NCBI GenBank assembly: GCA_000830255.1
Contig: JQIT01000002.1
Coordinates: 181,020 to 245,019, forward strand
DNA from: Sulfuricurvum sp. PC08-66
GTDB lineage: Bacteria > Campylobacterota > Campylobacteria > Campylobacterales > Sulfurimonadaceae
DNA: 64,000 nucleotides
Direction of reading: 5' to 3'
In this document: in pieces, positions 1-64,000 of the stretch
Position numbering within the stretch: the stretch's first letter is position 1
How the letters are laid out: each line of letters starts with the position of its first letter
Program-made: the position numbers and the translations under genes
The notes under the pieces: generated by a model
Told to the model about the DNA's origin: nothing
Databases searched by the model: none
Seen by the model: only the letters and a program-made list of their open reading frames with translations

Positions 1-10
1 AAAACACGAA

Positions 11-34
11 TCAAAAAAGATTGCTCTTTTTTGA
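11..34 (-). terminator. Possible weak intrinsic terminator after rpmG (9-bp perfect A/T-only inverted repeat CAAAAAAGA-ttgc-TCTTTTTTG)
   Basis: Read directly from the sequence. The stem is entirely A/T and a T-rich tract follows on the minus-strand transcript. It lies just downstream of the hand-called rpmG stop. Confidence 0.2.
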
Positions 35-187
35 TTACAGTTTTGCTTCTTTATGTATTGTATGCTCTTTGCAGAACTTGCAATATTTGCGCACTGCAAA
101 TTTCTCAGTGTGCGTTTTTTTGTTTTTGGTCGTGTGATAATTGCGTCTTGTGCATTTCTCACATGCCAAGTGTATATTCTCGCGCAT
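35..187 (-). CDS. rpmG: 50S ribosomal protein L33
   Basis: Not in the ORF track (under 60 aa). Hand translation of the minus strand 187->35 gives ATG...TAA, 50 aa: MRENIHLACEKCTRRNYHTTKNKKTHTEKFAVRKYCKFCKEHTIHKEAKL. It has two CxxC pairs and the TTKN / HT.HKE.KL pattern of L33. It sits immediately downstream of tuf, as in Helicobacter and Campylobacter. Confidence 0.75.
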   Translation of the reverse strand: MRENIHLACEKCTRRNYHTTKNKKTHTEKFAVRKYCKFCKEHTIHKEAKL

Positions 188-234
188 GTTAATTCCTAAA
201 TTACTTTTTTCACCCCAGAAGGGGCGACATCAAA

Positions 235-1434
235 TTATTTGATGATTTTAGAAACAACGCCAGCGCCTACTGTTCTACCGCCCTCACGAATAGCGAAACG
301 AGTTCCCTCTTCCATAGCGATAGGATTGATAAGCTCAGCATTGATTTTCACGTTGTCACCAGGCATAACCATCTCTACACCCTCTGGAAGCGTAATTGCA
401 CCTGTTACGTCCGTTGTACGAACATAGAATTGTGGGCGATAGTTAGAGAAGAATGGAGTATGACGACCACCCTCTTCTTTGCTTAGTACGTAAATTTCAG
501 CCTCAAATGTTGTGTGAGGAGTGATTGATTTTGGTTTACAAAGAACTTGACCACGCTCAACGTCCTCTTTTTTGATACCACGTAGCAATACACCACAGTT
601 ATCACCAGCTTCACCTTGATCCATCTCTTTACGAAACATCTCGATACCTGTTACCGTAGTAGTTTGTGTATCACGAACACCTACGATTTCGATTGTATCA
701 CCGATTTTTACCAAACCACGCTCGATACGACCTGTAACAACTGTTCCACGTCCTGAGATTGAGAAAACGTCCTCAACTGGCATCAAGAAATCTTTGTCAG
801 TTTCACGTTGTGGTTGTGGAATATAAGAGTCTACCGCAGCCATCAATTTTTTGATTTTTTCTGACCACTCACCTAGAGTACCAGTTTTTGCTTCTTCAAG
901 TGCACGAAGAGCAGAACCAGCTACGATAGGAGTATCATCACCTGGGAAGTCATAATTGCTTAGCAATTCACGAATTTCCATCTCTACAAGCTCCAAAAGC
1001 TCCTCATCGTCAACCATATCTTCTTTGTTCATGAAAACAACGATGTAAGGAACACCTACTTGTTTTGAGAGAAGAATATGCTCACGTGTTTGTGGCATTG
1101 GGCCATCTGCAGCAGAAACAACAAGAATAGCGCCGTCCATTTGAGCAGCACCCGTAATCATGTTTTTAACATAGTCAGCATGACCTGGACAGTCAACGTG
1201 AGCATAGTGGCGATTGTCTGTTTCGTATTCAACGTGCGATGTTGCAATAGTAATACCACGCTCGCGCTCTTCTGGTGCATTATCGATTTGATCGTAATCC
1301 ATCATTTTAGCACCATTTGTAACTGCCAAAACTGCAGTAATTGCTGCTGTCAACGTAGTCTTACCGTGGTCAACGTGACCAATTGTACCAATGTTACAAT
1401 GCGGTTTCGTACGCTCAAATTTTTCTTTTGCCAT
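235..1434 (-). CDS. tuf: Elongation factor Tu
   Basis: 399 aa, [33 protein letters not shown]..., with the [10 protein letters not shown]-loop and DCPGH motifs. Unmistakable EF-Tu. Confidence 0.98.
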
Positions 1435-1519
1435 TATGTTCTCCGACTTGAAATTTAAAATATAAAGCGCATTATATCTAAAATTTGCTCAATTAAAGCT
1501 TTGAGCTCCATATTTTGCA

Positions 1520-1594
1520 TGGAGCCCAGTAGCGGAATTGAACCGCCGACCTCTTCCTTACCAAGGAAGTGCTCTGCCTCTGAGCTAACTGGGC
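1520..1594 (-). tRNA. tRNA-Thr (anticodon GGU)
   Basis: The reverse complement folds as a cloverleaf: GCCCAGT acceptor, anticodon stem CTTCC/GGAAG with loop TTGGTAA, TTCAATT T-loop, and CCA encoded. Its position matches the conserved tRNA cluster upstream of tuf. Confidence 0.85.
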
Positions 1595-1701
1595 ATGTGA
1601 TAATAGAGTGTATGCGAGTATATTTGGGTGAAGGAAGCTAGTTACATGAACGGGGGTTGCACATAATTATCAGCTTCCAGATCTTGTGCTTAATTTATTT
1701 A

Positions 1702-1778
<77 letters not shown>

Positions 1779-1780
1779 AG

Positions 1781-1867
1781 TGGTGGTGAGACTAGGATTT
1801 GAACCTAGGAACCCAGAGGGAGCAGATTTACAGTCTGCCGTCGTTGGCCACTTGACTATCTCACCAC
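1781..1867 (-). tRNA. tRNA-Tyr (anticodon GUA), long variable arm
   Basis: Reverse complement GTGGTGAGATAGTCAAGTGGCCAACGACGGCAGACTGTAAATCTGC...GGTTCAAATCC...TCACCACCA. Anticodon loop CTGTAAA. The extra arm is typical of class II tRNA-Tyr in bacteria. Confidence 0.85.
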
Positions 1868-1907
1868 AGCTAATAAATTGTTCTGGTATAACGCTGTTCT
1901 TCAAATA

Positions 1908-1984
1908 TGGTGCCGGCACGAGGATTTGAACCCCGGGCCTGCTGATTACAAATCAGCTGCTCTAGCCAACTGAGCTATGCCGGC
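1908..1984 (-). tRNA. tRNA-Thr (anticodon UGU)
   Basis: Reverse complement GCCGGCATAGCTCAGTTGGCTAGAGCAGCTGATTTGTAATCAGCAGGCCCGGGGTTCAAATCCTCGTGCCGGCACCA. Anticodon loop TTTGTAA, CCA encoded. Confidence 0.85.
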
Positions 1985-2040
1985 AAATATTTGAGTTGGA
2001 AGTATATCTTTTATGACTTTTAATGTCAATACTTTGTCTA

Positions 2041-2814
2041 TTAAAAATCTATAACGTCGCCGTCTTTTAGCAATAAGCATTTTTGTGTTGCTGTTTGCGC
2101 TTGCAACTCTTGAATGATAATCGATTCACTGTTGGGTTTAATGTGATTAACATAGATATCTATAGCTCTTTTGAGTTTTTCAAGCTCCATCGCCAATAAC
2201 TTAGGGGTCAGATGCTTACTCTCTTTAGCTAACGCTTCAAGTGCATTGTGAAATGAGCACTCAATAATTAAAGTATTAATATCCTTGCGACTGTTCAAAA
2301 GATCCCAAACTGAATAACTAATGTAAGTATCGGATGTAATTGCAATGGAACGCCCCATTTTTGTCACTACATATCCGCAACTTGGTACCGTGTGATTTGT
2401 TTTGAAAGCTTCGATATGTTCATTTTCACCTATTACATAGCGCTTGCCAATCTCTATAGGAAAGTACTCAACTGCATACATCTCACTGTTAAGTAATCGA
2501 ATGCGGCTAAAATCGGGCCAAATGAGTTCATTGAGAAAGTGTTTTTTGAGAATCAGCAGTGTTTGTGTCAAACCCGCAATACGTAGTGGACGCTTGCGCT
2601 TTTCGAAGTAAGCATCAAGCACATAAGCAATATCGACAATGTGATCCAAGTGAGAGTGCGTCAGCCATATCGTATCGATATTAGCACACTCTTCACCCAT
2701 CCCTTTTAGTAGATTGCCTGCGTCAATCAGGTGCGTTCCATTTAGCGCAAAACAGGTTGTCTCCCGATCGTGTGCTTTTGTTCCGTTTGCACCAAGAACC
2801 GTAATTTGCGCCAT
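2041..2814 (-). CDS. MBL-fold hydrolase, class II 3',5'-cyclic-nucleotide phosphodiesterase-like (PDEase_II-like)
   Basis: 257 aa with no signal peptide. LIDAGNLL precedes THSHLDHIVDIAYVLD (HxHLDH), followed by HFLNELIWPDF. That combination is characteristic of class II cAMP PDEs (yeast PDE1 / Vibrio CpdP family) as I recall the family. It lies 54 nt downstream of a class III cyclase on the same strand. Confidence 0.6.
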   Translation of the reverse strand: MAQITVLGANGTKAHDRETTCFALNGTHLIDAGNLLKGMGEECANIDTIWLTHSHLDHIVDIAYVLDAYFEKRKRPLRIAGLTQTLLILKKHFLNELIWPDFSRIRLLNSEMYAVEYFPIEIGKRYVIGENEHIEAFKTNHTVPSCGYVVTKMGRSIAITSDTYISYSVWDLLNSRKDINTLIIECSFHNALEALAKESKHLTPKLLAMELEKLKRAIDIYVNHIKPNSESIIIQELQAQTATQKCLLLKDGDVIDF

Positions 2815-2868
2815 TCCTAACTACCCTTGTTTTCTTAGTAACAGTATATCGACATTTCTGATTTTTTT

Positions 2869-4947
2869 TTATTTTGTGGTGAACTTTACTGCACCAACAG
2901 TTTCGTGATTTTTTACCTTTTGGCTATTCTCACGTGCCTTTTGAGCGAAAAGAGTGCTCACTTCATCGCCATACGTTAATGCGTGCGCTTCAAAGCGTTC
3001 TATGACTGCATCGAACTCTTGTGCTTCGTAACGTGTAAGGATTTCATGAAAAGCAACCACGCGCCCTTGATTTTCTGGAGTGTTTGCCATCAGCTCATAA
3101 AGCGTAACTGCCTCATTTTTCCCTTTGACTTGCACAGGCTCCAATCTACGGCACAAGAAACTCTCATCGAGTTGTTCTTTCGTATAGTGCGTGATAAGAA
3201 TTTTGGTATGGTAATTTTTATTGAGCCCCTCCACACGTGAAGCCAAATTGACACCATCTCCGATGACGGTATAGTTAAATCGATCATCTGAACCCATATT
3301 CCCAACAATTACCTTGGCAGTATTAAGTCCAATACCTATATCGATAATAGGCAGACCCTCTTTGACAAACTCTGTGTTGAGTTTTTTGAGGTGTTCTATC
3401 ATCTCCAATGCGGAACGGCACGCTTTTTTGGCATGTTCCGTCACATCCAACGGTGCATTGTAAAAAGCCATAATTGCATCACCAATATATTTATCCAGCA
3501 TACCCTCATTTTTTCGAACGATGTGTGCCATTGGCGTGAAGTATCGATTGAGCAATTTAACCAACTCTTCGGGTTGCATGCGCTCGGAAATAGCCGTAAA
3601 GGAGCGAATATCACTGAAAAATATCGTCATCTCTTTGTTTTCACCGCCCAATTGGAGCAATTCGGGGTGTGCTTTGAGTTTGTCCAGAAGAATCGGTGAG
3701 AGGTAACTGGAAAACGCACTTTGAATAAACTTCGCCTCTTTCTCTTGCGATGTAAAGGCTATAACCTCATTCAAGACAGCCGAAGCGATAAAAAAGAGAA
3801 GTGGATAAAAGGTCTCCCACCAAATGTTGTAACGTATGTAGAGCCACTTTGCAACAATGACAAAAACCGCGACGACAAGGATATAGACAATACCTCTGGT
3901 CAATACACGTTTTAAAAACAGCGTAGCAAAAAGTGCAAAAAAGACAAACCCTATCGATATACCATACATCACACTTGGTTGGTGAGTTATGAGGTCATTA
4001 TCCAAATAATTTGACACAAAGGTATAGTGCAATAAAGGTCCTGCAATTGCCCCTATTGGCGTTGCTCGCACATCTTCGACACCCGCTTCTGTGATACCTA
4101 AAATAATAATTTTATTTTTTATTACTTCAGGGTCAACATTACCTGCATAGAGATCATAAAAAGAGATACTTTTGTAATTTTCTCTAGGATAAAAATTGAG
4201 CCTTGTAAATCCACGTTTGTCTACCTCAATCCATCTGCTATTGAGTTCGATGTGCGTTGAATCTCCCAATTTAATATCATACTCGATAGCACGCTTGGGC
4301 TCCAAAGCTTTTTGTTGTTGCAACGAGATGCTTAATGCACGGAGACCTATGCTGGGATAGAGCGAACCTTGGAACTCAAAACCCATGGGGTAAAAACGAA
4401 AAATACTGTCGCTCTCATAAAGTGTCGAGAAAGAGGCGTGGCGCGTACAGTTTTCATACACTGCATCGATATTGGTTTCGATGTAATCAGCACTACCAAA
4501 ATCAATTTGATCCGATTTCATTGCACGCATTTCAGAATCTATCAAATCATCACGTGTGAAGAGTTGCGTAGCTTCCTGACGCAAAAAAAATCCGCAAACG
4601 CTCGTGACACCACCGATAGCCTCTCCTAATGCAAAATCCGACTCTTCGTTGGTAGCTTCAGAAAAAACCATATCAAAGAGAACTACATCTGCTTCGGCAA
4701 GCTTTTGAACACCTTGCGCCACTACTTTTCTATCCCAAGGCCATCGACCAAGTTTATTAACACTCACCTCATCGATAGCGATAAAAAGAATTTTGTCGTT
4801 GGGAGTTTTGTCGTGAAATTGGAAGTTGTAGTCATCAAAACCAAGTGAAATAGCGTAAAAAGGGGGGAGTTTATAGTGCCAAACTCCCGCCAACACACCT
4901 GTCAAAAGGAGTGTAAAAAAGAGGTGTTTAAAAAGCTTAGAATGCAT
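2869..4947 (-). CDS. CHASE2 sensor domain-containing class III adenylate/guanylate cyclase
   Basis: 692 aa. Signal/TM segment, then a CHASE2-like periplasmic region (IAIDEVSVNKLGRWPWDRKVVAQGVQKL...VVLFDMVFSE). Several TM helices follow. The C-terminal class III cyclase core has FFSDIRSFT, DKYIGDAIMAF, GIGLNTAKVIVGNMGSDDRFNYTVIGDGVNLASRVEG. The Lys before IGD suggests adenine specificity; the second specificity position is Asn. Confidence 0.85.
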   Translation of the reverse strand: MHSKLFKHLFFTLLLTGVLAGVWHYKLPPFYAISLGFDDYNFQFHDKTPNDKILFIAIDEVSVNKLGRWPWDRKVVAQGVQKLAEADVVLFDMVFSEATNEESDFALGEAIGGVTSVCGFFLRQEATQLFTRDDLIDSEMRAMKSDQIDFGSADYIETNIDAVYENCTRHASFSTLYESDSIFRFYPMGFEFQGSLYPSIGLRALSISLQQQKALEPKRAIEYDIKLGDSTHIELNSRWIEVDKRGFTRLNFYPRENYKSISFYDLYAGNVDPEVIKNKIIILGITEAGVEDVRATPIGAIAGPLLHYTFVSNYLDNDLITHQPSVMYGISIGFVFFALFATLFLKRVLTRGIVYILVVAVFVIVAKWLYIRYNIWWETFYPLLFFIASAVLNEVIAFTSQEKEAKFIQSAFSSYLSPILLDKLKAHPELLQLGGENKEMTIFFSDIRSFTAISERMQPEELVKLLNRYFTPMAHIVRKNEGMLDKYIGDAIMAFYNAPLDVTEHAKKACRSALEMIEHLKKLNTEFVKEGLPIIDIGIGLNTAKVIVGNMGSDDRFNYTVIGDGVNLASRVEGLNKNYHTKILITHYTKEQLDESFLCRRLEPVQVKGKNEAVTLYELMANTPENQGRVVAFHEILTRYEAQEFDAVIERFEAHALTYGDEVSTLFAQKARENSQKVKNHETVGAVKFTTK

Positions 4948-5749
4948 CTTTGTCTAAGCTTTTGTCATTTTCATCTTTGAAAAAACCATCCGAAAAGGCC
5001 TCATCTGCACTCATTTTTTTGCCTGTGACGCTTTTTTCCAACTCTTTGGAAATAGCATTAAACTCTGCATCGCTCATGTAGAGTTTGAATTGGGCGCTAT
5101 CTTCACTCTCCATCGTCGACTCTAAAACTTGCTTGCCGTTGAACTGCAATTTTTTGCCCGCTTTCAAATCAAAGCTAGCGGTATACTCTGCAAACTCTTT
5201 ATAGAGCTCTTTTTTGTAGGCTTCAAACTCTGCCATCACTTGGTTGGGGGTTTGTGCCATCATTTTTTTGACTTTGTCTTCATCGATTTTTTCAAAATCG
5301 CTTCCATCAGGTGAATCGACACCCACGAGTCCCTCGTTGAGCGCTAAGGATTGTGAACTATTAGCATCTGTAACGACAAACTGTGTTCCCTTGACCCCAA
5401 TAATGGCAAAAGGGGTATTGACCTTCACCCCTGTGGCGCCTTTGCGCTTGGTTATTTTGAAATAGACTTTCCCGCCGTTTTGGGTAAATTCGTCTTGAGA
5501 GAGGAGTGTGAGTTTTGCATATTCGTCCACAACGATGCTGCTTTTGTCTGCTAGCTCCACTACCACTTTGCTGCCTTGATAGGTCAACAATGTATCGCCT
5601 GCCATTACCTCTGCACCTTGTTGTATCGAGAGCTGTTTGAGCGCGTGCTCATGCTGCACTTTTGCATTGCCCTCAAGCTTTTTGACTACTCCTACAACAT
5701 TTGCTTGCGCAATCAGTATGGCAACTAACCACAATGCTACTATCTTCAT
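4937..5749 (-). CDS. FecR-domain periplasmic protein
   Basis: 270 aa. N-terminal signal peptide MKIVALWLVAILIAQA. FecR-like beta region (...GAEVMAGDTLLTYQGSKVVVELADKSSIVVDEYAKLTL...FAIIGVKGTQFVVTD). The C-terminal half is low-complexity and K/E/D-rich. Its stop overlaps the cyclase start by 11 nt. Confidence 0.55.
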   Translation of the reverse strand: MKIVALWLVAILIAQANVVGVVKKLEGNAKVQHEHALKQLSIQQGAEVMAGDTLLTYQGSKVVVELADKSSIVVDEYAKLTLLSQDEFTQNGGKVYFKITKRKGATGVKVNTPFAIIGVKGTQFVVTDANSSQSLALNEGLVGVDSPDGSDFEKIDEDKVKKMMAQTPNQVMAEFEAYKKELYKEFAEYTASFDLKAGKKLQFNGKQVLESTMESEDSAQFKLYMSDAEFNAISKELEKSVTGKKMSADEAFSDGFFKDENDKSLDKDAF

Positions 5750-5776
5750 AAGCGCTCCTGCTTTTAGAATGTAGCC

Positions 5777-5804
5777 ATTATAGCCAAAAAAAATTTACCG
5801 TTAA
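5777..5804 (-). promoter_or_regulatory. Putative sigma70-type promoter for the FecR-like/cyclase operon (TTAACG-N16-TATAAT on the minus strand)
   Basis: Read from the reverse complement: ttaacggtaaattttttttggctataat, then 24 nt with AGGAG before the ATG at 5749. Confidence 0.3.
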
Positions 5805-5828
5805 AGCTTATGAAAAAAAATGCTTAGC

Positions 5829-7757
5829 TTACGCGCCTTTGATCATTTGCGCGATTGCCGCAGGGGTAAATCCAAAGTGTTCGAAAAGTTTATTCGCAGG
5901 TGCACTAGCCCCAAAAGAGTCCATTGTGACAACCTTGTGCGCGAATCGATACCACTCCATTCCACGTGCTGCTTCGATAGCGATGGCTTGCGTAGCGGGG
6001 TCGATGATACTATCGATATAGCTTTGGTTTTGCATGACGAGCAAATCAAAACAGGGAACACTTACAACATTACACGCCATGCCTTGAGTCTCAAGGAGCT
6101 TCGCAACCTCCAAAGCCAATCCAACTTCTGAACCTGACGCCATAAGCGTAATGGTTGCATTAGCCTCTTGACGCAACAAATAGCCCCCTTTGGCTACAGA
6201 ACCTACGAGAGGAGCATTAGGGAGTTTGGGCAATTTTTGGCGAGAACAGACAAAAGCGCTTGGAGCATTTTTCATCTCTAGTGCCACTTGCCAGCACGCT
6301 ACGTTTTCATCGCCATCCGCAGGACGGAAGGTGAAAAAATTGGGCAGTGCACGAAATTGTGAGAGGTGCTCGATAGGCTGATGCGTAGGACCATCTTCAC
6401 CTACACCGATACTGTCATGTGTCCAGACAAAAAAGTGCTGAATCCCTGCAAGCGCCGCGATACGTGCACTGGGTTTGAGGTAGTCACTGAAGACAAAAAA
6501 GGTAGCCGAAAAGGGCATGAGAGGACCATAAAGCGCCATTGCATTGGTAATAGCGGCCATTGCGTGCTCACGAATACCAAAATGGATATTTTTGCCTTTG
6601 GGGAAATCACCCATGTTTGTCAGTTCAGTTTTGTTGGAGGGTCCCAAATCTGCAGAACCGCCCAAGAAGCCTGGAAGCGCCTTGGCAATGGCATTGAGAA
6701 TGATGCCATTGCTGTCACGTGTCGCTACATCTGCATCAAATTTTGGCCATTGAATTTGGCTAAAGTCTGGATGCATGAGTCGCTCCAACGCTTCGTTTTG
6801 CTCTACCAACGGCATCTCTTTGAGTCGGTGATTCCACTCACGCTCTAGCAAATCTCCCTGCTCGATAGCACAGCGAAAACGTGTCAACACATCTGGATCG
6901 ATGGCGAATGTCGCCTCTGGGTCAAATCCAGCCGCTTTTTTGGAGGCTTTTATCTCCTCTACGCCTAGCGGTGCGCCGTGTGCATGGTGAGAACCCTCCA
7001 TCGATACAGAGCCTTTTGCCATAACAGTGTTGGCAATGATAAGCGTAGGTTTATTGGAGCTTTTGCCTTGCATGATGGCATCATCGATTTGAGCGAAATT
7101 GTGTCCATCGATTTCGATGACCTCCCACGCTTGCGCCTCAAAACGTCCACGAATATTTTCGGTGAAGCTCAAGCTCGTATCGCCCTCGATAGTGATGCGA
7201 TTTGAGTCGTAAATCATAATGAGATTACTTAGTGCATGATGCCCTGCCAACGAACACGCCTCGTAGGAAATCCCCTCTTGCAAATCGCCATCGCCACACA
7301 GACAATAAACATGGTGGTCGATAAGCGCGGCATTGGGACGATTGAGCATCTCACCCACATAACGACTTGCCATTGCAAAGCCTACTGCATTGGCTACGCC
7401 CTGCCCCAAAGGTCCCGTCGTAATTTCGATACCCGCTGTATGTCCAAACTCTGGATGCCCTGGAGTCTTGGCATCGAATTGGCGAAACGCTTGCAAGTCT
7501 TCGATAGAAAGTCCATACCCCCAAAGATAGTAGAGCGAATAGATGAGTCCCGTGGCATGTCCCCCTGAAAAGACCAAACGGTCGCGGTTGAGCCATTTGG
7601 GGTTTTTGGGGTTGTGACGTAGATGTTTGCTCAACACTACAGCAATATCTGCCAAGCCCATCGGTGCACCAGGGTGTCCTGAGTTGGCGCGTTGCACCAT
7701 GTCTGCCGCCAAAAAGCGAATAGTATTGGCATCTTTTTGCAATTGTTGTACGTTCAT
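5829..7757 (-). CDS. tkt: Transketolase
   Basis: 642 aa. N-terminus ...RFLAADMVQRANSGHPGAPMGLADIAVVL... and the TPP-binding GDGDLQEG motif. Full-length transketolase. Confidence 0.95.
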   Translation of the reverse strand: MNVQQLQKDANTIRFLAADMVQRANSGHPGAPMGLADIAVVLSKHLRHNPKNPKWLNRDRLVFSGGHATGLIYSLYYLWGYGLSIEDLQAFRQFDAKTPGHPEFGHTAGIEITTGPLGQGVANAVGFAMASRYVGEMLNRPNAALIDHHVYCLCGDGDLQEGISYEACSLAGHHALSNLIMIYDSNRITIEGDTSLSFTENIRGRFEAQAWEVIEIDGHNFAQIDDAIMQGKSSNKPTLIIANTVMAKGSVSMEGSHHAHGAPLGVEEIKASKKAAGFDPEATFAIDPDVLTRFRCAIEQGDLLEREWNHRLKEMPLVEQNEALERLMHPDFSQIQWPKFDADVATRDSNGIILNAIAKALPGFLGGSADLGPSNKTELTNMGDFPKGKNIHFGIREHAMAAITNAMALYGPLMPFSATFFVFSDYLKPSARIAALAGIQHFFVWTHDSIGVGEDGPTHQPIEHLSQFRALPNFFTFRPADGDENVACWQVALEMKNAPSAFVCSRQKLPKLPNAPLVGSVAKGGYLLRQEANATITLMASGSEVGLALEVAKLLETQGMACNVVSVPCFDLLVMQNQSYIDSIIDPATQAIAIEAARGMEWYRFAHKVVTMDSFGASAPANKLFEHFGFTPAAIAQMIKGA

Positions 7758-8617
7758 GAGGGTTTCATTTCCTTGTGTCGATAGAGATAGGTGTCCAAAA
7801 GCGTTACCAATGCACGTTGCAATGGTGCCTCAAAGCTGTTTAATTGACCTCGCAACGAATCGGCCAGTTGTGTTGCCTCTTGCATCGCCCCCTCAAGGGT
7901 GAGCAGATTGACAAAACTGTTTTTGTCGCCGTCGTTTTGTGTCGTTTTACCCGCTTGCTCTGGGGTTTGTGTTTGATCCAAAATATCATCTTGGATTTGA
8001 AACAAAAGCCCCAAGTCAAGTCCAAAAGCGTACAAAGGTGCACGCAAATCCTCTCGATTGGCAATAACTGCACCCATCTCCAACGAAGCCGCAATCAGCT
8101 TAGCCGTTTTGTTGCGGTGCAGTTCACGTAGCGTCTCCAAATCGAGTCGCTTTTGCTCGAAAAAGCAATCAACCGCCTGCCCGATAATCATCCCCGACAA
8201 TCCGCCGTTGTGCGCCAAGAGTTTGACAAGCTCGATACGTGTAAAAGCACTCAACGCAAGCGTAGACAAAAGCTCAAACGCATAGGTATTGAGTGCATCC
8301 CCTACCAAAATCGCCGTCGTCTCATCATAGGTGACATGCAGTGTAGGTACACCTCGACGCAATGCGGCATTGTCCATGGCAGGCAAATCGTCATGGATGA
8401 GAGAGTAGGTGTGCAAACACTCGATGGAGAGCGCCGCACCCATTGCCGCCTCACGCAACAGCGGCGTATAGGCCTCTACCACGCTCAACAAAAGTGCAGG
8501 TCTAAAACGCTTGCCACCACACTGCATCATCGTAGCCATCGCAGTGTTGAAATGGGGATGAACGCTCTCTACGTGTGGGAGGTGGTGGTGTAAAAAAAGC
8601 TCAAATTTCTCTATCAT
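7754..8617 (-). CDS. ispA: Polyprenyl synthetase (farnesyl diphosphate synthase)
   Basis: 287 aa. First DDxxD-type motif LIHDDLPAMDNAALRRG and second FQIQDDILD. Overlaps tkt by 4 nt. Confidence 0.85.
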   Translation of the reverse strand: MIEKFELFLHHHLPHVESVHPHFNTAMATMMQCGGKRFRPALLLSVVEAYTPLLREAAMGAALSIECLHTYSLIHDDLPAMDNAALRRGVPTLHVTYDETTAILVGDALNTYAFELLSTLALSAFTRIELVKLLAHNGGLSGMIIGQAVDCFFEQKRLDLETLRELHRNKTAKLIAASLEMGAVIANREDLRAPLYAFGLDLGLLFQIQDDILDQTQTPEQAGKTTQNDGDKNSFVNLLTLEGAMQEATQLADSLRGQLNSFEAPLQRALVTLLDTYLYRHKEMKPS

Positions 8618-9615
8618 CTATGACTCTTTGTATGCAAATAATTACGCGGAACATAGACCAAAAACTGCAATCCCTCGCGCTCGATAAGCATCGATAGCGA
8701 CTCTTCTATTGGCACATTCAGGGCTTTACGCACATCCCTATCGGTAGTGACAACTACACCATTGAGTGCGACTAGCTTGTCTGTGGGTTTGAGACCCAAC
8801 TGTGCAATCGTTGTGCCCTCTTTGACCTCAACAATTTTGAGGTTTTTGTCCCAAAGTGCACCAAAATGCTCCAAATAGGTGTGCGCCAAAATGCCCCCAC
8901 CCAAAAAGGGAAGCGTATACGCCGTAAATCCTATCAATGTGCCCTCACGTAACACACGAAAATAGTGTTTTGTCCCAATTGTACTCTCTCCAATGGCATT
9001 ATTGAATTGGTGTATCGACTCTTTCTTGGCATCGTGATAGAGGATGACATCCCCTACGGCAAAAGGGTTGTGCGCGAAAAAGGGATTTACACTCTCTACG
9101 CGCATACCCATTGTGGAGGGCTCTAGCGTCATACCAATATCCCTGTAGCTATCACGATGTGCCAAAAAATCGAGTAGATAATGCGAGGTAATAATTCCCT
9201 CACCCACGACAAACCCTCGTAGCGTACCACACGCACCCATGAGTGGCGTACCCCACGCAATTTTTTTGTCAATTTTGCCCAATGCTATCACACTATTTTG
9301 CTCCTGCAAAACAGTCACAGGGATAATCGAGGTAGGAGTTATTGCCGCAACACTTTTGGGTGTTTTATCGACAATCTTGAGCACTTTTTTGGGGACTTTG
9401 TGCTCTATGAGATAGAGTCCCATCGAGACATTAGCGTAGCGAATCGTCACATTTTTGGGTTTTGTAGGAGAGAGCACAAGCCACCCTTGTGCAGTTGCGT
9501 AGGCGGTATGCCCTGCGATGGTTTGCGTCGAAGCAATAAGATTTTTTTGGGCTTGCGCAAAAGGGGAGGCAAAAGCAATAGAGAGCATTGACAAAAGAAG
9601 GAAAAGATGTCGCAT
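8614..9615 (-). CDS. Periplasmic protein with C-terminal PDZ-like domain (hypothetical)
   Basis: 333 aa. Signal peptide MRHLFLLLSMLSIAFASPFAQA. C-terminal PDZ-like segment ...IAQLGLKPTDKLVALNGVVVTTDRDVRKAL.... No further family assignment is possible by eye. Confidence 0.45.
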   Translation of the reverse strand: MRHLFLLLSMLSIAFASPFAQAQKNLIASTQTIAGHTAYATAQGWLVLSPTKPKNVTIRYANVSMGLYLIEHKVPKKVLKIVDKTPKSVAAITPTSIIPVTVLQEQNSVIALGKIDKKIAWGTPLMGACGTLRGFVVGEGIITSHYLLDFLAHRDSYRDIGMTLEPSTMGMRVESVNPFFAHNPFAVGDVILYHDAKKESIHQFNNAIGESTIGTKHYFRVLREGTLIGFTAYTLPFLGGGILAHTYLEHFGALWDKNLKIVEVKEGTTIAQLGLKPTDKLVALNGVVVTTDRDVRKALNVPIEESLSMLIEREGLQFLVYVPRNYLHTKSHR

Positions 9616-9687
9616 TACGCTTTTCCAAAGTGGTTTTGCACGCCCAAAACGCTATTTGTCTCCTCAAAATTGCGACATTCAAACATC

Positions 9688-10053
9688 CTAGATAAAATCC
9701 AACATCTCTGTGATTTTGTTATCGTCGTCTACCAAAACTACTTTTGGTTTGTAGTGTGTCAACTCTGCTTCGCTGTAGGAAGCGTAGGCGACAATAATAA
9801 TTTTGTCCCCTTTTTGCACCTTGCGTGCAGCAGCACCGTTGAGGCAAATTTCACCTTTGCCACGTTCACCTACGATGATGTAGGTAGAGAATCGCTCACC
9901 GTTGTTGATGTTGAGAATCTCCACTTTTTGTCCCACGCGCATGGTGGTCGCTTCCAAAAGAGCTTGATCGATAGTGATAGACCCCACGTAATGCAAATTC
10001 GCATCAGTCACCGTAGCGCGATGGATTTTGCTATGTAACATCTCTAAGACCAT
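9688..10053 (-). CDS. panD: Aspartate 1-decarboxylase
   Basis: 121 aa. [25 protein letters not shown]... and GERFSTY, the self-processing Gly-Ser region. Classic PanD. Confidence 0.95.
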
Positions 10054-10058
10054 TGCGT

Positions 10059-10433
10059 TTAGCGACCCATCTGTTTCATCATGACATCAGGTGCCACGGG
10101 AGCATCCCACAATTCCGCTGGAATCGTGTACTCATCGACAATTTTGCCACCGATGATATGCTCATCGATGATGCGTGAAATTTTCTCTTTGGTGAGACCC
10201 ACGTACATTACATGACCTGGCTCTACAAGCATTACAGGCCCTACATTACAGCGATTGAGACACCCTGTTTGGATAGGAGAAACCGTAGCGATAACACCCT
10301 TTTGCATAAGCGTTTGTCCCAAATGTTGAAAAAGGTCTTGATTATCAGGGCGCACGCAAGAGGGTTTTGGCATGCCTGGAGGCGAAGATTGTTGGCATTT
10401 GAAGATATAAAAAGCTGGTTGAGGGATACCCAT
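10059..10433 (-). CDS. Thioredoxin-like [2Fe-2S] ferredoxin family protein
   Basis: 124 aa. Cys at positions 13, 26, 58 and 62 give spacing C-x12-C-x31-C-x3-C (CLNRC). This matches the thioredoxin-like [2Fe-2S] ferredoxin pattern. Confidence 0.55.
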
Positions 10434-10541
10434 GACGATGTTTCTCCGCTGAAAAATAGGTTGTAAAATCGGCGCAATTATAACAGAATTTATTAAATTA
10501 ACTACTCTACCCCAAGGTTAATTAGAGGGCTTTAGAACTTT

Positions 10542-11195
10542 TTGTACAATACGCGCATGATTGAATTTCTCCTTTTTGACAACGACGGTGTCTTGGTCGA
10601 AACCGAACCGTGGTACTACCAAGCCAATATTGAAGCCCTCGACACCCTGCATCTCACACTCGATTTTCAAGAGTACATGCAACACATGACGCACGGCACC
10701 ACCGTGTGGCAAAAGGCACTCGATAGAGGCTTTTCGCACAGCCGTATCGAAGAAGCCAGAGCCTTTCGCAACGAACGCTACGGGCACTATCTACGCACCC
10801 AACCGCTCTACATCGAGGGCGTAGAAGAGGTGCTAGAAAAACTCTCTAAACGCTACAAAATGGCGATTGTCACCACTTCACGCAGGGTCGATTTCGAGCT
10901 CATACACCACGATAAGCGGCTGAGTCGCTATTTTGAGTTTGTACTGTGTGAGGAGGATTATCCGCGTGCCAAACCTCATCCCGACCCCTATTTGACAGCG
11001 TTGACGCGATTTGGAGCACAAAGCCACCAAGCGCTCGTCATCGAGGATTCCCAACGCGGTCTTACAGCAGCAGTAGCGGCAAACATTCCTTGCGTTACGG
11101 TACACAACGCATTTACTGCTTCACACGATTTTTCGCAAAGCACCCACCGTATCGCCTCACTCAAAGAGCTAGAGGAGCTTTTGACTACGCTTTAG
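10542..11195 (+). CDS. HAD-IA family hydrolase (beta-phosphoglucomutase/phosphatase-like)
   Basis: 217 aa. Motif I LLFDNDGVLVETE; motif III/IV ...KPHPDPY...VIEDSQRG. The start is probably at the internal Met (MIEFLL...) near 10557. Confidence 0.8.
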   Translation: MYNTRMIEFLLFDNDGVLVETEPWYYQANIEALDTLHLTLDFQEYMQHMTHGTTVWQKALDRGFSHSRIEEARAFRNERYGHYLRTQPLYIEGVEEVLEKLSKRYKMAIVTTSRRVDFELIHHDKRLSRYFEFVLCEEDYPRAKPHPDPYLTALTRFGAQSHQALVIEDSQRGLTAAVAANIPCVTVHNAFTASHDFSQSTHRIASLKELEELLTTL

Positions 11196-12453
11196 CTTTT
11201 TGATTATCGACCGCTTCATAAAGCGTGTCCAAAATCTCCACCGCTTCCACATCTCGAGCTATCAAAGAAGCGGCTTGTATCGATTGCGCTACCGCCACCT
11301 CTCGCTCATCTAGCACCGCACCCACCGCAATAAAAAGGGTATCGATAGTGCACAAAAGCGGATTGCGTCTGGCCTCATGTGCAAAACTAGCAATATCTTC
11401 AGAGCCTGCCACATCGACAAAAATCACCTCATAAGGCGCTGGATGGTGTTGCATCGAAGCCTCAAAGGTAGAGCCAATTACCGTTGTTTTGTGCCCCGCG
11501 CCATCGGCATGAAGAGCGTTCTTGATGTAGCGCCCTTCGCCCTCATCGGCGATGATAATGAGAATATTGAGTGGTTTGACTTTTTTGAGCTCCAAATAGA
11601 GCTGTTGGAGGGCTTGATTTTCCTTGTTGAGTTTGTGCACATCGAGGTTTTTGAGATAGTACTCTAAGTAGGTGCGACTGCTTATAATCTCTCCTGTGTA
11701 GGCGTTTTTGAAGTAGTTGCGAATGATGGGGGACTCTTTGGCTTTGAACCACAGCTCTATGTCAAACGCATACGCCATCGCATCCAAAATAGCTTTGAGT
11801 TTGGGCTTGGTGTCGTGGACGAAATGGCTAAAATCTCGTAAAAAAGGCGCTTCGTACTGGTCGCGAAACTGCGTAATAACCTCGTACAACACCTCGTTTT
11901 GGTCGACCAAATCGCCCAATCGCACAATCGCGTTGTTTTCGTGACGCTTGACACGTTTGAGCTCCTCGACCAATTCACCATACTCGCCACTCATTTTGGA
12001 GGCGTTTTGAATCTTTTGGGTGAGCTCTTTGACATTTTCCTTGAATCTGCGCGTCTGTCCACGCAAAAACCCAATCTCTTCGGTATTTGCCGTGAGCTTC
12101 TCTTCTAGCGTCACAAACCCTTTTTGTTGCGCCAAAAATATCATCTCATAGGCGCTTGCACCGTTGCGACTTTTGGTCAAAAAATCTTCGTAGACTTTTG
12201 CCATTTCGAGCAAATTTTTGTAGCGTTGCGCCAATTTGTGCGCCATAAACTCAGGGTCAAGTTCGCGCAAGGTTTTGTAGGTCGTATGCAAAAAGCGGTG
12301 CATAAGTTTGAAATCGATGCGTTTGTGTCGATGCGCATAGGTATCAAAAAGGTGCATTGCCTTGTGCGAAACAATGAAATAGCGCTTGAGCGCCGCTTCG
12401 ATAGTGTAGGTAAGCTCTAGAGGAAAGTCCGCTGCAGTATATTTTTTGGACAT
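11185..12453 (-). CDS. Hypothetical protein, helical N-terminal region with a possible degenerate receiver-like C-terminal domain
   Basis: 422 aa. No clear family. The C-terminus (NILIIIADEGEGRYIKNAL...YEVIFVDVAGSEDI...) loosely resembles a CheY-like fold but lacks the canonical acidic pocket. Confidence 0.45.
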   Translation of the reverse strand: MSKKYTAADFPLELTYTIEAALKRYFIVSHKAMHLFDTYAHRHKRIDFKLMHRFLHTTYKTLRELDPEFMAHKLAQRYKNLLEMAKVYEDFLTKSRNGASAYEMIFLAQQKGFVTLEEKLTANTEEIGFLRGQTRRFKENVKELTQKIQNASKMSGEYGELVEELKRVKRHENNAIVRLGDLVDQNEVLYEVITQFRDQYEAPFLRDFSHFVHDTKPKLKAILDAMAYAFDIELWFKAKESPIIRNYFKNAYTGEIISSRTYLEYYLKNLDVHKLNKENQALQQLYLELKKVKPLNILIIIADEGEGRYIKNALHADGAGHKTTVIGSTFEASMQHHPAPYEVIFVDVAGSEDIASFAHEARRNPLLCTIDTLFIAVGAVLDEREVAVAQSIQAASLIARDVEAVEILDTLYEAVDNQKAKA

Positions 12454-13673
12454 TAAAAATCGTTGACCAAGAGTGCCATTGTTTGTACATCGACGGCGCT
12501 ATCCATAGAGATAATAAAGAGCGGTGTCCCTTTGACAACACGCTCGACACTCTCACCCAAAATGACAAAGGCATTGGCATCGATAAGAGGAGCAAGCATG
12601 CCCGGACCATAGTGCGTCGATGCCGCGAAACCCTTGCCATCCCACACCCCTGGTACGACCGTAACACGCCCCTTTTTGATACGAAAATCGGTGTGCGCCA
12701 CGGTATGCACCGTACCAATAAAATGCCCTTTGCGACCGCTGAGCTTGGCAATAGCTGCACGTCCAAATAGCTCGAAATTAATCAGTGCCGCGAGGGGATT
12801 GCCAGGGAGATTGAGCACCCATGTTTTGCCAATACGCCCAAAGCTCGTAGGTTTGCCTGGTTTGATATTGATATGTTCAAAAAGGTAGTCGATACCAAAC
12901 TCCCCAAAGACCCCTTTGGTAAAGTCCGCATCCCCTACGCTCACCCCTCCAGAAGTGACAACCAAATCAGCCTCCAACGCGGTGTGAATATGGTGCGCTA
13001 TGTCACTTTTATCATCTTTGGCACTGCCTACAAAGACCACATCACACCCTAGCTCGATAGCGCGACCCAAGAGTGCAGGCGTGTTAGAGTTGTAAATATT
13101 GTGCGCTTGGAGAGGCTCAAAATGCATTTTGAGCTCTTCGCCCGTGGCGAAGACGGCGACTTTGGGCTTGCGATAGGTGCGTACATGCGTGATACCTTGG
13201 CTGGCCAATAGTGCCAATTGATACCCGCCCAGACGCATACCGCGCTCCAAAAGCACCTTGCCAGCGGCGATATCTTCGCTTTTGCGACGAATATGTGCAC
13301 CCGCTTTTATCGAGGCAGGAAGCTTCACCTGCTCCTCGAGGTGCGTCACCTCTTCGATAGGGACAATCGCTTCGCACCCTTGCGGAATGGCAGCACCCGT
13401 CATAATTTTGACGATGCCTTGGGCAAAATCGTGTGTTTTGTAAGTGTCACCTGCAAAAATTGTAGGAGAGACGCTTTGCACCGTACCTGCTTGGGCGAGT
13501 TGCACGGCGTAACCGTCCATCGCAGAGTTATCAAAGCGAGGCAAATCGATGGAGGCCACCACATCTTGTGCCAATACTGCACCCACAGCCTGCTCGATAG
13601 GCAGTAGGTGCGTCGTCACAGCAGGGATATGGTGCGCAATAAGGGCCAAAGCCTCTTCTATTTCTAGGGTCAT
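12453..13673 (-). CDS. moeA: Molybdopterin molybdenumtransferase
   Basis: 406 aa. ...LPRFDNSAMDGYAV... and the MoeA N/C domain layout (GGVSVGDAD). Confidence 0.9.
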   Translation of the reverse strand: MTLEIEEALALIAHHIPAVTTHLLPIEQAVGAVLAQDVVASIDLPRFDNSAMDGYAVQLAQAGTVQSVSPTIFAGDTYKTHDFAQGIVKIMTGAAIPQGCEAIVPIEEVTHLEEQVKLPASIKAGAHIRRKSEDIAAGKVLLERGMRLGGYQLALLASQGITHVRTYRKPKVAVFATGEELKMHFEPLQAHNIYNSNTPALLGRAIELGCDVVFVGSAKDDKSDIAHHIHTALEADLVVTSGGVSVGDADFTKGVFGEFGIDYLFEHINIKPGKPTSFGRIGKTWVLNLPGNPLAALINFELFGRAAIAKLSGRKGHFIGTVHTVAHTDFRIKKGRVTVVPGVWDGKGFAASTHYGPGMLAPLIDANAFVILGESVERVVKGTPLFIISMDSAVDVQTMALLVNDF

Positions 13674-13759
13674 ACTTCACTTCTTAAACTTGAAATAGGC
13701 ATAATTATACCCTTTTAAAACGCTATACGACCCTATAATTTATACACCTAGGAGGCATC

Positions 13760-14167
13760 ATGCCTACGCTCAACGAAACTGCGACGCTCTATCATATGTA
13801 CGCCATCGTGATTCTCACCGTTACTATCACACTTTTTTATATCTACACGCAGTACAACAACGACTTCATTCGCTACAAACAACACATACGTATCTTGATG
13901 CCCATCTATATTTTGGGGCTCTCAAGCACCATCTTCACAGGGATACTTTTGATGGCAAATAGCACCGATGGATTCACCCTCTCACGCACCCTTATGATTG
14001 GCGTTGGTGTGCTTATGATGGTACTGGAGATCAGACGCCACAAACACCTTATGCGCACCCTCTCACACGAGGGAGCGACCTATATTGCCTTCGCCAAACG
14101 CATCTACGCCATAGAGTTAATCGCTCTTTTTGGCGTCACCTATCTTGTCAAAAGTGCTTTGGTGTGA
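13760..14167 (+). CDS. Small integral membrane protein (hypothetical)
   Basis: 135 aa with about 4 predicted hydrophobic helices. No recognisable motif. Confidence 0.45.
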   Translation: MPTLNETATLYHMYAIVILTVTITLFYIYTQYNNDFIRYKQHIRILMPIYILGLSSTIFTGILLMANSTDGFTLSRTLMIGVGVLMMVLEIRRHKHLMRTLSHEGATYIAFAKRIYAIELIALFGVTYLVKSALV

Positions 14168-14838
14168 TTTACCACTTTCATACGGATGCAGGACAAAGTG
14201 TAGTGCGGATTGAGGGCGAAGCCTTTCGTCATCTCATAAAAGCGCGTCGTAGCGATATAGGTGACACCCTCACCCTGCGCAACAAAGCAGAACTCTCCTC
14301 CTACACCTACCGTATTGAGACGATTGTGCGCGATGAAGCAACCGCCTCCTTGGTAGAGCGACTCCCAGAACCCAGCGCATCGACACGTGCACTGCATCTT
14401 GGATGGTGTATCATTGACCCCAAAAACATTGAAAAGATGCTCCCACAGCTTGTAGAGTTGGGCGTCGAAACCATCACCTTTTTAACCTGCGACAGAACAC
14501 AACGCAACTTTCGGTTGGAGCTGTCTCGATGGGAGCGTATCATCGATGCGAGCATGCAACAGTGCGGTCGCACTGCCTCTATGAAGCTCATCGAGGGGAA
14601 AAAGGTGAGCGATTTTTTAACCGCAAATCCCCATGCACTCATACTCGATTTTGCACCTACGCCACTCGACAGTACACAAATTAGCACTACCCAAACCTTT
14701 TTGATTGGGTGTGAAGGGGGTTTTTCTCCCAATGAGCAGGCGCTTTTTGACCCTGCAAAGGTACGTAGACTCGATACAGCACATGTTTTGCGCTCCGAAA
14801 CTGCCGCAGTGGCGATCGCATCGTTGGCGCTTTTATAA
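14164..14838 (+). CDS. rsmE: 16S rRNA (uracil1498-N3)-methyltransferase
   Basis: 224 aa. RsmE/DUF558 pattern with C-terminal LIGCEGGFSPNEQALF. Overlaps the upstream ORF by 4 nt. Confidence 0.75.
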   Translation: MIYHFHTDAGQSVVRIEGEAFRHLIKARRSDIGDTLTLRNKAELSSYTYRIETIVRDEATASLVERLPEPSASTRALHLGWCIIDPKNIEKMLPQLVELGVETITFLTCDRTQRNFRLELSRWERIIDASMQQCGRTASMKLIEGKKVSDFLTANPHALILDFAPTPLDSTQISTTQTFLIGCEGGFSPNEQALFDPAKVRRLDTAHVLRSETAAVAIASLALL

Positions 14839-14976
14839 AGTTTTTAAATCTCCTTTGCTATAATCCGCCGCTTTATACTCCCAAAAGCTCTTTTGAGAGT
14901 ATTTTCCTGCACCTGTACGGGAAGCGAAAAACTATACAAATGTGCGTAACAACGCGCATTGACCCAAGGATTTGTT

Positions 14977-15174
14977 ATGAAAAAAGGTGTTCACCCAGAA
15001 TTGAAAACCTGTCACGTTAGTTGTGCTTGTGGCAACACATTTGAGACCAAAAGCATCAAAGCTGAAATTCGTGTAGATATCTGCAACGAATGTCACCCTT
15101 TCTACACAGGTAGCGAAAAAATTGTTGACGCTGCTGGACGTGTGGATAAATTTAACCAACGCTACAACCGCTAA
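14977..15174 (+). CDS. rpmE: 50S ribosomal protein L31
   Basis: [26 protein letters not shown]...[13 protein letters not shown]. The start was trimmed from the track ORF to the MKKG Met. Confidence 0.95.
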
Positions 15175-15180
15175 TCTTTT

Positions 15181-15996
15181 ATGCTACAACTGGTTCCTAC
15201 CCCGATTGGGAACCTCTCTGACATCTCCCAAAGAAGCCTCGATGCGCTCTTTGGGGCGTCGATTATTCTTTGCGAAGATACTCGCATCACCCACAAACTT
15301 CTCACACTCCTAGCCCAACGCTACGACCACCCCAAATACAACGCCAAACTTGTCTCACTGCATTCGCACAACGAAGCCGATTTCATTGCCAAACTCACAC
15401 CAGACTTTTTTGATGCTGCTATCGTTTATGTCAGTGATGCAGGGATGCCAGGTATTTCAGACCCTGGGCAGTTGCTCGTCGATTACTGTTTGCAACACGA
15501 TATCGCTTATGAAGTTCTAGCAGGAGCTTCAGCCCTTTTGGTCGCCTTTGTGGCAAGTGGTTTTAATCAGACCCAATTTGTCTTTGGCGGATTTTTGCCG
15601 CACAAGCAAGAAAATCGTCGTACGGCTCTTGCCAAGCTCATCGATACACAGCTAACCGTTATACTCTACGAGGCACCGCACCGACTACTTGAACTCCTAG
15701 AGGCACTTGTCGCCCTCGATTCCCACCACCCTATTTTTGTCGCCAAAGAGCTCTCCAAACTGCATGAAACCAAATTTCGTGGCACCGCAATAGAGGTTTT
15801 CAACACCCTAAAAACGACCTCTATCAAAGGTGAATGGGTGGTCGTGCTCTCCCCCTTTGTCAAAACCAAAACACTCCAGCTAGGAGAAGAAGAGCTGCTC
15901 AAACTCTCCCTTCCGCCCAAAGAGAAAGCCAAATTGTTAGCACAATTAGGCACAAAATCCGCCAAAGAGTGGTACGAAGAGCTCTGTAATGCATAA
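15181..15996 (+). CDS. rsmI: 16S rRNA (cytidine1402-2'-O)-methyltransferase
   Basis: 271 aa. LQLVPTPIGNLSDISQRSLDAL...ILCEDTR... tetrapyrrole-methylase fold typical of RsmI. Confidence 0.9.
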   Translation: MLQLVPTPIGNLSDISQRSLDALFGASIILCEDTRITHKLLTLLAQRYDHPKYNAKLVSLHSHNEADFIAKLTPDFFDAAIVYVSDAGMPGISDPGQLLVDYCLQHDIAYEVLAGASALLVAFVASGFNQTQFVFGGFLPHKQENRRTALAKLIDTQLTVILYEAPHRLLELLEALVALDSHHPIFVAKELSKLHETKFRGTAIEVFNTLKTTSIKGEWVVVLSPFVKTKTLQLGEEELLKLSLPPKEKAKLLAQLGTKSAKEWYEELCNA

Positions 15997-16028
15997 AGCA
16001 TGCTCATTTAAAGTTACCTAAGTATGGT

Positions 16029-16736
16029 TTGGCTAAAATCCGCACTATGTTAATTTATGGAAAACAAACCGTTCTTTTTTTGGTTGAGCATTTTGCCTCT
16101 ACAATAGAAACACTCTATTTGGCAAAAGAGGTAGAGAAAAAACTCTACAATTCGCTCATGGATCACGCGTCAAAGCATGGATTTGAAGTGGTGCGCACCA
16201 AGCCAGAACATGCCCAGCAAATGGTCAAAAGTGGGAACCACCAAGGTTTCATCGCCAAAACAAAGCCGTATGAACTCCAAGAGATTAACGCACTCAAAAA
16301 CTTCACAAAAGTGGTAGTCTTGAGTGGGTTGACCGACATGGGCAACATTGGTGCTATTATTCGAAGTGCTTATGCATTGGGAGTAGAAGCTATCGTCATT
16401 GGAGGCGTTGCACAGCTACAGCTAGAGGCTATGGCTCGCACTTCAAGTGGTGCGATGTTTGGCATGACGCTGGTGCATTGGCCCCAATTACTCGATTTAC
16501 CCAATACACTACACCAATTTGGTTTTACCCTCTACGGTGCATCGATGCAAGGTGTCGATATACGTACGCTGGTTCCCAAGCCCAAATGGGCGCTCTTTTT
16601 GGGAGGCGAATCAGAGGGATTGCAGGCAAAATTGGAACAAAAGTTGGATATGACCCTAAAAATAGCGATGGAACACGATTTTGACTCGCTCAATGTCAGT
16701 GTTGCCGCCGCAATTATCATCGACAGGATGCGTTAA
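16029..16736 (+). CDS. TrmH/SpoU-family RNA 2'-O-methyltransferase (RlmB-like)
   Basis: 235 aa. SpoU motifs VVLSGLTDMGNIGAIIRSAYALGVEAIVIG and ...LNVSVAAAIII. The true start may be the internal Met (MLIYGK) near 16047. Confidence 0.85.
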   Translation: MAKIRTMLIYGKQTVLFLVEHFASTIETLYLAKEVEKKLYNSLMDHASKHGFEVVRTKPEHAQQMVKSGNHQGFIAKTKPYELQEINALKNFTKVVVLSGLTDMGNIGAIIRSAYALGVEAIVIGGVAQLQLEAMARTSSGAMFGMTLVHWPQLLDLPNTLHQFGFTLYGASMQGVDIRTLVPKPKWALFLGGESEGLQAKLEQKLDMTLKIAMEHDFDSLNVSVAAAIIIDRMR

Positions 16737-17518
16737 TGCAATTACAAGAGACTATCGACCAACTCAAATCACTGGGCGTCAATTACATTCACGACAAAAC
16801 TCACATCTCAATCTACGCCATTGAGGCAATTATCGCGCAAGATTTTAATGCACTGCATCCTATTCAGTTTGCAGGTTTTCTCAATATTATAGAGACAACC
16901 GTACGTGTGAATATGAACCCCTTGCGCGAAGCACTAGAACAGCACAAAGCTTCACGTACTCTTCCAGAGGGTGATTCTCGTCTCTTCATCTACACCCCCG
17001 AGGAAAAAGAGAGCAAAAAAATGCTCTACGCTATCGTAGGCGCCATTGTAGGTTTGCTCTTTATTATTTTTCTTTTTTCAGGGGATGAAGAGAGTACGCC
17101 AGCACCTACAGAGAGTCAAACACTTCTCAAAGTAACAGAGAAGATTGCACAAGATAATCAACCCACTGAGCTTGTCACTGATACCAAAGTGCCCCAATTT
17201 GATACCCAAACGGTCGTCGAAGATGCGCTACCCAAAGAGGAGCCCTTCGTCTTACATCCCAAATCTGAACTCTGGATTGGGATCATCGATTTGGATACCA
17301 AAGTCCAAAAAGACACTATCACTACTGAGCCCTACATTCTCGATGAGAATGTCAATATGCTCATTTCACTAGGTCATGGTCAAGTTGATATCAAACTACA
17401 CGATGAGCTCAAAGAGTACACAACACCCAAACGTCTACGTTTTCTCTATCGCAATGGAGAACTACGCCAAATCACTTTGGGCGAATTTATTGAGCTCAAC
17501 GATGGCAAAAGCTGGTAA
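16736..17518 (+). CDS. RodZ-like membrane protein (N-terminal HTH-like region, one TM helix, C-terminal beta domain)
   Basis: 260 aa. Single TM MLYAIVGAIVGLLFIIFLF, an acidic/Pro-rich linker, and a C-terminal domain (...LWIGIIDLDTKV...LRFLYRNGELRQIT) reminiscent of RodZ DUF4115. Assignment is tentative. Confidence 0.4.
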   Translation: MQLQETIDQLKSLGVNYIHDKTHISIYAIEAIIAQDFNALHPIQFAGFLNIIETTVRVNMNPLREALEQHKASRTLPEGDSRLFIYTPEEKESKKMLYAIVGAIVGLLFIIFLFSGDEESTPAPTESQTLLKVTEKIAQDNQPTELVTDTKVPQFDTQTVVEDALPKEEPFVLHPKSELWIGIIDLDTKVQKDTITTEPYILDENVNMLISLGHGQVDIKLHDELKEYTTPKRLRFLYRNGELRQITLGEFIELNDGKSW

Positions 17519-17524
17519 GCACTG

Positions 17525-18352
17525 GTGCTAATACGCCTCTTCGTTCTCTTGGGGTTTTTTACACTGCAGAGCTTTGGCCTTGCGCCTAAGCTTGAAAAAC
17601 AGATTTTTCAACTTATCGATGCCACCCAATACTCCAAGCACAAACGCCTCATAGAGACAATTTTCGCAGACGAAACTCCCTTTTTTATCGATGAGCACAT
17701 CGACACTATCAAGCTCATCGAAACGCTCAAAGAGAACGGTCTGCTTAAACTCTACCACGACGCACCACTGATGAACCGTGTCACCTTCACCACAGGTGGA
17801 AACGCGCAATTTTTTGTCAAACTCCTACGTGACACTCTCCAATCGATTGGCTATTATCGCTACTTCACCCGCAAAGCCGTACGCGAAAACAGCACCTTTT
17901 TTTGGGAAATCGAATTTATGAGTGAGTACAGTATCGACCCTATCGTCCTACAAAAAGCACTCGAAAAACGCAACTGTTCGATTACCACTATCGAGCGTAT
18001 CGATAGCTCCACATGGCACTACACCATCGATATCACCAATGCCCATCTCGATTTACAAAAGCTTCAACCCCATGAGCCTTTGGAGTTGCGAAAATCACTC
18101 AACGCCTACTGGATAGATGTCTCCTTGGGCGAAAAATTGACGATTCAAACCCTGCGAGGAGACAGCTGGTTCCCCGATGTCGCGCTCTTTGACCACAAAA
18201 TGCACCTCCTCAAAAGCTACAAAAACGAAGAAAAAGTTTCTGAATTGGTAATGTATCTACCCAAAGAGACGCACTACATCAAAATCAGCGATATTTTCAA
18301 CCAAACCAACATCAAACATGGTCTCAAACTCCTACTGGAAGGGGCTAAATAG
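17525..18352 (+). CDS. Hypothetical secreted protein
   Basis: 275 aa. N-terminal signal-like MLIRLFVLLGFFTLQSFGLA. No motif recognised. Confidence 0.4.
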   Translation: MLIRLFVLLGFFTLQSFGLAPKLEKQIFQLIDATQYSKHKRLIETIFADETPFFIDEHIDTIKLIETLKENGLLKLYHDAPLMNRVTFTTGGNAQFFVKLLRDTLQSIGYYRYFTRKAVRENSTFFWEIEFMSEYSIDPIVLQKALEKRNCSITTIERIDSSTWHYTIDITNAHLDLQKLQPHEPLELRKSLNAYWIDVSLGEKLTIQTLRGDSWFPDVALFDHKMHLLKSYKNEEKVSELVMYLPKETHYIKISDIFNQTNIKHGLKLLLEGAK

Positions 18353-18420
18353 CCCCAACGCATTTTAAAAATTAATCCGCTATAATCGCCAAATTTCTAC
18401 GCTAAAAAGGCAAAAAACTC

Positions 18421-19653
18421 ATGTTCAATGAATTTGAATTCGACAAAATGCGACGTCTTCCCAAATATGTTTTTGCGGAAGTAGGTGAACTTAAAATGTC
18501 TGAGCGCCGCAAAGGTGCCGATGTTATAGATTTTTCGATGGGCAATCCAGACGGTCCTGCCCCTGAACACATTCGCGAAAAACTCATTGAAGCCTCAGCC
18601 AAACCCCACAATCACGGCTATTCAGCCTCCAAAGGTATCTACAAACTTCGTCTTGCCATTACCAATTGGTACAAACGTCGCTACGATGTAGACCTCGACC
18701 CCGATACCGAAACGGTCGCCACGATGGGAAGCAAAGAGGGATACGCGCACCTCATCCAAGCTATCGTAAACCCTGGTGATATGGCTGTCGTGCCCGATCC
18801 AGCCTACCCCATTCACGCCTACGCTTTTGCCCTTGCAGGAGGTAATGTCCAAAAAATGGAACTTCCTTACGATGAAGATTTCAATCTTTTGGAAGACCAA
18901 TTCTTTCACAACCTCGAAAAAGCGTTCCAAGACTCCTTTGTTAAGCCCAAATATGTGGTCGTGAATTTCCCACACAACCCCACCACGGTCACCTGCCAAC
19001 AAAGCTTCTATGAGCGTATCGTAGCGATGGCAAAAAAAGAGCGTTTTTATATCATCTCCGATATCGCTTACGCTGACATTACCTTCGATGGGTACAAAAC
19101 CCCTTCGATTTTGACCGTCCCTGGCGCCAAAGATGTAGCCGTAGAGAGCTTCACCCTCTCCAAATCCTACAACATGGCAGGCTGGCGTGTAGGCTTTATC
19201 GTGGGCAACAAAAAACTCGTAGGCGCTTTGCAAAAAATCAAATCGTGGCTCGATTATGGGATGTTCACCCCTATTCAAATTGCCGCAACCATCGCGCTAG
19301 ACGGTCCACAAGAGTGTGTCGCAGAATTTACAGACAAATATTACCGCCGTCAAAAAGTGGTCATCGAGACCTTCAACCAAGCGGGCTGGGCAATTCGTCC
19401 TACCAAAGCGAGTATGTTTTTGTGGGCTGAAATTCCACAAGAGTTGCAACACCTAGGGAGTTTGGAGTTTGCCAAACGTCTCTTGGTCGAGGCCAAAGTA
19501 GCGGTGAGTCCAGGGATTGGATTCGGTGAGTATGGTGACAAATATGTGCGTATTGCCCTTATCGAAAACGAAAAACGTATTCGCCAAGCCGCCAAAAACA
19601 TCAAAACCTTTTTAGCACAAGCCAAACAAAACGCTCCTAAGCAGGCGCAATAG
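18421..19653 (+). CDS. alaC: AlaC-like class I/II aminotransferase
   Basis: 410 aa. Strong similarity to the E. coli AlaC/YfdZ pattern: ...LPKYVFAEVGELKMSERRKGADVIDFSMGNPDG...HGYSASKGI..LR.AI..WY..RYDVDLDP...GSKEG.AHL.... Confidence 0.8.
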   Translation: MFNEFEFDKMRRLPKYVFAEVGELKMSERRKGADVIDFSMGNPDGPAPEHIREKLIEASAKPHNHGYSASKGIYKLRLAITNWYKRRYDVDLDPDTETVATMGSKEGYAHLIQAIVNPGDMAVVPDPAYPIHAYAFALAGGNVQKMELPYDEDFNLLEDQFFHNLEKAFQDSFVKPKYVVVNFPHNPTTVTCQQSFYERIVAMAKKERFYIISDIAYADITFDGYKTPSILTVPGAKDVAVESFTLSKSYNMAGWRVGFIVGNKKLVGALQKIKSWLDYGMFTPIQIAATIALDGPQECVAEFTDKYYRRQKVVIETFNQAGWAIRPTKASMFLWAEIPQELQHLGSLEFAKRLLVEAKVAVSPGIGFGEYGDKYVRIALIENEKRIRQAAKNIKTFLAQAKQNAPKQAQ

Positions 19654-20916
19654 ATGGTTCGTGTTGGCATTATTGGCGTAGGGACTGTAGGTAGTAGCGT
19701 TGCAACTATTCTTAAAGCCAACCGTGACATCATTACGGCACGTGCAGGCGAAGAGATTGTCGTCGTCAAAGGTGTCGTATCCAACCTCGCCAAAGCACGC
19801 GCTATCGACATACCCCTAAGTGATGATGTCGATTTCATCCTCGAAGATGAGAGTATCGATGTAGTCGTAGAGCTAATGGGAGGCGTCGATAAAGCATTTG
19901 CTGTCGTCAAAAAAGCGCTTCTCAAAGGCAAATCGGTCGTCACTGCCAACAAAGCCCTCCTCGCCTATCACCGCTATGAGTTGCAAGATTTGGCAGGAGA
20001 TTTGGCGTTTGAGTACGAAGCGGCTGTGGCAGGTGGTATTCCCATCATCAATGCATTGCGCGATGGACTCTCTGCCAACCATATCGAGTCGATTCAGGGC
20101 ATCATGAACGGCACCTGCAACTACATGCTCACCAAAATGATGCACGAAGGTGTCGCCTACGATACCGTCCTCGCCCAAGCCCAAGCCCTTGGCTACGCTG
20201 AAGCGGATCCTACCTTCGATGTGGGTGGTTTTGATGCCGCGCACAAACTCCTCATCCTTGCCTCGATAGCATACGGTATCGATGCCAAGCCCGAAGAGAT
20301 TCTCATCGAAGGTATCCAAAATATTTCGCAAGAGGATATCGCCTTTGCCAAAGAGTTTGGGTATGTCATCAAGCTCATCACCATGGCAAAAAAAGTGGGT
20401 GATGAAGTAGAACTTCGCGTACACCCACTCCTCATCGATGAGGAAAAAATGATTGCCAAAGTCGATGGCGTGATGAATGCTATCTCAGTCGTGGGTGATT
20501 GCGTGGGTGAGACACTCTTCTATGGCGCAGGTGCAGGTGGCAATGCAACGGCTTCAGCTGTCATCGCCAATATCATCGATATTGCGCGTGCAGGCAAACG
20601 CTCTCCTATGTTGGGCTTCAACACTCCTACGCGCCACCCTCTACGTCTCAAAGACCCCAAGACCATCGAATCTGCCTACTATTTACGCCTAAGTGTCGAG
20701 GACAAACCAGGGGTTTTAGCCAAAATCACCGCCCTTTTTGCCGCCCAAAATATCTCCATCGAGAGCGTCATGCAGCGCCCTGCCCTGCCCAAAACCGCCA
20801 CACTCCTCTTCTCGACCCATGTGTGTCTCGAGGAGTCTATCATCAATCTCTTGGCGCAACTCTCTATACAGCCCTATAGTCTGGCTAAACCTGTCATGAT
20901 TCGCATCGACACCTAA
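19654..20916 (+). CDS. hom: Homoserine dehydrogenase
   Basis: 420 aa. N-terminal NAD-binding VGIIGVGTVG. C-terminal ACT domain (...YYLRLSVEDKPGVLAKITALFA...). Confidence 0.95.
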   Translation: MVRVGIIGVGTVGSSVATILKANRDIITARAGEEIVVVKGVVSNLAKARAIDIPLSDDVDFILEDESIDVVVELMGGVDKAFAVVKKALLKGKSVVTANKALLAYHRYELQDLAGDLAFEYEAAVAGGIPIINALRDGLSANHIESIQGIMNGTCNYMLTKMMHEGVAYDTVLAQAQALGYAEADPTFDVGGFDAAHKLLILASIAYGIDAKPEEILIEGIQNISQEDIAFAKEFGYVIKLITMAKKVGDEVELRVHPLLIDEEKMIAKVDGVMNAISVVGDCVGETLFYGAGAGGNATASAVIANIIDIARAGKRSPMLGFNTPTRHPLRLKDPKTIESAYYLRLSVEDKPGVLAKITALFAAQNISIESVMQRPALPKTATLLFSTHVCLEESIINLLAQLSIQPYSLAKPVMIRIDT

Positions 20917-20920
20917 GCCC

Positions 20921-21670
20921 ATGACAACCCTCATTACAGGTGCTAGCAGCGGTATTGGTGCGGCATTGGCTACGCATTTTGCAACACCCGATTCTCATCT
21001 GATTTTGGTAGCACGTAGAGTAGAACGCCTCCAAGAAGTAGCCGCACTTTGCCAAGCCAAAGGTGCTACCGTGACACTCTACAGCGTCGATTTGAGCGAC
21101 CTCGAGGCTACTGCACAACTGGGTCAAACGCTCACGCAACACACTATCGACCGTATCATTTTGAATGCAGGTATCTCCACAGGACACCATGCACTTTTGA
21201 CCCCCATCGAGCAAGCCGTACAGCTCTATAACACCAATCTTTTGGGCGTTCATGCGCTTTTGGTACCGCTCATTCCAATGCTACAAGCGCAAAAATCGGG
21301 ACATATTGTCTTTATCTCTTCGTTGGCTTCGCTCTACACCATGCCAAGTTCGCTTATCTATGCCAGCAGCAAACGTGCGCTCAATGCCTATGCGCAAGGG
21401 CTAGAGAATATGCTCCTACACGATGGCATCGATGTATCGATGATACTACCAGGTTTTATCCAAAGCGAATTGACCGCCAAAAATCACTTCAAAATGCCCT
21501 TTTTGCTCTCACTCGAAGCTGGAAGCGCGCGCATTGCACACGCTATTGAGCGTCGTCGTCGTTTTTACGCTTTTCCCTTTAGATTTGTTGCGATTATTTT
21601 CGCGCTTCGTATGCTTCCCTTTTTTCTAAGAGGTCGTTTAGTAAGATTTGCCAATTTCAACAAAGCGTAA
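20921..21670 (+). CDS. SDR-family short-chain dehydrogenase/reductase
   Basis: 249 aa. TGASSGIG cofactor motif, NAG, YASSK catalytic motif. Confidence 0.85.
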   Translation: MTTLITGASSGIGAALATHFATPDSHLILVARRVERLQEVAALCQAKGATVTLYSVDLSDLEATAQLGQTLTQHTIDRIILNAGISTGHHALLTPIEQAVQLYNTNLLGVHALLVPLIPMLQAQKSGHIVFISSLASLYTMPSSLIYASSKRALNAYAQGLENMLLHDGIDVSMILPGFIQSELTAKNHFKMPFLLSLEAGSARIAHAIERRRRFYAFPFRFVAIIFALRMLPFFLRGRLVRFANFNKA

Positions 21671-21685
21671 AACGTAAGGATATTC

Positions 21686-23755
21686 ATGTCGCACACAGCT
21701 CCCATCGACAGCGTTTGTACCTATTGTGGGGTCGGTTGCGATATTCAAGCACACGTCCAAGAGAACCAAATCCTCTCCATCAGTGCCGCCAAAGATGGTA
21801 TCGTCTCCCAAGGCAAACTCTGCGTCAAAGGCAAAACGGGTTTCGATTTCGTCACCTCACCCAATCGCGTCACAGCACCGCGTATTCGCAAACGTTTCGT
21901 CGAAAAAAACCCTGATGTGTGTGCACCTCATGCCCAACATTTTCAACACCTCGATGAGACATGGTATACCACCACCCTCGATGTAGCCACCTCTATCGCC
22001 GCGGCGAAAATGGCACAGATAAAAGCGCGTTATGGGCGTCACTCCTTGTGTTCCATCGGAGGTGCTCGTACCTCATGCGAATCAGCCTATCTCTTCCAAA
22101 AATACACGCGTCACACCATCGGCTCACCCCACATCGATAACTGTGCGCGCGTCTGCCACAGCCCAAGCCTCAAAGGAATGCGCACCACCATTGGCGAAGG
22201 TGCCGCGACCAACCCCTACGACGACATCTACCACACCGAATTTATCCTTGTCATAGGTAGCAACACCACCGAAGCGCACCCCATCGTAGCCAACCGCATC
22301 ATCGATGTAGCGCAACTGCATGATAATTTAGCCATCATCGATGTGCGCCGTATCAAACTGGGCAAATTCGCCAAATACCAAGCGGTCATTCCTCACGAAG
22401 CCAACCTGCTTGTGCTTAATATGATGGCGTATGTCATCCTCTCTGAAGAGCTTTATCACGAAGAGTTTGTACGTACACGTACCAAAGATTTCGACGCTTA
22501 CAAAGAGAGTATTCTCAACGATCCCTACGCCAATCCTCGCTTTTTTGAAAACATTGCTGGCTATGAAGAGCTGGTCAAAATCATCCCCAAAATCGCACGT
22601 GAATATGCACTCAAAAAGTCGATGATTTTTTGGGGATTGGGCATCACGGAACATATCGATGGCTCCAAAGCAGTCATGGCTATCACGCACTTAGCACTTT
22701 TGACGGGAAATATTGGCAAGCAAGGTGCAGGTCTCATGCCTCTACGCGGTCAGAACAATGTCCAAGGCGCTTGCGACATGGGATGTTTGCCCTACTATGC
22801 GCCTGACTACCAAACGCCCCAAGAGGAGGGTCTCATGACCCCGCAACTCATCGATGCGATGCTACGAGGTGAGGTGAAATCGCTTCACAATATGGGCGAA
22901 GATATTACACACATTCACCCCAACCTCACCAAGGTGCACGAGGCAATTTCCAAGCTCGAATTTATCTTGGTGCAAGAGATAATGATGAACGACATCGCGA
23001 ACAAAGCCGACATTGTCATCGGGGTCAAATCTGCCTATGAAAAGACAGGCGTTTATGTCAATGCGATGCGTCGATTGCACCTCTCACAACCGCTCGTGCA
23101 GAGTGACTTGCCAGATGATTGGGAGGTGATACAGCTTCTGGACAATAAATTAGGTGGTAATTACAACTACAAAGAGTCCAAGGATGTCTGGAGCGAAGTA
23201 CAACAAACCGCTCATCGACGCTTTTCAGGAGCAAGCTATTTGCGCCTAGAGCGCCATCGCAAACGTGGTTTGCAGTGGCCCGTCTATATCGAGGATACGC
23301 CTGTGCTGCATCTGCTTGATTTTCGTACCGAAGATGGGTTGGGACACTTCACCTACTATGGCTATGAGCTTCGCGGCATGGTGGCACAGCTCAAAAATCG
23401 CGCCCTCGAGGGATTTCATCTCACAACAGGTCGTACGCTGGTGCACTACAACAACGCCGCCCAGACCAAAGAGTCTCCCAAACTCCTTGAGAAACATACA
23501 CAAGATATCGTATTGGCCTCTAGCGAAGATGAAGCGCTCTTCCCAAAAGGCAAAATCATTCTCAAAACCCGTCACGGGGAAACCGCACCACTGGAGGTCA
23601 AATTCAGTGAGACCATCATGCCAAAAACACTTTACACCACTTTCCACCACGCTTCATCAGGTATCAATTACCTCTTTGGGGATGAGAGCGACTCTTTTGT
23701 CATGACTGCCGCTTTCAAGTCCGTACAAGTAGAAGTATTGCCCGCCAATGAGTAG
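21686..23755 (+). CDS. Molybdopterin oxidoreductase, FdhF/assimilatory-type catalytic subunit (no Sec codon, no adjacent partner subunits)
   Basis: 689 aa. N-terminal [4Fe-4S] motif CTYCGVGCDIQ...GKLCVKG, then molybdopterin-binding and C-terminal dinucleotide-binding regions. The ORF is uninterrupted, with no in-frame TGA. Confidence 0.75.
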   Translation: MSHTAPIDSVCTYCGVGCDIQAHVQENQILSISAAKDGIVSQGKLCVKGKTGFDFVTSPNRVTAPRIRKRFVEKNPDVCAPHAQHFQHLDETWYTTTLDVATSIAAAKMAQIKARYGRHSLCSIGGARTSCESAYLFQKYTRHTIGSPHIDNCARVCHSPSLKGMRTTIGEGAATNPYDDIYHTEFILVIGSNTTEAHPIVANRIIDVAQLHDNLAIIDVRRIKLGKFAKYQAVIPHEANLLVLNMMAYVILSEELYHEEFVRTRTKDFDAYKESILNDPYANPRFFENIAGYEELVKIIPKIAREYALKKSMIFWGLGITEHIDGSKAVMAITHLALLTGNIGKQGAGLMPLRGQNNVQGACDMGCLPYYAPDYQTPQEEGLMTPQLIDAMLRGEVKSLHNMGEDITHIHPNLTKVHEAISKLEFILVQEIMMNDIANKADIVIGVKSAYEKTGVYVNAMRRLHLSQPLVQSDLPDDWEVIQLLDNKLGGNYNYKESKDVWSEVQQTAHRRFSGASYLRLERHRKRGLQWPVYIEDTPVLHLLDFRTEDGLGHFTYYGYELRGMVAQLKNRALEGFHLTTGRTLVHYNNAAQTKESPKLLEKHTQDIVLASSEDEALFPKGKIILKTRHGETAPLEVKFSETIMPKTLYTTFHHASSGINYLFGDESDSFVMTAAFKSVQVEVLPANE

Positions 23756-24074
23756 AGAGCTAGGCGCCTACTACGAAGAGCGTGCCGCCAACTATCTCAT
23801 TGCCAACCGTTACACCATTGTCGAGCAAAACTTCACTACCAAAATGGGCGAAATTGATATCATCGCAACACGCGACAATGTTTACCACTTTGTCGAGGTA
23901 AAAGGCGGCATTGGCTTTGAACCTGTCTATAATATCACCCCTGCAAAATTACGTAAACTTATCAAAACGGTCTATGCCTATCTCAAGCTTCATCGACTCG
24001 ATGTAGCCTTTGTTATCGATGCCATTATTATCCAAGACAACGCCCTAGAATTTATCGAAAATATTACGCTATAA
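23748..24074 (+). CDS. yraN: YraN-family (UPF0102) endonuclease-like protein
   Basis: 108 aa. ...GEIDIIATRDNVYHFVEVKG..., a PD-(D/E)xK-like core typical of YraN. Confidence 0.75.
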   Translation: MSRELGAYYEERAANYLIANRYTIVEQNFTTKMGEIDIIATRDNVYHFVEVKGGIGFEPVYNITPAKLRKLIKTVYAYLKLHRLDVAFVIDAIIIQDNALEFIENITL

Positions 24075-24129
24075 TCGTCACTTGAAGCCTATTTAAGGGC
24101 TCGAAACGTATGTATAAAGATAAGTAATA

Positions 24130-24151
24130 CTTAAGTTTTCATAAGTATAAT
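24130..24151 (+). promoter_or_regulatory. Putative promoter for trxA (TATAAT -10 preceded by T-rich -16 region)
   Basis: ...agttttcataagTATAATtt... about 45 nt upstream of the trxA ATG. Epsilon-type promoters lack a strong -35. Confidence 0.3.
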
Positions 24152-24195
24152 TTAACTTTCAAATAACAAAAACGAAAGATTCAAAGGAAAAAACA

Positions 24196-24519
24196 ATGGC
24201 AAAATATAAAGAATTGACATCCGCAAATATCGACGCCGTCATTAGCGAAGGCGTTTCACTCGTAGATTTCTGGGCACCTTGGTGTGGACCTTGCCGCATG
24301 ATTGCTCCTGTTATCGAAGAACTAGCAGCTGAGTACGAAGGTCGTGCGAATATCTGTAAAGTCAACACAGATGAAGAGCAAGAGATTGCAGCACGCTACG
24401 GCATTCGCTCAATTCCTACACTCATTTTCTTCAAAAACGGAGAAATTGTAGACCAAGTTGTGGGCGCGGCTTCAAAACAAGCTTTTGCTCAAAAATTGGA
24501 AGCTCACCTTAAAGCCTAA
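24196..24519 (+). CDS. trxA: Thioredoxin
   Basis: 107 aa with the [13 protein letters not shown] active site. Confidence 0.95.
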
Positions 24520-24523
24520 TTTC

Positions 24524-24973
24524 ATGACAGAGGAGCATGGTCGTCGACCCTTCTCTGTCACTCTTCTCTTTGCCTCATTTTTTGGGGCGCTCATGATAGC
24601 TGCTGCTTTTGCTTATTTTAATTATAAATTCTCCGAATACAAATTTATCAATTTCAACGAATGGGTTCTCTACGAAAAAGAGGATATTTTTCACCCAAAA
24701 GCTTCTAGCTACACACTGCTTTTTTACAACTCCACCGTTGCAATGCCACGTGAAATATTGACCCAAATGCCCAATACACCGATATTAGCTATCGATTATG
24801 CGCAAAAAAAATTTCCCAACGAACCCAACATCACTTATGTCACTGCTCCCACTAATACACTGCTCTCTATTATCCAACGTTTCAACATTTACAAAGTCCC
24901 AACGCGCTTTGTTATCGTCCAATCCAAAGAGTCTCTTTATAAACAAGATAGTATGATTGAGGCCTTAGAATAG
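24524..24973 (+). CDS. Hypothetical membrane-anchored protein between trxA and trxB
   Basis: Trimmed to the MTEEHG Met. One N-terminal TM (VTLLFASFFGALMIAAAFAYF). A thioredoxin-fold-like tail (...TLLFYNST...FNIYKVPTRFVIV) carries no CxxC motif. Confidence 0.4.
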   Translation: MTEEHGRRPFSVTLLFASFFGALMIAAAFAYFNYKFSEYKFINFNEWVLYEKEDIFHPKASSYTLLFYNSTVAMPREILTQMPNTPILAIDYAQKKFPNEPNITYVTAPTNTLLSIIQRFNIYKVPTRFVIVQSKESLYKQDSMIEALE

Positions 24974-24981
24974 CGCAAAGG

Positions 24982-25926
24982 ATGGGCATGTTAGACCTAG
25001 CAATTATTGGTGGTGGACCAGCAGGATTGACAGCAGGATTGTACGCGACGCGCGGCGGCTTGGAAAATGTCACAATGTTCGAAAAAGGTATGCCAGGTGG
25101 ACAAATCACACAAAGCAGCGAAATTGAAAATTACCCAGGTGTAACAGGTGAAATTTCAGGCATGGATTTGATGATGCCATGGCCACAACAATGCCAAAAA
25201 TTTGGTCTCAAACATGCTATGGTAGAAGTAGACCGTGTAACGCACAACGGCAAATTTTTTACCGTTCATTTGGCAGATGGCACGACTGAAGATGCTATTT
25301 CAGTCATCACTTGTACAGGTTCTACACCCAAAAAAGCGGGTTTTGCAGGCGAAGATGAATTTTTTGGCAAAGGTGTAAGTACCTGCGCTACATGCGATGG
25401 CTTTTTTTACAAAGGTAAAGAGGTAGCCGTCATAGGTGGCGGTGATACAGCCATCGAAGAGGCTTTTTATCTCTCTAAAATCTGTAAAAAAGTCTATTTG
25501 GTACACAGACGTGATACCTTCCGTGCCGCTCCAAATACTGTTGCACGCCTCAAAAATACCGCAAACATTGAGCTCATTCTCAATGCCACACCTAAAGAGG
25601 TTTTAGGTGACGCAATGGGTGTTACGGGGCTAAGAGTGACAACACAACAGGGTGAAATTACCCTCAATGTTCCTGGGGTGTTTACTTTCGTAGGTAACAA
25701 CGTAAACAACACAGTCCTCAAACAAGAAAATGGAGCCTTTCTTTGCGAGATGACTCCATGGGGTGAAGTTGTGGTTGATATCACAATGGCGACCTCTCTC
25801 AAAGGTCTCTATGCCGCAGGTGATATGCGCATTAGCGCCTCAAAACAAGTCGTGTGTGCTGCTGGCGATGGCGCCACAGCAGCGCTTCAAGCTATCGCGT
25901 ATGTCGATAGCTACAAAAATCACTAA
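24982..25926 (+). CDS. trxB: Thioredoxin-disulfide reductase
   Basis: 314 aa. FAD motif AIIGGGPAG, redox-active CATCDG, second dinucleotide fold VIGGGDTA. Confidence 0.95.
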   Translation: MGMLDLAIIGGGPAGLTAGLYATRGGLENVTMFEKGMPGGQITQSSEIENYPGVTGEISGMDLMMPWPQQCQKFGLKHAMVEVDRVTHNGKFFTVHLADGTTEDAISVITCTGSTPKKAGFAGEDEFFGKGVSTCATCDGFFYKGKEVAVIGGGDTAIEEAFYLSKICKKVYLVHRRDTFRAAPNTVARLKNTANIELILNATPKEVLGDAMGVTGLRVTTQQGEITLNVPGVFTFVGNNVNNTVLKQENGAFLCEMTPWGEVVVDITMATSLKGLYAAGDMRISASKQVVCAAGDGATAALQAIAYVDSYKNH

Positions 25927-25958
25927 AATTATTCACAAGCAAAAGGAACATTTCTAGC

Positions 25959-26741
25959 ATGACGACACTAAAAGTAGGCGTTTTTGGTGCCACAGGACGT
26001 GTAGGGCAACTTATCCTAAACACGCTTCGCCAAGACAAAGAGGCGGGTGTATCCGTCGTATATGTGCGTAACAGTTTGGACTTCAGTGTCGACCCTTCCA
26101 TTTTGGTCACCAACGATATGCGTACTTTTCTCAAATCGTGTGATGTCGTTATCGATTTCTCACTCCCCGATGCGACAGAAAAACTGCTAGAAACTGCGAT
26201 GAAGGATCTACCAAAACCTCTAGTCATTGGCACTACGGGGTTATCACAACACCAGCTTAACCTCATGCAACAAGCTTCACAAACCATGCCTATTCTCTAC
26301 GCTACCAACATGTCATTGGGCGTAGCACTTTTGAATCAGCTTGTCGCATTGGCATCCAAATCACTCGATGGATTTGATATCGAGATAGTAGAGATGCATC
26401 ACAAATTCAAAAAAGATGCTCCAAGCGGTACAGCTCTCACGCTCGCTGAGCACGCGGCAAAAGCACGTGGACTCAATCTCGATGATGTACGCGTAAGTGG
26501 TCGCGATGGTGCAGTGGGTGAGCGTACACCTAATGAGATTAGTGTTATGGCTCTACGTGGTGGAGATGTTGTAGGACGTCATACGGTTGGGTTTTACAAC
26601 GAGGGTGAGTACTTAGAATTAACCCATACTGCAACGAATCGCGCGACTTTTGCTAAGGGTTCTATTCGTGCCGCCAAATGGCTCGTTTTGGCCTCAAATG
26701 GTCTACACACCATCAACGAGTGTTTAGGACTGGATTTATAA
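25959..26741 (+). CDS. dapB: 4-hydroxy-tetrahydrodipicolinate reductase
   Basis: 260 aa. VGVFGATGRVGQ NAD(P)-binding N-terminus and the DapB fold. Its stop overlaps the purF ATG (TAATG). Confidence 0.9.
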   Translation: MTTLKVGVFGATGRVGQLILNTLRQDKEAGVSVVYVRNSLDFSVDPSILVTNDMRTFLKSCDVVIDFSLPDATEKLLETAMKDLPKPLVIGTTGLSQHQLNLMQQASQTMPILYATNMSLGVALLNQLVALASKSLDGFDIEIVEMHHKFKKDAPSGTALTLAEHAAKARGLNLDDVRVSGRDGAVGERTPNEISVMALRGGDVVGRHTVGFYNEGEYLELTHTATNRATFAKGSIRAAKWLVLASNGLHTINECLGLDL

Positions 26742-28096
26742 TGCAAAGAGAACTCAACGAAGAGTGTGCTGTAGCAGGCGTTTTCAATCATAAAGATGCC
26801 TCAAAACTTACCTATTTTGCTCTCTTTTCACTCCAACATCGCGGTCAAGAAGCCGCAGGTATCTCCAGTAGTGATGGCAAAAAAATGCACACTATCAAAG
26901 ACAGAGGACTTGTCACGCAAGTCTTCGATGATGTAAAGCTCACCACCCTCAAAGGGCATATGGCAGTAGGACACACACGCTACTCTACCGCGGGCGATGA
27001 CTCGATTTTGGATGCACAGCCCGTCTATGCGCGCTACGATTTGGGTGAGATGGCAATCGTCCACAACGGTAACCTCACCAATGCACAATCGATTCGAGAC
27101 AAACTCATCTCCAAAGGTGCTATTTTTCAAACCTTTATGGATACCGAAAACCTTATTCACTTGATTGCCAAATCAGAGCAAGGAAAACTCGTAGAGCGTA
27201 TCATCGACGCTGTAAACAAAATCGAGGGCGCCTACTCGCTCATCATTCAATCACGCTCCAAAATGTTCGCTATTCGTGACCCACACGGCTTTCGTCCACT
27301 CTCCTACGCCAAAATTGGTGAAGGGTACATGGTTGCAAGCGAAACGTGCGCTTATGACCTTGTAGGGGCTGAATATGTACGTGATATTCTACCTGGTGAA
27401 ATGCTTATTTTTGAAAAAGGGATGGAGCCGCAATCACTTCAAATTATGCCCTCTACACCCAAGCACTGTATCTTTGAGTATGTCTATTTCGCACGACCAG
27501 ATTCAAATGTCTATGAACAAAACGTCTATACGCTTCGTAAGAAAATGGGCATTCAACTCGCACGTGAATCTGCCATCGATGCAGATATGGTTATCCCCGT
27601 ACCCGATGGTGGAGTACCTGCGGCAATAGGTTATTCACAAGCATCAGGCATACCTTTTGAGATGGCAATTATGCGCAATCATTATGTGGGTCGAACCTTT
27701 ATCGAACCTACGCAAGAGATACGTGACCTCAAAGTCAAAATGAAACTTAGCCCTATCAAAGAGATGATTCAAGGCAAACGTATCATCATCATCGATGACT
27801 CCATCGTACGCGGAACGACCAGTCGCAAAATCGTACGCATGCTCAAAGATGCAGGGGCAAAAGAGGTGCATATGCGTATCTCAAGCCCACCCACAACCGA
27901 TCCCTGTTTTTACGGTGTCGATACACCCAACAAAGACAAGCTTATTGCTGCAAACATGAGCCTCGATGAAATTCGTGACTATATCGGTGCAGACTCTTTG
28001 GCTTACCTCTCTGTCGAGGGACTTTATGCCAGCGTAGGTGGAGAGAAATCTCACTACTGTACCGCCTGTTTCACAGGAGAATACATCACAAGCTAA
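26741..28096 (+). CDS. purF: Amidophosphoribosyltransferase (with short propeptide)
   Basis: Start trimmed to MQRELNEECAVAGVF.... The N-terminal nucleophile Cys is preceded by a B. subtilis-like propeptide (..LNEEC). PRPP-binding IIIDDSIVRGTT. C-terminal Cys cluster (CFYG...CTAC). Confidence 0.95.
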   Translation: MQRELNEECAVAGVFNHKDASKLTYFALFSLQHRGQEAAGISSSDGKKMHTIKDRGLVTQVFDDVKLTTLKGHMAVGHTRYSTAGDDSILDAQPVYARYDLGEMAIVHNGNLTNAQSIRDKLISKGAIFQTFMDTENLIHLIAKSEQGKLVERIIDAVNKIEGAYSLIIQSRSKMFAIRDPHGFRPLSYAKIGEGYMVASETCAYDLVGAEYVRDILPGEMLIFEKGMEPQSLQIMPSTPKHCIFEYVYFARPDSNVYEQNVYTLRKKMGIQLARESAIDADMVIPVPDGGVPAAIGYSQASGIPFEMAIMRNHYVGRTFIEPTQEIRDLKVKMKLSPIKEMIQGKRIIIIDDSIVRGTTSRKIVRMLKDAGAKEVHMRISSPPTTDPCFYGVDTPNKDKLIAANMSLDEIRDYIGADSLAYLSVEGLYASVGGEKSHYCTACFTGEYITS

Positions 28097-28183
28097 CTTT
28101 CTTAAGAAGTAGCATCAAACGCCCTACTTTAGCCAAGCCGTAGTTGCTAAAGCTATAATATCTTCAAAAATCTAGGATATTTT

Positions 28184-29152
28184 TTGAAAAAAATTATGAC
28201 CTTTGGGCGCTACACCAAAAAGCGTTTTGGTGAAAAAGTCTACAAAATTCCCATAAGCATCTCTGGCTTCACCTGCCCCAATATTGATGGAACAGTAGCC
28301 ATTGGAGGGTGTACCTTTTGTGAAAATGACTCCTTTAGTCCGCAACTGCAAAAAGCCTCTCCCCTAGACAAGAGCAAAAAATTTTATCTCAACCTCCAAA
28401 GCGTTGAAAATCCTCTGCTTGACCAACAACTCGCACAGCTACAATGGCAATTCCAAACCCTCTCAAAAGCACTCAAAAAGAGTCATAACGCCAAAAAATT
28501 TTTGGTCTATTTTCAATCTTTTACCAATACCTATGCCCCACTGGAAACACTCAAAGCACTCTATGAAAAAGCACTCTCTTTTGAAAACGTAGTAGGCATG
28601 AGTATTGGCACGCGAACAGATAGCATCACCGATGAGACCCTTGCCTATTTGTCACAGCTAGCGCAAAAGCATGAAGTATGGGTCGAATATGGGGTGCAAA
28701 CGCTCTACGACGCTACACTAGCCAAAATCAATCGAGGCCATGACAGTGCAAATATTCGCTCTACCATTGCCAAGACAAAGGCGCTCGGGCTCAACGTGTG
28801 CGCCCATCTCATCTATGGTCTACCCGATGAAGATGCATCGATGATGCTACACTCTCTCGATGAGACACTCAACATGGGTGTCGACAGTATCAAAATTCAT
28901 CCTCAGTATGTTGTCAAAAAAACAGCCCTTGCCAACAGCTATACCAAGGGTGAATTTGTACCCATTTCGCTTGAACTCTATACACAACTGCTTATAGAGT
29001 CTCTCAAGCGTATACCTGCAACCCTCATAGTCCAACGCATCAGCGCAGGTATCGAAAACGACTCACTGCTCGCACCCTCATGGTGCTACAACAAAAATAG
29101 CACTATGGCGCACCTACGCCAAGCACTCAAAGCAAACAATATCGCCTATTAG
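28184..29152 (+). CDS. Radical SAM protein, TIGR01212 (YhcC-like) family
   Basis: 322 aa. ...KIPISISGFTCPNIDGTVAIGGCTFCEN... is an unusual Cys motif characteristic of the TIGR01212 family. Confidence 0.8.
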   Translation: MKKIMTFGRYTKKRFGEKVYKIPISISGFTCPNIDGTVAIGGCTFCENDSFSPQLQKASPLDKSKKFYLNLQSVENPLLDQQLAQLQWQFQTLSKALKKSHNAKKFLVYFQSFTNTYAPLETLKALYEKALSFENVVGMSIGTRTDSITDETLAYLSQLAQKHEVWVEYGVQTLYDATLAKINRGHDSANIRSTIAKTKALGLNVCAHLIYGLPDEDASMMLHSLDETLNMGVDSIKIHPQYVVKKTALANSYTKGEFVPISLELYTQLLIESLKRIPATLIVQRISAGIENDSLLAPSWCYNKNSTMAHLRQALKANNIAY

Positions 29153-29634
29153 TTCCAGCTCAAATCGTGACGAATCTCTGCTAGCTGATAGTTGGGTGGG
29201 TAGTTTATCGTGCATGAAAATTGTCGAATTTCACCCGCTCTCAAATCGCGCGCAACTTCGCAACTCTCTGAAAAACTTCCCGATTGTGCACCATTGGAAC
29301 TTAGCTTTTTACCTGAAACATTATTGATAACTTTGGTTTTGACATAGAGCTTTTTTATCGTATATTTGCCCGTATTTTTTACTTTTCCATAGACTACAAG
29401 CTGTTCTAGTGAGGTATTGCGTCGATTGTTCACAGAGACCAAGGTGGCGCTCTTCATCGATACATCGACCAACCAAATGAACCCATACCCAAGCCCAGCC
29501 AACAAAACCATAACAATGCCGTTGGTCAAAAGCATTGTTTTGAGAGAGGCATTGCGTGTAAGTATCGCCACAAGTAAAAAAACAAAAACCAATACAACAA
29601 TGATGACGATTTTAATAGCAAATAATATATCCAT
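29149..29634 (-). CDS. Small membrane protein, paralog 3 of a tandem triplet (hypothetical)
   Basis: 161 aa. N-terminal TM helices plus a C-terminal beta-rich domain (LVVYGKVKNTGKYTIKKLYVKTKVINNVSG) similar to the neighbour at 29644-30201. Confidence 0.5.
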   Translation of the reverse strand: MDILFAIKIVIIVVLVFVFLLVAILTRNASLKTMLLTNGIVMVLLAGLGYGFIWLVDVSMKSATLVSVNNRRNTSLEQLVVYGKVKNTGKYTIKKLYVKTKVINNVSGKKLSSNGAQSGSFSESCEVARDLRAGEIRQFSCTINYPPNYQLAEIRHDLSWN

Positions 29635-29643
29635 AACGACTCC

Positions 29644-30201
29644 TTAGTGTGCTGAAACAGTGGTGCGAAACGCTACATCAGAAAAATAGGTAGGAAACGC
29701 AAAATCGACGCTAAAAGCGCGACGCTCTTCGGGTTTTAGATTGGTCGCGATGACTCTCTCGATAGTGATGGTATTGGGTTTAGCTTTTTTGTCCCCTTTT
29801 GCAGAGAACATCATCTCCCAAAAGTTATTGGTTTGGTAAAAATCGGTTCCTTTGACTGTCCCAGCAGCACTTCCTTTGTTGATAAGCTTGATTGAGAGCG
29901 TCACTTCCCCCACGGTAAAATCTCCGACATTGCTTACGTAGCCCGTAAATACAAGCGTTTCACTACGTAAATTACGCTTATTCTCCAAATCATCGATGGT
30001 CACCTTCTTGGTCTGTTTGTCCAACGAAATCATACCAATGCTTGCAATGGCGAAAATCGAAAGCGTCCATATCAAAATACCCACAGCCAAAAATTGTCCA
30101 CGTAGCTTTCGCAACATCACCATTGTCACAAGAACATAAAGTCCGCCTAGCACACCCAAAAGTAGCCAGTGAAAAAAAGTCAAATAGGTCATCGATAACA
30201 C
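29644..30201 (-). CDS. Small membrane protein, paralog 2 of a tandem triplet (hypothetical)
   Basis: 185 aa. Two TM helices, then LVFTGYVSNVGDFTVGEVTLSIKLINKGSAAG.... It overlaps the upstream paralog by 13 nt. Confidence 0.5.
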   Translation of the reverse strand: MLSMTYLTFFHWLLLGVLGGLYVLVTMVMLRKLRGQFLAVGILIWTLSIFAIASIGMISLDKQTKKVTIDDLENKRNLRSETLVFTGYVSNVGDFTVGEVTLSIKLINKGSAAGTVKGTDFYQTNNFWEMMFSAKGDKKAKPNTITIERVIATNLKPEERRAFSVDFAFPTYFSDVAFRTTVSAH

Positions 30202-30716
30202 TCCGCTTTTAAAGTTATAGTATGGTTACCCTCATACAAATAGGGTTCAATAGCAATACGAACCCCCAACGTATCACCTCGCACAAAAGTTTTTTCGAGC
30301 AGCGTCTCCCCCTGCTTGTAGGGCTTGAGACGATGAACAAAATTTTTGATGGGATTGTCATCTGTTTTGTGCACGTAGGCTATGACACGACAGCCTGAAG
30401 CATCCATCTTGCCCCCATAGGTCAAAACACCCCCAATCAAGAGTGCAGGCGTATAAAAGAGCTTTTGCTCCTCCTCTAGGACTACAGTGGCTCCATATAA
30501 CGCAGTATGTACTACTTTGTAGACACCAAAAGGACCTCCTAAAAGGGTCAAAAATCCCATCAAAAAGAGTAGCAGTGACAAAAAAGTTTTGTGCTTGAGC
30601 AATATCGCCAAGACCAACAAAATAACAAAAAGGAGTAGCACCAACGCAAACCCGACATAATCATAGGGAGTAAGCTCTGCAATAAACCCTAGTATCATCT
30701 CGCGGTAGTGTTGCAT
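30189..30716 (-). CDS. Small membrane protein, paralog 1 of a tandem triplet (hypothetical)
   Basis: 175 aa. Three hydrophobic helices, then a soluble beta-rich domain. Its start overlaps the hisIE stop. Confidence 0.5.
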   Translation of the reverse strand: MQHYREMILGFIAELTPYDYVGFALVLLLFVILLVLAILLKHKTFLSLLLFLMGFLTLLGGPFGVYKVVHTALYGATVVLEEEQKLFYTPALLIGGVLTYGGKMDASGCRVIAYVHKTDDNPIKNFVHRLKPYKQGETLLEKTFVRGDTLGVRIAIEPYLYEGNHTITLKAECYR

Positions 30717-31396
30717 TATTTTTTCCTAGCTGCCTTCTCTTCAAGGCCTCCCATTCCAAATCGACGCGCCAGCTCTTGGCGTACCAAATCAGGCGCCACA
30801 CCCTTGTCCGCCATCGCTACCAAGGTGTGATAGAGCAAATCTGCCGCCTCATAGACCATCTCTTTGGTATTGTTATCTTTGACTGCAAACGTAAACTCTC
30901 CCGCCTCTTCGATAACCTTTTTGAGGTAGCCGTTTTGGCCTTTTGAGAGAAGTTGCGCTGTGTAGGAGGTAGAAGGGTCTGCTTTTTTCTTTTCCAAAAT
31001 CGTATGATAAAGTTGCTCGACCACACCGTACGTCTGTGTCGTATCGATAGCCACCTCCATAGTTGTCTGCATCGTACTAAAATCAGTAAAAAAGCAACTC
31101 TCTCTTCCCGTGTGACATGCTACACCTAGTTGGTCTACTTGAAGGAGAAGTGTATCGTTGTCACAATCGAGTAAAAAAGTATTGATTTTTTGGGTGTGAC
31201 CACTTGTTTCGCCCTTTTTCCAGATGCGTTGTTTGGTGCGAGAAAAATAGTGCGCATACCCTGTGGACAACGATAGCTCTAGCGCCTCACGGTTCATATA
31301 GGCGTGCATCAGCACCGCCAAAGTGTGGCTATCTTGGACGATGACAGGTAATAAATGGTTGCATTTTTCCCAGTCGATACGATCAATGTTGTTCAT
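30716..31396 (-). CDS. hisIE: Bifunctional phosphoribosyl-AMP cyclohydrolase / phosphoribosyl-ATP pyrophosphatase
   Basis: 226 aa. HisI motif ...GETSGHTQKI...CHTGRESCFF. The HisE helical C-terminal half is present. Confidence 0.95.
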   Translation of the reverse strand: MNNIDRIDWEKCNHLLPVIVQDSHTLAVLMHAYMNREALELSLSTGYAHYFSRTKQRIWKKGETSGHTQKINTFLLDCDNDTLLLQVDQLGVACHTGRESCFFTDFSTMQTTMEVAIDTTQTYGVVEQLYHTILEKKKADPSTSYTAQLLSKGQNGYLKKVIEEAGEFTFAVKDNNTKEMVYEAADLLYHTLVAMADKGVAPDLVRQELARRFGMGGLEEKAARKK

Positions 31397-31468
31397 TGGA
31401 TTACTTTTAAAAGGAGTTTTATGCGGTAGTATCGGTTAATTGCCCCTCTACTTTAGAGGAGCTATCAA

Positions 31469-32533
31469 CTATTGAGCAGTAGAAGTGCGTTGTTGTGGGT
31501 TTTTCATATCAACCCAAATATTGGGGGTAGAACCACCAGGGGTGAGGAAAATTTTGGCATCTTTGTTTACTTGAAGCGCTTGATTGAATTCAGATTGGAC
31601 TTTCATCTGTTCAAGCTCCAACAAATTACGTGTCAAACTTCTCGCCACAAGGTCATTGGCTTTTGCAATACCCTCTGCTTCTATTTTTTTGGATTCTGCA
31701 ACACCTGCTGCTTCGATTTTTCTAGCTTCCGCTACACCACGTGCCGCCTCTTGTTGTTGAAACGCCACTTGTTTAGCACGCTCAACCTCTTGTTGTGCGC
31801 GCTCGACCTCTTGCTTGGCCAATTGAACACGTTCAATTTGTTCGCGCACTTTTTCGGGCAATCCAATTTCACGTAGCTGTACAGAGTGCAAAATGACAGG
31901 CTGATTCTCTAAGCCATGCACGTTTGCCATAAGCTCTTTTTCGATTTCTATGGCAATTTCATTACGTCGATTAGGAAGCGTCTCTGCTTCGTATTTACCA
32001 ATGGTATTACGCACGATATCACGTACAACGGGATTGATAATTTTCTCTTCCCAGCTCAAACCCCATGTAGCAATAGTTTGCGAAGCAAAACGTTGATTGA
32101 GTTGGTATTGAACCGTAAGCTCAATGCTTACAGGCAAACCACGTTTGTCCAATACCGTCACGGGAGGATTGACCATAATACCTGCCGAATCAGCTGTACG
32201 GTCTTGTACTTTTTTGAAATTGACAATACGTACTTTCGTATCGACAATAATAACCTTTTGGATGATAGGCATAATGAAGTGCAACCCTGGAATCATTGCC
32301 TCTGGCTCATATTTACCCGTCGTAACTTTGATACCACGCTCACCCTCATCGATAATAACAAAGGGTTTTGTAAAAAGGAAAAGTACCACTACTGCAATGA
32401 GCAGGTATACAATCCACATTTTGCCGCCGAAGTCGATTTTGGGCATTTTGGGCATTTGAGGGCCATTGCCCCCGCCATCACCGCCGCTTGGGCGTTTGGT
32501 GTTTTTGAAATAGTCGTTCATATCTGCTGGCAT
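31469..32533 (-). CDS. SPFH/Band 7 (stomatin/prohibitin/HflK-like) membrane protein
   Basis: 354 aa. Gly-rich N-terminus, one TM, SPFH core (...IIDEGERGIKVTTGKY...). Long Ala/Glu/Gln-rich coiled-coil C-terminus. Confidence 0.85.
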   Translation of the reverse strand: MPADMNDYFKNTKRPSGGDGGGNGPQMPKMPKIDFGGKMWIVYLLIAVVVLFLFTKPFVIIDEGERGIKVTTGKYEPEAMIPGLHFIMPIIQKVIIVDTKVRIVNFKKVQDRTADSAGIMVNPPVTVLDKRGLPVSIELTVQYQLNQRFASQTIATWGLSWEEKIINPVVRDIVRNTIGKYEAETLPNRRNEIAIEIEKELMANVHGLENQPVILHSVQLREIGLPEKVREQIERVQLAKQEVERAQQEVERAKQVAFQQQEAARGVAEARKIEAAGVAESKKIEAEGIAKANDLVARSLTRNLLELEQMKVQSEFNQALQVNKDAKIFLTPGGSTPNIWVDMKNPQQRTSTAQ

Positions 32534-32551
32534 ACTCTCTCCTTTGTGTGA

Positions 32552-33472
32552 CTACGAGACGTATGTCAAATAGTGTTCATATTTTGCATTGCGCCCAAAA
32601 ACAATATCGAAATAGGTGCTTTGCAAAATTTGTGTAATAGGTCCACGTGAACCACCTCCGATGATACGCGCATCGACTTCACGAACAGGCGTAATCTCCG
32701 CCGCTGTTCCTGTCAAAAACGCCTCTTCAGCTACATAGACCTCATCGCGTGTGATGCGACGACGCTCCACCGTGTAGCCCATATTTCTGGCAATCTCGAT
32801 AACGGTTTTTTGAGTAATCGACTCTAGCGTATTATCCGCAGGAGGTGTGACGATAACACCGTTGCGAATCATGAAAAAACATGCACCACTCGCCTCTGTA
32901 ACATACCCTTGATCGTCCAACAACAGCGCCTCATCATACCCACACTCGATAGCCTCATATTTTGCCATTTGTGAGTTGAGGTAATTGGCTACTGCTTTGG
33001 CTTTGCCCATATTAGAGGTATTGGAGGGTCGATTCATCGAGGCGATTTTGAGACGAATGCCCTTTTGCAATCCCTCTTCACCTAGATAAGCGCCCCACTC
33101 CCATGCTGCTAGAACAGTCTCTACGGGTGCCTCTTTGTGATATACCCCCATAACGCCATAGCCCAAAAAGGCAAAGGGACGAATATAGACATTGTCACCT
33201 GTAAACTCATTTTTGCGTACGAGTTCTTTTTGCGCTTCGTTGAGTGTATCGACACTGTAAGGGACATTGACCAAAACCATCTTAGCCGATTCAAGCAATC
33301 GACGCGTGTGATCCTCTAGGCGAAAAATCGCATACCCTTTTGCTGTTTTGTAGGCTTTGGTGCCCTCGATGACGCCGTTGCCGTAGTGCAATGTGTGCGA
33401 CAAAACGTGTGTTTGCGCCTCATGCCAAGGTTTGAATTTGCCATTCATCCATATAAATTTTGCTTCGTTCAT
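32552..33472 (-). CDS. ilvE: Branched-chain-amino-acid aminotransferase
   Basis: 306 aa. ...IWMNGKFKPWHEAQTHVLSHTLHYGNGVIEGTKAY... and a class IV PLP fold. Confidence 0.95.
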   Translation of the reverse strand: MNEAKFIWMNGKFKPWHEAQTHVLSHTLHYGNGVIEGTKAYKTAKGYAIFRLEDHTRRLLESAKMVLVNVPYSVDTLNEAQKELVRKNEFTGDNVYIRPFAFLGYGVMGVYHKEAPVETVLAAWEWGAYLGEEGLQKGIRLKIASMNRPSNTSNMGKAKAVANYLNSQMAKYEAIECGYDEALLLDDQGYVTEASGACFFMIRNGVIVTPPADNTLESITQKTVIEIARNMGYTVERRRITRDEVYVAEEAFLTGTAAEITPVREVDARIIGGGSRGPITQILQSTYFDIVFGRNAKYEHYLTYVS

Positions 33473-33553
33473 TGTGGTGTTGATTCCATTGTTGGGTTGG
33501 GATAAAAAGTAGGAGATTGTAGTAAAGATGGGTTTAAAACCATCTTTACACTG

Positions 33554-34006
33554 CTAGTGAGAGGGGGTATTGATCATCCAAAGTGAAAAAACATCGAGAT
33601 AATTCCAAAAGCTTCGTGTTATCTCTTCTGGCATCGGTTCACCCGATTGCGTAGTCAAATTTTGAAGCAATGGCATATAGAGTTTGAGCCAAGTATTACG
33701 CGCTTCCAAAGTGATACGAAACGGCGCATGTCGACCCACCATTTGGGGTGCTCCACGGTGTTGATTGAAATAGTCAGGTCCCCCTGTGATTTGAATCATA
33801 AAATCAGCCGCATGCTCTTTGGCTTTTTCAAAATCTTCGTCATCGATAGGGAACAAAAAGCGAATATCACTCTCTCTGATGGCTTCATAGTGCGCATTGA
33901 CAAGAGCGCGAAACTTCTCTTCCCCTAGCAGTTCAAAAAACGCAGGGTGTGGTTTGGTAACAGGAGGGCGAACGCCCATTGTTCCGTGGCTGATAGTAAG
34001 TTCCAT
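33554..34006 (-). CDS. Truncated (2/2) haemoglobin, group II-like
   Basis: 150 aa. ...FFELLGEEKFRALVNAHYEAI...FMIQITGGPDYFNQHRGAPQMVGRHAPFRITLEARNTWLK.... The RHAPFRI block and overall pattern match trHbO/GlbO-type bacterial globins. Confidence 0.7.
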   Translation of the reverse strand: MELTISHGTMGVRPPVTKPHPAFFELLGEEKFRALVNAHYEAIRESDIRFLFPIDDEDFEKAKEHAADFMIQITGGPDYFNQHRGAPQMVGRHAPFRITLEARNTWLKLYMPLLQNLTTQSGEPMPEEITRSFWNYLDVFSLWMINTPSH

Positions 34007-34072
34007 TGAGGCTCCTGTGTGTTATACTTTTTTCTCAAATTCATCGCAATCATAGCAAAAAAATGGATTTTC

Positions 34073-34258
34073 ATGCCCAATAGTGACGAAATTCTCAAAA
34101 AATATTCACACATCAAGCTTGAAACACTTCAATACGATGAAGAGGTCGATGGCGGTCCAATTCCAGAGCGAGACAAGCTTCTAGACACCAAAGAGCAGCT
34201 CAAAAAAGTTTTTGACAAACGTCTCAAAGCGGTATCGAGCGGCAAAACTGCACGTTAA
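34073..34258 (+). CDS. Small hypothetical protein (61 aa)
   Basis: MPNSDEILKKYSHIKLETLQYDEEVDGGPIPERDKLL.... Hydrophilic, no motif. The start was trimmed from the track ORF. Confidence 0.3.
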   Translation: MPNSDEILKKYSHIKLETLQYDEEVDGGPIPERDKLLDTKEQLKKVFDKRLKAVSSGKTAR

Positions 34259-34276
34259 ATTTTCAAAAGGTAGCCC

Positions 34277-34903
34277 ATGTTTACAGGACTCATTCGTGAA
34301 ATAGCCCATGTGGAGAGTTTTGCGAACCATACATTGCGTCTCAGGGCTGCCTATGCTCCCAAAATCGGCGACTCCATTGCCATAAACGGTGCATGTTTGA
34401 CCGTCACCTCCCTGCAATTTCCCACTTTTGAAGTGGAGCTTTCCAAAGAGAGTCGTGATATTTTGGCGTTGGAAAATTACAGCGGTCAAGTCCACATGGA
34501 ACCTGCAATGCAACTAGGAGATCGTATCGAAGGGCATATGGTGCAAGGGCATATCGATTGTATCGGAACTATCGATGGCATTACCCAGCGTGAAAATGGT
34601 TGGGATTTTTTCATTACCATGCCCGCCAAATTTTTGTCGCTTATGATGCCCAAGGGAAGTATCGCTATCGACGGCGTGAGTCTAACGATCAACGATGTAA
34701 CACCCAAAGGCGTGCGACTCACTATCATCAATCACACCATGCAAAACACCCTTTTTGCCTCTTACCGCGTAGGCAGACGTGTCAATATCGAGAGCGATAT
34801 GTTCGCGCGTTACCTTTTTCATATGCTCAACCAAAAAGCGACCACTACTCGTGATGCAACACTCTCATGGGAAGATGCCTACGCCATTACAGCACACTAC
34901 TAA
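34277..34903 (+). CDS. ribE: Riboflavin synthase
   Basis: 208 aa. MFTGLIREIAHV...GDSIAINGACLTVT with a duplicated lumazine-binding repeat. Confidence 0.95.
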   Translation: MFTGLIREIAHVESFANHTLRLRAAYAPKIGDSIAINGACLTVTSLQFPTFEVELSKESRDILALENYSGQVHMEPAMQLGDRIEGHMVQGHIDCIGTIDGITQRENGWDFFITMPAKFLSLMMPKGSIAIDGVSLTINDVTPKGVRLTIINHTMQNTLFASYRVGRRVNIESDMFARYLFHMLNQKATTTRDATLSWEDAYAITAHY

Positions 34904-35169
34904 TCGTGCCCAAACTCCCAAAAGCCGCTGCACTTGCGTACGACGCTCAAAAAGAGAGCGCTCCAAAACTATTGGCAAAGGGCCAAGGTCACATCGCCCA
35001 AGCTATCATCGATAAAGCGATCGAGCACGATATTGTTCGTTTTGAAAACCCCCAACTCGTCGATGCACTGTTGCGCATGGAGCTTGACACCCAAATAGCC
35101 CCTGCACTGTATGAGAGCGTCGCTACGCTCTTTGCGTGGCTTTACAAGGTCGAACAATCCGCGTCATAA
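34867..35169 (+). CDS. FlhB C-terminal-domain-like small protein (EscU/YscU/HrcU-family switch-domain paralog)
   Basis: ...PKLPKAAALAYDAQKESAPKLLAKGQGHIAQAIIDKAIEHDIVRFENPQLVDALLRMELDTQIAPALYESVATLFAWLYKV matches the FlhB-CTD signature (KAVAL.YD....AP.VVAKG.G..A..I...A.E..VP..E...LA..L). The true start is likely the GTG at about 34906, just after the ribE stop. Confidence 0.7.
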   Translation: MGRCLRHYSTLLIVPKLPKAAALAYDAQKESAPKLLAKGQGHIAQAIIDKAIEHDIVRFENPQLVDALLRMELDTQIAPALYESVATLFAWLYKVEQSAS

Positions 35170-35924
35170 ATAGGCTTTACCGTAGGATTTGTCGCGATTT
35201 TGTGCTCCATATCGACAAGGGTATACTCTTCAAGTGTGCTTTTGGAGGCAACTGTAAAATCTCGACAAAAAGCATTGTGCGCTAAATGTGGCAACAATCC
35301 ATTGGCATAGAGCGCCAAACGACTGCGAAGTGCGACGCTGTAGGTAGTCAACAGTGCATCGTCACGCATAGCTCTGGCAATATCAGCAAAGTACTCGACA
35401 CTCCACAGTAGCGGATTGACATCGGGCGAAAAGGGGTCTTGATAGACACCATCGATAGCGTTGGGAAGCGTAGGAATAAAATCGCGTGCATCTCCTCGAT
35501 ACAGCGTCAGCGTGTAGCTCTCATCGACATAGCTACCGCTCTCGATAAGCGTATGTAGTATTTGCATATAGGGAGCAAAAGCTTCAGGATAGAGAAACGT
35601 TTTGAGAGAGTCCAAAAGCGCCTCATCCATCTCAACCGAATAGAGTGTGACGTGCTTGTGCGCCACGGTATCGTTGTACCAAAGCGTCATGAGCGTGTTG
35701 TACCCAAGCCCGAAACAGATATCAAGCAGTGCTATGTGGGATTTGTCACGGTGATGCGAAAAGATGGGCACGATATGTTTATAGAGTGTCTCATTCCACG
35801 CACCATCTTTTTGGCTGTGATAGGCTTGACCGTAGAAAGAAGAGATAAGCGTCGCCGAACCGTCAGAGGTTTGACACACTTCGTAGCTACTGTCCATGAC
35901 TCCATCCATGCATTTTTTTGGCAC
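35142..35924 (-). CDS. MnmC-like SAM-dependent tRNA methyltransferase domain protein (DUF752 type)
   Basis: 260 aa. ...LDICFGLGYNTLMTLWY... (glycine-rich SAM loop) and ...GVYQDPFSPDVNPLLWSVEYF... (DAFFLDGFAPAKNPDMW-like block of MnmC). The start is possibly an internal Met (MDSSYEV...). Confidence 0.6.
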   Translation of the reverse strand: MPKKCMDGVMDSSYEVCQTSDGSATLISSFYGQAYHSQKDGAWNETLYKHIVPIFSHHRDKSHIALLDICFGLGYNTLMTLWYNDTVAHKHVTLYSVEMDEALLDSLKTFLYPEAFAPYMQILHTLIESGSYVDESYTLTLYRGDARDFIPTLPNAIDGVYQDPFSPDVNPLLWSVEYFADIARAMRDDALLTTYSVALRSRLALYANGLLPHLAHNAFCRDFTVASKSTLEEYTLVDMEHKIATNPTVKPIYDADCSTL

Positions 35925-36303
35925 TCAATAGGAGTGCATCATCGAGAGATGTTGCATTGATGGCTACGAACCCTACCTCCTCTAGGAGTGCTTTGGCTTG
36001 GGATATGTTCTCTTGTGCCGACCCTACGCGCAACAAAAAGAGTCCAGAATTTTCTAACGCCCTAAAAATAGTTTTGAGTTGCAATGCCGAATAGGTTGGC
36101 GCATCCCATATCAACACCTCATACTCTCGCGTACCCAAACGCATATTTTCTCCCATTTCAAAGATGCGCACACTTCCTGACAAAGGACTCAAATGATGCT
36201 CCACACTTGACAAGAGTGCTTCATCGCTGTGTGCAGCAATATAGGCCATTTTCAAAGAGGGAAATTTGGGAAGACACTCCACAATCATCTGCGATGAAGT
36301 CAT
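35887..36303 (-). CDS. Hypothetical protein (138 aa), operon partner of luxS
   Basis: No confident motif. Its start overlaps the upstream gene by 4 nt. Confidence 0.4.
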   Translation of the reverse strand: MTSSQMIVECLPKFPSLKMAYIAAHSDEALLSSVEHHLSPLSGSVRIFEMGENMRLGTREYEVLIWDAPTYSALQLKTIFRALENSGLFLLRVGSAQENISQAKALLEEVGFVAINATSLDDALLLSAKKMHGWSHGQ

Positions 36304-36605
36304 TCAACCTCACGTAAGGTACGAAAAAGATAGCCCTCCATGACATCATCGATTGTGGCACCTCTTGGGCACTCCAATACCGTCACATCGTACTCTCGAA
36401 AACTCTCTAGCGCTTGGCGTGTATCGTCGATGACGACATAATCCAAGCCTGACATCAACTGCGCCTCTACGTCATCGCACGCATCGATAGAGATTATCTC
36501 TCCATTTGGCTCGAAATGCACCACTACTTTGGCCTCAGCGACATCGAGACGCGCTATTTGCGCCTCATCATAACTATCACTGTTTAACCCCAAAAGCATT
36601 GTCAT
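36300..36605 (-). CDS. Hypothetical acidic protein (101 aa), operon partner of luxS
   Basis: ...[56 protein letters not shown].... Possibly Mth938/DUF498-like; very tentative. Overlaps luxS by 4 nt. Confidence 0.4.
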
Positions 36606-37108
36606 CTTCGCACCTTCTCCATATCGAGAGCCAAATCTTCATTATTCATCACGCCAATACTACGTTCAATGACTTTTTTTGCAATCGACTGCGCCTCTTG
36701 AAGAGAGTGCATCGTATAGGTACCGCATTGAAAGATATTTAGCTCAGGAATATCTTGCTGGTTTTGCACCTCTAGTACATCCTGCATTGCTTTATGCCAC
36801 GCTTTTGCTACTCTCTCTTGGCTTGGCGCGCCAATAAGTGACATATAAAAACCTGTGCGACATCCCATCGGAGAGATATCGATAATCTCTACTCCATCTC
36901 CATTGAGGTGGTCGCGCATAAAGCCTGCAAAAAGGTGCTCCATCGTATGCAATCCCGCCTCAGGCAATACCTCTTGGTTGGGACGAACAAAGCGTAAATC
37001 AAATACCGTGATGGTATCTCCACTGGGTGTTTTCATCGTTTTTGCCATACGCACTGCGGGTGCTGGCATGATGGTATGGTCAACTGCAAAACTCTCTAAA
37101 AGTGGCAT
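36602..37108 (-). CDS. luxS: S-ribosylhomocysteine lyase
   Basis: [17 protein letters not shown] and the metal-binding HxxEH motif. Start trimmed to MPLLESF..., which is preceded by AGGAG. Confidence 0.9.
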
Positions 37109-37186
37109 CTGCACTCCTATCTTTGAGATAAATAGCGAAATATAAAGGGAAGTTGCCCCCAAGAGGGAGGCAAAAGAGGAGAGGGA

Positions 37187-38143
37187 TTAAATACGCGCTT
37201 CTTCACGGCGTTGGAGTTGTTCCCATTTTTTATCGACACGCACTTGCCACTCGTCCAAAATATGTTTAAATTCTGGCTTGAAGAGGTGTTTGAAGCGACC
37301 TTGTGCTGCCAAATACTCTTTGACAGGGATGACATTTTTGGGTCGATAGGTAATATTGAGCTCATGACCATCGATAATCTCATAAAGAGGAAATACCAAC
37401 GAATCGACTGCCAAATCGGCAATCGCGATAGTATCTTCAGGAGCAAATTTCCACTCAGTCGTACAAGCTGAAACAGCATTGATAAATGTTGGACCCTCTG
37501 TATTGAGACCACGTTGGATTTTTTTGACCATATCTTTCCATTTTGAAGGAGAGACTTGCGCTACATAGGGTGAACCATGTGCCGCCATAATGGCCATCAT
37601 ATCTTTTTTCTCTTTTTTCTCACCGTAGCTTACACGACCCGCAGGAGAGGTTGTAGCACTTGCACCAATCGGTGTCGATGAAGAGCGTTGACCGCCTGTA
37701 TTTGCATAAACTTCGTTGTCAAGGACGACGTACATCATGTCATGACCACGTTCGAATGCACCCGAAATCCATTGAAACCCAATATCATACGATGCACCGT
37801 CACCACCAAAGGCGACGAATTTGGGGACACGCTCTGGTTGCAATAGACGATTTTTGCGTTTGAGCGCTTTGTACATTGCCTCTGCACCTGCTACAGCAGT
37901 AGCAGCATTTTCAAATCCGATGTGAATCCATGAAGCATCCCATGAGGTATAAGGGTAGACAGCTGTACACACTTCCAAACACCCTGTAGCCGCTGAAAGA
38001 ATCAAATCATCATTGGTTGCATTGAGCACTTCACGTACGATTATCGAGTGCGCACACCCTGGACACAAAAGATTTGCCCCTTCAAAACGGTCTGCTGAAG
38101 TAGAAAACTCTTTAAGGTTTTTCGTTTTTTTGTTTTCAACCAT
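37187..38143 (-). CDS. porB: Pyruvate:ferredoxin oxidoreductase, beta (TPP-binding) subunit
   Basis: 318 aa. ...ANLLCPGCAHSII... and the TPP-binding GDG...N region. Helicobacter-type 4-subunit POR. Confidence 0.9.
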   Translation of the reverse strand: MVENKKTKNLKEFSTSADRFEGANLLCPGCAHSIIVREVLNATNDDLILSAATGCLEVCTAVYPYTSWDASWIHIGFENAATAVAGAEAMYKALKRKNRLLQPERVPKFVAFGGDGASYDIGFQWISGAFERGHDMMYVVLDNEVYANTGGQRSSSTPIGASATTSPAGRVSYGEKKEKKDMMAIMAAHGSPYVAQVSPSKWKDMVKKIQRGLNTEGPTFINAVSACTTEWKFAPEDTIAIADLAVDSLVFPLYEIIDGHELNITYRPKNVIPVKEYLAAQGRFKHLFKPEFKHILDEWQVRVDKKWEQLQRREEARI

Positions 38144-38146
38144 GGT

Positions 38147-39376
38147 TTACTCCTGACTCAAAAAAGATAGTTTAGGTCCACGTACATTGATGAACTGTTG
38201 TAGAGGTTGTTGAACTTTGCCCGCTTTTGCATTGGCTTTCAAATCCTCAAAAATAGCCATGAAATGAGCAATAGTAATATCACGACCACCCAATCCATAA
38301 ACATAATTGTTCATTACAGGTGCTTTGTCCATTTGCACGATAACACCTGCCAACTCATTGTATAACGCTCCCACAGTTCCGTTAGGAGAGCTTCTATCCA
38401 TTGCAGCAACTGCTTTGAGGTTTTTAATCATTGCTTTTATTTCATTGAAAGGGAAAGGGCGAAGGACACGAATACCTACAACACCCGCTTTTACACCCTC
38501 AGCACGCAATTTTTCAACTGCTACTTGGGCTGTTTTGACAGCTGTCCCAATCGCTACCACTGCAACTTCAGCATCTTCCATATGATAACCCTCGACGAGG
38601 TTGAAAGTACGTCCTGTCAATTTTTTGAAGTCAGCAAAAACCTCTTTGATTTTCGGATGTACTTTGGTCATAAGGTCGTTGTGTTGGCGCGCTTTGTGTT
38701 CGAAGTGCCAATCCTCTTCGGTTTGAACACCGTACGATACAGGTTTTTCAAAATCCAACATTGCATTAAAAGGTTTAAATTCGCCTACAAAGTTATACGC
38801 CACATCGTCCGTCAATGTACGTACACCCATCGCTGTGTGTGAAGTCATAAAACCATCTTGGTGCACCATAACAGGCAGACGAATTCCGTGGTCTTCACCA
38901 ATACGAAATGCACAGAGTGCCAAATCGTATGCATCTTGGGCATTAAATGCACAAATTTGAATCCATCCGCTGTCACGACCCAAATACATATCTGAATGGT
39001 CGCCATTGACGTTGAGCGGAGAAGCAAGTGCACGATTGACTACATTGAGCACGATTGGTAGACGCATACCCGAAGCTTGGTAAAGCGTCTCGACCATAAG
39101 TGCAAACCCTTGACTTGAAGTCGCAGTCGATACACGCCCACCTGCAGCTGAAGCACCAATACATCCTGACATTGCAGCATGCTCAGACTCCACCATGACA
39201 AACTCGCCATCGATATAGCCATTTGCCAAAAAGTTGGCGTAGTTTTCTACGATAGGCGTAGAAGGAGTAATCGGGTAGGCAGCAACAACATCAATTTGTG
39301 CTTGGCGCAACGCTTGCGCAGCCGCCATATTCCCATCCCAAACTTCAACATCTCTTAGTTCCATTTTTTCAGCCAT
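38147..39376 (-). CDS. porA: Pyruvate:ferredoxin oxidoreductase, alpha subunit
   Basis: Start trimmed to MAEKMELRDVEVWDGNMAAAQAL...AAYPITPSTPIVE.... Its ATG overlaps the porD stop by 8 nt. Confidence 0.9.
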   Translation of the reverse strand: MAEKMELRDVEVWDGNMAAAQALRQAQIDVVAAYPITPSTPIVENYANFLANGYIDGEFVMVESEHAAMSGCIGASAAGGRVSTATSSQGFALMVETLYQASGMRLPIVLNVVNRALASPLNVNGDHSDMYLGRDSGWIQICAFNAQDAYDLALCAFRIGEDHGIRLPVMVHQDGFMTSHTAMGVRTLTDDVAYNFVGEFKPFNAMLDFEKPVSYGVQTEEDWHFEHKARQHNDLMTKVHPKIKEVFADFKKLTGRTFNLVEGYHMEDAEVAVVAIGTAVKTAQVAVEKLRAEGVKAGVVGIRVLRPFPFNEIKAMIKNLKAVAAMDRSSPNGTVGALYNELAGVIVQMDKAPVMNNYVYGLGGRDITIAHFMAIFEDLKANAKAGKVQQPLQQFINVRGPKLSFLSQE

Positions 39377-39767
39377 TGTTCTTCTCCTGATCTTTTTGAG
39401 GCCATGCTGCCAAAACTTCCTCTTCATCTTTGCCTTCTGCAACCATCATCAACGATTTTGGATTGGTAGGACATACCTCTACACAAATACCACACCCTTT
39501 ACAGTGATCATAATCGACGCCGACCATTTTTTTGTCGCGTGAAATTATCGATACATCTGGGCAGTAAATCCAGCAAAATTGACAATCGATGCAGTACTCT
39601 TTGTTAAATACTGGCTTTTCTATACGCCAATCCGAGACACTCGCCGTAAACGAACTCGAGGGTGAATAGGGGCGATCTTCTGAGTGAATCTCACTGATGT
39701 TACCTACCTTCTCATTGAACGTAAAAAGAATTGCGCCTGCGTCAAACTCATTCCAACCTTTATTCAT
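39369..39767 (-). CDS. porD: Pyruvate:ferredoxin oxidoreductase, delta subunit (2x[4Fe-4S] ferredoxin)
   Basis: 132 aa. CIDCQFCWIYCP...CKGCGICVEVCP. Confidence 0.9.
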   Translation of the reverse strand: MNKGWNEFDAGAILFTFNEKVGNISEIHSEDRPYSPSSSFTASVSDWRIEKPVFNKEYCIDCQFCWIYCPDVSIISRDKKMVGVDYDHCKGCGICVEVCPTNPKSLMMVAEGKDEEEVLAAWPQKDQEKNNG

Positions 39768-39778
39768 CTGTCGCTCCC

Positions 39779-40336
39779 TTACTTCACTTCATCGTATGCA
39801 CGCTGAATGGCAATCATATTCGCATCGATAATTTTTTGTGGCAATTTGCCAAGTACTTTTGTAATTTTTTCTTTGAAAAACTCAATATCATACATGCCTG
39901 AAATCTTCATAAACGCACCCAGCATAGGTGTATTGGGGATAGGTTTGCCGATAGTCTCTTGCGCTATGGCAATACAATCGACGGTGAAAACACGTCTGCC
40001 TTCCAATTTTGGCTGAGATTTAATAAGCTCTTGCGTACTCATGGGAGTTGTAATAATAAACGTCGTATCTAGTTTTTCATCTTTTGTAATATCAGATGAA
40101 TATACGAGCGCTGGGTCAATCACCAGAACATAGTCTGGTTTCATAAATTTTTCAAAATTGAGTATTTCTGAATCATCCACACGGTTATAGGCTGTCATTG
40201 CCGCGCCACGCTTGGCTGAGCCGTAAAATGCAAACGCTTGGACATATTTGCCCGTGGTTGAAACGACATCCGCCAACCCTTTTGCTCCTGTGACTGCACC
40301 CTGACCTGCACGGCTGTGCCATCTAATTTCTAACAT
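39779..40336 (-). CDS. porG: Pyruvate:ferredoxin oxidoreductase, gamma subunit
   Basis: 185 aa. MLEIRWHSRAGQGAVTGAKGLADVV... with the GQG motif of POR gamma. Confidence 0.9.
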   Translation of the reverse strand: MLEIRWHSRAGQGAVTGAKGLADVVSTTGKYVQAFAFYGSAKRGAAMTAYNRVDDSEILNFEKFMKPDYVLVIDPALVYSSDITKDEKLDTTFIITTPMSTQELIKSQPKLEGRRVFTVDCIAIAQETIGKPIPNTPMLGAFMKISGMYDIEFFKEKITKVLGKLPQKIIDANMIAIQRAYDEVK

Positions 40337-40449
40337 CGATTCTCTCCCTTCAAAGAGCTATTTAGCCTATATTGTATTCTATAGAAGGGGGTCTTAAATA
40401 TACCTTACCACGTATTTGAGACAAAATTTATCAAAAATATGTTGCGCAA

Positions 40450-41124
40450 TTACTCATTCTTGCATTCATGTGTTATTTTTTCAATATTTTTAACAGCTTC
40501 AAACGCATTTAGCGCAATTTTATCTGTATATTTTTGTAACACTTCGCCACTTTCGTAACCAGAGGTAACAGCATACCCAGAGCACTTTGCGTTAGATGCA
40601 CATAAAATATCCAAATGCGTATCTCCTATAAGCCAAGTGTTTAGATTTGTAACACCTAATTGCGCCATTGCCTTGAGTAATGGCTCTGCGTTTGGCTTTG
40701 GTTGCGTGACATCCTCTCGTCCGATGAGCACTTCAAAAGCATCCATAAATCCAAAATGTTGCAATAAAATACGTGAATACTCTCCCGTTTTGGTCGTCAC
40801 GACACCCAATCGTGCAAATGTTTGCGCATATCGTACCGCCTCTTTTGCATAGGGAAGTAACACTGTTTTTTGTGTAGCAATCGTACGATAGTGGTTTTTG
40901 TAGTTCCCTACAAACGTCATGACTTCAGCTTCTGGAATGCCCAAACGTCCATACATCACATCCAAAGGATGCCCTATTAGAGAAAGAATGGCGGCATCGT
41001 TGGGTCTAGCAATATTTGCCTGCTTAAACGTGTGATGAAAACTCTCCAAAATCGCCTCTGTTGAGTCAATGAGCGTTCCATCTAAATCAAAAAATAGTGT
41101 TGTCATTACTCCTCTTTTTTCCAC
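40450..41124 (-). CDS. HAD-family hydrolase (phosphoglycolate phosphatase-like)
   Basis: 224 aa. Motif I FFDLDGTLIDS. The start is probably the Met at MTTLFF. Confidence 0.8.
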   Translation of the reverse strand: MEKRGVMTTLFFDLDGTLIDSTEAILESFHHTFKQANIARPNDAAILSLIGHPLDVMYGRLGIPEAEVMTFVGNYKNHYRTIATQKTVLLPYAKEAVRYAQTFARLGVVTTKTGEYSRILLQHFGFMDAFEVLIGREDVTQPKPNAEPLLKAMAQLGVTNLNTWLIGDTHLDILCASNAKCSGYAVTSGYESGEVLQKYTDKIALNAFEAVKNIEKITHECKNE

Positions 41125-42608
41125 TCAATAATATTATGCTCCAATCCCACAATGGAGGGTCGAATCGGCGATATCGTTCGCTTGACTGCCACAATATCAT
41201 TGGGAATATAGAGAAATACGTAGGGATTTGCCTCTACAATTTTGGCAAAAATCTCTCGATAGAGCGCACCAAACTTCTCTCTATCGACGACCGATTGCGC
41301 CTCTTCTATGAGTGCATCGACAGATGCATCACGAAAACTGACCAGATTAAAACCCCCACTTTGCATACCATCAGAGTGCCAAAGTGCATAAGCATCAGGC
41401 AATATGGAGAGACTCCATCCTAACAAAATAGCATCAAAAGCTTTGGGATGCACGACTGTATTTAAAAAGGCTTGCCACTCTACCGCACGTATCGAGACCT
41501 CGACGCCTACACGACTTAGCTGATTTTGGAGGATTTGGGCTGCTGCCATACGTGTAGGGTTGGCACTGTTTGTCGCAATCTCAAAACGCAACGGATTGCT
41601 CGTACTGTAACCGTGCTTTGCCAAGAGCGCTTTAGCTTTTTGAGGATTGTAGGTGGGCTTTGCATAGGCATCATTGTAGGCGTTAGTCGAGGGTAAAAAG
41701 GGACCATAACATTGTGTACCATGACCAAAAAAGAGAATATCAACCAACTCTTTTTTATCGATAGCCGCTGCAATTGCCTCACGAATATCGCTCTCTTGAA
41801 AGAGTGGTTTTGCCAAATTAAAGCCCAAATAGGTATAGGCTTTAGCGCTCTCCTCTACAATTTGATAGGTTTCAAAAAAGCTTGGCTTTACCTTTTTGGC
41901 TAACTGCATAGCATCCAATCCATACAAATCCAAAACACCTTTTTGCGCCAAATAAAAGGAGGTGGAAGGATCGGGAATAATAGAAAAAACAAGCTCTTTT
42001 ATCGATGGCACACCCTCATAATAGGCCTCATTTGCCACCAATCGAATCTCTTTGGAGAGCTCAATTTTTTCCATTTTGTAGGGACCCGTACCAACAGGAT
42101 GAGTGTTAAAAATACTTGTCAAAGGAGAGGAATCATTTTCGAGCAGATGTTTGGGAAGTATTCCCATCATCCAGATTTCTAGCATTTTGAAATAGGGTTT
42201 TTTATAGTGCACGATGAGTGTATGGTCATCGATAATCTCGATTTTTTCTACCGCTTCAAAATCGTGTGCAAAGGGCGTCGATACTTTGGGGTTATGCAAA
42301 AAATCAAAGGTAAAAGCAACATCCCACGCCCCAAAAGGGTGTCCATCATGCCATTTAACTCCACGACGCAATGCAAAAAGTACTCTCTTTTCGTCCAAAC
42401 GCTCAAAATCGAGCGCCAAATCCCCTACAACAGAGGCATTTTCATCGTATTTAAGAAGTCCTGAAAAAATATAGCCGCTTATTTTGCTACTAGCAGTGTC
42501 TGTAGCCAAAAGAGGATTGAGTCTCGCGGGGTTTGAAGAGAGAGTCTGATAAAGCGTCGAGGCATGAAGCCAAAAAGGCAAGAGGAGGAGAAAAAAGATT
42601 CTTATCAC
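41106..42608 (-). CDS. ABC transporter substrate-binding protein, family 5 (peptide/nickel type)
   Basis: 500 aa. Signal peptide, ...TLYQTLSSNPARLNPLLATDTASSKISGYIFSGLLKYDEN.... Typical SBP_bac_5 layout. Confidence 0.85.
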   Translation of the reverse strand: MIRIFFLLLLPFWLHASTLYQTLSSNPARLNPLLATDTASSKISGYIFSGLLKYDENASVVGDLALDFERLDEKRVLFALRRGVKWHDGHPFGAWDVAFTFDFLHNPKVSTPFAHDFEAVEKIEIIDDHTLIVHYKKPYFKMLEIWMMGILPKHLLENDSSPLTSIFNTHPVGTGPYKMEKIELSKEIRLVANEAYYEGVPSIKELVFSIIPDPSTSFYLAQKGVLDLYGLDAMQLAKKVKPSFFETYQIVEESAKAYTYLGFNLAKPLFQESDIREAIAAAIDKKELVDILFFGHGTQCYGPFLPSTNAYNDAYAKPTYNPQKAKALLAKHGYSTSNPLRFEIATNSANPTRMAAAQILQNQLSRVGVEVSIRAVEWQAFLNTVVHPKAFDAILLGWSLSILPDAYALWHSDGMQSGGFNLVSFRDASVDALIEEAQSVVDREKFGALYREIFAKIVEANPYVFLYIPNDIVAVKRTISPIRPSIVGLEHNIIEWKKEE

Positions 42609-42644
42609 TCAAAACTCCTCTGCACTATTTGTGTAAGCACCAAA

Positions 42645-42683
42645 ATACTCACAAAAATAGTGCCAGCAGAGCCAAAGCTCTGC
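42645..42683 (-). terminator. Rho-independent terminator after rplM-rpsI
   Basis: Minus-strand transcript GCAGAGC-uuug-GCUCUGC (7-bp GC-rich perfect stem) followed by UAUUUUUGU, 17 nt after the rpsI stop. Confidence 0.5.
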
Positions 42684-42699
42684 AAAGATAGAAACGTGA

Positions 42700-43089
42700 T
42701 TAGCGTTTGCTAAATTGGCGACTACGACGTGCTTTGCGTTTACCGTATTTTTTACGTTCAACAACACGTGAATCACGTGTAAGAAGACCTTGAGGTTTGA
42801 GCGTGGCACGGAATCCCTCATCGTAAGAGACCAATGCACGGCTAATACCGTGACGTACAGCATCCGCTTGACCAGAAAAACCACCACCCATAACTGTAGC
42901 GATAATATCTACAGATTGCTCTTGTTTTGCAAGTGCCAAGGGTTGCATAACGCGTTTTTTCTTCGCTTCCAATCCACCCAACCAAGCATCAAGTGAAAGA
43001 CCGTTGACGACTACTTTACCAGTACCAGGTGTAAGCCACACTTTGGCAATTGAGCTTTTGCGCTTACCAGTTGCATACGATTTTCTCAT
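42700..43089 (-). CDS. rpsI: 30S ribosomal protein S9
   Basis: 129 aa. ...[23 protein letters not shown]... with a C-terminal ...RRSRQFSKR. Confidence 0.95.
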
Positions 43090-43099
43090 TCTTTGTTCC

Positions 43100-43522
43100 T
43101 TACTTGTTTACTTGTGCAGAGTGCGGGTGTTCAGCACTTGCATAGACTTTGAGTTTTTTGAGCATCTCTTTGCCCAATTTTGTTTTGGGCAACATACCGC
43201 GAGTAGCCAAGCGGTACAATTTTTCAGGGTTTGTTTGGAACAATTGCTCCAATTTTTCAGTTTTTACTGAACCGAAGTAACCTGAGTGTGTGTGGTACTG
43301 CTTGTTTTCCATTTTGTTGGCACCGTTAAACTTGGCTTTGCCAGCGTTTACGATAACGACATAATCACCACAATCGACGTTTGGTGTAAAGTAAGGCTTG
43401 TTTTTACCACGTAAAATCGAAGCCACTTCTGTAATCATACGACCAAAAGTTTTGTCCGTTGCATCTACTACAATCCAATCACGTTTAATTTGATCGGGTG
43501 TAGCAATTTTTGTAAATTTCAT
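43100..43522 (-). CDS. rplM: 50S ribosomal protein L13
   Basis: Start trimmed to [28 protein letters not shown]. Confidence 0.95.
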
Positions 43523-43721
43523 GAGTTTACCCTTCCTAGATAGCATTTTTCAGCGCCTCAAAAGGGCTTTGAAAATCTGGTCGAATTATACGTATTAATT
43601 ATTATAAACAACTTAATTTAAGTTTCTTATAAAAATTAACTTCGCGCTTTGTCAGTCGCAATTTATGAAAATCATATTACCATTCGAAACCTAAAAGAAT
43701 TTACCCTCAAAGGACTCCCCT

Positions 43722-43937
43722 ATGTTTCACGAAGATAGAGAAATCGTATCCACCCTCAAACAAGAGAATAAACACTTTCACAATCTCTTTGAAAAACACA
43801 ATGCGCTAGATGACAAAATCGCCAACGAAGCTGCTCACCTTAGTGATGCAGAGCTTGAGACACTCAAAAAACAAAAACTTAAACTCAAAGATGAGATGCA
43901 TACTATGATTAATGAGTACAAAAAGAGCGCTCATTAA
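43722..43937 (+). CDS. DUF465 (YdcH-like) family protein
   Basis: 71 aa. ...HNLFEKHNALDDKIANEAAHLSDAELETLKKQKLKLKDEM... is the typical DUF465 helical signature. Confidence 0.65.
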   Translation: MFHEDREIVSTLKQENKHFHNLFEKHNALDDKIANEAAHLSDAELETLKKQKLKLKDEMHTMINEYKKSAH

Positions 43938-43943
43938 TCTCTG

Positions 43944-44558
43944 ATGGATGAAAAACAAGCACTTTTAACACAACACGCTGTTACAAGTGCCTCACATCTT
44001 CTGCTCTCGCCCTTTCTCTCGCAAGAGTGGGTCGATAGTATCGATGCTCTAGGTGCTCGCTATACCTATGTCGATGTAACCCTTCAAGGTTTTATCGATA
44101 TGCGTATGCTCACCAAAGCCATCTCAACCACCTCTGCCACACATGTTGTAGTCTCACCCTTCAACAATACACCAGAGACCCTACAAACCACACTCCCAAC
44201 TATTCACACGCCGCTTTTGCCGCGAAATGCACCTCCAGAGATACTCTCCCTCTACACCAAGCTCTTTGACGGTAATAGAGATGTCACCTATTTCGCACAC
44301 CCACAAGCTAGCTCTTTTGCGCTTTTTTTAGCGCCCTATCTTTTTTGCCCCAAAGAGGAGATTGTAGCGGCGCTACGTCAAGCAAAAATTGCCGTTTCGC
44401 TTCTGCCCAAACCTCGTGAATCACTTTTCGTAGCGCACCAAGTGTGGCAATCTTTCCTTGGACTTCCTCTGGATATCTCTCTCGATGAGGCGCAAAAGAG
44501 TGCCCAAACACTTTTAGCTATTTTGGAGCAACACGCACTGCGTCGTTGTACTTTTTGA
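43944..44558 (+). CDS. Hypothetical protein (204 aa)
   Basis: No motif recognised. Translationally coupled to the next ORF (13-nt overlap). Confidence 0.4.
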   Translation: MDEKQALLTQHAVTSASHLLLSPFLSQEWVDSIDALGARYTYVDVTLQGFIDMRMLTKAISTTSATHVVVSPFNNTPETLQTTLPTIHTPLLPRNAPPEILSLYTKLFDGNRDVTYFAHPQASSFALFLAPYLFCPKEEIVAALRQAKIAVSLLPKPRESLFVAHQVWQSFLGLPLDISLDEAQKSAQTLLAILEQHALRRCTF

Positions 44559-45157
44559 TGCACAGTCGTCTAGAGACAAATTTCGCCGCTAACATGACCG
44601 CTATCCAAGCGGTACGTCCCAAACTACACCAAAAAATTGTTGCCGCATCGGTAGCACACAGCTATGAATTGCGTGTCGTCGATGCACAAAGCGGACTCTA
44701 CAATATTCACGATACGCTTCAACAAATGCCTGTTTTCAAAGATATTTTTGAAGAGCTCAAAACCACCATCAAAGAGGTTACTCACTTTGGAGAAGAGCCT
44801 TATATCTATCTCTATGGTATCTCGAATGGGTTTATTCTCAATTTTCTCCTCCAAAACAGCATGCATCATCGCATCTGTCTCTTCGAGCCTGAATTAGAGA
44901 TGCTTTTTACCGCTATGCATCTCTACGATTTTGCTTTGGCTATTACGACGCATCGTCTTGTACTCATCGATGCCAAGCGCTTTGCACCTGAAGAGGCAAA
45001 AATAGTTCTCTCTACTGATGAGCGCGTCTGGCAAACCCAACGCCTCATACTCCTACCCAATGGCATCTACTACAAAGAACACTACAAAGAACACTACAAA
45101 GAGTTGTGGCTCAAAACAGCTCAAACGCTCGCCAACATTCTCAAAAACGTATCGTAA
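44546..45157 (+). CDS. Maf (motility accessory factor)-like N-terminal-domain protein, short form / possible gene remnant
   Basis: 203 aa. ...EEPYIYLYGISNGFILNFLLQNSMHHRICLFEPELEMLFTAMHLYDF... resembles the N-terminal region of Campylobacter/Helicobacter Maf (DUF115) proteins, which are about 600 aa. This ORF ends at 45157. It contains the 12-bp tandem repeat encoding KEHYKEHYKE. Confidence 0.4.
   Translation: MYFLMHSRLETNFAANMTAIQAVRPKLHQKIVAASVAHSYELRVVDAQSGLYNIHDTLQQMPVFKDIFEELKTTIKEVTHFGEEPYIYLYGISNGFILNFLLQNSMHHRICLFEPELEMLFTAMHLYDFALAITTHRLVLIDAKRFAPEEAKIVLSTDERVWQTQRLILLPNGIYYKEHYKEHYKELWLKTAQTLANILKNVS
45071..45103. repeat. 12-bp perfect tandem repeat (TACAAAGAACAC x2 plus a partial third copy), in frame within the CDS 44546-45157
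   Basis: Read directly: ctac TACAAAGAACAC TACAAAGAACAC TACAAAGAG. It encodes YKEHYKEHYKE. Confidence 0.8.
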
Positions 45158-47009
45158 AGCGTGCACCATAGGTGCTGTTGCTCACCTCGATAGTGCCCTG
45201 CATGCTCTCTTGTACAATTTGCTTAGCGATATGTAATCCTATGCCTGTGCCCGATGTCGCCTCTTTGGTGGTGAAAAATGGCTCAAAAATTTTATCGATA
45301 ATAGCTTCATCGATACCACCCGCATTGTCTTCAACACGAATAATTTTTTCACCCTCTACTTCATCGACTTCGATGTGTATGACAGGATCAGGAATGACAC
45401 GCTCCACCAAAACATCCTTGGCATTTTTGAGCAAGTTGATGATGACTTGATTGAGCTCATTAGGATACCCCATCATGCGCACCTCCTCTTTGGGGAGGAA
45501 AACGACACGAATATTTTTGGTCGAAAAATCGGTGTGGGTAAATTTAATCGCTTGTGCCACGACCGCTGAGATAGAAAAGGCTTTTTTCTCCTTGTCTGGC
45601 TTGTAATAGTTGAGAAAATCGCGGCTGGTTTGATTCATCAATCCTATTTGTTCATTGATACCATCGATACACTCTTGCGCCTCTTGACGCGATAGTTCAC
45701 CCAATTTCAAACTCATTTCGCTGTTGCCTACTATCGCCGCAATGGTACTCAACGGCTGTTTCCACTGGTGCGTAATACTCCCCATCATCTCACCCATGCC
45801 TGCCATACGTGATTGCAATTGGAGCATGCTATCTTTGCGCTTAACTTGTGCCTCGTAACGCAATCGCTCCTTCTCTCCAAACTGTAGGCGTGCATAAAGC
45901 GCATACGAGAAGACCAACCCTTCAATCGCAACACCAATAGCCACTCCCCATTTAGGACCGATGGGGAAATCGATAATATGCATATTGTTCAAGAGTGTCA
46001 AAACAGCAAAAAGAATAAACGTAGCATATCCAGCAGCATAAAGTCGCGCAGGTTCGTAGGAGCGTTTGTGGCTCACATAGAGTGCGTAAATAGCAATGAG
46101 AGAGACGCCCATCAATGCTACATTGATATGCCCCAACGCCTCATAGCCTTGAAAAACAACATAGCGCAACGCAAGCAAAACCAACACCACGCCATACCCC
46201 ACCATAAAATAGTGCAACCGTATATGGTGCTCTTTGATTTGCAAAAACGCGCTACTAAACAGGAGCAAAAAAAACATCGCAGTTGAGACGAATAGGATTT
46301 TGTCATACCCATTGAGCATCGCCACTTCAGGACGCACATAGGTAAAAAGCAGACCGTTATCTCCCACAATGAAGAGCAACATGAAAAACATATAGGCTAC
46401 GTATTTGGCATAGAGTGAACTACGCAAATTGATTGCCAAAATCAAATTATAGAGAATCAGCGCGACGACAATTCCTACCAATATCCCTTGTGAGACCATG
46501 CGTGTATTGCTTTGTGCCATATACCCCATGGTGTCTTGGACAAAAAAGCGCGGGATAATCTCTAGTGAGTCGATGCGCATAAAAAGCTCTACCTCTTCAT
46601 CAGGCGCCAATTGCAAGGAGACGATGGTCTCAGGAGAGGCAATGAGTCGCTGACTAAAAGGTACAAATTCACCTGACATCATTGACTCGATAGTGGTACC
46701 ACGTTTGACAAAGAAACTCACTCGGTGCAACCACATCCACTGTGCACCCAAAATCCACTCAGATAGGGCGGACTCATTGTGCAAGCGCAGGTAAAACCAA
46801 TAGGTCGATTCCCCTTTGGGCACGATGAAATGCTCTGCATCGAAGGGGATAAAGTGTGAAGCGTTTAGCGTATCGACGCTACTGCTATGAGAGGTATCTT
46901 CGTAAATTTGCAGGTGTGGAGAGAGGGAAAAATAGCCTGATTGGGTGAGAGTAAGAGGTGCTGCCCAAAGCGTTAGCGCTGTAAAAAGAAAAAGCCAAAC
47001 TTTTGCCAC
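45141..47009 (-). CDS. Sensor histidine kinase with 7TMR-DISM extracellular and 7TM domains
   Basis: 622 aa, GTG start. Signal peptide plus a periplasmic beta-sandwich-like region. Seven hydrophobic helices. HisKA (...MGSITHQWKQPLSTI...) and HATPase_c (...NLLKNAKDVL...RVEDNAGGID...GTGIGLHIAKQIV...). No response regulator is adjacent. Confidence 0.85.
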   Translation of the reverse strand: MAKVWLFLFTALTLWAAPLTLTQSGYFSLSPHLQIYEDTSHSSSVDTLNASHFIPFDAEHFIVPKGESTYWFYLRLHNESALSEWILGAQWMWLHRVSFFVKRGTTIESMMSGEFVPFSQRLIASPETIVSLQLAPDEEVELFMRIDSLEIIPRFFVQDTMGYMAQSNTRMVSQGILVGIVVALILYNLILAINLRSSLYAKYVAYMFFMLLFIVGDNGLLFTYVRPEVAMLNGYDKILFVSTAMFFLLLFSSAFLQIKEHHIRLHYFMVGYGVVLVLLALRYVVFQGYEALGHINVALMGVSLIAIYALYVSHKRSYEPARLYAAGYATFILFAVLTLLNNMHIIDFPIGPKWGVAIGVAIEGLVFSYALYARLQFGEKERLRYEAQVKRKDSMLQLQSRMAGMGEMMGSITHQWKQPLSTIAAIVGNSEMSLKLGELSRQEAQECIDGINEQIGLMNQTSRDFLNYYKPDKEKKAFSISAVVAQAIKFTHTDFSTKNIRVVFLPKEEVRMMGYPNELNQVIINLLKNAKDVLVERVIPDPVIHIEVDEVEGEKIIRVEDNAGGIDEAIIDKIFEPFFTTKEATSGTGIGLHIAKQIVQESMQGTIEVSNSTYGARFTIRF

Positions 47010-47066
47010 CGATGCCCCTTTTGTAAAGGAGCATTGTAAACAAGTTTGGCTAAAACAGTTGCAAAA

Positions 47067-49013
47067 CTATTGCAAAAGTTTGAGAACGTTTTGTTGGACT
47101 GCGTTTGCTTGGCTAAGCGCATAGGAGCCTGATTGTGCCAAGATGTTGTTTTTATTAAAGGTTGAAGATTCGCTAGCGAAGTCAACATCCCGAATTTGAG
47201 ACTCTGCCGCTTTGACGTTAACCGCGGTAACAGAGATATTGTTGATGGTCACTTGCAATTGGATTTGGCTAGAACCCAGATCGGCGCGAACTGCATCGAG
47301 TTCTGTAATAGCCTGCTCTGCAATATCCATAGCACGCATTGCGCCCTCACGAGTGAGTAGCAATCCAACGGGATCGGTCTCTTGAATTTTGCCAGTCGTA
47401 ATCTCGATGAGCGTATGGCTGTTGACAATCTCGTTGAGTGTCATCGCGATGTCATTGTTGGGTTTGGAGAGTTGCGCATCTGCGTAGTGGGTAGATTGAA
47501 CATCCATGACCCCCAAACCTTTGCGTGTGAACTCGATTTTGCCCGCATGAATACCATCTTCGATACCCGTAAGGTCATTGAACCCTTTGAGGTTCATCGC
47601 GCGCCCGTCCGAGGTAAGCGTAAGGGTACCATCTGCTTCCAATGCCGCGGTAACACCCGTCTTGGCACGTTGATTATTGATAGAGTTTACGACTTTGTTA
47701 TCGACATCCGAAGCGAGGATAATATCCCCTTGCCCCAAAATAGTGATGCCATTGATAACCAAATCGGCTTCGAGTGCACCGCCACGAATTTTGATACTCG
47801 ACTCTTGGCGCACCAAAGCATGGGCGCGGATACCTGTCTCTGGACTACTCTCATTGACCATACGTGCCAAATCGCCCAATCCAGTACCTACTATACCATT
47901 ACCATCTTCATCAGTGAGTTGCACACCTGGTAATTCGATACCATCGACGTTGTAGCGAAGGTAATCGGAGCCTTGGTGAATCGTACCAATTTGCTCACGG
48001 TGTGTAAAACGCGTATCGGTGACATCAGGTTGTGTACCCTTGTCTAGCGTGATAGTACCTTTGAGCTTGTTGTCAGGGTCTGTACCCGTGGCTACTTGCG
48101 TAATAGTGAGTTTTTCTGTCGTACCATCGGCATAGGTGACGGCAAATTGGTCACCTACTGCATAACCAGAGATATCATCTATGTCAAGTACATTATTTCC
48201 TGTGTCAAGCTTGAACTCAAAAATCTCTTGTGCGTAGTCTACGACAGAGAATTTGGTCACATCGTAGAGCGGCTTTTCGAGAGGTTTGTCCAGCGTGATG
48301 GTCGAAATAGAGTCCGCCGTACTTGTATCAAACGTACCCGCCATAATTTTGTAATCGCCAACACCATCGATACGAATCGTATCGCCTACCGCCAACCCTT
48401 TTGCATTCACACCTTTGAGGTCGATGGTAGGTGAACCTATGACCGTGGGCTCTACTTGAGCCGTGTTGCCTACTTTGACAATATCTTTACGCGTGGTGAT
48501 ATTTCCAGTCGCTACCGCTGAAGTGTTAGAGATACTTGCGCGAATCGTCTCATTGGAGTAGGCACCGATTTGGAACTCTTTGTTGGTGAATTTTCCGTTG
48601 AGCAACTGCTCGCCGTTAAACGACGTAGTACGCGCGATATTATCGAGCTGTTCGATAAGTCTATCGACGTCTTTTTGAATCGCGGCACGTGAACTTTGTG
48701 ATTGGTTGTCAGAAGAGGCTTGAATCGCTTTCATTTTGATGGTATCGAGAATTTTTATCTGCTCGTCCATCGCTTTATCAGCGGTTTGAATAATCCCCAT
48801 TGCATCGTTGGCGTTGGATACGGCTTGGGAGAGCGCATTGGCTTGAGATTTCAAGCTGTCTGCGATGGCTAGACCCGAAGAGTCATCTGCTGCTTTGTTG
48901 ATACGTAGACCAGAACTCAGTTTTTCCAAGCTGGTATTGATGTCACGATTGGTTCCAACACCGTAGAGGTGTGCATTCATTGCTGCGATGTTGGTGTTTA
49001 TTCTAAAGCCCAT
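47067..49013 (-). CDS. Flagellin (FlaB/FlaA-type, 648 aa with extended central domain)
   Basis: Conserved N-terminus MGFRINTNIAAMNAHL...LEKLSSGLRINKAADDSSGLAIADSL. Campylobacter-type C-terminus ...VTAVNVKAAESQIRDVDFASESSTFNKNNILAQSGSYALSQANAVQQNVLKLLQ. Long Thr/Ser/Asp/Gly-rich central region. Confidence 0.95.
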   Translation of the reverse strand: MGFRINTNIAAMNAHLYGVGTNRDINTSLEKLSSGLRINKAADDSSGLAIADSLKSQANALSQAVSNANDAMGIIQTADKAMDEQIKILDTIKMKAIQASSDNQSQSSRAAIQKDVDRLIEQLDNIARTTSFNGEQLLNGKFTNKEFQIGAYSNETIRASISNTSAVATGNITTRKDIVKVGNTAQVEPTVIGSPTIDLKGVNAKGLAVGDTIRIDGVGDYKIMAGTFDTSTADSISTITLDKPLEKPLYDVTKFSVVDYAQEIFEFKLDTGNNVLDIDDISGYAVGDQFAVTYADGTTEKLTITQVATGTDPDNKLKGTITLDKGTQPDVTDTRFTHREQIGTIHQGSDYLRYNVDGIELPGVQLTDEDGNGIVGTGLGDLARMVNESSPETGIRAHALVRQESSIKIRGGALEADLVINGITILGQGDIILASDVDNKVVNSINNQRAKTGVTAALEADGTLTLTSDGRAMNLKGFNDLTGIEDGIHAGKIEFTRKGLGVMDVQSTHYADAQLSKPNNDIAMTLNEIVNSHTLIEITTGKIQETDPVGLLLTREGAMRAMDIAEQAITELDAVRADLGSSQIQLQVTINNISVTAVNVKAAESQIRDVDFASESSTFNKNNILAQSGSYALSQANAVQQNVLKLLQ

Positions 49014-49046
49014 TATTCGTCCTTTAACATAGGTTCTTTACTGTTT

Positions 49047-49063
49047 TGGACGTAAAAGCAATA
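49047..49063 (-). promoter_or_regulatory. Sigma54 (RpoN) promoter of the flagellin gene: TGGCAC-N5-TTGCT
   Basis: Reverse complement of 49047-49063 reads TGGCACacctaTTGCT, an exact -24/-12 consensus, about 43 nt upstream of the flagellin ATG. Confidence 0.65.
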
Positions 49064-49138
49064 GGTGTGCCAATTTTTAGCACAAATGTATATTTCTAGA
49101 AAATCAAAAGGAGAAAAACGAACGGAGAAGGGGAGAAG

Positions 49139-49312
49139 TTACTTTTTTATCGTGCGGGCAAGTACGACACCATCATAGGTAAGCGCCATCGTCACAAGGA
49201 TAAGCGCCCAATCGGTGTAAAAACGTGCAATGAGCTCCAACGAGGCGACCCAAAGCATCAAAACAAAGAAGAGCAGTTTGAGTGCTACCCAAATATAGAA
49301 GCGTTTAGGCAT
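49139..49312 (-). CDS. Possible small two-helix membrane protein (57 aa)
   Basis: MPKRFYIWVALKLLFFVLMLWVASLELIARFYTDWALILVTMALTYDGVVLARTIKK. Trimmed from an 85-aa track ORF whose 5' part overlaps the murE 3' end. Could be spurious. Confidence 0.25.
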   Translation of the reverse strand: MPKRFYIWVALKLLFFVLMLWVASLELIARFYTDWALILVTMALTYDGVVLARTIKK

Positions 49313-50609
49313 TGGATAGCTGTGCCAAAAGCTCCCTCGCGACACTGCGGTCATCGAAGGGGAGTTTTTTGTCGTATATCTCTTGGTATGCCTCATCCCC
49401 TTTGCCCAAGATGAGTACTACCTCACCCTCTTGTTGGTCGATGAGCGCTTGACGTATCGCTTCACGTCGATTGGGATTGGTGTAGACGCCTTTGGTGTTT
49501 TGCATACCACTGACAATCTGCTCGATAATAGTATCGGGGTCTTCACTGCGTGGATTGTCGCTGGTGACGTAGACTTTTTTTGCCATGGTTTGTGCGATTT
49601 TGCCCATGATGGGACGCTTGGTAGCGTCACGGTCTCCACCAGCGCCAAAGACGACCAAAATATCCGTCTCACGCAGTGCATCCATCACTTTGGCCATGCC
49701 ATCGGGGGTATGCGCGAAATCGACAATGACCAGTGGCTTTTCACTCACTACCTCCATGCGACCACTCACACCCCCAAAATTTTTGGTTTGGGCACATATC
49801 TCTTCGAGAGGACGTTGCGTGACGAGTTTAACTGCCGCAATCGACGCCGTTAAATTATGGAGATTGAAAAAACCGTGCAAATCAGAGTAAAAGGGAACTA
49901 CTTCGGAGAAGAATTGAATCGCGCCACTGATGCCTTCATTGAGCGAATAGGCAATGATTTTGAAACTCGCGCCCGCTTCGACCGCATAAGAGTAGGCATT
50001 TTTGTAATTAAACTCGGCCTTCTCCTCATCGCGGTTGATAAGCTTCATACTCTCATCAGCAAAAAAGCTGTTTTTGACCGCAATATACTCTTGGAGTGTG
50101 TGGTGGAAATCGAGGTGGTCTTGGGTGATATTGGTCAAAATTTTCAAGGCAAAATCGATACCATCGATACGCTCTTGGACAATGGCGTGACTACTCACCT
50201 CCATGACGAAAAAGTCACACTCCTCTACAACTGCTTGGTAAATATGGGTGTAGGTTTGCAATACCAAGGGCGTCGTGAGACTTTTGCCCTCGACCATGCA
50301 ATCGTTGATAAAAAAACCACGCGTGCCCTGCATCGCGACTTTGTATCCTAAATCCAGCAATATCGAATAGATAATAGCTGCCGTGGTAGTCTTACCATTG
50401 GTACCTGTAATACCTATAATTTTGATACGGTCAAGCCCAAAGTCACTACGTATATCGATAGGCTTGAGAACAGTGGGAGCTTTTTGGCGCAACGTCTCAT
50501 CGATATAGCGGCGATTTTGCGCCGTCTCTAGCAACGCCGTTTGGTCATCTACCTCTTGTGTATTGTCTGTTATATATCGATAGGGCTTGCCCTCTAGCTC
50601 AATGCGCAC
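49305..50609 (-). CDS. murE: UDP-N-acetylmuramoyl-L-alanyl-D-glutamate--2,6-diaminopimelate ligase
   Basis: 434 aa. ATP-binding GITGTNGKTTT. Mur ligase middle and C-terminal domains (...DFAHTPDG...; ...DNPRSEDP...). Confidence 0.9.
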   Translation of the reverse strand: MRIELEGKPYRYITDNTQEVDDQTALLETAQNRRYIDETLRQKAPTVLKPIDIRSDFGLDRIKIIGITGTNGKTTTAAIIYSILLDLGYKVAMQGTRGFFINDCMVEGKSLTTPLVLQTYTHIYQAVVEECDFFVMEVSSHAIVQERIDGIDFALKILTNITQDHLDFHHTLQEYIAVKNSFFADESMKLINRDEEKAEFNYKNAYSYAVEAGASFKIIAYSLNEGISGAIQFFSEVVPFYSDLHGFFNLHNLTASIAAVKLVTQRPLEEICAQTKNFGGVSGRMEVVSEKPLVIVDFAHTPDGMAKVMDALRETDILVVFGAGGDRDATKRPIMGKIAQTMAKKVYVTSDNPRSEDPDTIIEQIVSGMQNTKGVYTNPNRREAIRQALIDQQEGEVVLILGKGDEAYQEIYDKKLPFDDRSVARELLAQLSNA

Positions 50610-50624
50610 GCAAAACCTTCGACA

Positions 50625-51209
50625 TCAATGTCCTATCGCCTTGGTACCAATCGAGCGAAAAATTTCTAATATCTTTTCATCGTTGGGAAAAGAGCTAATA
50701 GCGCTCTCTACGTAATTGAGTGCCATCTCTTCAAAACCGTTGTGTGCCAATTTGTCAAGGAAATCGATAAAGTCTTCGCGCGAGGTAATCATAACGCGTG
50801 TAGAGAACATCACATCCTCAAAAGCACGTTTGAAAGAGCCTCGATTGAGGACAAGCTGTAGAAACTCCTCGTAGGTGATTCCATCTTCTAGCTCCATTGC
50901 ACTCTCTTTTAGTTGTTCAACCAACGTTTTTACCTTTTCAAAGCCACCGTCCATGGCGTTTATAATCTCTTCCATTACTTCACTCGCAAGCGCTTTGTCG
51001 CTGTTGGCTTGTAGCACCAAGTAATAGTCATAGAGTGCATCTGCATCGACATCGTTGCTCATTGCCATCTCGGTCAAAATAGCACCAGTGCGTGCTTCGT
51101 GGTCATTGGGATTCTCTTGGAGTATGAGTGCATATTTGCGCATAGCGCTTGCAAACTCTTTTTTGCCAAAAAAATCAGTCGCCATAGCTAATAATTTATC
51201 TCTAGACAT
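50625..51209 (-). CDS. Conserved hypothetical protein (HP1493-like, between nifU-like and murE)
   Basis: 194 aa, helical and acidic. The synteny (NifU-like, hypothetical, murE) mirrors the H. pylori HP1492-HP1494 region as I recall it. Confidence 0.45.
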   Translation of the reverse strand: MSRDKLLAMATDFFGKKEFASAMRKYALILQENPNDHEARTGAILTEMAMSNDVDADALYDYYLVLQANSDKALASEVMEEIINAMDGGFEKVKTLVEQLKESAMELEDGITYEEFLQLVLNRGSFKRAFEDVMFSTRVMITSREDFIDFLDKLAHNGFEEMALNYVESAISSFPNDEKILEIFRSIGTKAIGH

Positions 51210-51221
51210 CCCTAGAAACTC

Positions 51222-51521
51222 CTATAAATTATCGATGTTATTTTCCATCCCGATAGGCACATTCACCACCGCCAATTCGGGATGAATCTCTATTTTCATT
51301 TGTCGCTCAATTCCGTATTTGAGCGTATTTGCACTGCTCGCACACCCTACGCAAGCCCCTTGCAACTGCACATATATCGTCCCTTTTCTGACGCTAATTA
51401 ATCGCACATCTCCGCCATCCAATGCCAACGATGGACGTACCTTGTCGATAACATTTGAGACAACAGGGAGTAACTCTTCATCACTAAAAGGAATCATATT
51501 TTTTCCTGAAAAAACGGGCAT
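51222..51521 (-). CDS. NifU/Nfu-family Fe-S cluster assembly protein
   Basis: 99 aa. ...ALDGGDVRLISVRKGTIYVQLQGACVGCASS... CxxC of the Nfu C-terminal domain. Confidence 0.8.
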   Translation of the reverse strand: MPVFSGKNMIPFSDEELLPVVSNVIDKVRPSLALDGGDVRLISVRKGTIYVQLQGACVGCASSANTLKYGIERQMKIEIHPELAVVNVPIGMENNIDNL

Positions 51522-51540
51522 TTAAGGGCACCAAGATAAG

Positions 51541-52773
51541 CTATTTCGCCTTAATAGGTAATAAATGATTTGCGATAGTAAGGGCATCTTGGACGTACTT
51601 AACCTTGCGCATTCCCACCAAAACAGTATCTATTTTTTTACTTTGGTGCAAAAATTCCAACGCACATTTTTGCATCGATTCTTCACACGTATGTCCGAGT
51701 GACGCAACTCTTTTTTGCGCCTTTTGACTGCACTCAAAAAGTACCATCTCTCGATAATGTGCCAAAAATTTCTCCCACGCTTGCGCCAAAAAAAGAGCAC
51801 TCTCCTCATCGAGCATAGCAAGTGTTCTTTGCAACCACGGTAAAAGCTCTAGCGTGTAAAAATTATCATACTCTTCTGCCCAAGCAAACGTATGTGCTCT
51901 CTCCAAAAGCTCCACTACCAACGCTTGCATCGATTGAGCATTGAAGCTCTCCAAGAGATCCAAAAACTCGTTTGAAACACGCTCATACTCTACTGGATAG
52001 GCGTAGCTTGCCATACGTACAACGCGCTCATCGATATAGGCATTGAAGGGTCGATTGGCGATGACCTCGATACCCTCCATTTTTGCCCATGTGGCACATG
52101 TCAATCCATCTTGCTCTAGCAAATTTATCGGAAGCTCTACAGTTGTAAAGTGGTGCATCGACAACCCATGACTTTGTGCCGCAAGGCGTGCTAACTCTAT
52201 CAAGGAGTGATAGGGCAAAAAGTGCTCATGCAAAGAGGAAAGTGAAAAAGCGTTGGAGCTAATACCATAACCGCGAATACGCCCCTCGATGACCTCATGC
52301 TCTAATCGCACAAAAGCGTCGTAGATACGTTGCATCATCGTGGGCAGATGCTCTTGGCGCGATTGCAAAGAGGTGACATTCGCATAGAGATAATATTGTG
52401 GATTATCGAGCAAATAGGTATCGATATAGGGTGTTTGCAAGCGCTGCAGGGAGAGAGAAAGTTGCGCACTTATAAAATCGGGTGCGATGGAGTGGTAACA
52501 CTCACTGCTGTAGGTGACCACCTCTGCAGAGGGCGTTTTGTTGGCAAAAGCCAAAAGCATATCCCCTTGGATGTATCCACACTTGGAGACCAGATGCAAT
52601 TGTGTGCGGTCAAACTCAGCCACCACACTACCGACCAACTGCTCAGAGTAGCCGTTGGTAGCATTTGTCGAGGTATCGATAAGCGTTACACCGTTTGCCA
52701 ATGCATAACGCAAAGCAGCTTCATGTTCGTGTTCACCTAGCGCGACACGATACGCACCAAAGCCCAAATTCAT
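51541..52773 (-). CDS. Aldo/keto reductase family oxidoreductase (long form)
   Basis: 410 aa. N-terminal ...GFGAYRVALGEHEHEAALRYALANGVTLIDTSTNATNG... typical of the AKR fold. Extended C-terminal half. Confidence 0.8.
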   Translation of the reverse strand: MNLGFGAYRVALGEHEHEAALRYALANGVTLIDTSTNATNGYSEQLVGSVVAEFDRTQLHLVSKCGYIQGDMLLAFANKTPSAEVVTYSSECYHSIAPDFISAQLSLSLQRLQTPYIDTYLLDNPQYYLYANVTSLQSRQEHLPTMMQRIYDAFVRLEHEVIEGRIRGYGISSNAFSLSSLHEHFLPYHSLIELARLAAQSHGLSMHHFTTVELPINLLEQDGLTCATWAKMEGIEVIANRPFNAYIDERVVRMASYAYPVEYERVSNEFLDLLESFNAQSMQALVVELLERAHTFAWAEEYDNFYTLELLPWLQRTLAMLDEESALFLAQAWEKFLAHYREMVLFECSQKAQKRVASLGHTCEESMQKCALEFLHQSKKIDTVLVGMRKVKYVQDALTIANHLLPIKAK

Positions 52774-52850
52774 CTCTATAAAAACCTCTGCAATATTGAC
52801 AACAGACCGCTGTCTGCTCTCGATATTGAGCCCGAAGGCTCAAAAAAAAA

Positions 52851-53204
52851 TTAGACGAGTTCGATAAATGCCATAGTAGAGGCGTCACCACGACGGATAC
52901 GTGTTTTTACAATACGTGTATATCCGCCTTTGCGATCTACATAATTTGGCGCAATCTCTGCCATCATTTTTTTAGTTGACTCTTTGTCTTGAAGCTGTGC
53001 GAAAACAGCACGGTGTGCATTACCATCACCTTTTCCAGCTGTAGTAACAAGTTGCTCAAAATAGCTTCGAAGCTCTTTTGCTTTAGGCAAAGTTGTCTCG
53101 ATACGACCACTTGCAATCAAAGCAATGGAGAGATTTTTTAGCAACGCTTTACGATGTGAACTCGTACGGCTTAATTTTCTGTATCCATGTTTGTGTCTCA
53201 TCAC
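52851..53204 (-). CDS. rplQ: 50S ribosomal protein L17
   Basis: 117 aa. [24 protein letters not shown].... Confidence 0.95.
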
Positions 53205-53217
53205 AAACTCCTTATCT

Positions 53218-54207
53218 TTATTTCTCTAGCTTCTTTTTGAGTGCTGAAGCTAACTCATCACTGATGGTTTCGTGCATTGGGAAACCATACTCCGCAATCT
53301 TCTCAGTAATCTCTTCGAGAGATTTTTTGCCCAAATTTTTTACATTTTTGAGGTCATTTTCGCTCATAATTACAAGCTCACCGATGTAGGTAATACCGCT
53401 ACGATCCAAACAATTAAAAGAGCGCGCGCTTAATCCCAACTCATCGATTTTCATTGTGAGCTTTTTTAGCTCAGCTGTCTCCTCTAAACGCTCTACTGTT
53501 TGAGGAGTAGAGACATTCATGTGTGAGTTAAAAACAGCCATTTGTGATTGCATCACTTTCAACGCATCGTTAAATGCATCGAGAGGCTTAATTTGTCCAT
53601 CTGTTACGATGTTGATAATCACTTTTTCAAAATTTGGATTGTCCTCTACCAACACATTTTCTATAGTGTAAGTAGCTTTGCGAACAGGCGTGAAGAAAGC
53701 ATCCAAGGCAATATAGCCATCTGCTAAATCGTCACGAATATCTTCGCTTGGGACATACCCAATACCTTTGTGTACTATTACCGAAAAATTAAGTGTTGCA
53801 TCTTCGTTGAGTGTGGCCAAAAATGCATCGGGAGTAATCACCTCAATACCTTCAGCTACCAGTTCAGCTCCTGTAATCTCTTTAGGACCTGTAAAACTAA
53901 AGCTTGCAACCACTTCATCTTGTCCATTGGTAATTTTGAAACGAACAGATTTGAGATTGATTATGAACTCAGATACATCCTCAATCATACCTCGGACGCT
54001 GTCGAATTCATGCGTTGCACCCTCTATTTTAATACCAATAGGTGCATACCCTTGTGAACTGCTAAGCAAAAATCTTCGCAAGGGGTGAGCCAAAGAGACT
54101 GCAAACCCTGTTTCAAAAGGGTATGCAATGATGTTTGCTTCGGTAGCGCTAACTTTTTCTACCGAAAACTCTTGTGGTATATATGGCGTTGTCTTAATTT
54201 TTTTCAT
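53218..54207 (-). CDS. rpoA: DNA-directed RNA polymerase subunit alpha
   Basis: 329 aa with an alpha-NTD/CTD layout. ...[20 protein letters not shown]... CTD helix-hairpin-helix. Confidence 0.95.
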
Positions 54208-54231
54208 AGACGCTCTTTTTAGGTTATTTTA

Positions 54232-54858
54232 TTATTTGGAGTAAAGCTCAACGATGAGACGTTCTTCGACTGGGATGACAACCTCTTCACGTTCAGGATT
54301 ACGTGTATAAATACCGAATACTTTGCTAGCATCGATATCTACCCATGATGCCAAGCCCGTTTGATTGGTAAGCTCAAGTGCACGAACAACTTGTACATTC
54401 GTTTTTGTTTTCTCTTTAACCTCGATTTTTTGACCTGGTTTTACAGTGTAGGATGGGATATCCACACGTTTACCGTCGACCAAAATATGACCGTGTGTCA
54501 CCAATTGGCGAGCATTTGCACGTGTTGTAGCAAATCTCATACGGTACACAACGTTATCGAGACGTTGTTCAATCAACGTAACCAAGTTGATACCCGTATT
54601 GCCTGGGCGACGTTTCGCTTCGTTAAACACTTTGCGCATCTGTTTTTCTGACAAACCGTACATAAATTTCGCTTTTTGTTTTTCGCGAAGTTGTGTACCG
54701 TACTCAGAAATTTTTGCACGACGTTGACCATGTTGACCTGGGGCAAATGGACGCTTATCAAGGGCAGATTTACCTGCAAGGCGACGCTCGCCTTTCATGG
54801 CCAAACTGACACCAAATCTTCTCTCTAATTTTTCAACTGGACCTCTGTATCTTGCCAT
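54232..54858 (-). CDS. rpsD: 30S ribosomal protein S4
   Basis: 208 aa. [16 protein letters not shown].... Confidence 0.95.
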
Positions 54859-54868
54859 CAGTTACTCC

Positions 54869-55261
54869 TTATACTCTACGTCGTTTTGGAGGACGACAAC
54901 CGTTGTGTGGAAGAGGTGTAATATCTTTCATAAAACGTACACGAATTCCTTCTACCGCACCTACAGCTTTTACCGCTGTTTCACGTCCACTTCCTGGGCC
55001 TTGTACGCGAATACCGACCTCTTTGATACCATGCTCTTTTGCTTTGTTCAGTGCATCTTCTACTGCCATTTGCGCTGCAAACGGAGTCGATTTTTTGCTA
55101 CCTTTGAAGCCTAGTGCCCCTGCTGTACTCCATGAGATAACATTACCCATCTCATCTGTGATAGTTACAGCTGTGTTGTTAAATGTTGCAGTGATATAAA
55201 TAACACCACGTGCAATATTTTTTTTGACTACTTTTTTACGAACAACTTTTCTTTTTGCCAT
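54869..55261 (-). CDS. rpsK: 30S ribosomal protein S11
   Basis: 130 aa. ...[30 protein letters not shown].... Confidence 0.95.
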
Positions 55262-55270
55262 ATTAATCCC

Positions 55271-55633
55271 TTACGCTGCGCCGACAGTTTTTTTGCGGCC
55301 TTTGCGAGTGCGCGCATTGGTTTTGGTTTTTTGACCGCGAGCTGGCAACCCTTTACGGTGACGCAACCCACGATACGAACCAAGCTCCATCAAGCCTTTG
55401 ATGTCCATAGCAACTTTTTTACGCAAATCCCCTTCAACCATATGTTTTTCACGGATCTCTTTTGCGATATTTGCCGCTTCATCTTCGCTCAAATCATGAA
55501 CGCGTTTGTTGTAATCGATACCTGTCGCATTCAAAATGAGGCGAGAAGTATGAAGACCGATGCCGTAAATATAGGTCAACGCATATTCCATACGTTTTTT
55601 CTTGGGTAAATCAACACCTGCAATACGTGCCAT
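55271..55633 (-). CDS. rpsM: 30S ribosomal protein S13
   Basis: 120 aa. [26 protein letters not shown].... Confidence 0.95.
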
Positions 55634-55635
55634 AA

Positions 55636-55749
55636 TTATCCTTGTCTCTGTTTGTGTTTAGGATTTTCGCAAATAACGCGAACAATCCCTTTGCGTTTGA
55701 CAACTTTGCAGCTGTCGCACATCTTCTTAACTGAAGCTCTGACTTTCAT
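55636..55749 (-). CDS. rpmJ: 50S ribosomal protein L36
   Basis: Not in the ORF track. Hand translation of minus strand 55749->55636 gives [37 protein letters not shown], 37 aa (ATG..TAA), the canonical L36 zinc-ribbon. It ends 2 nt before the rpsM start. Confidence 0.85.
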
Positions 55750-55946
55750 TGGGGTCTCTCCAAAAATTTGAACTCGCTACTGTCTTAGGTGGTGCAATAT
55801 TCTTTAGCACTCACCAGCTAATTGATAAGCTCGCAATTGAACTTATAAAAGGGCTCTTTAAGGAAGTTGGAACAATAGTCGAACGCGAATTATGCCTAGA
55901 TATAAGTTAAAGTTTTATTAAGTATTAATATGATTATCGCTTGGCA

Positions 55947-56690
55947 CTAGAAACGGTAACGTAGCGCTACAGCTTGGGAAATATCCTCATGTTTTATCCC
56001 CACAGCGGGCATGCTGTCATAGGCGATATTGAGACTCACCACAACAGAGAAATTTTTCGTTGCTTTGACCTCTACTTGCGCAGTAGCAACCGCCAAAAAG
56101 TCATTAAATGCACCTATCATAGGCTGTAAATAGCCCAACATCGATGCCTCAACCACTTCATCCAAAAGATATTTGTAGGAGAGATAAAAATTGGTACGCC
56201 AAAAGTGGTGCATCGATGCGCTCTCCTCAAGCTCTGCAACCTCAAAAAGCCCTGTCCCTAGATAGAAACGCCCCCAATCATGAGAGGCGCCTCCCCAAAA
56301 ACGCACATTGGCTCCAATGAGCGTACGAGAGAGCAAATTTTGGAAGGTGTTGAAGTGCTCTTGGAGAAAAAGCTCACCATCAATACCTTGGGTGAGTTGG
56401 TGAATATAGCGTAGATGCGCGTAGCCTTGATTTTGTGTCTCGACCGCTTTGGCTTGGGTATATTGATAACTACCGTGCAAAAAAGCGAGACTCTCATTAC
56501 CATCCCACTGCAAACTTGCCCCCACATCGACTATCGAAAGCTCGTTGTTGCCTTGAAAAGAGGAGAGTGTCGTCAGAAGCGTCCCACTTAGACCCTCCTC
56601 TTGCTCTCCAACATCGAGGGGTTTTATCATCACAATACCCCACAACTGCCACGGTAGTATGAGAAGCAGTACTATCTTACGTATCATCAC
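55947..56690 (-). CDS. Outer-membrane beta-barrel protein (DUF481-like, hypothetical)
   Basis: 247 aa. Signal peptide, alternating amphipathic beta strands, and a C-terminal ...ALRYRF with terminal Phe, the OMP signature. Confidence 0.5.
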   Translation of the reverse strand: MMIRKIVLLLILPWQLWGIVMIKPLDVGEQEEGLSGTLLTTLSSFQGNNELSIVDVGASLQWDGNESLAFLHGSYQYTQAKAVETQNQGYAHLRYIHQLTQGIDGELFLQEHFNTFQNLLSRTLIGANVRFWGGASHDWGRFYLGTGLFEVAELEESASMHHFWRTNFYLSYKYLLDEVVEASMLGYLQPMIGAFNDFLAVATAQVEVKATKNFSVVVSLNIAYDSMPAVGIKHEDISQAVALRYRF

Positions 56691-57039
56691 TGCGTCTATC
56701 TTCTACCCAAAAGAGCATCATTCCTACCCGTTCGATAGCCTGAATGAGTTGCTTGTAATGGTGATTTTTCGTCGCAGGCATACGCATCACCAAGGCACGG
56801 TGTCGCAGATAAAATTGCCACGGTTTTTGGGCGCTGTGCATACGTCCGCGCTTGACCAATTCAAAAGCGACAGCCGCATTGATGCAGGCGCGAAGCAACA
56901 CCACCTCATCCAAACGCTCGTGTCGACGAGGAAACCAAAGACGTTCCAAAACCTCATGCGCCTCAAAATAGCGTCCCTCTTTGAGCGCTAACTCAAAGTG
57001 CGCAACGAGGTGCTTCATCGGCATAGGGTCTATACTCAT
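56677..57039 (-). CDS. DUF309 domain protein
   Basis: Trimmed to the Met at MSIDPMPMKHLVAHFELALKEGRYFEAHEVLERLW...LRACINAAVAFELVKRG. This is the DUF309 signature (Y/F-EAHE.lE..W). Confidence 0.55.
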   Translation of the reverse strand: MSIDPMPMKHLVAHFELALKEGRYFEAHEVLERLWFPRRHERLDEVVLLRACINAAVAFELVKRGRMHSAQKPWQFYLRHRALVMRMPATKNHHYKQLIQAIERVGMMLFWVEDRRSDDT

Positions 57040-57373
57040 GGGCTTGCTCCTTTGGTGTGGTATCGATACGCAAATAGGGTCGCCAATAGCCACGTCCACC
57101 GCGCAGAGAGACACACTCATGCATCGGCAATTTTTTGCGGTACTCACCGATACGCTCTTTGGTCACTTTGCCCGTATCGCAATAGAAAACCAACAGCGCA
57201 CCTGTGGGAAGTTTGGCTAACTCTACGGGATTGTAAACAACCGTATTTGCACCCTCGATACTTTTGAGTATCGTATCGACCAAAAGCACGGTTCTGCCAC
57301 TGCTTTTGGAGGCTTGAAGTGCCTCTAAATAGGCCTCTTGGGTAATTTCATCGATACTGTTTTGGCTTGACAT
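56993..57373 (-). CDS. Rhodanese-like domain protein
   Basis: 126 aa. ...LLVDT...LVFYCDTGKV...LRGGRGYW fits the rhodanese pattern (active-site Cys loop, C-terminal GG..W). Its tail overlaps the downstream DUF309 gene. Confidence 0.45.
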   Translation of the reverse strand: MSSQNSIDEITQEAYLEALQASKSSGRTVLLVDTILKSIEGANTVVYNPVELAKLPTGALLVFYCDTGKVTKERIGEYRKKLPMHECVSLRGGRGYWRPYLRIDTTPKEQAHEYRPYADEAPRCAL

Positions 57374-57414
57374 GGCGCCATTGTAACAAAAAAATTATCT
57401 GATTATAATGGCGC

Positions 57415-60252
57415 ATGTCAAAAAGCAAAAAACAGCATAAGCTCAACATCCACATCAAAGAGATTTTCAACGGCTTAGGCTTCGATGAGGGTATCGCACG
57501 ATTAGGTAGTGACCAACTTCTGGCACTTGCGATGCACCTAGCGCTTCCCCTCACGCACGCTGACGATGCGACTATCATCAAAGCACTTCGACGTATCTGG
57601 TCCAATGGCGCACTCGAAGATCGTCGCACTATCGTACACCACCTCCAAACCCTGCATCTGCACTTTGCAACACCAACCCAAAAAGAGCACATCGACAAAG
57701 AGCTCAAACTCGCCCAAGTGCTAGAGACGCTCACCGATGTCACACCAGAGGAGGTCAAACTCCTCAAAGAGCACTTTTTGGTACTCGAACCCAAAAAAAT
57801 TAATCCTCGCAAAATAGGACGTTTTTTGGAGCGCTATCGACTCCACCACACCAAAGAGCAGTTGGCAGTCGTAGGTGAAGGCACCTTCAATGAAGAGGGT
57901 GTTTTTGAGTTTTTCCACTCCTTTGCACTCACCCTTGGCGGAGAAAATTTCACCAAAATTTTTGTCCTCTCCACCGATGCCCTTGCCAAAACAGCATGGG
58001 AAGAGTTCGATTTTGAGGTACTCCAAAAAGAGCTAGAGGTGGCAAAACAGCGTGCTATCGAGGCGTTTGCGACGCAACTTGACGCACTTTTGGCGCAACT
58101 TAATCAGCCCGAACACCCCTATCTATCGATGGCAGAGCGTATCCAATGGCTCAAAGAGCTACGCCCAGAAGAGGATTTGGCGCACTCGACACTAGGCTTT
58201 GCGCTTTTGCATCGCATCATCAAAGCACACACTGCACCCCTGCACAATCTCATCGTCACACGCGACACGATTCACGCCATTCGCAAAGCGACCTACGCGC
58301 TAAATGCCAAACACGCGTTGGTCTACAGTTTTGAGGTGACCCTGCCTCTGTGGAGAGTCTCAGCATCGATACTGCAAGGCAAACCTCTGGAAATCGAGAG
58401 CGAACTTTTGGCGCAACAAGCCAAACAAATAGCCACCTTCTCGCTCAACTACGAAGCGCTTTTGTCTGAACTCTCCCAAGAGTGCAATGCTTTGGATTTA
58501 TCCATCGATGTGGCGCGTGAGTTTATTGCGATGCAACTCCAAAGCCTCTTTGAAAATGACCGCACGCTACACATCTCGCACAAAATGCACCAAACCATCC
58601 TCACCAACTTCACCCTTCACACCGCGCAACTGCGCTACCAAAAGCAACGTGAAGCGCTTTTGGCGCGTACTATTCGCGATTTCAAGGCGCTCTTTGCTTT
58701 GGCACGCACGCTCAAACGTCGTATCGTTTTTCATGTAGGACCTACCAACAGCGGCAAAACCTACCAAGCGATGCAAGCGCTCGCCAAAGCGGATACGGGA
58801 GTCTATTTGGCACCGTTGCGACTCTTGGCGCTAGAAGGGTACGAAAAGCTTATCGAGATGGGTGTTCCTACGACGCTTCTCACAGGTGAAGAGGAGATTT
58901 TCGATGAGGATGCAGGACACGTAAGCTCCACTATCGAGATGGCAAACTTCGAAATGGCGGTCGATGTCGCCGTCATCGATGAAATTCAGATGATTGCAGA
59001 CCGTGACCGTGGGTGGGCGTGGGCAAATGCGCTCATTGGTATTCCAGCCAAAGTGGTCTACCTCACAGGCTCCCTCGATGCGCTTGAAGCAGTTCAAGCA
59101 TTGTGCGCTTGGCTAGAGGAGCCGCTAGAGGTGGTCTATTTCGAGCGCAAAAACCGTCAAGAGATTTTGACCCATCCTACCTCGATAAAAGAGCTAGAAA
59201 AAGGCACAGCGCTTATCGCCTTTACCCGCAATGATGTCCTCTCCTATCGACAAAAGCTCTCAAGCAGCTACACCACCTCCGTCATCTACGGTAATCTCTC
59301 GCCCGAAGTGCGCCGTGAGGAGGCGCGTCGTTTTCGTGAGGGGCAAAGCGATATTCTCATCGCTACCGACGCCATTGCCATGGGGCTTAATCTACCCATC
59401 AAAACCCTCCTCTTTACCAAAGAGAGTAAATTTGACGGCGAAGAGAAACGCCTATTGTCGCCTAGCGAAGCGCAACAAATCGCAGGACGTGCAGGTCGCT
59501 ACGGTATCGAGGAGATTGGCTACATTGGAGCTATCGATAGACGTGTGCTTGGGCATATCACGCCACTTTTGACCAAGCCCCTCACCCCTATCAAGCCCCC
59601 TTTTAATGTCATGGCAAATTTTTCGCATATCGAGCTGGTCGCTTCGATACTGCAAACCCAACTGCTCGAAAAAATATTGGCATTTTTTGCCTCACACATG
59701 GAGTTCGATGGCCCTTTTAAGGCGGCAAATTTCGAAAGCATGCAACTCGTAGCACAAATCGTCGATCGCCATGCCTTGACCCTGCAAGAGCGATTTACCT
59801 TCGCTACGGCACCTGTGAGCAATACGCCCTCGATTTTGGAGAGCTTTGAAAACTACATCAAGCACTACGTCAACACCAAAAGAGTCCCCTACTTCGCACT
59901 GGAAAACCTCCCACAATATGCCGATACGCAAGAGCGACTCAAAGAGGTCGAGGACAAAATCAAGGAGATTTCGCTCTATTTGTGGCTAGCGTATCGCTAC
60001 AAAGAGGCTTTTTTTGACAAAGAGCGCGCCCTTGCCAACCGCCAACAGCTCAACGCTTTTATCGAAATCTCTCTTCAAAAAGGTGCCTTTATCAAGCGGT
60101 GTCGTGTCTGCGGCAAAGCACTCCCGATGGAGTACGAATACGCCATTTGCCAAGGCTGTTTTATGGCACAAAAACGTGAACTTCGCGCCCAAGAGCAAAA
60201 AAGCTTCAAATCCCCCTCACCCAAGAAAGGCGTTAGGAAACCTCGCTTATAA
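57415..60252 (+). CDS. SUV3-like (SUPV3L1 family) superfamily-2 helicase with long N-terminal extension and C-terminal zinc-ribbon
   Basis: 945 aa. Core ...IVFHVGPTNSGKTYQAMQAL...GVYLAPLRLLALE...VAVIDEIQMIADRDRGWAWANALIGI...ILIATDAIAMGLNLPI...QIAGRAGRYG is collinear with the Suv3 helicase motifs. About 430 aa N-terminal helical region of unknown function. C-terminal CRVCGKALPMEYEYAICQGC plus a basic tail. Confidence 0.75.
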   Translation: MSKSKKQHKLNIHIKEIFNGLGFDEGIARLGSDQLLALAMHLALPLTHADDATIIKALRRIWSNGALEDRRTIVHHLQTLHLHFATPTQKEHIDKELKLAQVLETLTDVTPEEVKLLKEHFLVLEPKKINPRKIGRFLERYRLHHTKEQLAVVGEGTFNEEGVFEFFHSFALTLGGENFTKIFVLSTDALAKTAWEEFDFEVLQKELEVAKQRAIEAFATQLDALLAQLNQPEHPYLSMAERIQWLKELRPEEDLAHSTLGFALLHRIIKAHTAPLHNLIVTRDTIHAIRKATYALNAKHALVYSFEVTLPLWRVSASILQGKPLEIESELLAQQAKQIATFSLNYEALLSELSQECNALDLSIDVAREFIAMQLQSLFENDRTLHISHKMHQTILTNFTLHTAQLRYQKQREALLARTIRDFKALFALARTLKRRIVFHVGPTNSGKTYQAMQALAKADTGVYLAPLRLLALEGYEKLIEMGVPTTLLTGEEEIFDEDAGHVSSTIEMANFEMAVDVAVIDEIQMIADRDRGWAWANALIGIPAKVVYLTGSLDALEAVQALCAWLEEPLEVVYFERKNRQEILTHPTSIKELEKGTALIAFTRNDVLSYRQKLSSSYTTSVIYGNLSPEVRREEARRFREGQSDILIATDAIAMGLNLPIKTLLFTKESKFDGEEKRLLSPSEAQQIAGRAGRYGIEEIGYIGAIDRRVLGHITPLLTKPLTPIKPPFNVMANFSHIELVASILQTQLLEKILAFFASHMEFDGPFKAANFESMQLVAQIVDRHALTLQERFTFATAPVSNTPSILESFENYIKHYVNTKRVPYFALENLPQYADTQERLKEVEDKIKEISLYLWLAYRYKEAFFDKERALANRQQLNAFIEISLQKGAFIKRCRVCGKALPMEYEYAICQGCFMAQKRELRAQEQKSFKSPSPKKGVRKPRL

Positions 60253-60276
60253 TTGCGTCACATTAAGGAGTCACGG

Positions 60277-61530
60277 ATGACTATCACGCTTCTAGGGCGA
60301 CAACCTATCTTCGACCGTCAAAATCAGGTCACTTTCTATCGCCTCACCTATCGCAATCGACCCAAAAACGATAAAATTCCTGCGCAAGCGTTGGCTGACT
60401 TTGCTCACAATTTCGACACATTGATGCATGCCATCGGCATCAATGCGGCACTCGAAGATAAGCGCGGCTGGGTCAAAATCAGCGATCAAATTTTGACCAA
60501 AACCGACTTAACGCTTTTGCCTGCTTCCAAGCTCATTTTTGAAATCGAGGCACAGGTATTTTCCATCAAACTCTCCCAAATTATCCAAGAGTACGCCGAA
60601 CAGGGGTACGTCTTTGCCCTCAATGAAGCGCTGGTCGAAGATGTCATTGCCAAGTGTGGAGAGGCGTACTTGGCGCTTTTTGAGTATGTGACCTTCAATA
60701 TTCGCAAGCTCGATATCGCACACTATCACGCCCATAACAAGCTCTTCGATGAGCTAGCCATCAAACGTGTCGCCACCCATGTCGAGACCAAACGTGGTCT
60801 AGAAATTGCCCTTGAAATGGGTTTTGATTATGTATGCGGGAGCTTTTTCAAAGAGGCTACCGTCATCAAAGGCAAACAGCTAAGCCCTCATCAGACCACC
60901 TATTTGCAACTCATTAGCCTCCTCAACAACCCTGAATCGACACCCGACATTGTCACCCTTTTCAAACACGCACCCAGTGAGAGTTTGCAACTTCTCTCTT
61001 ATATCAACTCAGCAGGCTTAGCCACCAACAAAACCATCAACAACATCGAGCAAGCGGTCAAACTCTTGGGTCCCAAACGTCTACGTGCATGGGCTAATAT
61101 GATGCTTTTGGCGTGTGAAGAGGGCAATTTCAATGAACTGCTTTTGGATACATCACTCATGCGTGCCTATATGATGGAGCGATTGGCGCATATATTACAC
61201 CGAGACGCACTCATGGACGAAGCCTATTTGGTAGGGATGCTCTCCTTAGCCGATACGATTTTGGCGCTACCGATGCAGACCTTGGTAGAGAAAATACATC
61301 TGGGCGAGAGCGTCGCAAAGGCGTTGGCGTTGGGCGAAGGTGAATTGGGCAAAATTTTGCACATCGTCAAAGCTATCGAGCGTGGTAATTTCCGCCAAAT
61401 CGAAATCTTTTCACGCCGTCTCAATATCCCTTTTGAGAGCATCCACATACTCCTCAAAGAGGCTTTCGTCTACGTACGCACCACCAAAAGCCAACTCTCG
61501 ACGACCAAAGAGAGCACTAAAAAAGCGTAG
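60277..61530 (+). CDS. Degenerate EAL domain + HDOD domain signalling protein (COG3434/YuxH-like)
   Basis: Start trimmed to MTITLLGRQPIFDRQNQVTFYRLTYRN. That is the EAL-domain opening with the EAL motif itself replaced (Glu->Arg). C-terminal HDOD-like region (...TTYLQLISLLNNPESTPDIVTLFKHAPSESLQLLSYINSAGL...). Confidence 0.65.
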   Translation: MTITLLGRQPIFDRQNQVTFYRLTYRNRPKNDKIPAQALADFAHNFDTLMHAIGINAALEDKRGWVKISDQILTKTDLTLLPASKLIFEIEAQVFSIKLSQIIQEYAEQGYVFALNEALVEDVIAKCGEAYLALFEYVTFNIRKLDIAHYHAHNKLFDELAIKRVATHVETKRGLEIALEMGFDYVCGSFFKEATVIKGKQLSPHQTTYLQLISLLNNPESTPDIVTLFKHAPSESLQLLSYINSAGLATNKTINNIEQAVKLLGPKRLRAWANMMLLACEEGNFNELLLDTSLMRAYMMERLAHILHRDALMDEAYLVGMLSLADTILALPMQTLVEKIHLGESVAKALALGEGELGKILHIVKAIERGNFRQIEIFSRRLNIPFESIHILLKEAFVYVRTTKSQLSTTKESTKKA

Positions 61531-62071
61531 GCTCCAACGCTTTGATTTTGAAACTTCGACGGTGATATGGCGTGTAGCCCCACTGTTGGATAGCCGCAAT
61601 ATGTTGCGCTGTGCCATACCCCATGTGTGAAGCAAAACCGTAGTGGGGATAGAGCGCATCGAGCTCTAGTATGAGCCTATCGTGTGTCACTTTGGCGACT
61701 ATCGATGCGGCACTTACACTTGGGATAGTGGCATCGGCTTTGACCAAAGTAGTCAAGTTCGGCACCCCGAACGTAGTATTGCCATCGAAGAGCACTTCGA
61801 GTGGTTGAAGCGTCTGAATAATCTCACTCAATGCATCGTGCATTACTTGGGAAATACCTAGCGCATCGATAGTAGAGGCTTCGATGACGACACTGTGATA
61901 GGTAGAGCACTCGATGATACGCTCATAGAGCATTTCACGCCGTTTAGCAGTGAGCTTTTTGGAGTCGTTTAGTCCCTCGATAGCCTCATGCAGTATCACA
62001 CCTGCCACCACGAGCGGACCCGCCAAAGGTCCACGTCCTGCCTCATCGATACCGCATAGAGTGCTTACCAT
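61517..62071 (-). CDS. rnhB: Ribonuclease HII
   Basis: 184 aa. ...LCGIDEAGRGPLAGPLVVAGVIL.... Confidence 0.95.
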   Translation of the reverse strand: MVSTLCGIDEAGRGPLAGPLVVAGVILHEAIEGLNDSKKLTAKRREMLYERIIECSTYHSVVIEASTIDALGISQVMHDALSEIIQTLQPLEVLFDGNTTFGVPNLTTLVKADATIPSVSAASIVAKVTHDRLILELDALYPHYGFASHMGYGTAQHIAAIQQWGYTPYHRRSFKIKALEPTLF

Positions 62072-62150
62072 GTGGCAAAATCCTTTTTGTCAGGATTATA
62101 CCATCGTGCATTGCCTATAATGCGCCCAAATTTCCTCAAGGAGACAACCC

Positions 62151-63704
62151 ATGCGTACCGCTGATGGTTCCTATATTCATCGATGGAAGGGTTTGGGCGT
62201 GCTTATTCTAACGCTCTTTATCATCGCTATCGACAACACCGTTCTCAATGTAGCACTCCCTGCTATCTCTTATGATTTGCAAGCAAGCGCCAGCGATTTG
62301 CAGTGGATTTTGGATATTTATGTCCTCTTTTTCGCTTCACTTTTGCTCACCTCAGGCTCGCTCTCTGACCGCTATGGACGCAAACTTCTGCTCAATATCG
62401 GTATGGCAATTTTTGCCCTTGGCTCCTTGGGCGCGGCACTCTCACCCAATACCGAAATGCTTATTCTCATGCGCGGTCTCACGGGTATCGGCGGTGCTGC
62501 CATGATGCCTGCGACACTCTCTATCATGACCGATATGTTTCGCGATGAGACAGAGCGCCAAAAGGCGATTATGATTTGGTCGATGTCCTTTGGTATTGGG
62601 TTTGGGTTTGGACCTGTATTGGGTGGATGGCTTGTCGACAATTTGAGTTGGGAGTGGGTTTTTTATATCAATCTCCCTATTGCCATCATCACGCTTTTCG
62701 CCTCTGCACGCTATTTGCCAGAATCCTTTGACCCCAGCATCCCCAAAGAGGATTTGGTCGGAATGGGCTTAAGCATCGTGGCGCTTTTCACCCTCATCTA
62801 CGCCATTATCAAGGCAGGCACGCACGGCTGGACGCAGTGGGATGTGCTCTTGAATTTAGCCGTGGGCGCGCTTTTCATGACTGTTTTCATTCTCTGGGAG
62901 CGTCGTACGCCGCACGCCATGATGCCGATGAAGCTTTTTAAAAATCGCAGTTTCACTATCGCAACGGTCGTTATTACCTTGGTGATGTTTGGGATGATGG
63001 GGACGATGTATTTCTTCTCGCAATACCTCCAAACGATTCAGCACTACAGCGCTTTGGCCGCGGGTGCGTTGCTCATACCGCTAACGTTGGCGATGACCTT
63101 TGCCACCATGATAGCGATGCCAATGATGAAACGTTTTGGTATGCGCTGGACGACTACTATAGGCGTAGTGGCTTCAGCGTTGGGCATGGGGTGGTTTTGG
63201 TACATGGTCGATGTTGATACTACGCTTTGGATTATTATGACTGGGTTTGTGATACAGGGGTTTGGAATTGGTCTAGCGATGATGCCTGCCACTGAATCTA
63301 TCATGGCAAGCCTACCTCAAAGCAAACTGGGCATTGGCTCGGCGATGAACGACACAGCACGTGAGCTAGGCGGTGCGGTGAGTGTGGCAGTGATGGGCGC
63401 TATTATGAACGCGATTTATATCGCCGCGACCGTCACCCTAGGCTCGCAGGGCGAAGTGGCAGTGTTGGGTACAACTGCACTTGAACTTATCCAAAGCTCC
63501 ATTCAAGGCGCTCATGCAGTAGCTAGCACGGTTCCTAATACACACCTCGAACATATCATCCTCACAACCGCCGATAGCGCCTTCGTCGATGGGATGCGTC
63601 ACGCGATGGCGATAGGGATGATTGTCACGCTACTCTCTGCACTTTTGGCGGCTCTTGCGATGCCATCACGCCAAATCGTCTCTACACACGAGGAGCTTGC
63701 CTAA
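62151..63704 (+). CDS. MFS transporter, DHA2 (EmrB/QacA, 14-TMS) drug:H+ antiporter family
   Basis: 517 aa. ...IAIDNTVLNVALPAISYDLQAS...DIYVLFFASLLLTSGSLSDRYGRK... MFS motif A, 14 hydrophobic segments. Confidence 0.9.
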   Translation: MRTADGSYIHRWKGLGVLILTLFIIAIDNTVLNVALPAISYDLQASASDLQWILDIYVLFFASLLLTSGSLSDRYGRKLLLNIGMAIFALGSLGAALSPNTEMLILMRGLTGIGGAAMMPATLSIMTDMFRDETERQKAIMIWSMSFGIGFGFGPVLGGWLVDNLSWEWVFYINLPIAIITLFASARYLPESFDPSIPKEDLVGMGLSIVALFTLIYAIIKAGTHGWTQWDVLLNLAVGALFMTVFILWERRTPHAMMPMKLFKNRSFTIATVVITLVMFGMMGTMYFFSQYLQTIQHYSALAAGALLIPLTLAMTFATMIAMPMMKRFGMRWTTTIGVVASALGMGWFWYMVDVDTTLWIIMTGFVIQGFGIGLAMMPATESIMASLPQSKLGIGSAMNDTARELGGAVSVAVMGAIMNAIYIAATVTLGSQGEVAVLGTTALELIQSSIQGAHAVASTVPNTHLEHIILTTADSAFVDGMRHAMAIGMIVTLLSALLAALAMPSRQIVSTHEELA

Positions 63705-63988
63705 GCTCTTCGCACCTCAAAAAGCTGTATGAGTGAAAGCATCTGCATCAACTCATACAACTCCTCCTGATGTACCACCATCGATACACGTACCTTATCA
63801 ACATGAATTTTTTTATTGAGATAACCAATGATGGTCGATGCAAGCGAATAGGCATCTTTGAACTCTAGCACGACTGTTTTATTGTGCAGGGTGATACTCT
63901 CGATACGGTCTTTGAGCAGTTGCGCTTCGGCAAAACTTTTTACGACACCCTCGATGGTGAGCCAATTTTCGCTTTGGAGAATATTCAT
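63701..63988 (-). CDS. Hypothetical small protein (95 aa)
   Basis: Complete ORF convergent with the MFS gene. No motif recognised. Confidence 0.3.
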   Translation of the reverse strand: MNILQSENWLTIEGVVKSFAEAQLLKDRIESITLHNKTVVLEFKDAYSLASTIIGYLNKKIHVDKVRVSMVVHQEELYELMQMLSLIQLFEVRRA

Positions 63989-64000
63989 ATAACCTTTTCC

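Follow-up and report, generated by a model that had tools for sequence, protein, structure and literature searches.

A three-gene operon in the window, the 64-kb stretch of DNA analyzed here, probably directs signal-controlled turnover of cAMP, and we assign a probability of about 0.7 to this reading. The three ORFs lie on the minus strand between tkt (5829-7757) and a tRNA-Thr/Tyr/Gly/Thr cluster followed by tuf, and the public assembly contains identical gene calls. They encode a secreted FecR-domain protein of 270 residues (4937-5749), a 692-residue CHASE2-sensor class III cyclase (2869-4947), and a 257-residue cytoplasmic hydrolase with an MBL fold that belongs to the class II cNMP phosphodiesterase (PDE) family (2041-2814). 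The FecR-like stop and the cyclase start overlap by 11 nt (4937-4947) and a 54-nt spacer (2815-2868) separates the cyclase from the PDE, which confirms the layout and flanks given in a sequence-only reading of this DNA. The Pfam matches that it predicted (FecR, CHASE2, Guanylate_cyc, and PDEase_II) all score above their cut-offs.

A promoter-like site on the minus strand (TTAACG-16 nt-TATAAT, 5777..5804, 10 of 12 consensus matches) sits in the 79 nt that separate the tkt stop from the FecR-like start, and AGGAG is located a few bases 5′ of the FecR-like ATG at 5749. This site suggests that the module has its own promoter, in a region where the consensus scan counts no more promoter-like sites than in shuffled sequences. 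A second minus-strand site (TTGACA-17 nt-TATACT, 2001..2029) marks the downstream boundary and lies outside the module, directly after the PDE stop. The tRNA-tuf cluster is probably driven by its own promoter because this site precedes tRNA-Thr (1908-1984).

The cyclase matches Pfam CHASE2 with 126.4 bits (cut-off 26.3) and Guanylate_cyc with 102.2 bits (cut-off 21.9). Hydropathy analysis gives a 1 + 3 arrangement of TM segments flanking the CHASE2 domain: TM1 (residues 5-23, nt 4879-4935) precedes the periplasmic CHASE2 domain (residues 30-331, 3955..4860), and a three-TM block (residues ~324-400, nt 3748-3978) follows it. The cytoplasmic catalytic domain (residues 438-615, 3103..3636) was aligned with CyaB (3r5g) and Cya2 (2w01), and the protein ends in a 77-residue C-terminal extension (nt 2872-3102). 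Among solved structures, the best relatives are Pseudomonas aeruginosa CyaB (E 2e-35), Synechocystis Cya2, and a Cya2 derivative. The catalytic Asp pair is kept along with all the other catalytic residues. The metal-binding Asp446 and Asp490, the substrate-defining Lys486 and Thr560, and the transition-state Asn567 and Arg571 match the adenylate cyclase CyaB in a residue-by-residue alignment. The guanylate cyclase Cya2 has Glu/Gly where the window cyclase and CyaB have Lys/Thr, so the mismatch falls precisely at both substrate-defining positions. The Lys/Thr pair predicts a purine (ATP) substrate, and the enzyme is classified by sequence as a putative class IIIb adenylate cyclase with cAMP as its predicted product.

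The FecR-like protein scores 39.4 bits against Pfam FecR (cut-off 24). Its only hydrophobic segment covers residues 1-25 and includes a signal peptide (residues 1 to ~20, nt ~5690-5749); hydropathy analysis shows no other TM segment. The FecR β-domain spans residues 52-142 (nt 5324-5596). The sequence-only reading described a signal peptide and a low-complexity tail rich in Lys, Glu, and Asp. The signal peptide stands and these residues do make up 38% of positions 151-270, but most of the tail is a conserved helix/strand region (residues ~170-237, nt ~5039-5242) with 18 positions invariant across 20 homologs, modeled as a helix and four strands with a pLDDT of ~88-91. Predicted disorder is confined to the acidic/basic end at residues ~236-270. 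AlphaFold2 models of the whole protein are unstable, with a pLDDT of 78 for the best of five and ~55 for the other four. The best structural matches are the periplasmic domains of FecR-type anti-sigma proteins (4m0h/4m0n and PupR 6ovk), and these are weak (E 4e-4 to 5e-3, TM-score 0.4-0.5). The N-terminal anti-sigma domain is absent from the FecR-like protein. It is a short secreted form, unlike the FecR proteins of some relatives that carry a C-terminal TbpB-like barrel.

The MBL-fold protein scores 50.6 bits against PDEase_II (PF02112; cut-off 23.7) and 43.1 bits against Lactamase_B_2 (cut-off 27), and hydropathy analysis reveals no TM segments. The LIDAG, HSHLDH, and LIWPDF blocks noted earlier were located in it: LIDAGN at residue 29, HSHLDH at residues 53-58 (nt 2641-2658), and LIWPDF at residues 97-102. 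The metal-ligand motifs are all invariant across 20 homologs, and Asp31, His141, Asp162, His201, and His224 are also invariant. Like class II PDEs such as yeast PDE1 (4ojv), the protein has an MBL fold with the HxHLDH metal motif and an [LF]N[DE]LIWPD block. It differs from PDE1 in having only ~19% identity and in its length, 257 residues compared to 369, with the PDE1 insertions missing. The classical class II signature is partly kept, diverging in the residues after HxHLDH, which are HSHLDHIVDIAYVLD in the MBL protein and HPHLDHISGLVVNSP in yeast PDE1. PDE1 is nonetheless the top PDB match in a single-sequence search (E 5e-10) and the best solved relative, which together with the PDEase_II score upholds the earlier assignment to class II PDEs over a generic MBL hydrolase. 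The AlphaFold2 model (pLDDT 92) has its highest query-normalized TM-score, 0.80, with PDE1. Structure comparison places the fold in the RNase Z/ELAC/YhfI/Apyc1/PDE1 branch and, judged from the model, the fold by itself cannot tell PDE1 from RNase Z, YhfI, or Apyc1.

An MBL protein beside four tRNA genes could be an RNase Z/ELAC-type tRNA 3′-processing nuclease that serves the adjacent tRNA-Thr-Tyr-Gly-Thr cluster, with the FecR-cyclase pair unrelated to it. The same tRNA cluster lies directly downstream in every Sulfurimonadaceae locus checked, including those with the PDE alone, some JGI records name the homologs 'ribonuclease BN', and RNase Z structures rank among the top fold matches. The best NCBIfam matches are also RNase Z models, but their 57 and 51 bits are far under the curated cut-offs (57 compared to 293). 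The family profile favors PDE1 (E 1.4e-15) by ten orders of magnitude over RNase Z and YhfI, which reach 2.6e-5 at best. Loci from outside the Sulfurimonadaceae have no tRNA gene within 6 kb but still show the association with the cyclase and with GAF-HD-GYP genes, fusions included; and the strong promoter-like site at the boundary belongs to the tRNA cluster itself. A tRNA-processing role is thus very unlikely, and assignment as a class II-type PDE with cAMP as the predicted substrate is preferred.

The pairing of a cyclase with an MBL hydrolase also recalls Pycsar anti-phage cyclic-nucleotide systems, in which case the MBL protein would be an Apyc1-like nuclease. PADLOC PycC models match the cyclase catalytic domain (best 102 bits), although these matches are limited to the catalytic core and reflect generic class III cyclase homology. 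Precomputed Pfam annotation gives PF23023 (Anti-Pycsar_Apyc1) for the PDE, and Apyc1 and YhfI structures appear in its fold matches; in a direct scan, however, PF23023 falls short of E 0.1 and the PDE has no PADLOC match. The CHASE2 sensor with four TM segments is typical of environmental signaling, no TIR or TM killer effector adjoins the genes, and the position from tkt to tuf is a conserved housekeeping site rather than a defense island. The ATP preference indicated by the Lys/Thr pair points in the same direction, and a defense function is extremely improbable.

The cAMP turnover reading suggests the following mechanism. The inner-membrane cyclase would receive an extracytoplasmic cue through its periplasmic CHASE2 domain, which would control the cytoplasmic class IIIb catalytic domain, acting as a homodimer to convert ATP to cAMP. 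The FecR-like protein would be made in translational coupling with the cyclase and exported into the periplasm. There it would most likely bind CHASE2, or bridge CHASE2 to an envelope component, and so gate or deliver the signal by analogy with the contacts between FecR-type domains and their partners in cell-surface signaling; gene adjacency and translational coupling are the basis for proposing this contact. The MBL protein, as a binuclear-metal 3′,5′-cNMP phosphodiesterase of the class II type, would hydrolyze cAMP to limit and reset the signal, and this arrangement may produce transient cNMP pulses. The cAMP receptor would be encoded outside the three genes. No cNMP receptor or cNMP-binding protein was found in the module or anywhere in the 64-kb window, and therefore the module is not self-contained as was claimed.

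Gene neighborhoods were compared at 80 species-representative loci chosen by similarity to the PDE, and the counts are approximate because contig ends cut many loci. A CHASE2 cyclase occurs within ~6 kb of the PDE at 41 of the 80 loci. A FecR-domain ORF is present at 26, in 24 of them with the cyclase, and typically abuts the cyclase start or overlaps it by 0-4 nt. This linkage spans the Sulfurimonadaceae, Arcobacteraceae, Sulfurospirillaceae, and Aquificales with differing gene orders, and co-conservation of the three genes in related genomes is borne out. The PDE stands alone at 14 loci and the make-up of the cluster varies, as would be expected if the three genes were correctly annotated but functionally independent, without a common pathway. 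The 11-nt overlap and 54-nt gap are tight one-strand packing, and the same cluster appears in the available text of an independent publication (Mo et al. 2022, PMC9239204). The arrangement of FecR, cyclase, and PDE is not chance because it recurs in many species in varied gene orders and partly as fusions, and functional independence is highly unlikely.

The PDE family is tied more closely to a third partner than to the cyclase. Of the 80 loci, 62 have a PmGH-type GAF-HD-GYP gene, and 40 of these carry it as a fusion with the PDE, in two Pfam-confirmed orders, GAF-HD-GYP-PDE (~640 residues) and PDE-GAF-HD-GYP (~780 residues). The full-length neighbors are orthologs of Persephonella marina PmGH (4mcw, E 4e-99 to 1e-136), and their GAF domain resembles the GAFs of PDE2/5/10 and that of Anabaena CyaB2 (1ykd), which binds cAMP. 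The PDE occurs alone at some loci and favors GAF-HD-GYP, and therefore it may act on something other than the product of a neighboring cyclase. The MBL protein might instead be a partner of HD-GYP enzymes in turning over c-di-GMP (or cGAMP), cleaving the linear product pGpG, for instance, and its position beside the window cyclase would then be secondary. No other linkage of the family is as tight or as widespread as that to GAF-HD-GYP, and RNase Z-like MBL enzymes, which are among the fold matches, are nucleases or phosphodiesterases that act on linear RNA. Against this role, the sequence profile relates the family to cNMP-specific class II PDEs, the fused GAF is of a cNMP-binding type consistent with cAMP as the common ligand, and the cyclase and PDE are kept without any GAF-HD-GYP gene in the window and at three other loci (L004, L042, and L068). 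A c-di-GMP role is accordingly unlikely, and hydrolysis of cAMP remains the preferred function.

The cluster is not the undescribed regulatory system that had been proposed. The available text of Mo et al. 2022 (mBio, PMC9239204) reports from comparative genomics, without experiments, that every Campylobacterota adenylate cyclase bears CHASE2 and that most of them are encoded in a cluster whose other products are a cAMP phosphodiesterase and two proteins with FecR and TPR domains, respectively. The window belongs to the same phylum and has the CHASE2 cyclase with the adjoining phosphodiesterase and FecR-domain protein; the TPR gene is present at 13 related loci but not in the window. The GAF-HD-GYP partner and its fusion to the MBL domain are not mentioned in that text. 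The FecR-CHASE2 pairing is also on record in the Burkholderia 'BiofilmReg' operon, which encodes a response regulator, a LysM-FecR periplasmic protein, and a CHASE2 histidine kinase (PMC5192318). As in the window, the gene for a secreted FecR-domain protein lies directly 5′ of the gene for a CHASE2 membrane sensor, and this parallel indicates that the pairing is a general sensor module. BiofilmReg differs in its histidine kinase and response regulator output, the LysM domain on its FecR protein, and the absence of cNMP enzymes.

The Sinorhizobium meliloti CHASE2 class III cyclases CyaD1, CyaD2, and CyaK raise cAMP on an extracellular protein signal via an outer-membrane protein (PMC13001267). 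SMc02177, a periplasmic FecR-domain protein, is itself among the targets of Clr, the cAMP regulator downstream of these cyclases (PMC5498481), in a system that also includes NsrA. This alphaproteobacterial system differs from the window in having a CRP-like receptor, Clr, and a FecR-domain protein that is a Clr target and reportedly dispensable for signal perception; a class II PDE in the operon is not described in these two papers. The earlier statement that no member of the cluster has been experimentally characterized in Campylobacterota agrees with the literature searched, which contained none.

The window operon is a trimmed copy of an already noted Campylobacterota signaling module, and its novelty is limited because Mo et al. 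2022 described the cluster in the text available (PMC9239204). Both the GAF-HD-GYP gene and the TPR gene are absent from the window and from its nearest relative. In a neighbor-joining, midpoint-rooted tree of the PDE domain without support values, the window and L004 form one clade, and the sister clade and outgroups mostly have GAF-HD-GYP. The GAF-HD-GYP output gene and the TPR partner would most parsimoniously have been lost in the window lineage. The available text of a preprint (10.1101/2021.11.05.467447) cites Tlr0485 as a cAMP-dependent GAF-HD-GYP protein in which cAMP on the GAF domain can turn on c-di-GMP hydrolysis. With no gene of the PmGH/Tlr0485 type in the window, such proteins are relevant only as the probable output of the ancestral cluster. 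The PDE/GAF-HD-GYP fusions in relatives are a more interesting by-product of the analysis than the window's operon. The ancestral cluster probably linked cAMP to c-di-GMP breakdown because the PDE adjoins or is fused to a GAF-HD-GYP with a cNMP-binding-type GAF in most relatives.

Three minus-strand genes lie between an upstream tkt gene and the downstream tRNA-Thr/Tyr/Gly/Thr and tuf genes, and encode a FecR-like protein (4937-5749, 270 aa), a CHASE2 cyclase (2869-4947, 692 aa), and an MBL-fold phosphodiesterase-like protein (PDE; 2041-2814, 257 aa). ORF calls gave an 11-nt overlap between the FecR-like gene and the cyclase and a 54-nt gap between the cyclase and the PDE, as the sequence-only reading had it, and the calls for all three genes are identical in the public assembly. 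The FecR-like protein is recorded as a hypothetical protein ('Sulfurovum sp. PC08-66' MAG), and in the collection of species-level genomes the nearest relatives are MAGs of Sulfurimonadaceae. The Pfam families predicted by the earlier reading (FecR, CHASE2, Guanylate_cyc, and PDEase_II) all scored above the gathering score, as did Lactamase_B_2, and its annotation of the three genes was correct. A consensus scan placed a promoter-like site with an AGGAG 5' of the ATG before the FecR-like gene (5804-5777, minus strand) and a second, stronger promoter-like site after the PDE stop and before the first tRNA (2029-2001, minus strand). Site counts in the promoter and terminator scans were not above those in shuffled sequences, so the promoter-like sites are weak boundary hints only. 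At 4865-4888 (minus strand), ~60 nt into the cyclase ORF where TM1 is encoded, a 9-bp hairpin containing GC precedes a T-rich run. It may represent either an internal attenuator or a chance feature, given that the region has no more terminator-like sites than its shuffles.

The cyclase is organized as one transmembrane segment, a CHASE2 domain, three transmembrane segments, and a catalytic domain based on Pfam and hydropathy analysis. CHASE2 (PF05226) spans residues 30-331 with 126.4 bits, the hydrophobic segments are at residues 5-23 and about 324-400, and Guanylate_cyc (PF00211) spans residues 438-615 with 102.2 bits (cut-off 21.9). Among solved structures, the cyclase is closest to P. aeruginosa CyaB (3r5g) and Synechocystis Cya2 (2w01), and the metal aspartates D446 and D490 and the transition-state residues N567 and R571 align with their counterparts in both structures. 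The substrate-defining residues identified by this alignment are K486 (in DKYIGD) and T560 (in YTVIGDGVNLASR). The adenylate cyclase CyaB also has Lys/Thr in these columns, and the guanylate cyclase Cya2 has Glu/Gly. A substrate-defining Lys with Thr replacing Asp is reportedly the class IIIb hallmark in the Linder and Schultz classification. By the established class III rules, these catalytic and substrate-defining residues make the protein a predicted class IIIb adenylate cyclase that can be active as a homodimer, and we infer cAMP as its product.

The MBL protein has neither a transmembrane segment nor a signal peptide by hydropathy, and matched PF02112 (PDEase_II) with 50.6 bits (gathering score 23.7) and Lactamase_B_2 with 43.1 bits. 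Its metal motifs, H53xH55xD57H58 with H141, D162, and H224, are of the binuclear-metal type, and these residues, like D31 and H201, do not vary across 20 homologues with 48-67% identity. We take the class II PDE PROSITE signature to be H-x-H-L-D-H-[LIVM]-x-[GS]-[LIVMA]-[LIVM](2)-x-S-[AP]. The window PDE has HSHLDHIVDIAYVLD where PDE1 has HPHLDHISGLVVNSP; only the first seven positions fit, and the full classical signature is kept only through HxHLDH-I. Yeast class II PDE1 (4ojv) was the best solved relative in a single-sequence search (E 5e-10), and a family profile run against PDB sequences ranked PDE1 first (E 1.4e-15), RNase ZS1 next (2.6e-5), and then YhfI (1e-4). The AF2 model (pLDDT 92) has the fold of the RNase Z/ELAC/YhfI/Apyc1/PDE1 branch, the members of which it does not separate. 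A fold search with this model returned YhfI, RNase Z, PDE1, and Apyc1, all with E values of 1e-13 to 1e-15, and the top query-normalised TM-score was 0.80, to PDE1. It is the sequence-profile search, not the fold search, that distinguishes PDE1 from RNase Z and Apyc1.

An RNase Z identity is the reading that arises from the adjacent tRNA genes. The NCBIfam scores fell below the cut-offs (57.4 against 292.95 for TIGR02651, and 51.3 against 252 for NF000801), and the tRNA adjacency is confined to Sulfurimonadaceae synteny, where the cluster is sited as it is in the window, immediately before the corresponding tRNA-tuf genes. Other families have no tRNA nearby and still keep the signalling genes linked, which removes this reading and leaves it highly improbable. 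The MBL protein is classified by sequence as a divergent PF02112 member because PDE1 is closest by profile, RNase Z scores are below the cut-offs, and the signature is partly kept; it likely hydrolyses cNMPs. With clustering at 50%, the family is of modest size, 392 clusters reaching E<=1e-30 in a set of 1.84 billion representatives, and many of the best matches are 625-810 aa long and not ~257 aa.

An Apyc1 identity for the PDE and a Pycsar identity for the module were also considered. PF23023 (Anti-Pycsar_Apyc1) is listed in precomputed tables as an unmarked match for the window PDE, unlike in a direct hmmscan, which did not report it at E<=0.1; different model versions may account for the discrepancy. 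The model for a cyclic nucleotide-degrading PDE, NF041851, scored 18.5 against a cut-off of 400, and one fused relative scored 27 bits against the PF23023 cut-off of 50. PADLOC returned only generic PycC catalytic-core similarity for the cyclase. A Pycsar cyclase is cytosolic with an adjacent TIR or TM effector, whereas the window cyclase is a CHASE2 membrane sensor in a housekeeping context, and no TIR or TM effector gene was found near the module. We assign the Pycsar reading a very small probability.

The FecR-like protein (PF04773, 39.4 bits against 24) begins with a signal peptide, and the FecR beta-domain comes immediately after it, as judged by hydropathy and the model. Most of the low-complexity tail described from the sequence is, by alignment and the AF2 model, a conserved, well modelled helix-plus-strands region, and disorder is predicted only for the last ~35 residues. 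Meaningful structural matches were limited to FecR-type periplasmic domains of anti-sigma proteins, among them 4m0h and PupR (6ovk, in complex with an outer-membrane transducer domain), and were weak. The periplasmic FecR domain is common to this protein and FecIRA cell-surface signalling, but the rest of the context differs. Hydropathy and the AF2 model revealed no cytoplasmic anti-sigma domain with a transmembrane segment, and the window gene calls and annotation have tkt and the cyclase as neighbours with no fecI or fecA. The protein is not an anti-sigma factor because it lacks both the N-terminal domain and these neighbours, and a FecIRA-type identity was rejected with the N-terminal domain and the ECF sigma and TonB-dependent transducer genes all missing.

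Gene neighbourhoods were compared in 80 species-representative loci fetched by PDE similarity and annotated by tblastn, ORF clustering, small HMMs, and Pfam. A CHASE2 cyclase lies within ~6 kb of the PDE in 41 of these loci, a FecR-domain ORF is nearby in 26 (24 of them with a cyclase), and a TPR protein in 13. A GAF-HD-GYP gene is near the PDE in 62 of the 80 and fused to the PDE domain in 40, and the PDE stands alone in 14. In most cases the FecR-domain ORF adjoins the start of the cyclase or overlaps it. With these linkages on record, we regard adjacency by chance in the window as scarcely credible. The main rival reading holds that the MBL enzyme serves HD-GYP/c-di-GMP turnover and not cAMP; the frequent GAF-HD-GYP neighbours and fusions are compatible with it, the relationship to PDE1 and the cNMP-binding type of the fused GAF point to cAMP, and we consider this rival unlikely. 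A cyclase and PDE without GAF-HD-GYP are rare, being found in the window, its nearest relative L004, L042, and L068. The window and L004 form a clade in an NJ tree of PDE domains, and loss of GAF-HD-GYP in the window lineage is most parsimonious because the sister clade and outgroups mostly carry it. The isolate Sulfurimonas sp. HSL-1716 (L086, CP147918.1) has an intact four-gene version (FecR, cyclase, GAF-HD-GYP, PDE). Its 385-aa GAF-HD-GYP ORF (L086:6851-8008) is intact within the 1.1-kb 'empty' cyclase-PDE space and absent from the recorded gene list. One Helicobacteraceae MAG has two tandem PDE paralogues after the CHASE2 cyclase (L075:5917-6774 and 6771-7550).

The fusions occur in two orders, both confirmed by Pfam: GAF-HD-GYP-PDE (~640 aa) in Sulfurimonas and PDE-GAF-HD-GYP (~780 aa) in Arcobacter, Sulfurospirillum, and others. 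The MBL PDE, GAF, and HD-GYP domains form one polypeptide at L018:4849-6777 (642 aa), at L057:6001-8337 (778 aa), and in 38 further related loci, and the PF02112 score of fused relatives is 60 bits. No paper describing an HD-GYP/PDEase_II fusion was found in the literature searched. The GAF-HD-GYP neighbours are orthologues of crystallised PmGH (4mcw; E 4e-99 and 1e-136), and their GAF domains are similar to the GAFs of PDE2/5/10 and to the one in CyaB2 that binds cAMP. PmGH orthologues are located in the Aquificales MAGs L079 (4908-5996), L076, and L077 and at L008:4833-5999. GAF-HD-GYP directly precedes the PDE in the Aquificales loci, and in L076 and L079 it is also near a CHASE2 cyclase. 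Tlr0485 is cited in 10.1101/2021.11.05.467447 as a GAF-HD-GYP activated by cAMP, and what the GAF domain of PmGH binds was reported as unknown. The position of PmGH orthologues beside the PDE or cyclase suggests cAMP as the ligand of the PmGH GAF domain.

The module had been described as self-contained, which does not stand: neither tblastn nor Pfam detected a cNMP effector in the 64-kb window. Precomputed and direct Pfam annotation contained no cNMP_binding, CRP, or GAF protein in these 64 kb, and the module is therefore a source and sink with no visible receiver. Searching the window by tblastn with E. coli CRP, the relatives' GAF-HD-GYP, their cNMP-binding membrane protein c26, and their TPR protein returned nothing credible, and no TPR gene was found between tkt and the tRNAs or elsewhere in the window. 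A weak GAF match at 31219-31359 (E 0.007) is inside hisIE and was rejected as spurious. Some Sulfurimonadaceae encode an 815-aa membrane protein that carries a ferredoxin-like CxxCxxCxxxCP motif and has a cNMP_binding domain (72 bits) at its C terminus; it is found at L035:1343-3790 (minus strand) and in L033 and L039. Its gene is next to one for a double-rhodanese protein, divergent from and upstream of GAF-HD-GYP/PDE. The protein has no homologue in the window and may be a cAMP effector with a link to sulfur metabolism. Elsewhere in the window, a 425-aa protein (60253-61530, plus strand) combines an HDOD domain with an EAL match below threshold (28 bits, cut-off 31) and may be a degenerate signalling protein related to c-di-GMP. 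The gene for a 7TMR-DISM sensor histidine kinase (7TMR-DISMED2, 7TM, HATPase_c; 45141-47009, minus strand) adjoins a 648-aa flagellin gene (47067-49013, minus strand).

The sequence-only reading had proposed an undescribed system, a claim overtaken by earlier work. Mo et al. [quoted passage not shown] The CHASE2 adenylate cyclase, adjacent PDE, and FecR-domain protein are matched in the window, which has no TPR gene in the module; the phosphodiesterase of that paper may be this MBL family or the HD-GYP. Against this account, the window module is a reduced copy of a Campylobacterota cluster already known from in silico work. The literature searched yielded no experimental study of the cluster in Campylobacterota. 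FecR-CHASE2 pairing is recorded in Burkholderia histidine kinases (PMC5192318), CHASE2 cyclases of S. meliloti respond to a protein signal from outside the cell by way of NsrA, an outer-membrane protein (PMC13001267), and the cAMP regulator Clr targets the FecR-domain protein SMc02177 in that species (PMC5498481).

A more far-reaching reading, tentative at a probability of about 0.3, is that the MBL PDE and PmGH-type GAF-HD-GYP make up a conserved unit, often fused, for crosstalk from cAMP to c-di-GMP in Campylobacterota and Aquificales with cAMP as the PmGH GAF ligand, that the window represents an uncoupled lineage with a minimal envelope-to-cAMP pulse generator, and that the secreted FecR-like protein is the direct CHASE2 partner. 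In the best-supported reading, an envelope cue would act on CHASE2, probably via the co-translated periplasmic FecR-like protein, the class IIIb domain would then make cAMP, and the class II-type MBL enzyme would remove it. The output, ancestrally a putative cAMP-sensing PmGH-type c-di-GMP phosphodiesterase, would be the step missing in the window. We know of no ligand or partner for any CHASE2 domain, and a FecR-like partner, if the more far-reaching reading is true, would be a route to the signals of CHASE2. An operon of only a sensor cyclase, its probable periplasmic partner, and a degrading enzyme is a convenient minimal system for CHASE2 signals and Campylobacterota cAMP. The fusions and the PmGH link in relatives are the sharper lead and lie outside the window: PmGH orthologues habitually fused or adjacent to the PDE, and often near a cyclase, predict cAMP control of c-di-GMP hydrolysis in these phyla.
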